DNA of 42,982 nt from a virus, in the IMG/VR virus record IMGVR_UViG_3300038701_001030, positions 1 to 42,982 of that record. One strand, written 5' to 3'. Position numbers and translations under genes: made by a program. The notes beneath the pieces were generated by a model, which was not told the origin of the DNA, did no database searches, and worked only from the letters and a program-made list of their open reading frames with translations. Positions 1 to 42,982 of the stretch are shown piece by piece. How positions within the stretch are numbered: position 1 is the first letter of the stretch; each line of letters begins with the position of its first letter.

Positions 1-127
1 CATGCCAATGATCGACACGGATTCAGCAGAATTCAAAGAAAAATATATTTCAATCGACGACGCAAAAGCAGCAACAGAAAGCGAAGTCGAAGGACTGAAA
101 AACAAGAATAAAGAACTACTCGGGAAG
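1..127. repeat. Terminal direct repeat copy 1 (identical to 42856..42982); circular-closure overlap
   Basis: The first 127 nt (catgccaatgatcgacacgg...ctactcgggaag) are repeated verbatim at the 3' end. The repeat begins one nt before the scaffold-gene ATG. Confidence 0.95.
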
Positions 128-676
128 AATAAAAAACTTTCTGTACAAGTGGAAAGCTACGACGGATTAGAGCCCGACGAAGTAAAAGACAAGTTGGGGC
201 AGTTAAACGAGCTTATCGAGAAAGGCGCGTCAACTGAGGAAAGCTATAAACGACTTCTTAAAGAGTCGGAAGACAACCTTAAGAAAAAACTCACTAAAGC
301 AGATACGCGAGCGGCGGCACTGGAAACAAAACTGCGCGATACGCTCGCAAGCGATGCACTGAATAAGTCGCTACTAGACGTTAAAGTCGACCCACGTTTT
401 ATGCCTGCGGCTAAAGCGTTACTGTCGGGTAAGGTCTCCGTAGATTTAGATGGAGAAGAGCATAACATTGCTATAGGCGGGGAACCGCTAGGCGATTTTG
501 TTAAAACATGGTCGCAAGGCGACGAGGGTAAACACTTTCTAGCGGCACCCGATAACTCGGGCGGCGGCGCTGGTGGTGGCGGCAGACAAACCGCAACCGG
601 TGAGGCCGGAAAATTGGACTTTAGCAAGAGTAACAGAGAACTTGCTGAACAACTTAAAGCTAGCAGAGAGGAATAA
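2..676 (+). CDS. Head scaffolding protein (candidate)
   Basis: 224 aa, Lys/Glu-rich helical sequence with a Gly tract, directly upstream of the capsid gene. Its RBS (AAGGGG, 42842-42847) lies across the circular junction. Confidence 0.6.
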   Translation: MPMIDTDSAEFKEKYISIDDAKAATESEVEGLKNKNKELLGKNKKLSVQVESYDGLEPDEVKDKLGQLNELIEKGASTEESYKRLLKESEDNLKKKLTKADTRAAALETKLRDTLASDALNKSLLDVKVDPRFMPAAKALLSGKVSVDLDGEEHNIAIGGEPLGDFVKTWSQGDEGKHFLAAPDNSGGGAGGGGRQTATGEAGKLDFSKSNRELAEQLKASREE

Positions 677-681
677 CTAAC

Positions 682-1638
682 ATGGCTTTATCAGATTTTG
701 AAATTTTTAATAAACAGGTCTACCGAGTTTCTACGGAGCTACAAGACCAAGAAGTGAACAAGTTTAACGAAGCCTCGCGCGGTGCGATTATATTGCAATC
801 CGCTGCGAACCAAGGCGACTACAGCGAGGAAGCGCACTACGCGAAAGTAGCGAATTTAATTCGCCGCCGTGACGCGTACGGCTCCGGCGCGGTGAGTGAG
901 ACTACACTCACTCACTTGCTTAACACTTCAGTTAAGGTGGGTAGTGGTACTCCGCCTGTCCGTATTGATCCAGGTATGTACAAGTGGATCCAGAAGTCGC
1001 CGGAGGAAGCAGCCGTTGTAATAGGGAAGCAGCTTGCAGAAGACTCGCTCGCGGACATGCTTAACACTTCGCTGTTAGCACTGCGCAACGCGATGGCACA
1101 AGTGGCGGCAGTCGTCCACGACGGTACGGCGGGCACAAACAGCCTCGCAGCGTTGAATACTGGCGCAAGCTTATTCGGGGATCGTGCGCAAGCACTCCAA
1201 ATCTGGGTTATGCACTCTAAGGTCGTGTTTGATATCTACGGCGCTGCAATCGCTAACGCTAACCAGTTGTTCGAGTTCGGCAACATCAAAGTAATGTCGG
1301 ACGGCATGGGGCGGCCTTTCATCGTCACTGATTCGCCTTCACTTGTGACAAGCGGGTCGCCTGACACATACCACACGCTAGGCCTCCAAGGCGGCTCGGT
1401 CGTTGTTCAGCAAAACAACGACTACACCGCGAACGTCGAGACCAAGAACGGGGACGAAAACATCATCCGATCTTGGCAAGCTGAGTGGTCGTATAACTTA
1501 GGTATGCGCGGCTTTACTTGGGACAAGGCGAACGGCGGAGCTTCTCCGACTGACGCAGCCCTTGGCACAGCCACGAACTGGGACAAGACAGTCACGTCTA
1601 ACAAAGACTTACCAGGTGTCGTAGTTAACACCCAGTAA
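682..1638 (+). CDS. Major capsid protein
   Basis: 318-aa ORF starting 5 nt after the scaffold stop and upstream of the connector genes. It is followed by a strong intrinsic terminator. The call rests on position and size; the family is not assignable by eye. Confidence 0.75.
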   Translation: MALSDFEIFNKQVYRVSTELQDQEVNKFNEASRGAIILQSAANQGDYSEEAHYAKVANLIRRRDAYGSGAVSETTLTHLLNTSVKVGSGTPPVRIDPGMYKWIQKSPEEAAVVIGKQLAEDSLADMLNTSLLALRNAMAQVAAVVHDGTAGTNSLAALNTGASLFGDRAQALQIWVMHSKVVFDIYGAAIANANQLFEFGNIKVMSDGMGRPFIVTDSPSLVTSGSPDTYHTLGLQGGSVVVQQNNDYTANVETKNGDENIIRSWQAEWSYNLGMRGFTWDKANGGASPTDAALGTATNWDKTVTSNKDLPGVVVNTQ

Positions 1639-1655
1639 TCGTAACCAGTAAGAAC

Positions 1656-1682
1656 GGGGCGGCTTTTTAGCCGCCTTTTTTA
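1656..1682 (+). terminator. Rho-independent terminator after the capsid gene
   Basis: Stem GGCGGC (1658-1663) / GCCGCC (1670-1675), 6-nt loop, followed by T6 (1676-1681). Confidence 0.8.
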
Positions 1683-1705
1683 TTGCTTAATAGGATTCTA
1701 AGAAC

Positions 1706-2041
1706 ATGAAAAACAAAAACGTTAATTTATATTTCGTGGAAGGCGTACCGACTGCGGAAGAACTAGAGAAAGCGGACAAGTTAAACGCCCGCATTAGGAA
1801 CGTGCAGTCACACCGCGACAACGGTAAGCCTGAAGCGTGCACGGATGTGTTCGGGTGTTTCCCTGACTGCTACGACAAGATAGCAAGCCCTGAAGGTAAA
1901 GCCAGTAAAAAGGCGTATTTCGACGCGAAGGCGGAAGCCAAAGCAGAACAGGAAGCTGCAGCCAAAGCAGAACAGGAAGCTGCAGCCAAAGCAGAACAGG
2001 AAGCTGCAGCGCAGTCTAAAAACAAAAACGGTAAGAAGTAA
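1706..2041 (+). CDS. Hypothetical head-associated protein with an (AKAEQEAA)x3 repeat
   Basis: 111-aa ORF between the capsid terminator and the connector gene. It has a C-terminal perfect triple repeat and a Lys-rich tail. Confidence 0.6.
   Translation: MKNKNVNLYFVEGVPTAEELEKADKLNARIRNVQSHRDNGKPEACTDVFGCFPDCYDKIASPEGKASKKAYFDAKAEAKAEQEAAAKAEQEAAAKAEQEAAAQSKNKNGKK
1937..2008 (+). repeat. Perfect 3 x 24-bp in-frame tandem repeat
   Basis: gccaaagcagaacaggaagctgca occurs at 1937-1960, 1961-1984 and 1985-2008 with no mismatch. Confidence 0.95.
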
Positions 2042-2499
2042 TGCCCGAACTAGTAGCCGGTGAAAATAGCTACTGTACGCTAGCCGAGGCAAACGACTAC
2101 CACGACTCACGGATACATACTGCTACTTGGTTTTGCACTGCGGACAGTGACAAAGAGAAAGCGTTAATCATCGCGACTCAGTTACTAGACACGTACGACT
2201 ATAACGGCTGCAAGTCTAACAGCTCGCAGTCGCTACAGTTCCCGCGCTACGACATGGGCGACCAGATACCCGACGGCACGCCCGACGCGATGAAGCACGC
2301 AGTGGCGGAACTGGCTCACAGTCTTATAACTGCGGATATCGCAGAACGCGAAGGCCGTAACGTTAAGCGCACGAAAGCCGACAGCGTAGAGGTCGAATTT
2401 TTCGGTGGTGGCGGTGGCTACAGTGTAGACCTTCCCGTAATGGTCAAGCGTTTGATTAATCGTTTTATCGTATCCGGTACTAAGTTAGTACGAGCATGA
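2041..2499 (+). CDS. Head-tail connector/adaptor (gp6-like)
   Basis: 152 aa; start overlaps the previous stop (TAATG). The N-terminal pattern SYCTLAEANDYH...W...DKEKALIIATQLLD is typical of gp6/DnaT-like head-tail connector proteins. Confidence 0.6.
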   Translation: MPELVAGENSYCTLAEANDYHDSRIHTATWFCTADSDKEKALIIATQLLDTYDYNGCKSNSSQSLQFPRYDMGDQIPDGTPDAMKHAVAELAHSLITADIAEREGRNVKRTKADSVEVEFFGGGGGYSVDLPVMVKRLINRFIVSGTKLVRA

Positions 2500-2861
2500 G
2501 CACCCGAGCGATATTAAACAGCGGCGCGAAGTTAGCATTCCGCGCAGCAGGTGACGTCATTCGCGATGTGATCTTATACGAGCGTGTAGTGGGTGACTAC
2601 GACCCCGAGACGGGAACGCGTGCCGTGACAGAAACGCAACACGCAATACAGGCGACCATAGGCAAGGTGTCTAAGTCCCGTACCAGTGGCGAGTCTATCC
2701 ATGTAAACGACGACACAGTCACCATTATACAAAGTGAACTCGGTTTCACTCCCGACGAGAACACGCAAGTTAATATTAACGGCCTACGTTTTAAAGTCGT
2801 TTCAATTGGTGAAGACACCGCCTGCGTATTGTGGCAACTAGTGGTTAGAATCGCGACATGA
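2496..2861 (+). CDS. Neck / head-closure protein (positional call)
   Basis: 121 aa, ATGA-coupled to the neighbouring genes on both sides, inside the neck gene block. Confidence 0.45.
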   Translation: MSTRAILNSGAKLAFRAAGDVIRDVILYERVVGDYDPETGTRAVTETQHAIQATIGKVSKSRTSGESIHVNDDTVTIIQSELGFTPDENTQVNINGLRFKVVSIGEDTACVLWQLVVRIAT

Positions 2862-3250
2862 TCGAGAACATAAACGAGATAAAATTAAAACTAGGCGACT
2901 TTCAGGGCGACGTAGAAGAGATACTAGATAACTCAATACGTAAAATAGCGTTGGATGTTGACCAAAATTTAGTACTAGGAACGCCGGTAGATACTGGCCG
3001 AGCTAAGGCCAACTGGCAAACCAGTATTAATATCTTAAAGAATAATCAGATAGATTGGGACAAGTCGACCGCAGGCGCAGCAGAACAACGCGCCATTCAA
3101 GAGGCGCAAACCGTGCTAGCTCAAATGCCTAAATTCCCTGTGGTGTGGATTCAGAACAATCTGGACTATATCGAACGGCTAAACGACGGCAGCAGCACGC
3201 AGGCGCCTAGCGGCTTTGTAGATACAGCAGTCGAGGCGGCGAATATATGA
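2858..3250 (+). CDS. HK97 gp10-family neck / tail-completion protein
   Basis: 130 aa carrying the LGTPVDTGRAKANW motif characteristic of the HK97 gp10 family. Confidence 0.6.
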   Translation: MIENINEIKLKLGDFQGDVEEILDNSIRKIALDVDQNLVLGTPVDTGRAKANWQTSINILKNNQIDWDKSTAGAAEQRAIQEAQTVLAQMPKFPVVWIQNNLDYIERLNDGSSTQAPSGFVDTAVEAANI

Positions 3251-3636
3251 GCTATTCAGACGAACGCCAGCATATAGAAACGCGTATCAGTGCCGCATTA
3301 GCCGGCTACGTTGTCGAGTATAACAACGCGCCGCAACAAGTCGACAAAACAGGACTATGGTGTCGCGTTACGATAAACCACGCACCGAGCGAGACCGCCG
3401 GATTAGGTCAGGGCGTTAGAACTCGCGTGAACGGCTTAATTCTAGTCCAAGTATTCGACCAAAAAGATGCAGGAACGGTGGCCAGTCTTGCCGTCGTCGA
3501 TATCTTGGTCGCAAATTTAAGACACGCAATATTTAACGGCATAACGTGCCGTAACGTAACAGTAACGCAAGGTGGCGAGGTCAACGGCGTTCATCAAATT
3601 AACCTATCAATACCATTTTACAGGTACGAGGTATAG
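3247..3636 (+). CDS. Tail terminator-like protein
   Basis: 129 aa, ATGA-coupled, immediately upstream of the tube gene. The VVEYNNAP...LWCRVTI pattern resembles DUF4128-type tail terminators. Confidence 0.5.
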   Translation: MSYSDERQHIETRISAALAGYVVEYNNAPQQVDKTGLWCRVTINHAPSETAGLGQGVRTRVNGLILVQVFDQKDAGTVASLAVVDILVANLRHAIFNGITCRNVTVTQGGEVNGVHQINLSIPFYRYEV

Positions 3637-3639
3637 ACA

Positions 3640-4557
3640 ATGTCAGATTCAAACCGCGTAAGCGTCCGTTACACCCCAGAAAGTACACTAGGCACAATGC
3701 CTACCAATGCAGACTGGGACGTGCTTGGCTATACAAGCGAGTCACTAGTGGGTAAACCTAAAACAGTCGAGTCTAAGCAGGTGCGCGACGACCGCCAAGT
3801 GTCCGACCTTATCAAAACAGGCTTGGAAGTTAACGGAGGCGTTGAATTCGAATTCAAGCCCGACAATTTAGACGACTTACTGGAAGCGGCTTTTTACAGC
3901 ACGTTTACCGGCGGGGTGCTCGAACCTGGACAGAATAAACAATCATTCTCCATCGAGAAAAAATTCGCAGATATCAGCGGTAGCAATATCATGCGTTTTC
4001 TCGGCATGGTCGCCGGATCGTTAAACCTGAGTTTTTCACACGGCGAGATTGTCACCGGTTCGGTTAGCTTTATGGGTACGGGTTATAGCCTTGAAGCCTC
4101 TCATGGCATCGGTACGGGTTCCCTACTAGATACATCCGACGAGCAAGCCTACAACGCGGCCGGCCAGCTCGGTACTATTCAGGTCGATGGTTCGAGCACT
4201 GGCTTATTCTTTAAGAAAATAGACTTGAGTGTCGATAACGGGCTACGCCCCAAGGACGCGGTCGGCAGTGACGCACCCGTCGACATTAACGCGGGTACGA
4301 TTCGAATCACAGGCACCATTGAGGCCTATTTCGATGACGTTTCGTTACTGAATGCGTTAGTTGATAATACGGACATTTCATTCAATTGGACAGTGAGCGA
4401 CGGCACAACGTCGTACACGTTCCTACTACCTAAAATCAAATTCTCTGACGGCATACCGACGGGCGAAGGCCTCGACGGGGACACGATGCAGTCACTAACG
4501 TTTACCGCGCTTTATGATGCAGGCGAGGGCACAAGCGCCCGAGTTACTAAAGCATAA
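3640..4557 (+). CDS. Major tail (tube) protein
   Basis: 305 aa in the canonical slot between the terminator-like protein and the chaperone pair. Confidence 0.65.
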   Translation: MSDSNRVSVRYTPESTLGTMPTNADWDVLGYTSESLVGKPKTVESKQVRDDRQVSDLIKTGLEVNGGVEFEFKPDNLDDLLEAAFYSTFTGGVLEPGQNKQSFSIEKKFADISGSNIMRFLGMVAGSLNLSFSHGEIVTGSVSFMGTGYSLEASHGIGTGSLLDTSDEQAYNAAGQLGTIQVDGSSTGLFFKKIDLSVDNGLRPKDAVGSDAPVDINAGTIRITGTIEAYFDDVSLLNALVDNTDISFNWTVSDGTTSYTFLLPKIKFSDGIPTGEGLDGDTMQSLTFTALYDAGEGTSARVTKA

Positions 4558-4599
4558 AGCATAAAACGCAATACCATAATCAATCCATAAGGTGGATAC

Positions 4600-5043
4600 A
4601 TGAAAATTAAAAATATACCCCGAATCGATATTAACGCTGGCGAGGCTGGTAAATGGTTCGATTACCCGAAAGCTGCGGGCGTACGTTTTAGAGTGCGCCG
4701 CGCAACAAGTGCAACGGTTCAAGATGCAAAAAAGTCGTTTATAGACCAAATCGGGGCGCGAGGCGTGCCGCTGACAAGCGAACAACTGGAACAACTCGGT
4801 ATTATTGTTTCAGTGGCCGCCCTTGCAGACTGGGAGGGCATACTCGACGAAAACGACAAGCCCATACCGCACAGTGACGACGTCGCGCGCGAGGTGTTAA
4901 GTAACCCCGAGTACGAGGAGTTGCTCACGTTTATATCCGTGTCAGCATCCGATATCGATAACTACCGCGCCGAGGCGATCGCGAAAGAAAAAAAGCCCTC
5001 GAAGCGTGGGCAGCGTGGGAAGCGGCGAACGGCCACAACTTAG
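4600..5043 (+). CDS. Tail assembly chaperone (gpG-like, unshifted product)
   Basis: 147 aa directly upstream of the tape measure gene, with a slippery heptamer near its 3' end. Confidence 0.75.
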   Translation: MKIKNIPRIDINAGEAGKWFDYPKAAGVRFRVRRATSATVQDAKKSFIDQIGARGVPLTSEQLEQLGIIVSVAALADWEGILDENDKPIPHSDDVAREVLSNPEYEELLTFISVSASDIDNYRAEAIAKEKKPSKRGQRGKRRTATT

Positions 5044-5315
5044 CGTTTTACCAAGACGTAGCGCGTGAGACGGGGCGACCGCCGCGCGCGTTACTTAGTA
5101 GGCCAGTATTGCCTTTATCTTGCGAGGACGTAGCTAACGCGTTCTGTTTACTCAACAGTTACCGACCGCACGGCGCACAAGGTGAGCCGCGACTAATCAC
5201 GCTACAAGATGTAAAAACTTATTTAGACATACACCCGACCGACGACCCCGACCGATTCGTAACCCTATTACAGGCCACTGATTTGGCATTCATAAAGGCA
5301 GCGCCCAAAAAATGA
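4600..5315 (+). CDS. Tail assembly chaperone -1 frameshift fusion (gpGT-like)
   Basis: The -1 frame is open from the slip site at 4989-4995 to the stop at 5313-5315. It reads ...KEKK/ALEAWAAWEAANGHNLAFYQDVARETGRPP...APKK, about 238 aa. The 5109..5315 ORF in the track is the tail of this frame. Confidence 0.65.
4989..4995 (+). promoter_or_regulatory. -1 programmed ribosomal frameshift heptamer A_AAA_AAG
   Basis: Zero-frame codons are GAA AAA AAG, which gives the X_XXY_YYZ form. The site sits 48 nt before the gpG-like stop. Confidence 0.7.
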
Positions 5316-7645
5316 AACAACTTGGCATACGCGTAAAGATTGACGGCAGCGGCGCTGAATCTGGCGCGCGTAAAGTCAATAAATCGCTTGACAGTATTGA
5401 AAAGCAAAGCGGTTCTACGGGTCGCAGTCTTAAAACGCTGGCAGTTCAAGCACTAGCGACGTATTCCGTTATAGGGGCTACGCGCGCTATTGTCGACGCT
5501 ACGAATAAAATGCGCGGTTATGAGGTCGCATTAAAAACGGCGACCGGATCAACCGAGAACGCGGCGTCGTCGATGGCGTTCGTACGTAGCGAAGCCGAGC
5601 GGCTAGGACTGCAAACGCTGACACTAGCGGAAACGTATACCCAGTTTGCAGGCGCAGCACGTAAAACGAACTTGGAAGGCGAAGACACCCGCCAGGTGTT
5701 CACCTCGGTATCTGAAGCCGCTGCAGTAATGCAGTTGAGCGCCCAAGATACACAAGGGGCTATGAACGCCTTAACTCAAATGTTGAGTAAAGGCAAAGTG
5801 CAGGCCGAAGAGCTGCGAGGCCAACTCGGCGAGCGTATACCAGGCGCTTTTCGCATGGCAGCCGACGCGATGGGTGTCACACAAGCCGCACTAAACGATA
5901 TGCTAGACCGTGGCGAAGTTATAGCCGACGAGTTCCTACCACGTTTTGCGGAAGTACTACGCCGTGACATGGCAGGGGGCTTGCTCGACGCGGCGAACTC
6001 CGCACAAGCCAGTTTTAACCGCTTTGAAAATGCAGTCCTAGAACTTAAAATCGCAGTTGGTGAGGGCGGTCTAGTCGACGCGCTAGCCGGTGCGGCGGAT
6101 ATGGCGACCGCGTTTATTAACCAAGTGTTGCTATCGGGTCAGATAGTAGACGACACGCGCGTATACTTCGATTTGTGGGCGGCGGTACTGTTCCAAACCG
6201 AAGACCAGTTAAACGGGGTTAAACACGCACTCGGTGAAACGGGCGATTTTCTATTGATCCTCGGCGAGCACGCCGGCCAGTTTGTTAAAAGTGCGTTTTT
6301 TGAATTTCCGGCAAACATTAAAGCAGCTATCGCGATTGGTATTGCTGAATTCGGAAAACTTGGCAATGAAATACAGTTTTTCTTTGACAAGATCGACACC
6401 GCCTCTGCCATTGCCCGCGAAAATATGATATTCGCATTTAAAGGCTACACACTGGAAGGGGAGCGACTTTTCGCGCGCTTCGTTGATATGGTGGTTGGCG
6501 ACTTCCAATCATTACTAGCACGCATAGCTAATGCGGTGGGTAAAGTACCTGGACTCGATGGCGTTGCGCAGTCGATCCGAGATAGCGCGGCCGAGCTTTC
6601 CACGTTCGGCAACAATGAGGCGCAAGTCACGCAGCAGATTAACGCAGCAACCGAAGCCCACAACAGACAGTTAGCCGCCATTGATGTACTGGCGCAAGCT
6701 GACGCAGCAAGATACGAAGCGGTCAAGAGTGCGAGCGACCAATTTATAGTAGACACGCTACGCGAACGTGACGCCGTATTAGAAAGCGCAGCGGCACAAA
6801 GTGAAGCCCTGCGGATAATACGCGAGTCTAACGCCGCGAACGACGACACCGGCACGACGGGCACAAGCTCCGGTGGTGGTGATACTGGCGGCGGTACCAG
6901 CGGCGGTAGTAAAACGCTATTAGGTGCGTTCGGTTCCCTTCAAGATCAAATAGCAACGCAGCAAGAACAAGCGGACATACTGCGTGGCGAACGACTGCGA
7001 CTAATCGACGAAGCCGAGGCCGCAGGCCTTGAAGCTATTCGACCGTGGCATGAGTTGCGCGAGCGCGTCGAAGATGAACACATCGAGCGCCTAAACGAGA
7101 TTAACGCCGAGGGTCAGAGCGAGCAATACAAACTCTGGCAGTCTGGCATGCAAGGTAAGTTGAAGGTTACTAGTAGCATCCTCGGCCAAGTTTCTAAGCT
7201 CATGGAGTCCGAAAGCCGTACCCAGTTTGAAATCGGCAAAGCGGCGGCGATCAGTCAAGCGATTATTAATACTTACCAATCGGCAACCGGTGCCTACAAC
7301 GCGATGGCAGGCATTCCGTATATCGGGCCAGCCCTTGGAGCAGCAGCGGCAGCGGCAGCAATCGCGGCCGGTATTGCTAACGTCAACGCGATTCGGTCGC
7401 AGTCCTTCGGGAGTGCGGGCAGCGCGTCCGGTTCGTCCCCAAGTACAGGCGGCGCTTCTGCAAGTGGCGGGGCTAACGCACCGAGTACCGGCGGCGTGCC
7501 TGAAGGACAAGGCGAAACACCGCAAGAATTCAGTATCACAATAGTAAACCGCCGAGAAGGCGAACGCGACGAGGCTATAAGAGTGATTAGAAACATTAGG
7601 GAACTAGCCGAAGAGGGCGAGCCTATATTATTGGAGGCGTCATAA
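5312..7645 (+). CDS. Tape measure protein
   Basis: 777 aa, the longest tail gene. It is ATGA-coupled to the chaperone T-frame stop and has an Ala/Gln/Glu-rich helical sequence with Gly/Ser tracts. Confidence 0.9.
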   Translation: MKQLGIRVKIDGSGAESGARKVNKSLDSIEKQSGSTGRSLKTLAVQALATYSVIGATRAIVDATNKMRGYEVALKTATGSTENAASSMAFVRSEAERLGLQTLTLAETYTQFAGAARKTNLEGEDTRQVFTSVSEAAAVMQLSAQDTQGAMNALTQMLSKGKVQAEELRGQLGERIPGAFRMAADAMGVTQAALNDMLDRGEVIADEFLPRFAEVLRRDMAGGLLDAANSAQASFNRFENAVLELKIAVGEGGLVDALAGAADMATAFINQVLLSGQIVDDTRVYFDLWAAVLFQTEDQLNGVKHALGETGDFLLILGEHAGQFVKSAFFEFPANIKAAIAIGIAEFGKLGNEIQFFFDKIDTASAIARENMIFAFKGYTLEGERLFARFVDMVVGDFQSLLARIANAVGKVPGLDGVAQSIRDSAAELSTFGNNEAQVTQQINAATEAHNRQLAAIDVLAQADAARYEAVKSASDQFIVDTLRERDAVLESAAAQSEALRIIRESNAANDDTGTTGTSSGGGDTGGGTSGGSKTLLGAFGSLQDQIATQQEQADILRGERLRLIDEAEAAGLEAIRPWHELRERVEDEHIERLNEINAEGQSEQYKLWQSGMQGKLKVTSSILGQVSKLMESESRTQFEIGKAAAISQAIINTYQSATGAYNAMAGIPYIGPALGAAAAAAAIAAGIANVNAIRSQSFGSAGSASGSSPSTGGASASGGANAPSTGGVPEGQGETPQEFSITIVNRREGERDEAIRVIRNIRELAEEGEPILLEAS

Positions 7646-8439
7646 TGAGCGAGGCGTTCATATGCGTTAGCAGTGACCTTGAGACCGATAACGCGGTTGT
7701 CAGTACTGACGTATCCGGCAATGGTAACGTCGACCAGGTGGCGAGCTGGAATCAGTCGCACCCGTACGTAGCGACGCCGGCAGGGTTTACCGAGGTCAAT
7801 GTCACGCTAGACACTAACAGCGGTGACAACCGTGACACGTTGATCGCATGGGGCGTAGGTATGTTAGACCAAGACACGTTGGAGTTGCGAAACGACTCAC
7901 TCAACAGCGTTGCATACTACCAGCACGACTCGGACGACAAACCGCGTGAATCCCTTGCATTAGACCTCGACCCCGCGACGTACGCGGGTAGTGAGTACCT
8001 GTTAACCTACGCGGTGGGTACGCCCCGTATCGTTCGGATGCAACACATATGGTTCGGCAATCGGATCGGCCTACCGCACGGTATATCGGTCGGATTTAAT
8101 GACCCAACTAGTGCCGTGGACATAGAAAATTATATCAGCGTAAGCCGTAACGGTTCGCCGACTTTTTACACTAAGCCGGGGGTTATACGCACTACATTAA
8201 AACTTGAGTTTCTAACCAATGATTTTATGGAAAACACGTGGCCTACGCTCCGTGACCATTTGAAGCTAGGCAAAGCGTTTTACTTATTACCCACACTAAA
8301 AACACAAAACGACTACACCTACTTAGGTGATGAAGCTAGTACACCGATACTGTGCCAAATTGACAAGCCGGTATTACCTCGATGGGTCGCGGGTAATCTG
8401 CGCAGCATCACGCTGCCTGTTCGGTGTTTCCTGCGATGA
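7645..8439 (+). CDS. Minor tail protein (distal tail protein position)
   Basis: 264 aa, TAATG-coupled to the tape measure stop. Confidence 0.5.
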   Translation: MSEAFICVSSDLETDNAVVSTDVSGNGNVDQVASWNQSHPYVATPAGFTEVNVTLDTNSGDNRDTLIAWGVGMLDQDTLELRNDSLNSVAYYQHDSDDKPRESLALDLDPATYAGSEYLLTYAVGTPRIVRMQHIWFGNRIGLPHGISVGFNDPTSAVDIENYISVSRNGSPTFYTKPGVIRTTLKLEFLTNDFMENTWPTLRDHLKLGKAFYLLPTLKTQNDYTYLGDEASTPILCQIDKPVLPRWVAGNLRSITLPVRCFLR

Positions 8440-10106
8440 ATAAAACGGTAGTAGTCATAAAATTAAAACGCTGTACGCATACGTACGGCAGTGCGCCATG
8501 TACCGCGAGCGGTGCGGCCAACCTTAAATGCTACAACTGTTATAACACGTGCCAAGATAAACAAAACTTTGATAAATCAGACACGCACGATTTGATTTTC
8601 GTAGAAGGCGGTACGGGCACGAATGAATTCGCGGCGTACCCGCACATCGTGCGCGACTCGTTTCGCAGTAGTCCGCCGGAGCTTAAACCGTCGGGTTTAG
8701 CGTTGCGCGACACGGCATCGATTACTATAGCCGACTTCCGAGACGACGACCGAGGATTAGACGACTATCGGGGCGACCGAGACGCGGGCATTTTCAACCG
8801 TGGGACGTTCTTTCAGCGACTAACTAACCGTTATAGGTACGAGCTTATAAACGCCGAAGTGCACGTGTACGAGGGCGACATAACAACCGAGGCCGATTTA
8901 ACAAACGAACCCAAATTAATCTACTTGTTAAAATCTTGGAAAATGCGCGACGGTGAGATCACGATAAAACTTGCCGACCCAACAAGCCTAATCAATAAGT
9001 CTAAAACGAAAGTAGTCCCACAAACCAAGTTTAAATTGGCACAGGACTACCCCGCAGGAATTACAGGCCATATATACCTAGACCCAATCGAAGACGTACC
9101 GACCATTGACGACTTCGGCGGCACCCACCTGCGCATTAACGACGAGATTATGTTTTTCGCAACGCAAGAGGGTAGCGGCGACCGGCGCCTGGTCGGCGTT
9201 TCTCGTGCTAAATTCGGCACGGCGGAAGCCGACCACAAAGCCGGCGATAGTGTTACATTCTGCCGCGTTTTCGATGAGAGTATCACGAGTTTAAAAGACT
9301 ACATTTTGAATCTAGTGAAAGTGAAAGTGCCGGTGGAGTACATCGACACAACGCAGATAGACACCCAGTTCACCGGCTTGTATTCTGAAATTACGGTGCG
9401 AGACATCCGATCGGACGACGACGAAGAACTACAAGATTTAATAGACGAAGTATGCGCCGTTTATCGCGTTCAGATATTTTGGAATCGTATTGTGGGCAAG
9501 GTACAAATGCGGACATTCCAAGCCGAAAACATAACGTCACAATACACGTTTGACGACTTCAACATCGATGAGAAAAGCCTGACGTATCACTTAAACGATG
9601 AGTATCGCGTCTCACAAACCGCTATCTATCACGAGTTTTTAGACTACTCCGAAGACTCCGACGAGGTCACGAACTACGCCAACGTTAACGGGCGCGTTGA
9701 TCTGGAAGCGCAGGGCGGCGACATGTACCAGGAACCGAAAACCAAGGTGATGTACGGTCGTTTTATTCCGCAATCGGAATCTAGTGTTGTTCCTGCACTA
9801 CTGAGCCGGCTAGCTACAGCATTTAGAGATTCACTTTTAGAGGTATCATTCACCACGCCACTAAGCCATGTCGAAGGCCGTGCACTAGGCGACTTTGTCA
9901 CACTAAGCTGCGACGCGTTCCCAGACGAGCACGGCTACACGCGCGAGATTCAAATGCAAATACTTTCTATTAAACAGGACTTTGGTAAAGGAAAGGCGGC
10001 GGTGCGATTGCTAGAAAATGCGCTCGATAATATCAACTATGCGACCCTCGGCACGATGCAGATCGGCAATACCGGCACGGGCGTTAACACGGCGGTAATG
10101 TTCTAA
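8436..10106 (+). CDS. Tail tip/hub protein with an N-terminal Cys cluster
   Basis: The ATG at 8436 overlaps the previous stop (ATGA); the track's GTG at 8424 is an alternative start. The CTHTYGSAPC...CYNCYNTCQDKQNF motif resembles the lambda gpL C-terminal Cys motif. Confidence 0.55.
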   Translation: MNKTVVVIKLKRCTHTYGSAPCTASGAANLKCYNCYNTCQDKQNFDKSDTHDLIFVEGGTGTNEFAAYPHIVRDSFRSSPPELKPSGLALRDTASITIADFRDDDRGLDDYRGDRDAGIFNRGTFFQRLTNRYRYELINAEVHVYEGDITTEADLTNEPKLIYLLKSWKMRDGEITIKLADPTSLINKSKTKVVPQTKFKLAQDYPAGITGHIYLDPIEDVPTIDDFGGTHLRINDEIMFFATQEGSGDRRLVGVSRAKFGTAEADHKAGDSVTFCRVFDESITSLKDYILNLVKVKVPVEYIDTTQIDTQFTGLYSEITVRDIRSDDDEELQDLIDEVCAVYRVQIFWNRIVGKVQMRTFQAENITSQYTFDDFNIDEKSLTYHLNDEYRVSQTAIYHEFLDYSEDSDEVTNYANVNGRVDLEAQGGDMYQEPKTKVMYGRFIPQSESSVVPALLSRLATAFRDSLLEVSFTTPLSHVEGRALGDFVTLSCDAFPDEHGYTREIQMQILSIKQDFGKGKAAVRLLENALDNINYATLGTMQIGNTGTGVNTAVMF

Positions 10107-10675
10107 TGACTTATACGATAATACCTGACGCAGACCTAGAGACTAACGACGTATTCGACCAAACTTTAGCGCGTGCACTGCGTGACAATCAAGTCGCACT
10201 AGCAGAAGGTGACGCAACTGTCCCCGACGCCGACAAGCTACAGCCGCGCGCGTTCCGCGATAGTGTGGCGGGCGATTGGGTCGTTTTCGATCACACACAA
10301 GGCGAGTCGATGGGGACAAGTTACGCGAAAGCGTTCGCATCTGTAATCCCCCACGCGGGCGCGGTACGTGCTAAGGCTACGATTGCCCCAACCGCTTACA
10401 ACGCGTTATCGGGCCCGACTACTTTATACATTCAGCTTTATAAGTACAGCGCGGCGACCACGCTTACCACCGGGATAGGCACCGAACACGCCTATACGTT
10501 CAACCCCGCCGGCGGCGACATAACCACGAGTTTTGAGCAGGACTTAACACTGGAAGCGGGCGACCGGTTAGAAGTACACGCTAAGGTGGGTAATACTGCC
10601 GTGGTTTCTGTTGCCGACGTGGGCTTATTAATAAAAGTGGGCGTGCCTATCTGCTACGCCTACGAGGACGCATAA
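10106..10675 (+). CDS. Tail-tip accessory protein, paralog A
   Basis: 189 aa, TAATG-coupled. Shares N- and C-terminal motifs with the next ORF. Confidence 0.6.
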   Translation: MTYTIIPDADLETNDVFDQTLARALRDNQVALAEGDATVPDADKLQPRAFRDSVAGDWVVFDHTQGESMGTSYAKAFASVIPHAGAVRAKATIAPTAYNALSGPTTLYIQLYKYSAATTLTTGIGTEHAYTFNPAGGDITTSFEQDLTLEAGDRLEVHAKVGNTAVVSVADVGLLIKVGVPICYAYEDA

Positions 10676-10677
10676 CT

Positions 10678-11247
10678 GTGGGGTTTAAAACACTAACCGA
10701 TGCGAATTTAACCGACGGGCAGTTAATGACCGTGATACGGGTCGCGCAAATGCGGGACAATTTAAAAAGTCAGTTTCGGGGCGTAATAACGGTACCGAAT
10801 AGCTACCGATTTACTGACGAGAGTTTACAAGACGCCACCGCGTTAGCTGCAGGCCGTGCGCTAGAATTCGACCGAACTATCAACATACTCGACGGCGTCA
10901 GCACGTCCGAGCAAACGTTTATGACTGTGCGGGTGCCGAACTATGGAGACCACCGCGCAGAATTAACCGTGGCGTATACGATTAAGGCCGCGGCTAGCGG
11001 TGGGTCAGACACCACGCTGACATTGAAAACCTTCCACAAAAACAGTATTGCACTTTCCAATAGTCATAATATGGCCGTGGAGACGTCCGGCGAGCATAGT
11101 CTCACTAACACTTTATCGTTCAGCGGTGGCGATGATAAAACCATCGATTTTAGGGCGCACGTGTCGAACGTTTCGGCTATTAGTTCCCTAACGCTAACCG
11201 CGAAGTTAGGGCGGGCGACGCCGTTCGAATATGGTATCGAATTCTAA
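10678..11247 (+). CDS. Tail-tip accessory protein, paralog B
   Basis: 189 aa with a GTG start. Compare DANLTDGQ...VAQMRDNLKSQF with DADLETND...LARALRDNQVAL in paralog A. Confidence 0.55.
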   Translation: MGFKTLTDANLTDGQLMTVIRVAQMRDNLKSQFRGVITVPNSYRFTDESLQDATALAAGRALEFDRTINILDGVSTSEQTFMTVRVPNYGDHRAELTVAYTIKAAASGGSDTTLTLKTFHKNSIALSNSHNMAVETSGEHSLTNTLSFSGGDDKTIDFRAHVSNVSAISSLTLTAKLGRATPFEYGIEF

Positions 11248-11642
11248 TCGGGCTTGTACCGTTCCATAGTTTCTTTTAATACGGATTCAAACACCGGCGG
11301 GAACGCCGAACCGTACTTAACAACGTATTGGCCGTGCGTCGCTGACATTACCACCTCGCATAACTCCCGCTTTTTGAATTCCAACATACACACATCGAAT
11401 TCCCTCGCGTAACTCTCATACCACCAGACTTTTTGCCAACATAAATCGTACTCGTTTTTACCCGTCATAAAGTGCACCGCGCCCGTATCACTGTGCTTAT
11501 TTAGGTATGTTTTTAGGCGTTGGTGTTCTTTTACACAGCTTTGAAAATCGGCGTTCACTTTCTCATTGTCGAGCGTGTCACCGGCAGAAAATGCGGGGGT
11601 AGCTAGTGCGACAAGGATCGCGGCGGTTGTTAATTTTAACAT
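11244..11642 (-). CDS. Secreted Cys-rich protein (moron candidate)
   Basis: 132 aa with a signal peptide (MLKLTTAAILVALATPAFSA) and 6 Cys. It is convergent with the tail operon, overlaps it by 4 nt, and lies next to the att/int region. Confidence 0.7.
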   Translation of the reverse strand: MLKLTTAAILVALATPAFSAGDTLDNEKVNADFQSCVKEHQRLKTYLNKHSDTGAVHFMTGKNEYDLCWQKVWWYESYAREFDVCMLEFKKRELCEVVMSATHGQYVVKYGSAFPPVFESVLKETMERYKPD

Positions 11643-11883
11643 GTCTATTTTTCCTTTAATTCACATAAAAGTGCGTTTTAACTATTTGTTTTTATTGTTC
11701 CGAAAACGCCGAAAATCGCGTTTTTTCAGCTAGTGCAATACGAGATAAAAGCTATAATATTCAATATATTACGCAGTTTTGCGAGAATACATAATAATAA
11801 CTACGGCTATAAAATAATACTTTCTAATTCAGTGCGTTACAAGTATTCACATAAAAAACACATAAAAAACACATAAAACAAAA
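11643..11883. other. AT-rich non-coding region; candidate attP with arm-type repeats
   Basis: A 241-bp ORF-free AT-rich stretch directly downstream of int. TTCACATAAAA and GTGCGTT motifs are repeated at both ends. Confidence 0.45.
11848..11880. repeat. Three tandem 11-bp repeats (CACATAAAAAA x2, CACATAAAACA)
   Basis: Copies at 11848-11858, 11859-11869 and 11870-11880, abutting the int stop codon. A fourth copy (tcacataaaag) lies at 11661-11671. Confidence 0.9.
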
Positions 11884-12996
11884 TCACGGCTTTTCAGCCG
11901 GAAGCACTAGCCCTGCGCTCGTTTCCGTCCATTCTATGTGGCCTTTTCGGTATATGTCTGTCGTGGTGCCAACTGCATGCCCTGCTAGTTTCTGCGCGTC
12001 GATCCCTTGGAGTTCGTATAGGTGGATGGCTAGCGCGCGAATCTCGTAGAACGTTGGTTTCTGGTTTCGGCTTAACTTATCGAATAGCCCTGTGTGCTCC
12101 CGCGCTCGCCTGAAATATGTTTCCAAAATATCAATGGTAATCATTGTCCAGTGTTCGAGGCGTTTAGCTAAGTGGACGCGAACGGGGCGGCGGTGGAGCA
12201 AGAACGGTGACGCAATGCCGTCATTGCAGTTTTTTATGACTCGCGCCAGTGGCGGTTCTATCTTAATTTTTAAATGGGCACTCTCGCCGTGCTTCTCCGT
12301 TTTTTGCTGTATCAAGTATAGATAGCCGTCTTTTATATCTCGTCGGGGTTGAATCTTCAGTAAGTCGCTTGGCCGCTGCGTGGTCTGCAATGCTAAATCC
12401 ATTGCGTTAACTAACCACGCATAGCCCAGCTCGGTAGCCGCGCCGCGTATAGCGTTGAACTGTTCTAAACTCAGGCGTGACCGTTGCCTCACCACTTTTT
12501 TCTGTATCGTTTTCGCAGGTAAATTGTCGTTGGTTAATCCCCTGGCTATGGCTTCCTTCCACATATCCACCATAAGCCCGCGCGTCGCACGACGAAGTGC
12601 GGCGGGCATCGTGTCGAGGTACGCGGCGACGTCTTTTAGTGTGATCGTTTCAAGCGAGAGTTCGCCGAGTCTCCGGCGTATGCCGTTGGTGCGCGTGAGA
12701 TATGATTTAACGGTGTTTTCGGCGAGTTCCCGCTCCGGTACTACTTCCGACATGAACAAGTCACACAGTTTATTTATCGTGTAGCCTTGTATTCCTAGCA
12801 CGCGTTCTACGACGTCGTCGCGTCCGATTAACTGGGCGTTTAACTCGATGGCGGCATCGATGGCAACCGATTTACTTTTAGATAGTCGGTGCGGTTTGCC
12901 GGTAATAGGGTGCTTGTACCAGTACCATCGCACCCTATCATCATAGTGCAGATGCTTAGGCCAATGGGCGCGGCTTGGTTTGCGTGGCCTACCCAT
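11884..12996 (-). CDS. int: Tyrosine integrase (lambda Int-like)
   Basis: 370 aa. N-terminal arm-binding-like sequence (LHYDDRVRWYWYKHPITGKPHRL) and a C-terminal LAGHAVGTTTDIYRKG segment with the catalytic Tyr. Confidence 0.9.
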   Translation of the reverse strand: MGRPRKPSRAHWPKHLHYDDRVRWYWYKHPITGKPHRLSKSKSVAIDAAIELNAQLIGRDDVVERVLGIQGYTINKLCDLFMSEVVPERELAENTVKSYLTRTNGIRRRLGELSLETITLKDVAAYLDTMPAALRRATRGLMVDMWKEAIARGLTNDNLPAKTIQKKVVRQRSRLSLEQFNAIRGAATELGYAWLVNAMDLALQTTQRPSDLLKIQPRRDIKDGYLYLIQQKTEKHGESAHLKIKIEPPLARVIKNCNDGIASPFLLHRRPVRVHLAKRLEHWTMITIDILETYFRRAREHTGLFDKLSRNQKPTFYEIRALAIHLYELQGIDAQKLAGHAVGTTTDIYRKGHIEWTETSAGLVLPAEKP

Positions 12997-13198
12997 TTTC
13001 TAGTATTTTATTCGCAATCGCGAGGCCTTCGCGGTTCTCGTCGTCCGGTAGTGGGTGGTTTTCGTCCATGTATATGCGCCCGTTTATGATACGAGCGCGA
13101 ATTATGCGGCGCTCGTGCCACTCCCGCAACGTCTTTGGTGTTAGACCACCCTTAAACCACTTACGCGACCATTCGCGGCCTGTGACTAATGAACCCAT
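12989..13198 (-). CDS. xis: Excisionase (Xis-like)
   Basis: 69 aa overlapping the int start by 8 nt. The TGREWSRKWF...TLREWHERRII...INGRIYMDEN pattern resembles lambda Xis-type winged-helix excisionases. Confidence 0.6.
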   Translation of the reverse strand: MGSLVTGREWSRKWFKGGLTPKTLREWHERRIIRARIINGRIYMDENHPLPDDENREGLAIANKILENG

Positions 13199-13238
13199 TG
13201 TATCGACTCCATATTTAAATTAATTACGTGCGGCAGTT

Positions 13239-13850
13239 TCAACCGTGAGCCGCTTTAATATAGTTACTCTCAAACACTGCACGGGCGAACCCTTCGGGGG
13301 TCGCGCTCCGGAGGTTTGCGCGCTCCGCGCTCGGAGGTAGTTTGTGCATTTTGCTACCCTCGGTAGCTGGAACGGGCTTTTTATCCTGCATAACGAACCC
13401 GCCGCCCGTCCAAAGGCATGTTTTTTTAGTGTAAGGGTCTCCGTAGTCACAGGGATCGAATGTATAATTAGGCTTACGCCAGTAGCTAGATATAGTAGAG
13501 ACGGGGTTCTCTATGTAGTAAGGACATTCGAGGCTTTCGGCTATCTCAACCGAACGGGCAAACAGTCCGATGGCTTTACTAAGTCGGCGCAAGCCTTTGT
13601 CTTTGAACCAACGGGCACCCGAGACCGCAACGTCGGTACACGGAGGGAAAAACGAAGCGAAAACGACACGGCCACGGGGTGGCACCCAATGGTCAACATC
13701 CGCTCCAACTCGCACTATATTACCCTCGCGGCGTTCGCCTGTCGGGTGTTGTGTGTCGACGCAGTAACACAAAAAACCAGCGTCGGCCCATGGTTTTACG
13801 GCTGCGGTCGTGTAGTCGAATATACTTAATACTATTAATTGTTCAGCCAT
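13239..13850 (-). CDS. Compact C5-cytosine-methyltransferase-like protein (atypical)
   Basis: 203 aa. It has a PPC motif (FFPPCTDVAVSG) and an ENV-like motif (YYIENPVST). The motif I position reads VLSIFDYTTA and lacks the FxGxG glycines. It is too short for a target-recognition domain plus motifs IX/X. Confidence 0.5.
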   Translation of the reverse strand: MAEQLIVLSIFDYTTAAVKPWADAGFLCYCVDTQHPTGERREGNIVRVGADVDHWVPPRGRVVFASFFPPCTDVAVSGARWFKDKGLRRLSKAIGLFARSVEIAESLECPYYIENPVSTISSYWRKPNYTFDPCDYGDPYTKKTCLWTGGGFVMQDKKPVPATEGSKMHKLPPSAERANLRSATPEGFARAVFESNYIKAAHG

Positions 13851-14235
13851 TTAGGTCACCGAACCCACGCAACGCGACCACTTGAACGACTCGGCGGCAC
13901 GTCTCAACGTCAAACATACCGATATGACATCGTGCGGCGGGTATGCCGAGCGCGTCGGCTAGCCACTCGTACGCCTGCGCGCGGTTCATGTCGCCGTCTT
14001 TCCAAAGTGGGTCAAACGCCGCGTGTGCTTTCATTTTCGCTTTGCGTAGTTCCGCGTTAGCAAGCCGCCCGAGTGGGTGCCGTGTGCCTTTATGGACACC
14101 GACCCATGCCTTGCACGGCTTGCAATAGTAAATGTTGCCGTAGCTGCGGCCACTGTAAACGACGGCCGAGTCAGTAAAAACGGCGCGTCGGTTACAGTAG
14201 TCGCAGTGTACGACTGGGTTCGTCTTATTTCGCAT
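13843..14235 (-). CDS. Zinc-ribbon protein (DUF3268-like)
   Basis: 130 aa with CDYC...CKPC followed by VGVHKGTRHPLGRLANAELRKAKMKAHAAFDPLW...AYEWLA..HIGMFD, a pattern common in phage zinc-finger proteins. Confidence 0.55.
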   Translation of the reverse strand: MRNKTNPVVHCDYCNRRAVFTDSAVVYSGRSYGNIYYCKPCKAWVGVHKGTRHPLGRLANAELRKAKMKAHAAFDPLWKDGDMNRAQAYEWLADALGIPAARCHIGMFDVETCRRVVQVVALRGFGDLNG

Positions 14236-14626
14236 CGGGCACCGGCACCGCGCGCATGAATGTACGCACCGGATTGGCGAACGACTCGACCGCGCTTACT
14301 ACGCCGTGGATTAAATTCACTTCGGCTTTGTAAACTTCTTCTAGGTCGTCGTAGTCGAGGATACGCGGGTCGAGTTTAGCTTTAGGTTCGTATTCCTCGC
14401 CCCACTGCCATTCCTTACGCATCATCGTTGCGACCCAAGCGGAGTGCATGTATTCAACGCCGCTAAACTGCGCTAGTCCGCTTGACGCCATTTCTAGCAT
14501 ACGATCCCGTTCGAGCTGGGTCGTTTTCTCCCAGTCTTTAATATCACAAACGCCTTGGGACTCCCAGAACGATTTGACCGCTTGATGTGCGACGCGTGCC
14601 GCTGCTACTGTGCTAAGATTTGCCAT
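14225..14626 (-). CDS. Hypothetical protein, possible RyR-domain-like
   Basis: 133 aa. The HSAWVATMMRKEWQWGEEYEPKAKLDPRILDYDDLEE segment resembles the RyR-domain signature. The function call is weak. Confidence 0.35.
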   Translation of the reverse strand: MANLSTVAAARVAHQAVKSFWESQGVCDIKDWEKTTQLERDRMLEMASSGLAQFSGVEYMHSAWVATMMRKEWQWGEEYEPKAKLDPRILDYDDLEEVYKAEVNLIHGVVSAVESFANPVRTFMRAVPVPDAK

Positions 14627-14888
14627 TTTGTGTTATCTCCTGTTTTAAAATTAAAATGTCTTCTTTTAGTTCCTGTATTCTAAGGTGTTGCAGTTCCGCG
14701 TACGTCTGTAGTGTTATAATGTCGCGGAACGCCGCATCAGACAGTAAGAACAACGCGCGGCCAACGCCCGAGCGGTGTATTTTGTTATCGGTCATTGTGT
14801 AATCTGCGTTAAGTAACTCGTGTGGCTCGTCTATCTTTTTATTTGTCATCGTTAGGTTTTTCATTAGTCGGGGTGCCTCGTGTTCCAT
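14613..14888 (-). CDS. Hypothetical early protein
   Basis: 91-aa ORF in the same orientation as its flanking early genes, with overlapping start and stop. Confidence 0.5.
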   Translation of the reverse strand: MEHEAPRLMKNLTMTNKKIDEPHELLNADYTMTDNKIHRSGVGRALFLLSDAAFRDIITLQTYAELQHLRIQELKEDILILKQEITQNGKS

Positions 14889-15091
14889 TCGTCCGCCGCC
14901 AGTTCTGCATCTACTGCCGTTACCTTTATGCAGTGGTTCCAGTTGTCACACCAAATGTTATAGTGTTGGTAGGGGTCTCCGTGCAGGCTACAGTACTGGA
15001 CTTTACCCAGACCACGGCGCGGCGGCTTCCCGCAGAGGGGGCACGGTTTTAAAACTAGTTTCTTATCCGGCGGTTCCATTAGTCGATCCAC
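14864..15091 (-). CDS. lar: Lar-family restriction-alleviation-like protein
   Basis: 75 aa with LKPCPLCG ... C..H ... AADEWNTR, the Lar family pattern (zinc ribbon plus WN.R). Confidence 0.55.
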   Translation of the reverse strand: MDRLMEPPDKKLVLKPCPLCGKPPRRGLGKVQYCSLHGDPYQHYNIWCDNWNHCIKVTAVDAELAADEWNTRHPD

Positions 15092-15363
15092 GGGGTGTTG
15101 TTAATTAGTGCTCGGGTGTATGAGGCTTCGAATTCTTGCACGTCAAAAATGTTTAACGTGAGCATATACCGCTTATGGCAATGCTCGGTGAAATATCGCA
15201 TAAACATATTCACCGTGTGCGCCTTAATCCGGCCAGATTCCGACCGGAGTCGTACCAGCTCATTTTCTAGTGCGCTTATCTCGGCTAAAAGCGCCTCTTT
15301 TTGCTCCCGCAATTCGCTAGCTTTAGTGCGTCGGTCTCGTGCCCACTGTCTTAGCTTGTTCAT
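15079..15363 (-). CDS. Hypothetical coiled-coil early protein
   Basis: 94 aa overlapping both neighbouring genes. Contains a helical ELREQKEALLAEISALENELVRLR segment. Confidence 0.5.
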   Translation of the reverse strand: MNKLRQWARDRRTKASELREQKEALLAEISALENELVRLRSESGRIKAHTVNMFMRYFTEHCHKRYMLTLNIFDVQEFEASYTRALINNTPWID

Positions 15364-16754
15364 TTTCCTAACTCCATTTTTAAGTAATCTAATAGTGCTT
15401 TTTGGTTTGCTTCCTTCGTCTCAAGCCTTTCTAGTATTGAATGGTCAATTGTTCCGGTCGCTACGATGTGATAAATGGTGACGCGTTGCGCTTGTCCGCT
15501 CCGGTGTAGTCGTTTGTTGAACTGTAAGTACTGCTCTAGTGACCACGTGAGCGAGAACCACACCGCGATGTTACCGCCTTTCTGTAAGTTCAAACCGTGG
15601 CCGGCACTGGCAGGGTGAACCAGTAACATGTCAATTTTTCGTTGGTTCCAACGGTCGACGAGTTTACCCACGCTTTTAGATTCTGAAAATACTCTAGCTT
15701 TTGGAAACGCCTTCTTAAGTCGTTCGAGGTCACTCTGGTATTGATAGGCTACTAAAATCGGCTGACCGGCCGACGCCTCGACCAGTTCCTTAAGTGCCTT
15801 AATTTTGGCATCGTGGAAAATTTCATAATTCTTCTCTTCGTCGTAGTAAATCGCGCCGTTAGCAAACTGTAATAGCTTGTTCGTGAGTATGGCGGCGGTG
15901 TCGGCTACGACTGCCGCGTCAGGGTCGTCTAGCCCTTCTAGTTCGAGTAGGTATTCTTTCTTGAGCTCTTTGTATTTCTCCGCCGCCTTGGTTCCCATGC
16001 CTACATTTATATTCTGATAAATACACTCGGGTAGGTCGATAAAATCCGCACTATCAAGCGACATGCAAAGATCACTAACTAATTCGTGTATTAGGTCGGG
16101 CATTTCGTTGCGTATTTTGTATTTATAGCCGGAGCGGTCAAGCTCAAAATACCGGCCTCGATATTGTTCTATCGTTTTTCCTAATCGCTCGCCTTGATCG
16201 AGCATGTATATCTGCGGCCATAACTCGATAAGCGAGTTAGGCGCGGGCGTACCGGATAGCAGTATCAATCTTTCAATGCAATGTAACCGCGACACCATAG
16301 CCCCGAATCGCGTGTATTTATTCATCGGCGTTTGCTCTTTGTGGCTTTTAAACATACTAGATTCGTCTATCACGACCATGTCATAAGGCCATGCGCCCGC
16401 TGGCCACTGATCGACTAACCACGGGAGTGCGTCGACGTTTATCACAGTTATTTGAGCGTTTCGATTAATCGCACTTATGCGCGCGGCTTGGTCGCCCACC
16501 GCGATAGAGAACGTTAAATCTCGGGTGTGTTGCCACTGCCGCGCCTCTGTGTGCCACACGGTTTCAGCAACGAGTTTAGGCGCTACGATTAACACCTTGG
16601 TCGTCTGAAACGTGTTAATAAGGTCGCGTATAACCGTAAGCGTGGTAACTGTCTTGCCTAAACCCATGTCGAAGAACAGAGCACATTTAGGCTTGGTAAA
16701 CGCCCAGTGGTGCCCCGCGTGCTGGTACGGTCTAAAGTCTTTACGCGATAACAT
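15360..16754 (-). CDS. SNF2-family (DEAD-like) helicase
   Basis: 464 aa with Walker A (DMGLGKTV), DExx (VVIDESS) and the C-terminal helicase motif GHGLNLQ. Confidence 0.85.
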   Translation of the reverse strand: MLSRKDFRPYQHAGHHWAFTKPKCALFFDMGLGKTVTTLTVIRDLINTFQTTKVLIVAPKLVAETVWHTEARQWQHTRDLTFSIAVGDQAARISAINRNAQITVINVDALPWLVDQWPAGAWPYDMVVIDESSMFKSHKEQTPMNKYTRFGAMVSRLHCIERLILLSGTPAPNSLIELWPQIYMLDQGERLGKTIEQYRGRYFELDRSGYKYKIRNEMPDLIHELVSDLCMSLDSADFIDLPECIYQNINVGMGTKAAEKYKELKKEYLLELEGLDDPDAAVVADTAAILTNKLLQFANGAIYYDEEKNYEIFHDAKIKALKELVEASAGQPILVAYQYQSDLERLKKAFPKARVFSESKSVGKLVDRWNQRKIDMLLVHPASAGHGLNLQKGGNIAVWFSLTWSLEQYLQFNKRLHRSGQAQRVTIYHIVATGTIDHSILERLETKEANQKALLDYLKMELGK

Positions 16755-17095
16755 TACTCTTCATCCCCGCTTCCGCTCGGCTGTCTGTAGCTGCTCGCGG
16801 CCTCGTTATTCGCATCCCAATAGAAAACTTCCCAGTAGCCACTCAATGAGTACCCCATGCTCCTATATAGTTTGCGGTATACCTCGCTGTTTTTTCCGAA
16901 TCCGAGGCAGTGAAGCAGGGGGCATAGATCGTTTAAACTAATATCAGCTAGTAGGTCTCGGACTCGTGGGTCGGCTTTCCAGCGAATGGTTCCGTTCTCG
17001 TAAATTTCAATCGGATGGTCATGATGCGATTCCCTTTCTAGCATTTCCGTATAGGCACAAGGGACTTGGTTTCTGGGTAATAGTTTTGGATACAT
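16754..17095 (-). CDS. Hypothetical protein
   Basis: 113-aa ORF whose stop shares one nt with the helicase start. No recognisable motif. Confidence 0.55.
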   Translation of the reverse strand: MYPKLLPRNQVPCAYTEMLERESHHDHPIEIYENGTIRWKADPRVRDLLADISLNDLCPLLHCLGFGKNSEVYRKLYRSMGYSLSGYWEVFYWDANNEAASSYRQPSGSGDEE

Positions 17096-17238
17096 TACTC
17101 GTTACCTCGGAAGTAATGGCCGAACCGTTGCGTTAGTTGCTCATATAAGAACATGCCCGCCAGTGCGGCAAGTACGAGCGCCATGCACGCCGTGCTGATA
17201 AGCACAACGCCGAGCCAAAATGCCAACATTATCTCCAT
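17095..17238 (-). CDS. Small single-pass membrane protein (below the ORF-track cutoff)
   Basis: Hand-translated as MEIMLAFWLGVVLISTACMALVLAALAGMFLYEQLTQRFGHYFRGNE (47 aa). Its stop overlaps the next ATG (TAATG), and it exactly fills the gap between two genes. Confidence 0.55.
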   Translation of the reverse strand: MEIMLAFWLGVVLISTACMALVLAALAGMFLYEQLTQRFGHYFRGNE

Positions 17239-17240
17239 GT

Positions 17241-17660
17241 TTATAATCCCTTCATAAAATTTTTAAATTCGTCTAAGTTATCGAACCACGTCGCCGTAAA
17301 TCCGTCTTTTATCAGTTCTCGTATTCTATAAAGCTGTAGCTTTGTCGGTTTCTCGCCAGGTGCTTTAAACTCAATAAAAACCGCCTCGCCGTTGCGTAAG
17401 AAAAGCCTGTCAGGCGTGCCGCGCTTGCCCGTTTTCGCGAGCTTGAAGAACGACCATCCACAAGCGTGGGCGAATTCAACCGCCTTTTTTTCTAGGGTTG
17501 ATTCTTTCAAGGACTTCTCCAACTTGGTTTGCTGTAATAGGTTGTACGGATAATTTGCCGCTGAAGGGCAACCGGACAACGGCGTAAGGTCTGCGCGCGG
17601 TGTTCGCGCGTGCCTGTGCATCGCGCACCAGTTCCGTAACTTTGATACTCTGTTTTTCAC
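17241..17660 (-). CDS. VRR-NUC domain nuclease (maximal ORF; the true start is probably internal)
   Basis: VRR-NUC signature EKKAVEFAHACGW...GTPDRLFL...VFIEFKAPGEKPTKLQ. The maximal ORF starts at a GTG without an RBS. A TTG at 17510 preceded by GGAG (17517-17520) would give a typical 89-aa protein. Confidence 0.7.
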   Translation of the reverse strand: MKNRVSKLRNWCAMHRHARTPRADLTPLSGCPSAANYPYNLLQQTKLEKSLKESTLEKKAVEFAHACGWSFFKLAKTGKRGTPDRLFLRNGEAVFIEFKAPGEKPTKLQLYRIRELIKDGFTATWFDNLDEFKNFMKGL

Positions 17661-17673
17661 TGTATAAACTCAT
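17476..17673 (-). CDS. Hypothetical 65-aa ORF coupled to the polymerase stop
   Basis: Its ATG overlaps the polymerase stop (ATGA). It overlaps the N-terminal extension of the VRR-NUC ORF in another frame, so only one of the two readings is likely real. Confidence 0.35.
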   Translation of the reverse strand: MSLYSEKQSIKVTELVRDAQARANTARRPYAVVRLPFSGKLSVQPITANQVGEVLERINPRKKGG

Positions 17674-19799
17674 TTTCTGTATGCCTCGCAGTGGAACCCC
17701 TCGGCCGCAATGGGCATGCCCGCCGCCCAGTCGGGTACGGTTTGTAAAAGTTCGGTAAACGTGTCGATCTTGTCGGCGTCGCCTTCGGATATAACTTCAT
17801 CGTGCACGGTTAAAACTATGAGGAACCCGCCGCGCTCAATAAGCCTCATGTTGTGCGCCATAATGTCGCGGCTCCATGACTGACATGCGTTCTCCACGAA
17901 CTTACCGCCGTACAAGTGTTGTACTGTCCACTGCTTAGTAACGCCGTCAACACCCATACACGTTAGCCCGTCTTTAGTTATGCGCGGGTTGTAGTAGGTC
18001 AGGTAGTTACCGGACGACATACGGCACAACAACCAGTTGTGGCTGTGTAAACTGCCGTAGATAAATGTAAGGTGTTCGCCCGCTTTGAATTCTAAGCCAG
18101 GGTGCTCTATCGCGTTTCGTGCTGCGTCCTCGCACGCGTGCCACAGTGACACAATGGCGGGGTGACGCGCTCGCCATGACAGTTTGACCGCTTCACTGGC
18201 GATCCATTCTAGTTCGTCGATATCTCCGGCGCGTTCCTGCCCCCACGTTTCGTAGTTATATTTTGCTTTTTCTATAATGTCGCTATCGAAAGTGGACGCG
18301 ATAACGTGCCAGTAATCCGACATTCGCACGCCGTAGGTTTTGGCGAATGTTTGGAGACCGCCCACGCCGCCCTGATAGCCGAGGGCTAGCTCTGGAACCT
18401 TACCGAATGTATTGCGGTTCGTGCTGTCGACATCGGCGGGGCGGCAGCCGAGAATACCGCCGGCGGTTATCTTGTATAAGTCGTCGCCGGTGCCGTTGTC
18501 GAACGCGCGAAACGCATCAAGTTTCCATTGCTCGCCTGCAAGGTACGCGTTAGCGCGTCCCTCAATGTTCGCGAGGTCAGCGACTAACAGCACTTTACCT
18601 TTCGGCGCTTTCACGACTGCGCGTAGTGCGGCGCTTCCGTGTAGCATTAGGTTTTCATGAGTAAAGTACTCGTACCCACCTTTTAAAGCGTCGATATATG
18701 AGTTGATGCGGTGCTGTTTAGGTAGCCCACGGCTCGGTAGATTCTGCGGTTGGAACGTACGACCCGCCCAGCGCCGCGTGCGACTCGCGCCGCAGAACTG
18801 AAGCCCGCCACGGAAACGGCCGTCTTTAGATATCGCGGGCGCAAGTTTCGCGTATTTGGCCGTGCTGGTTTTGTTAGCCTGCAGTGATAGCGTAATAAGT
18901 TCTTTGGCGGTTTCGGGTATGCTGGTGTTGAGTAGCGGTTCTAGTGTTGCTTTCTGCGTGTTTTCAATGCCTAGATTGTATGTGCTGTTTAAGTGGTCTA
19001 GGAACTTCGCCCGCTGCGTTGGCGTACATACGCCGCCCACTAATTGTTTAAACCTGTCTTTTATGCGTTTCTTTTCACGCTCTGAGGCCACCGCACCGGC
19101 TTCGACTAATTCGCGGTCGACTTCGAATCCACGGTCGTTAATGCGTTGGTCTAGGTGGTAATCCGCCCAGTTATCCGGCGAAGTGTTCCAAGTGGGTAAG
19201 CGTTTCGCTATCTCGCGCATAGCTTCCACGTCGCGGATTGCGTACTGCTTAAACCGTTCCCACTCTTCTGGGTGCGTGTATTTTGTGTAGCGCGTCGCGT
19301 TGTGGTTGCTGGGCGCAGGTTTACAGAATCGCTGTATATACTTCTTACCCTCTTTTACTTTGGCAAGGTTACTGCCTAACCCCATCACTTCACCTAGCTT
19401 GTCAAGCGAAGCGGGTAGGCCGTGCGCCATCGCCTGCACCATGATGCACTCCCACTCGGCAGGATCGAAGGTGCATAGTAACTCGTGGGCTAGTATCGTG
19501 CGGTCGAACATCGAGTTAAACGCGACTTTTTTACAATCGCGAGACGCTGCAAGTAACTTAAACTCTTCTAACTGTTTTTCGGCGTTCGGGTCGTCGTAGT
19601 AGCTGTCGTAGTCCAGCGGGTCAAAGTACCAATGTTCGTCGTAGTACTCTTCGGGCATAGTTAAGTCGATCAGTTGCACCGGCTCGTCATCGACGGCATA
19701 CGGGATTAACATCACTTCCGCCGTTTCCGCATAAGCGTACGTACCCGCGCTAATATCGCGTTTGTTATACGTTTCTGTGTCGAGCCATAGGGTGTGCAT
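17670..19799 (-). CDS. Family-A DNA polymerase with an N-terminal 3'-5' exonuclease domain
   Basis: 709 aa. Motifs seen: ExoI (LDTET), motif A (VADLANIEGR), motif B (RNTFGKVPELALGYQGG) and motif C (VLTVHDEV). Confidence 0.9.
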   Translation of the reverse strand: MHTLWLDTETYNKRDISAGTYAYAETAEVMLIPYAVDDEPVQLIDLTMPEEYYDEHWYFDPLDYDSYYDDPNAEKQLEEFKLLAASRDCKKVAFNSMFDRTILAHELLCTFDPAEWECIMVQAMAHGLPASLDKLGEVMGLGSNLAKVKEGKKYIQRFCKPAPSNHNATRYTKYTHPEEWERFKQYAIRDVEAMREIAKRLPTWNTSPDNWADYHLDQRINDRGFEVDRELVEAGAVASEREKKRIKDRFKQLVGGVCTPTQRAKFLDHLNSTYNLGIENTQKATLEPLLNTSIPETAKELITLSLQANKTSTAKYAKLAPAISKDGRFRGGLQFCGASRTRRWAGRTFQPQNLPSRGLPKQHRINSYIDALKGGYEYFTHENLMLHGSAALRAVVKAPKGKVLLVADLANIEGRANAYLAGEQWKLDAFRAFDNGTGDDLYKITAGGILGCRPADVDSTNRNTFGKVPELALGYQGGVGGLQTFAKTYGVRMSDYWHVIASTFDSDIIEKAKYNYETWGQERAGDIDELEWIASEAVKLSWRARHPAIVSLWHACEDAARNAIEHPGLEFKAGEHLTFIYGSLHSHNWLLCRMSSGNYLTYYNPRITKDGLTCMGVDGVTKQWTVQHLYGGKFVENACQSWSRDIMAHNMRLIERGGFLIVLTVHDEVISEGDADKIDTFTELLQTVPDWAAGMPIAAEGFHCEAYRK

Positions 19800-19801
19800 G
19801 T

Positions 19802-20335
19802 TTACGCTCGCAACTTCGCGTTAATGTGCTGCATTGTTGCCGATAGGTACTTGAACTCGTGGCGGGCGTCGTCCAACGCGGTATGCTCTACACCTTCGAA
19901 TGGTGTCGCTGTTCTGATATGCGGTGCTAGGGCTTCGAGGGTGCGCGCGTCGCGGACGTTCCAGAATTGCCAAGGGGGTTGCGCGCGGTACTGCTGGTAT
20001 GCGTTCTCGATAATAGAAACGTCAAACGTTGCACCGTTACCCCACGGATGCACGCCCCCGTTGCCGTTTACAAAATACTTAAGCTCTTTCAGAACGGCGG
20101 TTAGTGGCCGAGACCCGTTAAACGCTTCGTCACGTGCGGCGGCTTCCTGTTCGCTCCACCACTCTAACGTACGGAGCGAGTCGGTGCGGTCGGGTTGCGA
20201 TTCGCGGGAAATGCCTTCGTAAAATTCGGCTTTGACTTCGCCGGTGGCTAGGTCGCCGATCACTGCGCCTATGCTTAAAATTTTGGCCGTCTGTGCGGTG
20301 TCCGTTGTCTCGATATCAATCACTATGTCGTTCAT
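19802..20335 (-). CDS. DnaQ-like 3'-5' exonuclease
   Basis: 177 aa with ExoI (IDIETTD) and ExoIII (HTALDDARHE) motifs. Confidence 0.75.
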   Translation of the reverse strand: MNDIVIDIETTDTAQTAKILSIGAVIGDLATGEVKAEFYEGISRESQPDRTDSLRTLEWWSEQEAAARDEAFNGSRPLTAVLKELKYFVNGNGGVHPWGNGATFDVSIIENAYQQYRAQPPWQFWNVRDARTLEALAPHIRTATPFEGVEHTALDDARHEFKYLSATMQHINAKLRA

Positions 20336-20361
20336 GGTTTTTATCCCTTAGATTAAATCCA

Positions 20362-20377
20362 CCGCCCCGAAGGGCGG
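20362..20377 (-). promoter_or_regulatory. GC-rich UUCG-tetraloop hairpin between the SSB and exonuclease genes
   Basis: The minus-strand RNA reads CCGCCC-UUCG-GGGCGG (6-bp stem). There is no clean U tract, so this is more likely an attenuator or mRNA-stability element than a full terminator. Confidence 0.4.
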
Positions 20378-20394
20378 CTTGGTTTCAGTTACTA

Positions 20395-20991
20395 CTAACC
20401 AAACTGGTTAATAGCCGCGGCGGGCGGTTGCTGCGCCGGTGCTGCGTTCGCGGCGGTATCGGTCGCACCTGGCACCGCTCCGAACTCGGCGGCCACTTTA
20501 TCCTTGTCGACATGCGCGGCACTAAGTGGCTCGCCGTCGCCTGCGAACTGTACCGCGAGTAGTTCCGCGTTTACTCGCTTGCCGTGCTTGTTGTCCTGCG
20601 ACCATATACGCACTTTTATGTTCGCGTAACACCCGTCGTAGATTGGGTTGTTTTCGGCTTGGTCGCATGCTGTAGCGTTACCGAACAGTACAATAGGGCG
20701 GCCGTCGTCTACGTGCCGGTTTGCTGATAGGCCAAGGGTGCCGTACATTTCTGGTTTTACACGATCTTCACCGCTGCGTAAGCAGTACTTATCGCTAGGT
20801 AACCGATCGACGCCGAGATCTTTAGATGGCACCTCATTTACGTACTGCTCTAATTTCTGTACGTCGGCCGCGTTCGGGTCTAGCATGAACAACCCATTAT
20901 AGTTCTGCGGTTTGCCTGTCTCTTTGTTCCTCATCGGCGTAAATAGGTGGTTAAATCTTACGCGTACGTTTCTGATTAAAAATTCGCTCAT
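20395..20991 (-). CDS. ssDNA-binding protein (DUF2815-type)
   Basis: 198 aa. The N-terminal sequence NVRVRFNHLFTP... and its position next to the DUF2800 nuclease and PolA match a known phage replication module. Confidence 0.6.
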   Translation of the reverse strand: MSEFLIRNVRVRFNHLFTPMRNKETGKPQNYNGLFMLDPNAADVQKLEQYVNEVPSKDLGVDRLPSDKYCLRSGEDRVKPEMYGTLGLSANRHVDDGRPIVLFGNATACDQAENNPIYDGCYANIKVRIWSQDNKHGKRVNAELLAVQFAGDGEPLSAAHVDKDKVAAEFGAVPGATDTAANAAPAQQPPAAAINQFG

Positions 20992-21021
20992 GGTTGTGGT
21001 TCTCCGTTGTGGTTTTAGAAA

Positions 21022-22335
21022 TTACATGAATTGACTAATGTCGATCTCGGTTGTGGGTGCCGTCTCCGGCGCGGGTTGCTGCGTTGGTTGTGGTTGCTTG
21101 GTTGTCGCTTCCGGTTCGACCTTCCGTTCTAGCTGCGGTTTTTGGCCGCTGTCATCGATCGGTGCGAAGCCGTCCGTGGGTTTAGTGAACGTCACCGCTT
21201 TGCCGGCGGCAGATTCGGGTACTAGCTTTAATTTGCCAGGCGGTCGCGTGTAGTGTTTTTCTAACTTCGCTTCGTCAAGGCCTCGAATTTTCCACTCTTT
21301 TAGCGCCTGCGTCGGTGTCAACAGTTTTAATTTAAACCGCTCTTTTTCTTTAAACTTGGCGCGTGCGAGTACTTTCTCGGCTTTGTCCTCGTCTATCCAC
21401 TTTCGATTGCTCTGACCCTCGACGGCTTTCACCCCTGGCAACGTTTCACCGTTGCGGATCGCGTGTAGTGCGTTTTCTTCGACTGCGTCCAAGAACTTAC
21501 GAATAGCACCCGCGCTTAGCATTATTTGCGCGGTTTCTTCTTTGGTAAGCTCGGTCGCGTTACGTATTGTTAGCTGTTGTGTCATTGGTTTAAACCCCTC
21601 AATAGCTGCTAGTTGGGCTGTGTCTGCAAGTGCACGGCATGTCGGCTTAGCTTTACACCACCGGCAACCTTTCTCGCTGGGTGTGAACGTCGGCTCTTTA
21701 CTAAGTGCGCGGTCTACTGCGTGCTTTACTTTGACGCCGAAGTCGTACAGCTCGGCCGTGGTCAGCTCGTACACGTCGGCTTCGTCCCTAACTCTCGGTT
21801 GCCACACTACAAGCCTGATAGTGTCTATTTGTCCGTTGTCGTATTCTTCAAGCGCGCCGAGTGCGTAGAGTGAAAGCTGTTTATTCTGGTAGGCGTCCAC
21901 CGGCGTGTATCCATACTTAAGATCAACAACAGTCAATACGTTCTCGTGCACTGCGATATAGTCCGCCGTGCCGAACCCGTCGTGTGTCCACGTCGACAGG
22001 TCGACGCGTTGTTCTACGTGGTGTTCCCCTGGCAAGTTGCGGCAATAGTCAATATAGAGCTGTAAGGCTTCGACCATTTCCGTATCAACGATGATCGGCT
22101 CAATGAACTTTTCACCTTCCAGTGATTCGAACCGCTGACCTTTCCACTTGATAGCGTCGGTGCCGTTTAGTAAGCACTGTTCGGCGACGTGGTGCGCGAC
22201 GGTTCCCGTCTGAGCATGTATGCTGGGCGTGTCTGGTTTGCCTTCCTGTGCCTGAATAGCCGCCGCGCACGTCATCCACGTTTCTGCACCGGACGCGCCG
22301 AAGCGGTGGTGTTTAGGTGTCTGTTGCGTTCCCAT
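21022..22335 (-). CDS. PD-(D/E)XK nuclease (DUF2800 / Cas4-like Cys cluster)
   Basis: 437 aa with N-terminal FGASGAETWMTCAAA...GTVAHHVAEQ, central D..DLKYG, and CRWCKAKPTCRA. Confidence 0.65.
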   Translation of the reverse strand: MGTQQTPKHHRFGASGAETWMTCAAAIQAQEGKPDTPSIHAQTGTVAHHVAEQCLLNGTDAIKWKGQRFESLEGEKFIEPIIVDTEMVEALQLYIDYCRNLPGEHHVEQRVDLSTWTHDGFGTADYIAVHENVLTVVDLKYGYTPVDAYQNKQLSLYALGALEEYDNGQIDTIRLVVWQPRVRDEADVYELTTAELYDFGVKVKHAVDRALSKEPTFTPSEKGCRWCKAKPTCRALADTAQLAAIEGFKPMTQQLTIRNATELTKEETAQIMLSAGAIRKFLDAVEENALHAIRNGETLPGVKAVEGQSNRKWIDEDKAEKVLARAKFKEKERFKLKLLTPTQALKEWKIRGLDEAKLEKHYTRPPGKLKLVPESAAGKAVTFTKPTDGFAPIDDSGQKPQLERKVEPEATTKQPQPTQQPAPETAPTTEIDISQFM

Positions 22336-22565
22336 TAGTGCACCGCCTTGTTGAGTGCTGATTTTCGTTCTAAGTGCAACGTTACGAGCCCGTCGAGTAT
22401 TTCCGCTCGGGAGTCACTAGTGGTAAAGAAGTGCTTCATTTCGGCTATGATTGCTATTACCGTAAGCCGCTTTAGTTGCTCGTTAACTATACCGACGGCT
22501 TCCTCGCCTAATTGCAGTACAAGACGGCGGCGAGCCTCGCCTTGTATCCCTGTTGTGCCTAACAT
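22335..22565 (-). CDS. Hypothetical early protein
   Basis: 76-aa ORF sharing single nucleotides with both neighbouring genes. Confidence 0.5.
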   Translation of the reverse strand: MLGTTGIQGEARRRLVLQLGEEAVGIVNEQLKRLTVIAIIAEMKHFFTTSDSRAEILDGLVTLHLERKSALNKAVH

Positions 22566-22996
22566 TACGCCGCCGCTCCCGTGTTAGCCCCATATGTGTT
22601 GCATCGGTTGATAAACGCTTGACGGTTTTCAATTGCTAGATTGGGTATGCGTTGTGCACCGAATTCGGCGAATACGCCGGCCATAGCTTCACCGCCGAAC
22701 TTAGGCACGAACGCCGCTACCGCCGCTTGACATTCTTTATACAGCGGACTGTCGGCGCTCGTCGGGTCGGCGGGTTTGGCTTCTGGCGCGGGTTGTTGGG
22801 TTTGTTGTGCCGGCGGTTGCTGCGTCGCCTGCGCTATCTGCGCCGCTTGTGCCTGTTGCGCTGCGACTTGCTCGGCGACAGGTTGCGCTTGTGGTATTGC
22901 GTTGTTGGCTGCCGCTGGTGGCTGTAGTCCTTTTAAGAACGCGTTAGTTTGTTCTGTTAACGCGATAAGTTTTTCCAGTTGGCTTTCGATAGTCAT
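22565..22996 (-). CDS. Hypothetical early protein with a Q/A/P-rich linker
   Basis: 143 aa, the first long ORF of the leftward block, with a GGAG RBS. Its low-complexity centre shares TQQPAPE with the nuclease tail. Confidence 0.6.
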   Translation of the reverse strand: MTIESQLEKLIALTEQTNAFLKGLQPPAAANNAIPQAQPVAEQVAAQQAQAAQIAQATQQPPAQQTQQPAPEAKPADPTSADSPLYKECQAAVAAFVPKFGGEAMAGVFAEFGAQRIPNLAIENRQAFINRCNTYGANTGAAA

Positions 22997-23018
22997 GGTC
23001 TGATTCTCCGAGGTTTGG

Positions 23019-23252
23019 TTATTTAAAAATTTCTAACGGGAAAACGGCCTCGCGCTGGAGACTGTTTTTAATCTGTTTGTAGGCGCGTAGTTTTCGACGG
23101 TAGCGGCCTAAACGGGCGCTGGGTGTGGTTTTGTTGTTGAGTACACACAGCCACGATAGGCGGTGATTTTTATTATTCGATAGCCGGCAATGCAGCAAAC
23201 GGTCAGCGGTAAGCGGTTTTTTGGCCGGGTTGTTCTTTGTGAAAAATACCAT
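23019..23252 (-). CDS. Very basic 77-aa ORF (doubtful; possible N-like or spurious)
   Basis: Arg/Lys-rich (GRYRRKLRAYKQIK). It lies between the tRNA-like gene and the early operon, and no convincing RBS was seen. Confidence 0.25.
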   Translation of the reverse strand: MVFFTKNNPAKKPLTADRLLHCRLSNNKNHRLSWLCVLNNKTTPSARLGRYRRKLRAYKQIKNSLQREAVFPLEIFK

Positions 23253-23272
23253 TTTCGTGTTCCTTGTTTCGC

Positions 23273-23300
23273 GTTACTGGTTACTGGTTACTGATTACTT
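23273..23300. repeat. Tandem heptamers (GTTACTG)x3 plus ATTACTT
   Basis: Copies at 23273-23279, 23280-23286 and 23287-23293, then a degenerate fourth unit. The array lies about 10 nt from the 3' end of the tRNA-like gene. Confidence 0.9.
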
Positions 23301-23309
23301 AAAACTAAG

Positions 23310-23383
23310 TGCAAGGGGGCGGGATTCGAACCCGCGACCCGCGATCTTTGTGTCGCTTGCTCTTCCCACTGAGCTACCCCTCG
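23310..23383 (-). tRNA. tRNA-like gene with a non-canonical anticodon arm (isotype undetermined)
   Basis: Reverse complement: G-CGAGGGG-TA-GCTC-AGTGGGAA-GAGC-A-AGCGA-CACAAAGA-TCGCG-GGTC-GCGGG-TTCGAAT-CCCGC-CCCCTTG-C. The acceptor, D and T arms are canonical. The anticodon stem core GCGA/TCGC encloses 8 nt with no U. Confidence 0.6.
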
Positions 23384-23684
23384 CATTGTTTTTAAAGCAG
23401 AGGACGGGACGGGCGTTTCGTCATTTGGTGGGTGTTTACTCCGCGAATGAAATGTCACACCTGCCCCGTCTTGCTGTATGCGTCGGAGATTGCCTACTTG
23501 AGCGCTCGTTCGTGCAATCTCGTTTGCATGTGCTTAAGGTACACCCTAGAAAGGGGTATGACAAGCACATTTCAAGGGTATTTAATGCCCTTTAGTTATC
23601 GAGCGGGGGTGGTTGTGGTGTGTTTATGCTAGAGAATACGGCAGTTTTGGGCGGTTTTATGCTTGGGTACTTAAAGCACCAGTT

Positions 23685-23858
23685 TTAAGATTTAAGCGGC
23701 AACGGTTGCCGGAGTAGGGCGTTTATTTGGGCTTGTAATTCGTCACGCTGTTCAGGCGTTAAGCACTCCCAAGCCGCCGCGACGCTTGTGTTTTCAAGGG
23801 TTATGAGTGTTTTTTGCTCGTGGGGTAGGTTGAGCCAAGGTGGTGTATTTAAATCCAT
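23685..23858 (-). CDS. Small hypothetical protein (57 aa, below the ORF-track cutoff)
   Basis: Hand-translated as MDLNTPPWLNLPHEQKTLITLENTSVAAAWECLTPEQRDELQAQINALLRQPLPLKS. It has non-biased composition and the same orientation as the repressor gene. Confidence 0.45.
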   Translation of the reverse strand: MDLNTPPWLNLPHEQKTLITLENTSVAAAWECLTPEQRDELQAQINALLRQPLPLKS

Positions 23859-23897
23859 TACCGCTTTCCATGAATAATACTGAATAAGATGGCGGTA

Positions 23898-23927
23898 ATA
23901 TTACGGAATATCTAAACGAATTGTAAA
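23898..23927 (-). promoter_or_regulatory. Candidate sigma70 promoter (TTTACA-N18-TAATAT) with an overlapping 10-bp palindrome
   Basis: On the minus strand, -35 is at 23927-23922 and -10 at 23903-23898. The perfect palindrome GTAATATTAC (23895-23904) overlaps the -10. Confidence 0.35.
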
Positions 23928-23954
23928 TTAGTGTTAACCCGAGGGGGTGTGAGA

Positions 23955-24272
23955 TTATTTTTTCTTCTTAGCCATTTCGAGGATCGTATTTTTCATGATA
24001 GTGCGGTGCGGTTCTTCGAGGTGCTCCCATGATATAAGCAGTTCGAGGCCTTCGGGGCTTATGTTGTCAATGTCTGAGGTGCCGAACCGGAGCCAGCCCG
24101 GGGAGACGTTCAGACCTTTTGCGATCTCTAATATTTTCGTGGGGTTTTTGTTTTTGCCGCGTTCTATCGACTTTATGTTGTCCATATCGACGCCGCAAAG
24201 CTCGGCCAGTTCGGTCTGTGTTAGGCCTTTTTGTAGCCTTATCGTTCTAAGTCGTGTCGCTAAATCACTCAT
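23955..24272 (-). CDS. XRE-family HTH repressor (CI-like)
   Basis: HTH segment LRTIRLQKGLTQTELAELCGVDMDNIKSIERG. The ATG at 24272 overlaps the lipoprotein stop (ATGA), and the longer track ORF (to 24317) overlaps that gene. No S24 peptidase domain is present. Confidence 0.8.
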   Translation of the reverse strand: MSDLATRLRTIRLQKGLTQTELAELCGVDMDNIKSIERGKNKNPTKILEIAKGLNVSPGWLRFGTSDIDNISPEGLELLISWEHLEEPHRTIMKNTILEMAKKKK

Positions 24273-24715
24273 AATTTTTGAAGTAGTTCGCTTTCGAGCG
24301 TGCCGAGGCTGACGCACTGTAGTGTGATATCTTGCGCCGCGCTACCTGGCTTGTACTCCGATGTAATGCGCGCTTTTACTTGTATTCGCTCTTCTGAGGC
24401 GATGACGTTAAACGCAACGGTGGAGTGTGTCCGCTTATCTCGGAGGTAGTTGATACCCATCGTCGAACCGCAGTCCGCATCGGTCAGCGCGAGGCGGGTA
24501 TTTTTCGGCGCGGTAGTTAATACACCGGATGCGGGATCGCTTGAGCTTATATCGTATCCCGCTAGCGCGAGCACTTGTTTAGCTTTTATTAACGCTTGTT
24601 CTGTCGATGGGTGGGGGTTCGGTTTCGCGTGTTCTTGCTCGATGGCGGTTGGCGCCTGGTACGTCGTCGCGCATCCGCTAAGCATTAAAGTAAAGGCAGC
24701 AATTTGTAACCGCAT
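24269..24715 (-). CDS. Lipoprotein co-transcribed with the repressor
   Basis: 148 aa with a signal peptide and lipobox (MRLQIAAFTLMLSGC). An AGGGGGA RBS precedes it, and it is the first gene of the leftward immunity transcript. Confidence 0.75.
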   Translation of the reverse strand: MRLQIAAFTLMLSGCATTYQAPTAIEQEHAKPNPHPSTEQALIKAKQVLALAGYDISSSDPASGVLTTAPKNTRLALTDADCGSTMGINYLRDKRTHSTVAFNVIASEERIQVKARITSEYKPGSAAQDITLQCVSLGTLESELLQKL

Positions 24716-24807
24716 GTAATCCCCCTTGTCTATCTAGTTTGCTGATTCTGCACCCATACTGTGCCTGATTCTAGGAATGTCGCACCCATTCAAAAACAGT
24801 GTTTTTA

Positions 24808-24835
24808 TTGACAATGGGTGTGAGGCACCCATAAT
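24808..24835 (+). promoter_or_regulatory. Rightward early promoter (TTGACA-N16-CATAAT)
   Basis: -35 at 24808-24813 and -10 at 24830-24835. The predicted start site falls 0-2 nt from the cro ATG at 24844, which has no Shine-Dalgarno sequence. Confidence 0.6.
24814..24832. promoter_or_regulatory. Operator palindrome ATGGGTG-N5-CACCCAT
   Basis: A perfect 7-bp inverted repeat fills the promoter spacer and reaches into the -10. Additional GCACCCAT half-sites lie at 24750-24757 and 24782-24789. Confidence 0.65.
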
Positions 24836-24843
24836 CTAGTGCA

Positions 24844-25116
24844 ATGAATCGTAAAAAAATCACACGCGCAGCGATAACCGCCGCCGGTGGCACTCGTGCC
24901 GTCGCCGAACAACTCGCCTCGCGCGAAAAAATCCATTTTAGAGTTGCTTACGAGCGCGTACGCAACTGGGCAAAACACGGGGCGCACGCAAAATATGCGC
25001 TCTTCCTCGAATCGCTTAGCGGGGTGTGTCGCTCGAAGCTCGCGCCCGAATACTACCCACCTTCCGAATATAACGGGATAGTAAAGCAGGCTAAGGCGAA
25101 TGGCAATAATAGTTAG
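24844..25116 (+). CDS. cro: Cro-like HTH regulator
   Basis: 90 aa, divergent from the repressor operon. The AITAAGGTRAVAEQLASREKIHFRVAYERVRNWAKHG pattern resembles Cro/YdaS-type regulators. Confidence 0.65.
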   Translation: MNRKKITRAAITAAGGTRAVAEQLASREKIHFRVAYERVRNWAKHGAHAKYALFLESLSGVCRSKLAPEYYPPSEYNGIVKQAKANGNNS

Positions 25117-25150
25117 TAATAACCCGACAAGCGGTAAGAGTTCGGACGAT

Positions 25151-25190
25151 AAAAAAGCCCGCTAGCGTGAACTAGCGGGCTTCGTATTTC
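25151..25190. terminator. Hairpin terminator between cro and the primase gene (bidirectional geometry)
   Basis: Stem GCCCGCTAG (25157-25165) / CTAGCGGGC (25172-25180). It is flanked by A6 upstream and TTCGTATTT downstream, so the cleaner U tract lies on the minus strand. Confidence 0.6.
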
Positions 25191-25250
25191 ACGTTGCTTT
25201 CAACTTACCGAGAAGGGGCGAAAGCAACCCTACATAAGGAATATCATATA

Positions 25251-27503
25251 GTGGGCACTAATCAAAATCAACGTTTCTTAGCACAACACGGCCGCACGTT
25301 ATTAAATGCCGGTTTCCCGATCGTACCGATTAAGCTCGGAACCAAGTACCCAGCGGGGTTATCTGACTGGGAAAACACCGACGCAACACCGGAGCATTTA
25401 CAATTCTGGTTAAACAATGGTTTTAGTGAGGGCGGCGTGGGCGTGCTTTGCCGTGAGTTTCCCGCCGTTGACATCGACGTCGAAGACGAACGCGCCGCCC
25501 AATTTATCCAACAGTTAGCCCACGACTTCCTCGGCTCCACTCCCGTACGTATCGGTAACGCGCCTAAGCGGCTGTTACTGTATAGAACGGACGAACCCTT
25601 TACTAAGATGGCAACCGCGAAGTATGTCACGGATACGGGCGAGGCGATGCGCGTCGAAGTGATGGGTGAGGGTCAGCAGGTGGTACTGCAAGCCGTGCAC
25701 CCTGATACCGGCCGACCTTACGTATGGGACTGCAACCTCGACGACTTACACCCCGACGACCTACCCGTCGTTAGTCTCGACACGATGCGCAGTTTCATTG
25801 CCAAAGTAGAAACGTTCCTTTCTGAGAACGGAACCAAGGTGACGCGCGGTAAGCCTGCGCGTTCGGCGGCGGAAGTGGCCGGACTCGATGCGCTCGCCGC
25901 CGCTAAACCCCCGCTGGGACTACGACCCGAACGACTGCGCGCAGACCTCGCCATGATCGAGGCGGACGACTACGAGACGTGGTGTACTGTCGGCATGGCA
26001 CTCTGGCACGAGTACAACGGTTCGACGGATGGCTTGGAGTTGTGGCGGGAGTGGTCTAGTAACTCGGTTAAGTTCGATAACAGCGCGATAGATAACAAGT
26101 GGTCGAGTTTTAAACCCGACGTTGGCCGCGCGGTCGTCACCTGCGCCACTATCATTAAGATGGCTAACGAGATACGCGAAGAGAATCGGCCATTTAAGCC
26201 TGAAGAAATACCCGACGACCCGTTAACCGCGTTTTTAGATCGCTACTGTTACGTAAGTTCGGGTGACTTGGTCGCCGATCTTATGGAGTCGCATGAAGTA
26301 TCAGTGTGTCGTCTTAATGAATTTAAAAATTATCACGCTAATGCGAAAGTACCCGTGCCAGCGCCGACAGCGAGCGAGCCGGACAGAGTCAAGCCCGTGC
26401 CCGTTGCGACGGTCTGGCTAACACATGAGTCGCGACTCAGTGCCAAAGGTTTAGGGTACTCGCCTGGTAAACCTCGGCTATACAGGGACGAGGAAGGCGC
26501 GGCGCGTATCAATACGTTTAGATTGCCGCCGCATGAGCAGATAAGCGGCGACGGGTTACTGCAGCCGTTCTTCGATCACATGGCCTACATACTGCCGATT
26601 GAGAAGGAACGGGAGTGGTTTATCGACTGGCTAGCGTTTAACGTTCAGTTCCCACATGAGCGGTCGAAGGTCACGCCGCTGCACGTTTCGGCCGTACACG
26701 GCACGGGGCGCGGGTGGATCGTTAAGCTACTAAGCAGTTTGTTAGGGGCGTGGAATGCGCAAAGTACGGACGTTGGTACACTCACCAAAGAGGGTGCGTT
26801 TACTGGATTTTTAAATAACTCACTAGTGTGCACTGTTGATGAAGTGTACGAGCCCAGCACGCGTTTTAGTATTAACGATCGCGTGCGGAACCTGCTCACC
26901 GAAGACAGGTTGCAAGTCAATGTGAAGTACGGGAGCCAGTGTACGCAGCGTGTGTATACGAATTTTTTCTTAATGTCTAATCACACCACTGACGCAATGG
27001 TGCTCACCCCCGAAGACCGGCGCATTAACGTACTCACCGGCGCGGATTATTACAAGCCGGACGGCTATTACGACGAGTTGTACAAATGGCTTAAAAACCC
27101 GCGGGCAATTGCGCAGTGTTACAGGTGGCTAATGCGCCGTCACGTTTCATTTAAAGGGTTCCAACGGTCGATGGACACACCCGCGCGGCGCGCCATGATC
27201 GAGGCAAGCCAAACGGACACGGAGTCCGTTTTCCGTGACTTCATTAATACCCCGCCCGCACCCGTCATGCTTTTGAAGGATATTAAAGCCCAGATAATGG
27301 AGCGGATCGGGGGCGATCCAATGGAAGTTGATTTTAGTGACAGGCAGCTCGGACTGTTACTTAAGCGGAATGGGCGTCGTGAGTTCGTAAAACGCAACGG
27401 TAGAACCGAGCGCGTCTGGGTGTTAGATCGACAAAAAGAATTTAACAACGAACAAATGCGCGACATTTTGAACAACTACGAAAGTGTAAAGGCGTTTTTG
27501 TGA
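25251..27503 (+). CDS. Primase-polymerase / SF3-helicase-like replication protein
   Basis: Prim-pol-like N-terminus (NAGFPIVPIK...AVDIDVED), PriCT-like segment (WCTVGMALWHEY...WREWSS) and C-terminal Walker B (LVCTVDEV). The start is likely the GTG at 25251, which has an AAGGAA RBS; the track uses a TTG at 25194. Confidence 0.75.
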   Translation: MGTNQNQRFLAQHGRTLLNAGFPIVPIKLGTKYPAGLSDWENTDATPEHLQFWLNNGFSEGGVGVLCREFPAVDIDVEDERAAQFIQQLAHDFLGSTPVRIGNAPKRLLLYRTDEPFTKMATAKYVTDTGEAMRVEVMGEGQQVVLQAVHPDTGRPYVWDCNLDDLHPDDLPVVSLDTMRSFIAKVETFLSENGTKVTRGKPARSAAEVAGLDALAAAKPPLGLRPERLRADLAMIEADDYETWCTVGMALWHEYNGSTDGLELWREWSSNSVKFDNSAIDNKWSSFKPDVGRAVVTCATIIKMANEIREENRPFKPEEIPDDPLTAFLDRYCYVSSGDLVADLMESHEVSVCRLNEFKNYHANAKVPVPAPTASEPDRVKPVPVATVWLTHESRLSAKGLGYSPGKPRLYRDEEGAARINTFRLPPHEQISGDGLLQPFFDHMAYILPIEKEREWFIDWLAFNVQFPHERSKVTPLHVSAVHGTGRGWIVKLLSSLLGAWNAQSTDVGTLTKEGAFTGFLNNSLVCTVDEVYEPSTRFSINDRVRNLLTEDRLQVNVKYGSQCTQRVYTNFFLMSNHTTDAMVLTPEDRRINVLTGADYYKPDGYYDELYKWLKNPRAIAQCYRWLMRRHVSFKGFQRSMDTPARRAMIEASQTDTESVFRDFINTPPAPVMLLKDIKAQIMERIGGDPMEVDFSDRQLGLLLKRNGRREFVKRNGRTERVWVLDRQKEFNNEQMRDILNNYESVKAFL

Positions 27504-27564
27504 ACAACAAGGTTTTGTTGTTCAGGGCGACGGTTGTTCACAGCAACAAGGTTTTGTTGTTCAG
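27501..27564. repeat. Two copies of a 21-nt hairpin-forming repeat
   Basis: caacaaggttttgttgttcag occurs at 27505-27525 and 27544-27564. The first forms a 10-bp stem (27501-27510 / 27515-27524) that includes the primase stop codon. Confidence 0.85.
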
Positions 27565-27581
27565 AACGACCGAAAACGTGA

Positions 27582-27859
27582 GGGGTTACGCTAGCGTTAC
27601 GCATCGGATTACTAAGCGTACCCCGAAAAAATACAGTTAAAACAACGTATTGAGTGTAAAAGGTTACGGGTTACGCTTAAATAATAAAAGTATTTCTTTA
27701 AGTGATATTTACTAAAAATACGCATTACGTATATAGGGACTTTTTGACAGATGCGTAACCCGTAACGTTTTGCACTTTGGAGACGGTCGAAGCGTTGCGT
27801 GGTGCGGGGTTCCGGCGGGTTACGCAAAAATAATCACGAGTAACCCGAAGCGTAACCCC
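27582..27859. other. Candidate replication origin: GGGTTACGC iterons flanking an AT-rich segment
   Basis: Forward copies at 27582-27591, 27594-27602 (variant), 27668-27676 and 27817-27825. Reverse copies (GCGTAACCC) at 27753-27761 and 27850-27859, with variants at 27838-27846 and 27616-27624. The AT-rich core spans about 27677-27750. No credible ORF is present. Confidence 0.5.
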
Positions 27860-27925
27860 GATTTTCGCCGGTTGTTCTGAGCAACATGTCGCTGAGAGCA
27901 ACAATAAGTAATTAATAAAACAACA

Positions 27926-28396
27926 ATGGGGGTATGTGCTGTGAACCACACACGAACTGAATGGCTAGACCGATACGACGAGTTAATCGAATCGCTAGAA
28001 AGTAAACGGGGCACCACACGTGCAGACCTGTTGCCCAAACTCGACAGAATGATACAGGTTGCGCGCGCAACACGTGACGCCATCGAACAGACGGACGACG
28101 GCGACACAATTAGTATCGTGCAGATAAACATACAGTTTTTTAATTGGTTCACGCAGGTGAAAGCGACACCGGCGCACGTGTTCAGCGAAGGAACACAGGT
28201 ACCGGAACCGGACGAAGAACCACGACATGCAATCACCATTACGCTGAACGGCCGACAGACTGGCAAAACGCGAGCCATAGCGGAACGCCTAGAAGAACTC
28301 CGTGCAGCGTCAGACGGTGAAATTGTCGAAGTGTCGAGAGAACGATTACAGAAAATCGCTGCAGTACTCGATGACCTGAAACAGAAAGGGGACTAA
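27926..28396 (+). CDS. Hypothetical protein
   Basis: 156-aa acidic helical ORF. An alternative GTG start at 27941 is preceded by GGGGG. Confidence 0.55.
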   Translation: MGVCAVNHTRTEWLDRYDELIESLESKRGTTRADLLPKLDRMIQVARATRDAIEQTDDGDTISIVQINIQFFNWFTQVKATPAHVFSEGTQVPEPDEEPRHAITITLNGRQTGKTRAIAERLEELRAASDGEIVEVSRERLQKIAAVLDDLKQKGD

Positions 28397-28400
28397 CAGC

Positions 28401-28613
28401 ATGATACGCGGCCGACTAATCACAACATTCAACGAGCTGTACTCATGGTGTCTAGTCAAGAATCAGCCTATTTTCCTACGCTCGAAACAAGGCGGCACCT
28501 ACACGGAACAGGGGTGGCGACACGTATCGAGCACACCGTTCGGCGCACTCACGAAAATGCTATCAAGTCACCGGATTTTTAGAGCACATAAGCCAGGTAC
28601 GGAGGTTTCATAA
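28401..28613 (+). CDS. Hypothetical protein
   Basis: 70-aa ORF whose TAATG stop overlaps the start of the Q gene. Confidence 0.5.
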   Translation: MIRGRLITTFNELYSWCLVKNQPIFLRSKQGGTYTEQGWRHVSSTPFGALTKMLSSHRIFRAHKPGTEVS

Positions 28614-29011
28614 TGAGCACATCGGCTAACGTAGTAATTTCTACAACGGGCGTCTGGTATCTGACCGACGATATAGACTCAATTCTCACCGACTGGGGTA
28701 AGTGGACGCGCACGAAGTCCGTGCCCCACACCGGATACCCTGCGCAGATACCCACGCGTAGGCTTATGGGTGCGGGAGTGGTCGCAGGTGCCTCGTTTGA
28801 CGACGACCAAGGCATCGAAGTGGAACGCGCTATCGCGTCGCTTGAGAGGCGCAACGCGGACGGCGAGCGGCGGGCGTCAGTCGTCAAGCACTCGTATCTG
28901 CGGCAACGCGGTGAGCGTGCCATTGCGCACGCGTTACGCATACCGCGCGGCAAGGTGCGCGAGGACTTAGCCGCCGCGCGATATTGGGTAGAGTGTAAGT
29001 TATTCGGGTAA
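28613..29011 (+). CDS. Late-gene antiterminator Q (small Q family)
   Basis: 132 aa. The pattern LTDWGKW...DDDQGIEVERAI..L......HSYL....ERAIAHALRIPRGKVREDLAAARYWVECKL matches small phage Q antiterminators. It lies upstream of a promoter plus tandem terminators and the lysis genes. Confidence 0.65.
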   Translation: MSTSANVVISTTGVWYLTDDIDSILTDWGKWTRTKSVPHTGYPAQIPTRRLMGAGVVAGASFDDDQGIEVERAIASLERRNADGERRASVVKHSYLRQRGERAIAHALRIPRGKVREDLAAARYWVECKLFG

Positions 29012-29018
29012 TTAGTAG

Positions 29019-29047
29019 TTGACAGTTTATAAATCATAAACTATAAT
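29019..29047 (+). promoter_or_regulatory. Consensus sigma70 promoter with an operator palindrome (probable higBA promoter)
   Basis: TTGACA (29019-29024), 17-nt spacer, TATAAT (29042-29047). The spacer is the inverted repeat GTTTAT-N5-ATAAAC (29025-29041). Confidence 0.7.
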
Positions 29048-29084
29048 AGTCTTCATTGATTAGCGAAACGCAGTAAGGGCAACC

Positions 29085-29363
29085 ATGATTAAATCGTTTA
29101 ACCACAAAGGGCTTAAGGCTTTTTTCGAGAAAGGCACGAAGAAAGGAATCAACCCAAATCACGCTGATAAACTTAGCGTACGGTTAGCGATCTTAGATGC
29201 TGCGGAAACGTTAGACCAGATAGACCAGCCGGGTTTTCGACTCCATGAGTTGAGCGGCGACCTTGACGGGCAACACGCTATTGACGTTTCGGGCAATGTC
29301 CGCCTGTTTTTTAAATTCGAAGACGGCAACGTCTACCTACTCGACTACGGAGACTATCACTAA
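29085..29363 (+). CDS. higB: HigB-type toxin (plasmid maintenance killer protein family)
   Basis: 92 aa, MIKSFNHKGLKAFFEKGTKKGINPNHADKL...RLHELSGDL.G.HAIDVSGNVRLFFKFEDGNVYLLDYGDYH. This is the typical HigB sequence pattern, and the toxin precedes the antitoxin. Confidence 0.85.
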   Translation: MIKSFNHKGLKAFFEKGTKKGINPNHADKLSVRLAILDAAETLDQIDQPGFRLHELSGDLDGQHAIDVSGNVRLFFKFEDGNVYLLDYGDYH

Positions 29364-29671
29364 TGGCTACAAATAGAATGCACAACCCCCCGCACCCTGG
29401 TGCGGTTTTCAAAGAGCTTTACGTCGATGAGCTAGGCCTCACGCAGAAAGAAATATGCGCGGGTAGCGGCCTAGGTAAATCGATGCTTAGTAAGTTTTTA
29501 AACGGTAAGTACCCGTGTACGCCTGAGATCGACATGCGGCTGTCAAAGCTATTCGGCAAAACGCCGGGCTTGTACCTACGCATGCAAACGGCTTTCGACA
29601 TGTTCCACGCGGAAAAGGAACTGCGCACGCAGCTACGAAAAATCAAACCAATGAAACTAAAAGCGGCGTAG
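29363..29671 (+). CDS. higA: HigA-type antitoxin (XRE HTH)
   Basis: 102 aa, MHNPPHPGAVFKELYVDELGLTQKEICAGSGLGKSMLSKFLNGK. Its start overlaps the higB stop (TAATG). Confidence 0.85.
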   Translation: MATNRMHNPPHPGAVFKELYVDELGLTQKEICAGSGLGKSMLSKFLNGKYPCTPEIDMRLSKLFGKTPGLYLRMQTAFDMFHAEKELRTQLRKIKPMKLKAA

Positions 29672-29696
29672 ATGTGACCCACGTCACGCCGCGCAG

Positions 29697-29726
29697 TTGA
29701 CAAGGTGGTCGACCATAAACTATAGT
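29697..29726 (+). promoter_or_regulatory. Late promoter (pR'-like) upstream of tandem terminators
   Basis: TTGACA (29697-29702), 18-nt spacer, TATAGT (29721-29726). The initially transcribed region holds a -10-like AACGCT (29735-29740) and the palindrome GGGATTAATCCC (29741-29752). Confidence 0.6.
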
Positions 29727-29767
29727 ATTTCTGTAACGCTGGGATTAATCCCACTGATACCTCGAAA

Positions 29768-29793
29768 AGCTCGCCACATCGGCGGGCTTTTTT
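29768..29793 (+). terminator. Intrinsic terminator t1 of the late leader
   Basis: Stem AGCTCGCC / GGCGGGCT (8 bp including one G-U pair), 5-nt loop, T6. Confidence 0.75.
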
Positions 29794-29825
29794 CGTTTTC
29801 GACCCTCCATATTTGTTTTCCTTAG

Positions 29826-29848
29826 ACCCGCCTCGTGCGGGTTTTTTT
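29826..29848 (+). terminator. Intrinsic terminator t2 of the late leader
   Basis: Stem ACCCGC / GCGGGT, 5-nt loop, T7. It ends 20 nt before the endolysin ATG. Confidence 0.8.
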
Positions 29849-29868
29849 ATTGCAGCAAAGGTAACGCT

Positions 29869-30240
29869 ATGACTAACCCAACTTGGAATTATTTCAAGTG
29901 GGACGACTTCGCGTGTCCGTGTTGCGGTGAGAACAAAATGGATCACACGACAGTCGACAAGCTCGACGCGTTACGAGGCTTCATTATGCTACCGTTTATT
30001 CTTAACTCGGCTTATCGCTGCGAGCGGCATAACGAGCGTGTCGGCGGCGGCGAGTTCAGCGCACACAAAGAGGGGCGCGCGGTCGATATACGCGCAAACG
30101 GCGGGCTTAAATACAGAATTTTAGCGGCGGATTTAGAAAAGCGGGGTTTTACCGGAATTGGCGTATATAGAAACATGCTGCACCTGGACACGGCACCCGC
30201 GACCCGTGACCGCTTACGGCCTTGGGCGTGGGCAGGGTGA
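29869..30240 (+). CDS. Endolysin, peptidase M15 family (zinc D-Ala-D-Ala carboxypeptidase fold)
   Basis: 123 aa with NSAYRCERHNERVGGGEFSAHKEGRAVDI and LHLD, giving the H..D..H zinc-ligand pattern. Confidence 0.85.
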   Translation: MTNPTWNYFKWDDFACPCCGENKMDHTTVDKLDALRGFIMLPFILNSAYRCERHNERVGGGEFSAHKEGRAVDIRANGGLKYRILAADLEKRGFTGIGVYRNMLHLDTAPATRDRLRPWAWAG

Positions 30241-30244
30241 CGAC

Positions 30245-30832
30245 ATGAAGAAAAAATACTACAACGAGATTCGCGACGAACTGAAAACCGGTGACGTGGT
30301 TCTCTTCGACGGTCGCGGATGGGTAAGCTGCTTAATTAAAATCGGCACATTTTCGCGGTGGTCTCACGTCGGTATCGTGTACCGACCGCATCCAACCGGA
30401 ACCGTTTTCCTTTATGAGTCTACAACCCTTAGCAACATAGCCGGCAGCAAAGGCGCAGCGGTTAAGGGAGTGCAAACCGTTGACTTATGGAATCGTGTAC
30501 GGAATTACAAGGGTACTATTGCTGTGCGGCAAGTTACCCGCGAAAAATTCACGTATCAAGAAGTGATTGCACTCGAAAAACTAAGAAGTAAATACAGGTA
30601 TAAGAAGTACGAGCGCAGCGCCGCCGAATTAATCAAAAGCGCATTTGGTCGTTTCGGCTTTTATCAGAAAGAAGACGACAGCAGTTTATTCTGTAGTGAA
30701 GTTGTAGCAGAGTGTTTACAAGCGCTTAACGTACTAAGCAACCGACGTAGCTCGAACAGCTATACGCCGGCGGACTTCGGCAACATGTCGACCGACGCGC
30801 TAAAACACCCGATTGAGATTTTAAAAGCGTGA
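30245..30832 (+). CDS. YiiX/YaeF-like permuted papain-fold (C92/NlpC-P60-like) hydrolase
   Basis: LKTGDVVLFDGRGWVSCLIKIGTFSRWSHVGIVY plus a C-terminal SLFCSEVVAEC. The ATG at 30245 lies 5 nt after the endolysin stop. The track's 30158 start would overlap the endolysin gene. Confidence 0.6.
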   Translation: MKKKYYNEIRDELKTGDVVLFDGRGWVSCLIKIGTFSRWSHVGIVYRPHPTGTVFLYESTTLSNIAGSKGAAVKGVQTVDLWNRVRNYKGTIAVRQVTREKFTYQEVIALEKLRSKYRYKKYERSAAELIKSAFGRFGFYQKEDDSSLFCSEVVAECLQALNVLSNRRSSNSYTPADFGNMSTDALKHPIEILKA

Positions 30833-31215
30833 GTGACGAAACGCAACGTGCAATCTTAGAACTGTGGGTCGAAATGGTTAGAACTAGCCCGCAGTTAACG
30901 ATCTTTATGACGTTCATCGCCGTAATAGCAGTAGCGGCCTGCGTTTTTACGTACTTTGCATGGCGCATGTCGCAATCAGCGAATAAAACTACGTCAAACA
31001 GCACCGAGTTAGTGAAAAAAGTTTCAGCTATACAAAGCAAATTAGACGAACACCAAGGACATAACAACGCACGTCACGAGCAAGCCGAATCCGAAATAGA
31101 AAAAGCAAAAATCAAGCTCACCGACCACGCGGTTCGTATAACTACATTAGAAACTGATTTTTCAAAAATAGCTAAACGAACCGACGACAACGAGAAAATA
31201 GATAATGCCAACTGA
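30829..31215 (+). CDS. Single-TMD membrane protein with a coiled-coil C-terminal domain (holin or i-spanin-like candidate)
   Basis: 128 aa with a GTGA-coupled start. It has one TMD (LTIFMTFIAVIAVAACVFTYFAW) followed by a charged helical region. Confidence 0.5.
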   Translation: MSDETQRAILELWVEMVRTSPQLTIFMTFIAVIAVAACVFTYFAWRMSQSANKTTSNSTELVKKVSAIQSKLDEHQGHNNARHEQAESEIEKAKIKLTDHAVRITTLETDFSKIAKRTDDNEKIDNAN

Positions 31216-32401
31216 GTTCATAACAACAGCAGGTGCAACGGGCAAGTTTACGCTACCAAGTGCGTTTGTCGCTGAGATGACCGCAGGCGGTACACTTGAT
31301 TTAACTTCTGCGGCTACGCTTGTCTACGCCCATGGCGGCATCACTGGCACATTAGCGGCAGGCGACTCGGTCGAAGTGCAAGGCGCGACAGGGAACACTG
31401 CGACAGTGGTTTCTATAACAGATACCCACGTTTTACTGCGTGACGTCGTCGGAACCATAGGTAACGGTGTTGTGCTTCAGGAAGTTGGTAGCGCAGGTAA
31501 TAACGTTACGACTTCAAGCGCAGGCGACGATGTAACATTGGTTTTGGAGCTTCAAAACCAAGTTTTCGACGATAGCTATTCACTGCAATCTATTACCATG
31601 AGTCCGACTAATCAGACAATCGTAAGGACGGTTGCAGGTGCAGAAAGTAACGGGGATATAAATTCTGGCGCGCGGATTATAAACACGCCAGGCGCGGGTA
31701 ATCCGGTAGTGCGTTCTCAAGAAGACGCGGTTTTTGAAGATCATGTTGTTATATGTGAACAAGCTAGTGGTGCTAGTCCGGCATGTTTATCTGACCCAGA
31801 CACAACGCACAACCGAATGATTTACAAGACTGCCAGTTCACACAGGGCGGTCTATTACGGTAGTCGTAACCGGTTTAATAGTTGTATTTTCCAAGACTCC
31901 GCAAACCACGCATGCGAAGCCAACGGAACATTTTTAGATGACACTTATTTCGATGGCTGTACGTTCGAAGGTAACGGCGGCTATGGCGTTAAAGGTGCCG
32001 CAAACTCTGATCTAGTTATGCGCGGTTGCGTTGGCCACAACAACGGAAGCGGCTTATGGGACGGTGTCGGCGACGTAGACCCACGTTGTGAGAATAACGC
32101 GAGCGACGGCCTATTCGCAGAGATTCCAGGGGGTGATAACGGCTCCAACATTGAAAGTATCTCAGCTACTTCGACAGATATTTTCGTCGATGCGGCTAAT
32201 GGTGACTACACACCAGCAGTCGGTTCTCCACTTCGCGACGCGTGGAACGCTTCACCAGCGGTTGCGTTTGACATCGCTAATCTATCACGACCCCAAGACG
32301 CTAACGCCGACATAGGCGCGGTGGAAGTTGCGGCAGGTGGCGGCGGTGGCGGTGGTTCAATCGCAGCGGCAGCACATTACTATTACCAAAATCAAGGTTA
32401 A
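31205..32401 (+). CDS. Tail spike/fibre-associated protein with beta-helix-like repeats
   Basis: 398 aa. The segment NRFNSCIFQDSANHACEANG...FDGCTFEGNGGYGVKGAANSDLVMRGCVGHNNGSG resembles parallel beta-helix repeats. A Gly7 tract lies near the C-terminus. Confidence 0.45.
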   Translation: MPTEFITTAGATGKFTLPSAFVAEMTAGGTLDLTSAATLVYAHGGITGTLAAGDSVEVQGATGNTATVVSITDTHVLLRDVVGTIGNGVVLQEVGSAGNNVTTSSAGDDVTLVLELQNQVFDDSYSLQSITMSPTNQTIVRTVAGAESNGDINSGARIINTPGAGNPVVRSQEDAVFEDHVVICEQASGASPACLSDPDTTHNRMIYKTASSHRAVYYGSRNRFNSCIFQDSANHACEANGTFLDDTYFDGCTFEGNGGYGVKGAANSDLVMRGCVGHNNGSGLWDGVGDVDPRCENNASDGLFAEIPGGDNGSNIESISATSTDIFVDAANGDYTPAVGSPLRDAWNASPAVAFDIANLSRPQDANADIGAVEVAAGGGGGGGSIAAAAHYYYQNQG

Positions 32402-32407
32402 AACATC

Positions 32408-34096
32408 ATGAGATATTTACGAGCGAACACGGTGCAGACTGTCAGCATAGGTCGTGCAGTATCGGTTGCAGACTTTTTCACGCCGGTAGCGGCGCTTGAT
32501 CTATCAGCAGCAGATGAAGCGACGATTTTAAAGAGAGGCGCGTCAACGCCTGTTGATATTTCAGGATTAACTGCGACGGCTATCGCTGGCAAAGTTGGGC
32601 ATTTTAATATATCTCTGAGTGCAGCACACACAGACACTTTAGGAAGCTTATCGCTGGGTGTTCGCGATGATTCTTTGATTTCGCCAATTGATGAAGATTT
32701 TGAAGTACTACCGGAACAGGTTTACGACTCGTTGGTGTTGGGTACCGATTTACTAGATATCGAAGGTTCAGGCATTACTGCCACAGCCGACTACTACGAA
32801 GGCGGCGCGGTCTACCTTGACACTAACAACGGCACCGCAGGCACGACGCTGGGCACTAACGGCACCGTTAACAATCCGACAAACTTACCAGCGAGTGCGA
32901 TCACCATTGCGACAGCGGGTAATTATAAAAAGTTTGGACTTGTCGGCGCGTCGGCTTGGACGCTAGCCGCCGCACTGCAAAACTCCGAAGTATTCGGCAG
33001 TGGTTATAGTCTGGGGCTCGGTTCTCAAAATATCGACAAAACGATTTTTTACGGCGCGAGCGTGTCAGGAGTTGGAAGCACTGCAAGCGCAGGCGACCGC
33101 CCGGCGTTCGTTTCGTGCTCTGTCGATGCGTCAACATTGCCGCCGTGCTCGCTGTCTTCAAGTTCGCTTGACGGAACTGTGACTATCGGTGCAGCAGGCC
33201 TCTATGACTTAAACGACTGTCAGAACTTATCAGCTAGAACAATCGATTTTAATAGCGTTGGTAGTGTCACGATGCTGATATCTAACCACGACGGTGACCT
33301 TGATCTAACAGGTTTGTCAGCTGGCGACGTGGTGAATATTTTTGACTGCAAAGGTGCTATATCATTCACCGGCACCGGCGGCACGGTTAACATTCGCGGC
33401 GGTAACGTTACACCGACTAACAACAGCGACCCAGCGGTCACAGTTAACAACCTCGGCACCTCGGGATTAACTGCGGTGGGCATACGCACAGAGTTAGACA
33501 GTAACAGCACATTTGCGGCGAATGTCACGGCTATGAAATCGGACTTGGACGACGGGGGCAGAACTGATTTGCTCATTGATTCTATTGTTACGGCCATTAC
33601 TGCCATGAAAGCCGATCTAGACAACGGCGGTCGCCTCGACTTGATATTCGATGCAATCTTAGCTGACACCAACGCGACACGCTCAGACTTGGGCGACGGC
33701 GGAAGGCTTGATTTACTTATTGATTCGATTATCACATTAGGCAATAGCATTGAGACCGACACACAAGCACTACAGGCGACGTTAGCCGGTACACTAGACG
33801 TTAACGTGACGCAGGTCGGTGGCAACGCTACGGCGCTGTCTAACTTCCTAGCTTCATTGCTTCAAATGCAGCAATACACAGTAGCGGCAACAGGCAACAC
33901 CACGACGGTTATAAATACGACACAATCGGCGTTGGGTGTGAATGTTCTAGCTAACCGCTGGGTTTATGTGCAGTCCGGCTCCTACATTTATAAAGTCGGC
34001 AAGATTGCGAGCAACACGGCGGCAGCGATAACGCTTGACGGTGACACACCGCTAGCGGCAGCGCTAACTGACGGTACAACAATACTGGTTGCATAA
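32408..34096 (+). CDS. Tail fibre protein with triple DLxDGGRLDLLIDSI repeats
   Basis: 562 aa, Thr/Ser/Gly/Ala/Asn-rich, with three consecutive 24-25-aa repeats (33533-33750). Confidence 0.55.
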   Translation: MRYLRANTVQTVSIGRAVSVADFFTPVAALDLSAADEATILKRGASTPVDISGLTATAIAGKVGHFNISLSAAHTDTLGSLSLGVRDDSLISPIDEDFEVLPEQVYDSLVLGTDLLDIEGSGITATADYYEGGAVYLDTNNGTAGTTLGTNGTVNNPTNLPASAITIATAGNYKKFGLVGASAWTLAAALQNSEVFGSGYSLGLGSQNIDKTIFYGASVSGVGSTASAGDRPAFVSCSVDASTLPPCSLSSSSLDGTVTIGAAGLYDLNDCQNLSARTIDFNSVGSVTMLISNHDGDLDLTGLSAGDVVNIFDCKGAISFTGTGGTVNIRGGNVTPTNNSDPAVTVNNLGTSGLTAVGIRTELDSNSTFAANVTAMKSDLDDGGRTDLLIDSIVTAITAMKADLDNGGRLDLIFDAILADTNATRSDLGDGGRLDLLIDSIITLGNSIETDTQALQATLAGTLDVNVTQVGGNATALSNFLASLLQMQQYTVAATGNTTTVINTTQSALGVNVLANRWVYVQSGSYIYKVGKIASNTAAAITLDGDTPLAAALTDGTTILVA

Positions 34097-36495
34097 TGTC
34101 CATAAACGATATCTACAACAACCGAGGCGGGCGACTTCCTCGGCGTTTGCCTGTGGGCGTGAGCTTCGCAGAAAGCGGCGGCGGTCAAGGTGGCGGTGGC
34201 GGTGGTGGTGGCGATGTTGGCGGCGACCAATCAGGTGTAGACGGTTCTACGTTTAACACGTTTACGCTTAAGAATATCGAGCCGAGTGGCAGCGGTAATG
34301 CGCGGACATACGTCCCGTATCAAACATTGGCCATTTTCGACGAAGGCGAAATTGCTTCCGATGAATTCGCGGCAGCGGTTCAGATTACAGACATCAACGA
34401 TAATACAGTTTCTATCGTGCACGCTACACAAACCGACGTTAAAACACGACACGATAGTGATGGCAGTATAAAAACAGCAGTGGTTACAGGTTTAATGCCT
34501 ACAAGCATGACCGTCGGGCAAGAGGTGTCTTGCCGTGTTGACTCAGTCGGTAATAACGCCGCTGGGACTGAGATTACGAAAGCCGACATACTGGCAGCTA
34601 ATGCAGATATGCGTATATCGTTAGATATCGGCGGCACGGTTTACACTGCGACATTGAAGGAAGCGTTAAACGCAACAACAATCGATTTTAACGACGCTGA
34701 CGACGTAGAAAAGTACGTTTGGCGACGCGGCGCGCTCTGTACCGAGCTTAAAGAATTTTCTATCCCGTTTAAGAATGGCGGCACTAATCACCCGCAATTG
34801 ACCGCACGCTTTCAGATCGCGGGATACTGGGACGGGCAAGCGGCAGCGGCTACCGTAACTGATGTTAAGATGCGCGGCGTGATTGAAAACACGCGTGTTT
34901 ATGAGGACGCCGACGGCAACACAAACACATTCGGCGGATTTACCGCTGACGTTACTTTCGAATCGACAGACGAAAACGGCACGTTTAACCGCACTTTATT
35001 TAATGAAAGCGGCGTAGATTTACCGCGCCAAGCTCGGATACCCGCTGAAACAGTGTGGTCGAGCGATGGCAACACACTACCGGAGCTGGGTTGCTTGCAG
35101 TTACCACAGCAGGGTATCACCCAACGGTTTATCCCGAATTTTACAAGCGTTACGGCGGCGGGTAGTACTAAGTCAGGTTTTGAAACTGAGGCCGACGCGA
35201 GAACGCTAAACGATACGCTTTCCATGCCGACAAACATAGGCGGCGCGGGGCATGACGGCACTATTGGCGCTATGCCTTACTGGGCATGTCTTTACTATGC
35301 GGATACTGTCAACCAAGGTCGCGAGCTTTACAAGTCGATTAAAGCCAATGCGGAAGCGGGCGGCTTGTATCACGTCCATTTTCGCGACGAAAACACCGAT
35401 GAGCCTATTAAGCGAACTGATTGGCCATACTTCGGTTTATCCGGTTCATTTAACGACCACAACAACCCGAGCACCGGACTAAATGAAGCACCACCTGGAC
35501 ACACCGGCAATGAACAATTGCCAGGTAGTTTGTCTGGTCTAACTATTAAAGGATCGCATTTCCCGCAAGCGAACTTGGCCGCATATCTTCTTGAAGGCGA
35601 CCCGTTTTACTTGGAGCAATTGCGATTTTGCGCATCTTGGGCAATCGCTTGGCAGAATCCCGCGCAGACATACGGCGGAGCCGAAAAAGGTTTATTAAAA
35701 CGGGTTCAGCATAGGACGCGCGGCTGGGGCTTGAATGCCATCGTTGACGCGTGGCTGGCGGAGCCAGACGGTACAGACTTTAAAGCGTACCTGAAAGGTA
35801 ATATTGATAACCAATTAAATTACACATTTTTACCTGATTCGCATTTAGATTACACGCAAGCCCCGCTTGGTTTCTACACTCGGTATAAGTTACACAGTGA
35901 AGAGAACATCGGTACAGCATCAAGCGGCAACCCAAACACCACGTATTCACTGTGGATGGGTACTTTTGAACTTCAAGCCGTTGCTAAGTTAGCAGCGCAC
36001 TTACCGGAATGGGTAACTATTCTTGATTGGATGTGCCGAGGTTGGGCGCAGATGCTTACACACCCTGATTTTTGTAAAACTATCGCGTCTGGTTATAGGC
36101 TTGCATTTAATCCCGCCTCTGAAAACCCAGCAGAAGCGGCAGACGGAAGCAACCGAGTAGCGCGGCAGGATTGGAAATCAATACTGGCCAACAGTAACCC
36201 AACGGCGGCGAGTAGTTGCTTTGGGACGCACGCTGATAACAACGGCAATAATGGCTCAAATATGGCTAATAATAGTTATGGGGTTATATTGCGGTGGGCT
36301 TACGCGATACTAGGTGAGCGCGGATATAAGGACGCGGTAGCGGAGCATACGGCGTTGACAACCGAGTTAGCCGGTGCGGACTTCACAGCGCATAATAATT
36401 TCTACGTATCCCCAATTGTTACTGATTCAACTGAGCGCGCCATGCCGTTCGATGACACGCAGTACGGGCATTACTTCGACATGGATAACGCATAA
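34096..36495 (+). CDS. Large tail-associated protein (possible receptor-binding protein or depolymerase)
   Basis: 799 aa, TAATG-coupled. An N-terminal Gly tract (34177-34212) is followed by a large globular region. The function is inferred from context only. Confidence 0.4.
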   Translation: MSINDIYNNRGGRLPRRLPVGVSFAESGGGQGGGGGGGGDVGGDQSGVDGSTFNTFTLKNIEPSGSGNARTYVPYQTLAIFDEGEIASDEFAAAVQITDINDNTVSIVHATQTDVKTRHDSDGSIKTAVVTGLMPTSMTVGQEVSCRVDSVGNNAAGTEITKADILAANADMRISLDIGGTVYTATLKEALNATTIDFNDADDVEKYVWRRGALCTELKEFSIPFKNGGTNHPQLTARFQIAGYWDGQAAAATVTDVKMRGVIENTRVYEDADGNTNTFGGFTADVTFESTDENGTFNRTLFNESGVDLPRQARIPAETVWSSDGNTLPELGCLQLPQQGITQRFIPNFTSVTAAGSTKSGFETEADARTLNDTLSMPTNIGGAGHDGTIGAMPYWACLYYADTVNQGRELYKSIKANAEAGGLYHVHFRDENTDEPIKRTDWPYFGLSGSFNDHNNPSTGLNEAPPGHTGNEQLPGSLSGLTIKGSHFPQANLAAYLLEGDPFYLEQLRFCASWAIAWQNPAQTYGGAEKGLLKRVQHRTRGWGLNAIVDAWLAEPDGTDFKAYLKGNIDNQLNYTFLPDSHLDYTQAPLGFYTRYKLHSEENIGTASSGNPNTTYSLWMGTFELQAVAKLAAHLPEWVTILDWMCRGWAQMLTHPDFCKTIASGYRLAFNPASENPAEAADGSNRVARQDWKSILANSNPTAASSCFGTHADNNGNNGSNMANNSYGVILRWAYAILGERGYKDAVAEHTALTTELAGADFTAHNNFYVSPIVTDSTERAMPFDDTQYGHYFDMDNA

Positions 36496-37496
36496 TGGCA
36501 ACTAGAATTAGCGGGCTAACCGATACTAATGCTTCATCTGCGGATTTACAGAAAGTCACAGACTTTAGCAAGACGGTGGCCGATACATTACGGAATAAGT
36601 TATATATTTTAGGCGCGGGTCACGGTGGCTCAAATTATGACGGGGTTATAGATTGGGACTTAAAAACGGGGCAGTTTTCTATATTCCACGGCTCCAGCCC
36701 TACGAGGGTTAACAATGTTCCGATAAATCCGAACGGAGCATGGCAGGCACGACACACTTACGATGCAATGTGCTACTTACCAGCGCCTTATGACTACGTA
36801 CTGGTGGCCGGTGCGTTTAGGTATGAAGATGGTAACGGCGCTGATACTATGATTTTTAGGCCGTCACTGGCTCAAGGTGACAACCCCGCGAACCCAGCGG
36901 CACCGTGGAGCCGACCAGCACAACCACCTGGCACTATATTTTTACTCGTTTGGGATCCTTTCGCTAAAGTCGTTTGGGGGCAGCTTGACGACGGTATTTG
37001 CTATTGGGATCCTGATACCGAAACGTGGAGTGGAGTGCAACACGGAAGTGTAGGCGCGACAGGCAGAACACGCCAAACGTTCATGATTGACCCGCTAGAG
37101 CGTAAACTCTGGATGGTGGGCAATGGTACGCGCGTGGAATACGGTATATCTGATATAAACAGCACAACGCGGAACGGGTCGGCCTCTTTCACTAATGAAA
37201 ATGGTCTATTTGACGACGGTGAACCAGGCATATTCTACCATCCTGGACTGAGACGAAACTTAATCAAGCAGCCAGAAACTAGCGCCACCAGTGTCTACTC
37301 GTTGAATGGTTCAAATAACACTATAACTGAGGTTCCGATTCAATCAGGTAACTCGGTTACCCCTGGCAGCACGCCGAATAGTTCAGGATACTGGAAGTTT
37401 AACTACTTCCCTGATTTTGACGTGTGCACGGACTTTGTAGCCGATGACGAATCAATTAAAACGATTAGAATTGCACAATTTGGGCTAACACTATGA
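36495..37496 (+). CDS. Hypothetical virion-associated protein with propeller-like repeats
   Basis: 333 aa, TAATG-coupled, with recurring W/G-containing blade-like segments (VWDPFAKVVWG, CYWDPDTETWSG, KLWMVGNG). Confidence 0.4.
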   Translation: MATRISGLTDTNASSADLQKVTDFSKTVADTLRNKLYILGAGHGGSNYDGVIDWDLKTGQFSIFHGSSPTRVNNVPINPNGAWQARHTYDAMCYLPAPYDYVLVAGAFRYEDGNGADTMIFRPSLAQGDNPANPAAPWSRPAQPPGTIFLLVWDPFAKVVWGQLDDGICYWDPDTETWSGVQHGSVGATGRTRQTFMIDPLERKLWMVGNGTRVEYGISDINSTTRNGSASFTNENGLFDDGEPGIFYHPGLRRNLIKQPETSATSVYSLNGSNNTITEVPIQSGNSVTPGSTPNSSGYWKFNYFPDFDVCTDFVADDESIKTIRIAQFGLTL

Positions 37497-37705
37497 GCGA
37501 CAAGTTAAGAGAATTACGACAGGGTTTCAAAATAAAATCTAGGAGCACGCTATCAGTAGCCGGTTTACACCGTTGCACGTTTATTTTGAATAATGACACC
37601 GTGATAACTAAGTCGGGACTTGATGCAGGCGAAGCGGCGGAGAAATGCCAAAACGAGCGGCAGACACTAGAACACAATGCCACAATGGAAATGCGGAGCA
37701 AGTAG
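37493..37705 (+). CDS. Hypothetical small protein
   Basis: 70-aa ORF whose start overlaps the previous stop (ATGA). Confidence 0.45.
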   Translation: MSDKLRELRQGFKIKSRSTLSVAGLHRCTFILNNDTVITKSGLDAGEAAEKCQNERQTLEHNATMEMRSK

Positions 37706-37909
37706 GCCATGCCCATAGGTTTAAACGGCACAATTGGCAACTTAATATACGACGCTGAGCCGGTAACGCCTGCGAGCGTGCCGGATTCGCCAGCCGCTAC
37801 CAGCGGCGCAGATTGCCGTATGGGATTAGGTTTGGGCGGCGTAATTCGCTTACAACCTTGTGTATCTTTAAGCGGCAGCACTCCCGCCGGCGACGGTATA
37901 GGAGACTAC

Positions 37910-38254
37910 ATGAACAACACCGGCGTAATTGCGATTGATTGCGCGCACATCTATCGGGGCTACGACAACGTTTTAGAATTCTATATCACCGAGGACGGTG
38001 TCACGCTCGACGACCTCAGTGCAGTAACCAAAATACAGCTAGATTGGAAAAGCGAGTCTATTAATTCAGTAGACGACGCCGAGCTATTCGACATCGACAC
38101 CGACACGGGTTTAATTACTGTATTACTAGGTGATGCACTTTGGCCGGTCGGTATCGAGTACGCGACGGTTATCGTGTTCGATGGTCTCAATACCGACGGC
38201 GTTATCTTCGCTAGTGATTCAACCGAGACCAAATTAAAAATATCAGTTCATTAA
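37910..38254 (+). CDS. Hypothetical protein (114 aa; shorter start preferred)
   Basis: The ATG at 37910 is preceded by AGGAG at 5-nt spacing. The track's upstream extension from 37709 is Gly/Pro/Ala-rich and has no RBS. Confidence 0.5.
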   Translation: MNNTGVIAIDCAHIYRGYDNVLEFYITEDGVTLDDLSAVTKIQLDWKSESINSVDDAELFDIDTDTGLITVLLGDALWPVGIEYATVIVFDGLNTDGVIFASDSTETKLKISVH

Positions 38255-38270
38255 ACCCGAGGGGTGAAAA

Positions 38271-38780
38271 GTGACAACAGCACGCAAAGCGCGGCTACGT
38301 TGTAGCGCGACGGTGTCCAAGACCGGCGAGCGGTGCACCAATAAAGCAAAGCCTAATGGGTTATGTGGTAAACACGGTGGCTATACGATCGACGCGGCAG
38401 CCGACGCGCCCGACGCGGTCAGCATATACGCGCAACACTACGACGACCACGACATTGCATTCCTTACGGGTACGCAGGTTGGAAGCGTCGACGCAGAAAT
38501 ACAACTGTGCAGAGTGCGTATAAACCGTGCATTGAAAGCTGAGAAGAAAAACCGCATGAAGCTCGTAGAAAAACGCGAGACGAAAGGCGGGCAGGACAGC
38601 GGGCAAGTAGTCCGAACGTATAAACAACCTGATTACGATTTAGTCATAGATCGCTTAATGGGGCGACTAGGTACGCTTGAGAAGCTACGCCGCGAGTTAA
38701 ACGGCGACGGTACAACACCGCTCGAAGTCGCGCAAGATGTAGCGGCAGCCATGAAGGCTATCGCAGCGCAAGGTGGGTAA
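38271..38780 (+). CDS. Small terminase subunit (candidate)
   Basis: 169 aa with a GTG start after a GAGGGGTG RBS, immediately upstream of and overlapping terL. It has an N-terminal basic C..C...C.KHGG segment. Confidence 0.45.
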   Translation: MTTARKARLRCSATVSKTGERCTNKAKPNGLCGKHGGYTIDAAADAPDAVSIYAQHYDDHDIAFLTGTQVGSVDAEIQLCRVRINRALKAEKKNRMKLVEKRETKGGQDSGQVVRTYKQPDYDLVIDRLMGRLGTLEKLRRELNGDGTTPLEVAQDVAAAMKAIAAQGG

Positions 38781-40098
38781 CTTAATACTACCGGAGCGGT
38801 TCTACCCGTTAAAATCGCACGGCATACAAGATCAACTAAAAGCCTGCACCAAGCCGTTCGTGGTTGTCCCCGCGGGGCGAAGGGGTGGTAAGTCCGAAAT
38901 AGCCAAACGTAAGCTAGTAAAGGAAGCATTAAAAGCAATCGGCGGGCGTTGGACTAAAAACTATTTCTTCGCGGCGGCACCGACAAGAGATCAAGCCAAG
39001 CGTATTTACTGGGAAGACCTGAAAGCGTTAGTGCCCTCTAAACTCGTTACTAACATCGTAGAGACCACGCTGACAATAGAGATTGCGCACTGTTCGTACA
39101 TTTCCGTAATCGGAATGGACAAACCGCAGCGTATCGAGGGCAGCCCGTGGAATGGAGGCATACTAGACGAGTATGCCGACATGAAAGCCAGCGCATGGGG
39201 TGAGAACGTCGCGCCAGCGCTAGCAGATCGGGACGGGTGGTGCTGGCAAATCGGCGTACCAGAGGGCCGCAACCACTACTACGACCAATACAGGTATGCA
39301 CTAGATTCGGGCGACCCCGAGTGGGCTGCGTTCACTTGGAAAAGTTCGGACATACTGCCGCCCCATGTTATCGAACGGTATAAACGCACTCTCGACCTGC
39401 TTACGTACCAACAAGAGTTCGAGGCCAGTTTCGTCAATTTTACCGGGCAAGCGTACTACGCGTTTGACGACGCGACGCACTGCCACCGGCTGGAGTATGA
39501 CCCGCACAAACGGGTAGCGTTCTGTTTTGATTTTAACGTATCCCCTGGCGTTGCTGGGATCATACAAGAGCAGAAGTTGCCTAATGGGCTTATGGGTAGC
39601 GGCATCATCGGAGAAGTACACATCCCGCGTAACTCCAATACAGTGCGCGTGTGTAACAAACTGATAGAAGACTGGGGCGACCATCAAGGCAAAATAGCCT
39701 TGCAGGGTGACGCGACCGGCGGGGCGAGCGGCTCCGCTAAGGTTCAGGGCTCAGACTGGGATTTGATCAAAAGCACGTTATCGAACCATTACGGCAATCA
39801 GAAGTTAATACACCGTGTCCCCCGCGCCAATGGTGCGGAACGGGTGCGAGTTAATACACTGAATACGCGGTTACTGAACGCGAATGATGAGGTGCGCATG
39901 ATGGTTGACCCATCGAAAGCGCCGCACGTCGTGAAGGACTTCGAAGGCGTTCGCGTTCTCGAAGGCGGTAGCGGCGAGATAGACAAAGATTACGACAAAC
40001 GATTAACACACCATACTGACTATGTAGGCTATTACGTCGTGCGGGAGTTCCCGATCGGCAGTAGGCACGTACAGAAACAAGAATATAGCGGGCATTAA
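38773..40098 (+). CDS. terL: Terminase large subunit
   Basis: 441 aa with Walker A (VVVPAGRRGGKSE) and Walker B (GGILDEYAD). It is followed by the portal gene. Confidence 0.85.
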   Translation: MGNLILPERFYPLKSHGIQDQLKACTKPFVVVPAGRRGGKSEIAKRKLVKEALKAIGGRWTKNYFFAAAPTRDQAKRIYWEDLKALVPSKLVTNIVETTLTIEIAHCSYISVIGMDKPQRIEGSPWNGGILDEYADMKASAWGENVAPALADRDGWCWQIGVPEGRNHYYDQYRYALDSGDPEWAAFTWKSSDILPPHVIERYKRTLDLLTYQQEFEASFVNFTGQAYYAFDDATHCHRLEYDPHKRVAFCFDFNVSPGVAGIIQEQKLPNGLMGSGIIGEVHIPRNSNTVRVCNKLIEDWGDHQGKIALQGDATGGASGSAKVQGSDWDLIKSTLSNHYGNQKLIHRVPRANGAERVRVNTLNTRLLNANDEVRMMVDPSKAPHVVKDFEGVRVLEGGSGEIDKDYDKRLTHHTDYVGYYVVREFPIGSRHVQKQEYSGH

Positions 40099-41565
40099 AT
40101 GACAACCGGAACGGTGGAACAGACACACAGCGAATACAACGACCGCGCCGACGAGTGGGCGATGGTTCGCGATTGTATCGAGGGCGAGAAAGTCGTCAAG
40201 GCCGCTGGTACTAAATACTTACCGAAACTAGCCGGACAAAACGACGCAGAATATCGGGCGTATAAATTACGCGCTATGTTCTTCAATGCGACAGGGCGAA
40301 CGCTCGAAGGCTTAACCGGAATGCTATTCCGTAAGCCGCCACGAGTTGAGGCACCCGAAGCACTGAAAGACCAATTCAACGACTTAACGCTTGACGGCCT
40401 GACATTAATCGGGTTGTGCGAGTACGTCGCTGACGAAGTACTTGCAGTAAATAGAGTTGGACTACTAGTTGACCACCCGCAGACGGACGGCACACCGCGC
40501 ACGCTGGTGGAAGCTGAACGTGAAGGCCTGCGCCCGTACATATGCCCATATAACGCCGAGTCGATTTTAAATTGGCGGTATGAACGCGTTAATAACCGAA
40601 TGGCGCTGACGTTCGTTGCACTTCGCGAGATAGGTCAAGAAACGGTAGAAGTCGAGCAAGGCGAATTTAAAACCGAAAACGTCAAACGCGTGCGCATTCT
40701 CCGACTGGTAAACCGTGTTTATACGCAGGAAGTTTGGAAGCAAGACGAGAAAGGCTGGGCGCTAGAAGTAGACCCCTTCACGCCGAAAATGAACGGCAAA
40801 ACGTTCGACTATATCCCGTTTATTTTTATCAACGACAAAGACCAGACGCCGAACGTACGCAAACCGTTATTGCTTAGCTTGGCGCAGGTGAATGTATCGG
40901 ATTACCGTTCCAGTGCGGACTTAGAACACGGCCGCCACTTCGTCGGACTACCGCAGCCGGTTATATCAGGCATGGAATCGGAAGACGGCAACAAGTTACA
41001 CATTGGCGGGAGCCATGCGTGGTTCTTACCTGACCCCGACGCCAAGGCCTACTACATGGAGTTTGTCGGCCAAGGTCTCCAAAATTTAGAGAACGCGCGC
41101 AAAGAGAAAAAAGAAGAAATGGCATCACTCGGCGCGCGAATGCTAGCACCGGCAAAACGCGCAGCAGAGACGACCGAGACAACCCAAATACACCATATGG
41201 CTGAGGTTAGCGTTTTAGCTAGCGCCGCCGGCAGTATGTCGGCCGGTATCACTAAGGCGGTTAGTATTCTCGCTCAGTGGGCATGGTCTACGGATGACGT
41301 AGCGGTCGAATTAAGCCGCGATTACTTCCCTACGCCAATGTCACCACAGGCGCTACAGGCCTTAGTTGCAGCATGGCAAGGCGGAGCGATTGCCTTTACT
41401 GACATGGTTAAGAATTTACAAAAAGGCGAGATAGTCGCAGAAGATCGGAACATCGACGAGATGCGCGAAGAGATCGACAGCGAAGCACCGGCGCAGGTTG
41501 TAGACCCAGAAGACGAACCGGACGACAACGACGAGCCGGAAGGCACGCCGAATGCTGGAAGCTAA
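40099..41565 (+). CDS. Portal protein
   Basis: 488 aa directly after terL, with an acidic C-terminal tail (DPEDEPDDNDEPEG). Confidence 0.8.
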   Translation: MTTGTVEQTHSEYNDRADEWAMVRDCIEGEKVVKAAGTKYLPKLAGQNDAEYRAYKLRAMFFNATGRTLEGLTGMLFRKPPRVEAPEALKDQFNDLTLDGLTLIGLCEYVADEVLAVNRVGLLVDHPQTDGTPRTLVEAEREGLRPYICPYNAESILNWRYERVNNRMALTFVALREIGQETVEVEQGEFKTENVKRVRILRLVNRVYTQEVWKQDEKGWALEVDPFTPKMNGKTFDYIPFIFINDKDQTPNVRKPLLLSLAQVNVSDYRSSADLEHGRHFVGLPQPVISGMESEDGNKLHIGGSHAWFLPDPDAKAYYMEFVGQGLQNLENARKEKKEEMASLGARMLAPAKRAAETTETTQIHHMAEVSVLASAAGSMSAGITKAVSILAQWAWSTDDVAVELSRDYFPTPMSPQALQALVAAWQGGAIAFTDMVKNLQKGEIVAEDRNIDEMREEIDSEAPAQVVDPEDEPDDNDEPEGTPNAGS

Positions 41566-42622
41566 CGAGCACTTACTTAATTCGACGGTCAGGCACGCGA
41601 TACTTGTCGAACGTTTCAAAGAAGGCGAAACGCGTCGCATACTCGCGTTACTAAATAAAGTTGACCGCGACATACTGCGCCAGCTACGCAAACGCGGCAT
41701 TGATAGAAAAGACACGGTACGTAGTAAGAAAATACGCGCGCTAATTTCTGAGCTCCGGCGGATTAACTCGCAGCTATACGGGTGGTATCAGACCGAGCAA
41801 GGCAAAGACGGCGTTTTCACGCGCAGCTTAAAACGTTTTGCAGATAGTGAGGCCGAGTTCGCCATACTGCAACTAACTAACGCCTCGCCGGTTGACTTGG
41901 GTCTGGTTTTTCCAAGTGCTGAAACGATACGCGCAGCGGTAACACAGAAACCGTTGACGGGTCGGCTACTTAAAGAGTGGGTGCGCGATCTGGAACGTTC
42001 GAAAATTCGACGGATCGAAGACCAAATTAACATTGGTATTGTCGAAGGCGAAAGCACCGACGAAATTGTAAGACGCATTAAGGGCACACGAGCTGCAAGG
42101 TATAAGGACGGCATACTGGAAGTAGACCGCCGCCATGTTACTTCCATTGTCAGAACAGCAGTCAACCACGTTAGCAACCACGCGCGCGGTGAAGTGTTCA
42201 AACGCAACGCGGACGTTATTAGTCAACTGCAATGGGTTTCTACACTGGACGCGAGAACCACGCCCATCTGTCAAAGTCGTGACGGTAAAACGTGGGACTT
42301 AGACGAAGCACCGAGGCCGCCGGCGCATATCGGTTGTCGGTCTACTATCGTTCCTGTAACTAAATCTTGGCGTGATATGGGTATCGACCGCGACGACATG
42401 ACCCCGCCGCAACGTGCCGCGCTTAACGGCGCAGTACCGGCGAACCAGAATTACCCCGTATGGCTACGGAAGCAAGGGCGCCCATTTATTGAGGACGTGC
42501 TCGGTAAGAAAAAAGCAGAATTATTTATTACTAGAAGGCTAACCCTCGATAAGTTCGTCAATGATCGGGGCACGGCTTACACACTCGACCAACTTCGCGC
42601 GAAGTATCCGAGCGCGTTTTAA
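41552..42622 (+). CDS. Head morphogenesis protein (Mu gpF / SPP1 gp7-like)
   Basis: 356 aa following the portal gene. The PPAHIGCRSTIVPV motif is typical of Mu-F-like minor head proteins. Confidence 0.7.
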   Translation: MLEANEHLLNSTVRHAILVERFKEGETRRILALLNKVDRDILRQLRKRGIDRKDTVRSKKIRALISELRRINSQLYGWYQTEQGKDGVFTRSLKRFADSEAEFAILQLTNASPVDLGLVFPSAETIRAAVTQKPLTGRLLKEWVRDLERSKIRRIEDQINIGIVEGESTDEIVRRIKGTRAARYKDGILEVDRRHVTSIVRTAVNHVSNHARGEVFKRNADVISQLQWVSTLDARTTPICQSRDGKTWDLDEAPRPPAHIGCRSTIVPVTKSWRDMGIDRDDMTPPQRAALNGAVPANQNYPVWLRKQGRPFIEDVLGKKKAELFITRRLTLDKFVNDRGTAYTLDQLRAKYPSAF

Positions 42623-42641
42623 CTAACTAAAAGGTGAAAAC

Positions 42642-42815
42642 ATGAAAGGCAGCGCGGCATACGTGGAATGCTTCAACATGATCAAAGCAGAGAAAATGCC
42701 CGACAATGTCGAGCAGATTTTTATAGACAAGGCCGACGAGTTCGAAGCGGGCGAGAGCCTAGAGGACTTAATCGACGCAGCACGAAAACGCCTTAAACGT
42801 GAAGGCAGACTTTAA
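42642..42815 (+). CDS. Small acidic hypothetical protein (57 aa, below the ORF-track cutoff)
   Basis: Hand-translated as MKGSAAYVECFNMIKAEKMPDNVEQIFIDKADEFEAGESLEDLIDAARKRLKREGRL. It has a GGTGA RBS and fills the gap between the Mu-F-like and scaffold genes. Confidence 0.5.
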   Translation: MKGSAAYVECFNMIKAEKMPDNVEQIFIDKADEFEAGESLEDLIDAARKRLKREGRL

Positions 42816-42855
42816 ACACTAACTAACGGCTAAGCCGACCCAAGGGGTAAAACAC

Positions 42856-42982
42856 CATGCCAATGATCGACACGGATTCAGCAGAATTCAAAGAAAAATA
42901 TATTTCAATCGACGACGCAAAAGCAGCAACAGAAAGCGAAGTCGAAGGACTGAAAAACAAGAATAAAGAACTACTCGGGAAG
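42856..42982. repeat. Terminal direct repeat copy 2 (identical to 1..127)
   Basis: This copy holds a duplicate of the scaffold-gene start (ATG at 42857). See copy 1. Confidence 0.95.

Follow-up and report, generated by a model that had tools for sequence, protein, structure and literature searches.

A tRNA-shaped gene with an eight-nucleotide, uridine-free anticodon loop in the early-left region of a temperate siphophage

The 42,982-bp stretch of phage DNA analyzed here, referred to below as the window, carries a genuine tRNA-derived gene whose body is intact and whose anticodon arm departs from the canonical form in three ways, all of them confined to that arm: the loop contains an extra base, it has no U33, and the fifth position of the stem is an A27·G43 mismatch. 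The anomaly of the anticodon loop is genuine and unexplained. The best explanation that we can offer, which is held tentatively, is that the gene specifies an excised tRNA mimic that would take no part in decoding.

The gene was identified by ARAGORN, by the Rfam tRNA model RF00005, and by folding. In the window as a whole, ARAGORN reported no other tRNA-type gene, and it placed this one on the minus strand at 23309-23384, the coordinates at which the preliminary description of this DNA had placed a tRNA-shaped gene. The program typed it as 'tRNA-???' with a 4-base anticodon (caaa) at position 35 and assigned no isotype. The ARAGORN span consists of tRNA positions 1-73 (23311-23383) together with G-1 and two 3′ bases. 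RF00005 aligned over the full model (positions 1-71) to 23311-23383 of the minus strand with a score of 45.4 bits, compared to a gathering score of 29, and an E-value of 1.2e-6 calculated for the whole window. The cloverleaf has a folding energy of -33.8 kcal/mol, no more than 2.5 kcal/mol above the minimum free energy structure (-36.3 kcal/mol).

As read from the sequence, the acceptor stem is CGAGGGG/CCCCUUG and is followed by U8 and A9. The stem had been described as a perfect 7-bp helix, which is not strictly the case, because one of its pairs is a G2·U71 wobble. The D arm is GCUC-AGUGGGAA-GAGC and is followed by A26, the variable loop is short (GGUC), and the T arm is GCGGG-UUCGAAU-CCCGC with a G:C-rich stem. 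All of the stems outside the anticodon arm are paired (7 bp plus G-1:C73 in the acceptor stem, 4 bp, and 5 bp), and U8, A14, G18-G19, A21, G53-U54-U55-C56, and A58 are all in place. The body thus has the 7-bp acceptor stem, the D arm with G18G19, the T arm of the form GUUCRANYC, and the score above the gathering threshold that characterize a canonical tRNA. C73 (23311) is followed by ACUU, and no CCA is encoded.

The anticodon arm (23340-23357, minus strand) was delineated from the sequence, the covariance-model marks, and the fold of the isolated arm. It consists of AGCGA (23357-23353), the 8-nucleotide loop CACAAAGA (23352-23345), and UCGCG (23344-23340). The earlier account of the arms, with U8-A9, the D and T arms, and a GCGA/UCGC core in the anticodon stem, was correct except at the fifth position of that stem, where the four Watson-Crick pairs are followed by the A27·G43 mismatch. 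When folded in isolation, the arm forms 4 bp and an 8-nucleotide loop with an energy of -4.2 kcal/mol. The loop contains no U at all, and position 33 is not even a pyrimidine. As a result, no single-base deletion can produce a canonical Y32-U33-NNN-R37 loop, and the arm lacks the canonical combination of a 5-bp stem, a 7-nucleotide loop, U33, and a purine at position 37. A covariance-model alignment had been proposed as a check that could refute this point. In the RF00005 alignment no normal 7-nucleotide loop was obtained; an extra base had to be accommodated as a 7-for-6 insertion in the anticodon loop, and the 27:43 pair was flagged as non-standard. The sequence, ARAGORN, RF00005, and the arm fold therefore all bear out the claim that a canonical 7-nucleotide loop with U33 cannot be drawn. 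In addition, the Logan assembly of SRR15330770, a separate assembly that was probably made from the same sample, is 100% identical to the window over 7,314 bp including the tRNA gene, which indicates that the odd loop is not an artefact of one assembler.

The 5′ end of the gene has a further feature of interest. According to the sequence and the ARAGORN register, G-1 (23384, minus strand) lies opposite C73 (23311), and pairing of the two would extend the acceptor helix to 8 bp; the potential pair had been pointed out together with the absence of a GUG anticodon and of an encoded CCA. An encoded G-1 opposite C73 is the signature of bacterial tRNA-His. The gene carries this pair, but its loop, CACAAAGA, does not provide the GUG anticodon of tRNA-His. 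If identity rules of the E. coli type apply and G-1 is retained after RNase P cleavage, then G-1:C73 points to His. There is also an alternative register for the base at 23384, in which the acceptor stem has 8 bp and the discriminator is A (23310).

The 127-bp overlap between the two ends of the window indicates that it represents a complete circular genome of about 42.86 kb. By its gene content the phage is a temperate siphophage, and it encodes scaffold, major head, and tape-measure proteins, a portal, a large terminase, a Q-like antiterminator, and a tyrosine integrase. Its DNA polymerase A is ~41% identical to the enzymes of BPP-1-type phages. The annotation agrees with the earlier placement of the tRNA gene, which has the immunity genes on one side and the early-left replication operon on the other. 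On the same strand and upstream of the tRNA gene, a lipoprotein gene recognized by its lipobox sequence (24269-24715) precedes an XRE/HTH_3 repressor-type gene with PHROG and Pfam matches (23955-24317), and the two form an immunity unit. A consensus scan revealed a promoter-like site, TTTACA-18-TAATAT (23898-23927, minus strand), with 9 of 12 positions matching, although such a match does not in itself imply function. The site (read from 23927 to 23898) is located just downstream of the repressor gene and is likely the early-left promoter that would drive the tRNA gene. The leftward unit begins with a 57-codon ORF that has no family match (23685-23858, minus strand), and an untranslated, structured leader extends from this ORF to the tRNA gene (23385-23684, minus strand). 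The 300-nucleotide leader has a fold z-score of -3.4, with none of 100 shuffled sequences folding as well, and matched no Rfam family at E ≤ 10.

[quoted passage not shown] Directly downstream of the tRNA gene is a 77-codon, very basic orphan ORF (23019-23252, minus strand), a candidate gene that may or may not be real. The early-left replication and recombination genes follow (17670-22996, minus strand, by annotation); these encode a 143-aa protein, a 76-aa protein, a DUF2800/PD-(D/E)XK exonuclease, a Gp2.5/Enc34-type ssDNA-binding protein, a 3′-5′ exonuclease, and DNA polymerase A. The tRNA gene itself lies within an untranslated stretch of ~430 nucleotides on the same strand as this operon. 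In the consensus scan no promoter-like site was located nearer to the gene than 23927-23898, and no terminator-like site was found on the minus strand between 23955 and 23252. The shared strand, the structured non-coding stretch, and the lack of a promoter-like or terminator-like site of its own suggest that the tRNA gene is probably co-transcribed with the early-left operon. Searches for boxA, as part of an N/nut-type antitermination system, gave results at or below chance. A boxA-like sequence with a hairpin at 23604-23570 was noticed by eye only. Among the phage ORFs scanned there was no tRNA nuclease or RNA repair enzyme, and the sole RNA-targeting function found was a HigB/HigA module, which is mRNA-directed.

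To judge by the collections searched, the gene appears to be unique to the present phage. Neither positions 22800-23900 nor positions 1-25000 had a match among 50,697 phage records by megablast or blastn, and the locus had no match in E. coli genomes. The relatives of the neighboring exonuclease in IMG/VR and in GTDB genomes are 26-34% identical to it, and the best match among 5.8 billion proteins is 41% identical. No tRNA was present near the exonuclease homologue in those IMG/VR relatives (26-34% identity) whose loci were scanned. Among the same 5.8 billion proteins, the 77-aa ORF and the repressor had no homologue other than themselves. When IMG/VR and 185,579 species genomes were searched with tRNA-body patterns, neither a close copy of the gene nor an intact, nearly identical parent tRNA was found, and the anticodon-arm pattern alone gave three chance matches, all within coding sequence. 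In terms of parentage, BLAST with the 76 nucleotides of the gene returned a generic tRNA similarity of 73-83%, to Ile in E. coli and to Phe, Ile, Met, Trp, and Arg in phages, with no robust parent isotype. A 25-nucleotide 3′ segment is common to tRNA-Ser genes and to two Planctomycetota tRNA-Lys(UUU) genes, a likeness that was partly selected by the search pattern itself and that may be regarded as only a suggestive clue to the parent isotype. When the gene is aligned to the two Planctomycetota tRNA-Lys(UUU) genes, an alignment derived from the hits themselves, it has an extra C:G acceptor pair, giving 8 bp, and A becomes the discriminator.

The recurrence of the loop in other phages was also assessed. 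When CACAAAGA was sought at the right distance from a T-loop in IMG/VR, one true case was found, the phage L026, whose gene is an ARAGORN 'tRNA-???(caaa)' with an identical 8-nucleotide loop. This phage also occurs in the metagenome set, as L122. L026 is unrelated to the present phage, and the body of its tRNA is quite different, being Gly-like with U73. Its gene has promoter-like and terminator-like sequences of its own and is located just upstream of the holin, endolysin, and terminase genes. The relatives of this phage at 64% TerL identity are without its tRNA, and no annotated phage carries it. The far larger scans of the metagenome (108 hits) and GTDB (56 hits) sets gave no further independent tRNA with an 8-nucleotide loop; the other matches that overlapped tRNAs look like intron-containing tRNA genes, some of them archaeal, or have longer insertions in the anticodon arm. 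By a rough estimate of the number of 8-nucleotide-loop genes in the collections, one such coincidence is about what chance allows, and the identity of the L026 loop could therefore be due to chance. Another 'tRNA-???' call by ARAGORN, in L047, was met fortuitously, and such calls are not rare.

A looser scan for CACAAA-NN was directed by the motif and had no control motif, and what follows refers to the matches listed from it. Among these, a lineage of four phages (L235, L239, L245, and L254) and the unrelated L297 have the loop ACAAAAU closed by C-G, together with a 27:43 mismatch, and a tRNA cluster of the jumbo phage L312 includes a 6-nucleotide CACAAA loop. The four phages of the L235 lineage keep their U33-less, A-rich-loop gene, which has a promoter and a terminator of its own, at 92-99% identity. 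At the homologous locus, Caudovirus D_HF5_2C encodes another kind of tRNA-like RNA, in which a 6-bp stem closes a 10-nucleotide loop, and an RNA with such a predicted arm is clearly unable to decode. Thus some phage lineages do retain tRNA-shaped RNAs whose anticodon arms are not those of decoders, a conclusion that does not extend to the present gene as such. The identical loop of L026, the ACAAAAU loops in two further unrelated lineages, one of them kept across four phages, and the CACAAA loop of L312 were noted as hints of a wider pattern. That the present gene and these others form a class of phage tRNA mimics, scattered and so far undescribed, with a perfect tRNA body and an A-rich loop (CACAAA...) that lacks a U-turn and that would serve as decoys or binders instead of decoders, is a conjecture that we consider rather improbable. 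Members of such a class may engage tRNA-targeting defence nucleases or may form base pairs with the anticodon loop of tRNA-Lys(UUU), which is rich in U.

The genome was also analyzed for sites at which the RNA could decode. No Leu codon is used less in the phage than UUG (11%), the triplet that corresponds to a CAA anticodon, and UUU-G, which occurs in frame 48 times in the phage genes, shows no avoidance. Only 2 UUUG +1 junctions join two long open frames, compared to a mean of 1.7 per quadruplet, and both are on a doubtful strand. The one programmed frameshift to be expected of a siphophage, that of the tail assembly chaperone, is an ordinary -1 event at A_AAA_AAG (4989-4995), and the -1 frame stays open as far as 5315, immediately ahead of the tape-measure gene. 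When compared to known frameshift suppressors, the gene has the 8-nucleotide loop and lacks U33, an origin by insertion of one base, and cognate quadruplet sites. The suggestion made earlier that the gene could be a quadruplet or frameshift reader thus gained no support from the junction count, the use of UUG, or the only frameshift found. From the described examples of nuclease-resistant tRNAs, a second role suggested, the gene departs in that these retain a 7-nucleotide loop and an anticodon that can be recognized. A decoy or processing signal and a pseudogene, which were suggested alongside these, are still candidate roles.

In the explanation that we favor, in which the gene is a non-decoding tRNA mimic, transcription, processing, stability, failure to decode, and a decoy role are all predicted properties of the RNA. 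Upon prophage induction or infection, the promoter-like site would drive an early-left transcript that includes the gene. The transcript would fold as a tRNA, its 5′ end would be cut by RNase P, and its 3′ end would be trimmed by the tRNA 3′-end enzymes; because no CCA is encoded, CCA is proposed to be added to the excised RNA. With eight loop bases and no U33, the RNA would not form a standard U-turn and would be a poor substrate for the A site. As a stable tRNA-shaped RNA it could be recognized by tRNA-handling proteins, such as host tRNA nucleases, processing or modification enzymes, and possibly HisRS via G-1:C73. As a by-product, excision would cut the early-left leader. This explanation is consistent with an intact body in which the defects are clustered in the anticodon arm, with the agreement of two assemblies, with the probable co-transcription with the early operon, with the negative decoding tests and the absence of U33, and with the retention of U33-less, A-rich-loop tRNA-like genes by other phages (L026/L122, the L235 lineage, and D_HF5_2C). 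Since the defects are confined to one arm, slow neutral decay is unlikely; a single recent damaging event is still compatible with this pattern and would look identical in a normal tRNA. It also counts against the mimic that no relative of the locus was found and that distant phage relatives have no tRNA at the equivalent place, that no decoy partner was found among the phage ORFs scanned, and that the loop shared with L026 could be fortuitous. Moreover, tRNAs mutated at U33 retain some activity, and for this reason we can only infer that the present RNA does not decode.

The single damaging event leads directly to the chief competing explanation, which we rate as only slightly less probable than the mimic, namely that an ordinary tRNA was acquired and then crippled by one recent event in the anticodon arm (an indel with substitutions, or patchy recombination), so that the RNA may be made and processed and yet be inert. 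The gene is a singleton that no phage relative carries, the L026 gene with the same loop is likewise alone among its relatives at 64% TerL identity, three defects coincide at the functional center of the molecule, neither codon usage nor a loop target provides a rationale for the gene, and 'tRNA-???' calls are not rare; these points speak for a crippled tRNA. The rest of the molecule is flawless, however, so the damage would have to be very recent or the result of a single event, no near-identical intact parent was found in IMG/VR or in the 185,579 species genomes, and no single-base change restores a canonical loop. That the gene is instead a working non-canonical decoder seems to us improbable. 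In this case the 8-nucleotide loop would read UUG or UUU as a triplet, or UUUG as a quadruplet with a +1 shift, the RNA might be charged with His via G-1:C73, and the loop may shield it from anticodon nucleases. The intact body with its G:C-rich T stem and the ARAGORN anticodon caaa (Leu or Phe) would suit a decoder, and C33 in two roseophage tRNA-Ile(GAU) genes indicates that phage tRNAs can depart from U33. Loops of 8 nucleotides can also work, for example in SufB2 (PMC7803779) and in yeast mitochondrial tRNAThr1 (PMC3113583). The latter is derived from tRNA-His and reads CUN with an 8-nucleotide loop, and the addition of G-1 to it leads to efficient histidylation (PMC3113583), a result that was counted in favor of a decoder. 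Set against these points are the lack of U33 or of any pyrimidine at position 33, the rarity of UUG and the UUU-G sites that are not avoided, the UUUG +1 junctions that are not enriched, and a genomic frameshift that is of the -1 type. Under identity rules like those of E. coli, neither Leu nor Phe is compatible with C73 and a variable arm this short. To our knowledge, the natural and selected quadruplet readers described so far all keep U33.

Two further explanations concern the position of the gene more than its decoding. A cis-acting or regulatory leader element, in which cleavage by RNase P and at the 3′ end would keep the replication operon separate from the upstream ORF and from immunity read-through, or which acts as an immunity RNA like P4 CI and P1/P7 C4, is in our judgment distinctly unlikely. 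It would fit with the long structured early-left leader (z = -3.4) and with the absence of a promoter or terminator of the gene's own, and P4 CI and P1 C4 do occupy this position in the leader of an early operon. Nevertheless, neither the leftward nor the rightward early transcripts contain a target complementary to the loop, the complement of the loop, UCUUUGUG, is missing from the nearby sense transcripts, and the duplex energies of the loop with the early-left leader, the downstream operon, the repressor mRNA, and the rightward early transcript were weaker than those of shuffled loops. No C4-type or other Rfam family was detected at E ≤ 10, the tRNA model being the only one to match in the region, and a full canonical D/T core exceeds what a cleavage signal needs. 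An antisense or immunity RNA was rejected for want of a loop target and an Rfam match. Still less credible, to the point of being very nearly dismissed, is an origin of the gene as an attP copy derived from a host tRNA gene or as the scar left by an integration event. In favor of such an origin, the phage encodes a tyrosine integrase, and enzymes of this type often recombine in anticodon loops. The integrase gene (11884-12996), however, is 10 kb from the tRNA gene and has no tRNA fragment beside it, the cloverleaf is full-length instead of a 3′ fragment, and no host tRNA was found with the same 3′ half plus anticodon stem. The attP candidate was rejected on account of the distance to the integrase and the absence of an adjoining tRNA fragment.

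A comparison with known systems helps to place the gene, whichever of these explanations holds. Phage tRNAs with a non-standard anticodon-loop size have been described 'in a phage that has many relatives' and are not known to mediate frameshifting (PMC5009743, Atkins et al. 2016). Like them, the present gene is phage-encoded and otherwise well formed, with an enlarged loop and no demonstrated function; they are kept by many related phages (PMC5009743), whereas the present gene stands alone, and it has no U33 and a possible 8-bp acceptor helix. With the +1 suppressors SufB2 and sufD (PMC7803779) it shares the one extra loop nucleotide, for a total of 8. These suppressors, however, arise by a single-base insertion in a normal isoacceptor and keep U33 and a recognizable anticodon, whereas the present loop cannot be restored by one deletion and no UUUG-dependent frameshift was found in the present genome. 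The resemblance to yeast mitochondrial tRNAThr1(UAG) consists of the 8-nucleotide loop and a connection to tRNA-His, in that His identity depends on G-1 in the yeast tRNA (PMC3113583) and the present gene carries G-1:C73. The yeast tRNA serves a reassigned code, in which it reads triplets and is matched by a co-evolved synthetase, whereas the present genome has no sign of reassignment and no dedicated synthetase.

Phage tRNAs with substitutions in the anticodon loop have been proposed or shown to escape tRNA-targeting defences (PMC10264068; T5 tRNA-Lys versus PARIS, PMC11464382). The present gene is similar to these in that its loop departs from the host type and that it is placed for expected early expression. 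In contrast, the nuclease-evading tRNAs, which are substituted at the positions that the nuclease recognizes, keep a 7-nucleotide loop and a cognate anticodon and still decode, and the present gene has neither a 7-nucleotide loop nor a cognate anticodon. It also resembles P4 CI and P1/P7 C4 in being a small structured RNA in an early-operon leader beside the immunity region and a predicted RNase P substrate. P4 CI and P1/P7 C4 are RNase P-processed immunity RNAs that act by complementarity of a loop to targets in the same transcript. The present RNA differs from them in having no loop target that could be found, no Rfam C4 match, and a full canonical tRNA cloverleaf. Judged by its sequence, the gene can be classed as a further 'phage tRNA-like gene with a non-canonical anticodon loop', a loosely defined kind, and it would fall outside the mechanistically defined families because it has no U33, no origin by insertion of one base, no assignable anticodon, and no cognate frameshift sites.

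The meaning of the finding depends on which explanation proves correct. This is at present one gene in one metagenomic phage, and its value lies in pointing to a census of such loops and not in the finding itself. If the gene is dead, it would be a caution for annotation, since a 45-bit covariance score would then be no guarantee of a working tRNA. If it is a decoder, it would work with an eight-base loop that lacks U33, which is rare among natural tRNAs and would bear on the engineering of quadruplet codons. If the RNA is made and is stable, the phage would possess a natural tRNA body with a loop that is unable to decode by the usual rules. And if that RNA is a decoy, it would represent a non-decoding strategy beside the current picture, in which phage tRNAs replace the tRNAs that are cleaved by defences.

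The two ends of the window are identical over 127 bases (1-127 and 42856-42982), and the contig therefore represents a circular, complete genome of approximately 42,855 bp. The window contains exactly one tRNA-type gene, the tRNA-shaped gene at 23309-23384 on the minus strand. Upstream of this gene lies a 300-nt leader (23385-23690, minus strand) whose folding is far above that of shuffled sequences (z=-3.4; none of 100 shuffles as good) and which includes several long hairpins. When the leader was compared with Rfam, no family was matched. Within it, the stretch 23604-23570 consists of CGCUCGAUAAC and, after it, a hairpin (AAGGG...CCCUU); read by eye, this resembles a nut site. The boxA searches returned matches that were not above chance. 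[quoted passage not shown] They may have arisen by slippage, or they could serve as an iteron or as a repeat bound by a protein.

The repressor gene shares its unit with an upstream gene on the same strand (24269-24715, minus strand), whose 148-aa product carries a lipoprotein signal with an LSGC lipobox. No homologues of this protein were found in PHROGs or Pfam; it may act at the cell surface or in exclusion, being expressed from the prophage. A near-consensus site, TTGACA-16-CATAAT, at 24808-24835 is the predicted rightward early promoter. Two 24-nt stretches, 24767-24790 and 24813-24836, are inverted repeats of each other, and the promoter site overlaps one of them. These repeats carry GGGTG/CACCC motifs and are probably the operators.

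Downstream of the Q-like antiterminator gene (28613-29011), the plus strand carries a type II toxin-antitoxin pair at 29085-29671, made up of a HigB-like toxin (Pfam PF05015, E=3e-20) with its HTH antitoxin. The HigB-like toxin was the only RNA-targeting function among the ORFs scanned, and linking it to the A-rich loop of the tRNA-shaped gene is speculation. The region at 4600-5315 (plus strand) is a textbook tail-assembly-chaperone G/GT arrangement, in which the slippery heptamer A_AAA_AAG (4989-4995) is located near the end of the G ORF (4600-5043) and the -1 frame is open from the slippery site to 5315, directly before the tape-measure gene (5312-7645).

The search of other sequences with the anticodon-loop pattern, placed at the right distance from the T loop, also matched tRNA genes with insertions of 10-20 nt in the anticodon arm (L047 3484-3571, L111, L135, L152 and L153). 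Two of these are from Bathyarchaeota and Nanoarchaeota genomes (L152 and L153) and the other three are metagenome contigs; all five are probably intron-containing tRNAs that ARAGORN misfolded in bacterial mode. A 128-kb IMG/VR contig (L028 2101-2538; L115 is the same sequence) carries three tandem tRNA-like genes scoring 37-51 bits with Rfam. All three have almost the same acceptor stem (AGUCAGG/CCUGACU), and the size of the anticodon region varies greatly among them: the Rfam alignments show inserts of 8 to 42 nt there.

U33 is near-universal in tRNA. It is replaced by C33 in the tRNA-Ile(GAU), with the 7-nt loop CCGAUAA, of two phages of alphaproteobacteria, Sulfitobacter phage EE36phi1 (L199 298-373) and Erythrobacter phage XM05 (L200 297-372). 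In EE36phi1 the gene belongs to a tRNA cluster (Pro, Ile, Ser) that the record leaves unannotated. Another phage locus, which has a promoter and a terminator of its own, is conserved among L235 (5233-5306), L239, L245, L254 and L351. In four of these contigs (all except L351) it encodes a tRNA-like RNA with the loop ACAAAAU, with C33 and with AAA at the anticodon position. The RNA of L351 (Caudovirus D_HF5_2C, OR148986.1 about 27880-27960) is different: its stem has 6 bp, its loop has 10 nt and its T stem is degenerate. The region is annotated there within a hypothetical protein. The RNAs of this locus seem to form a family of small RNAs derived from tRNA.
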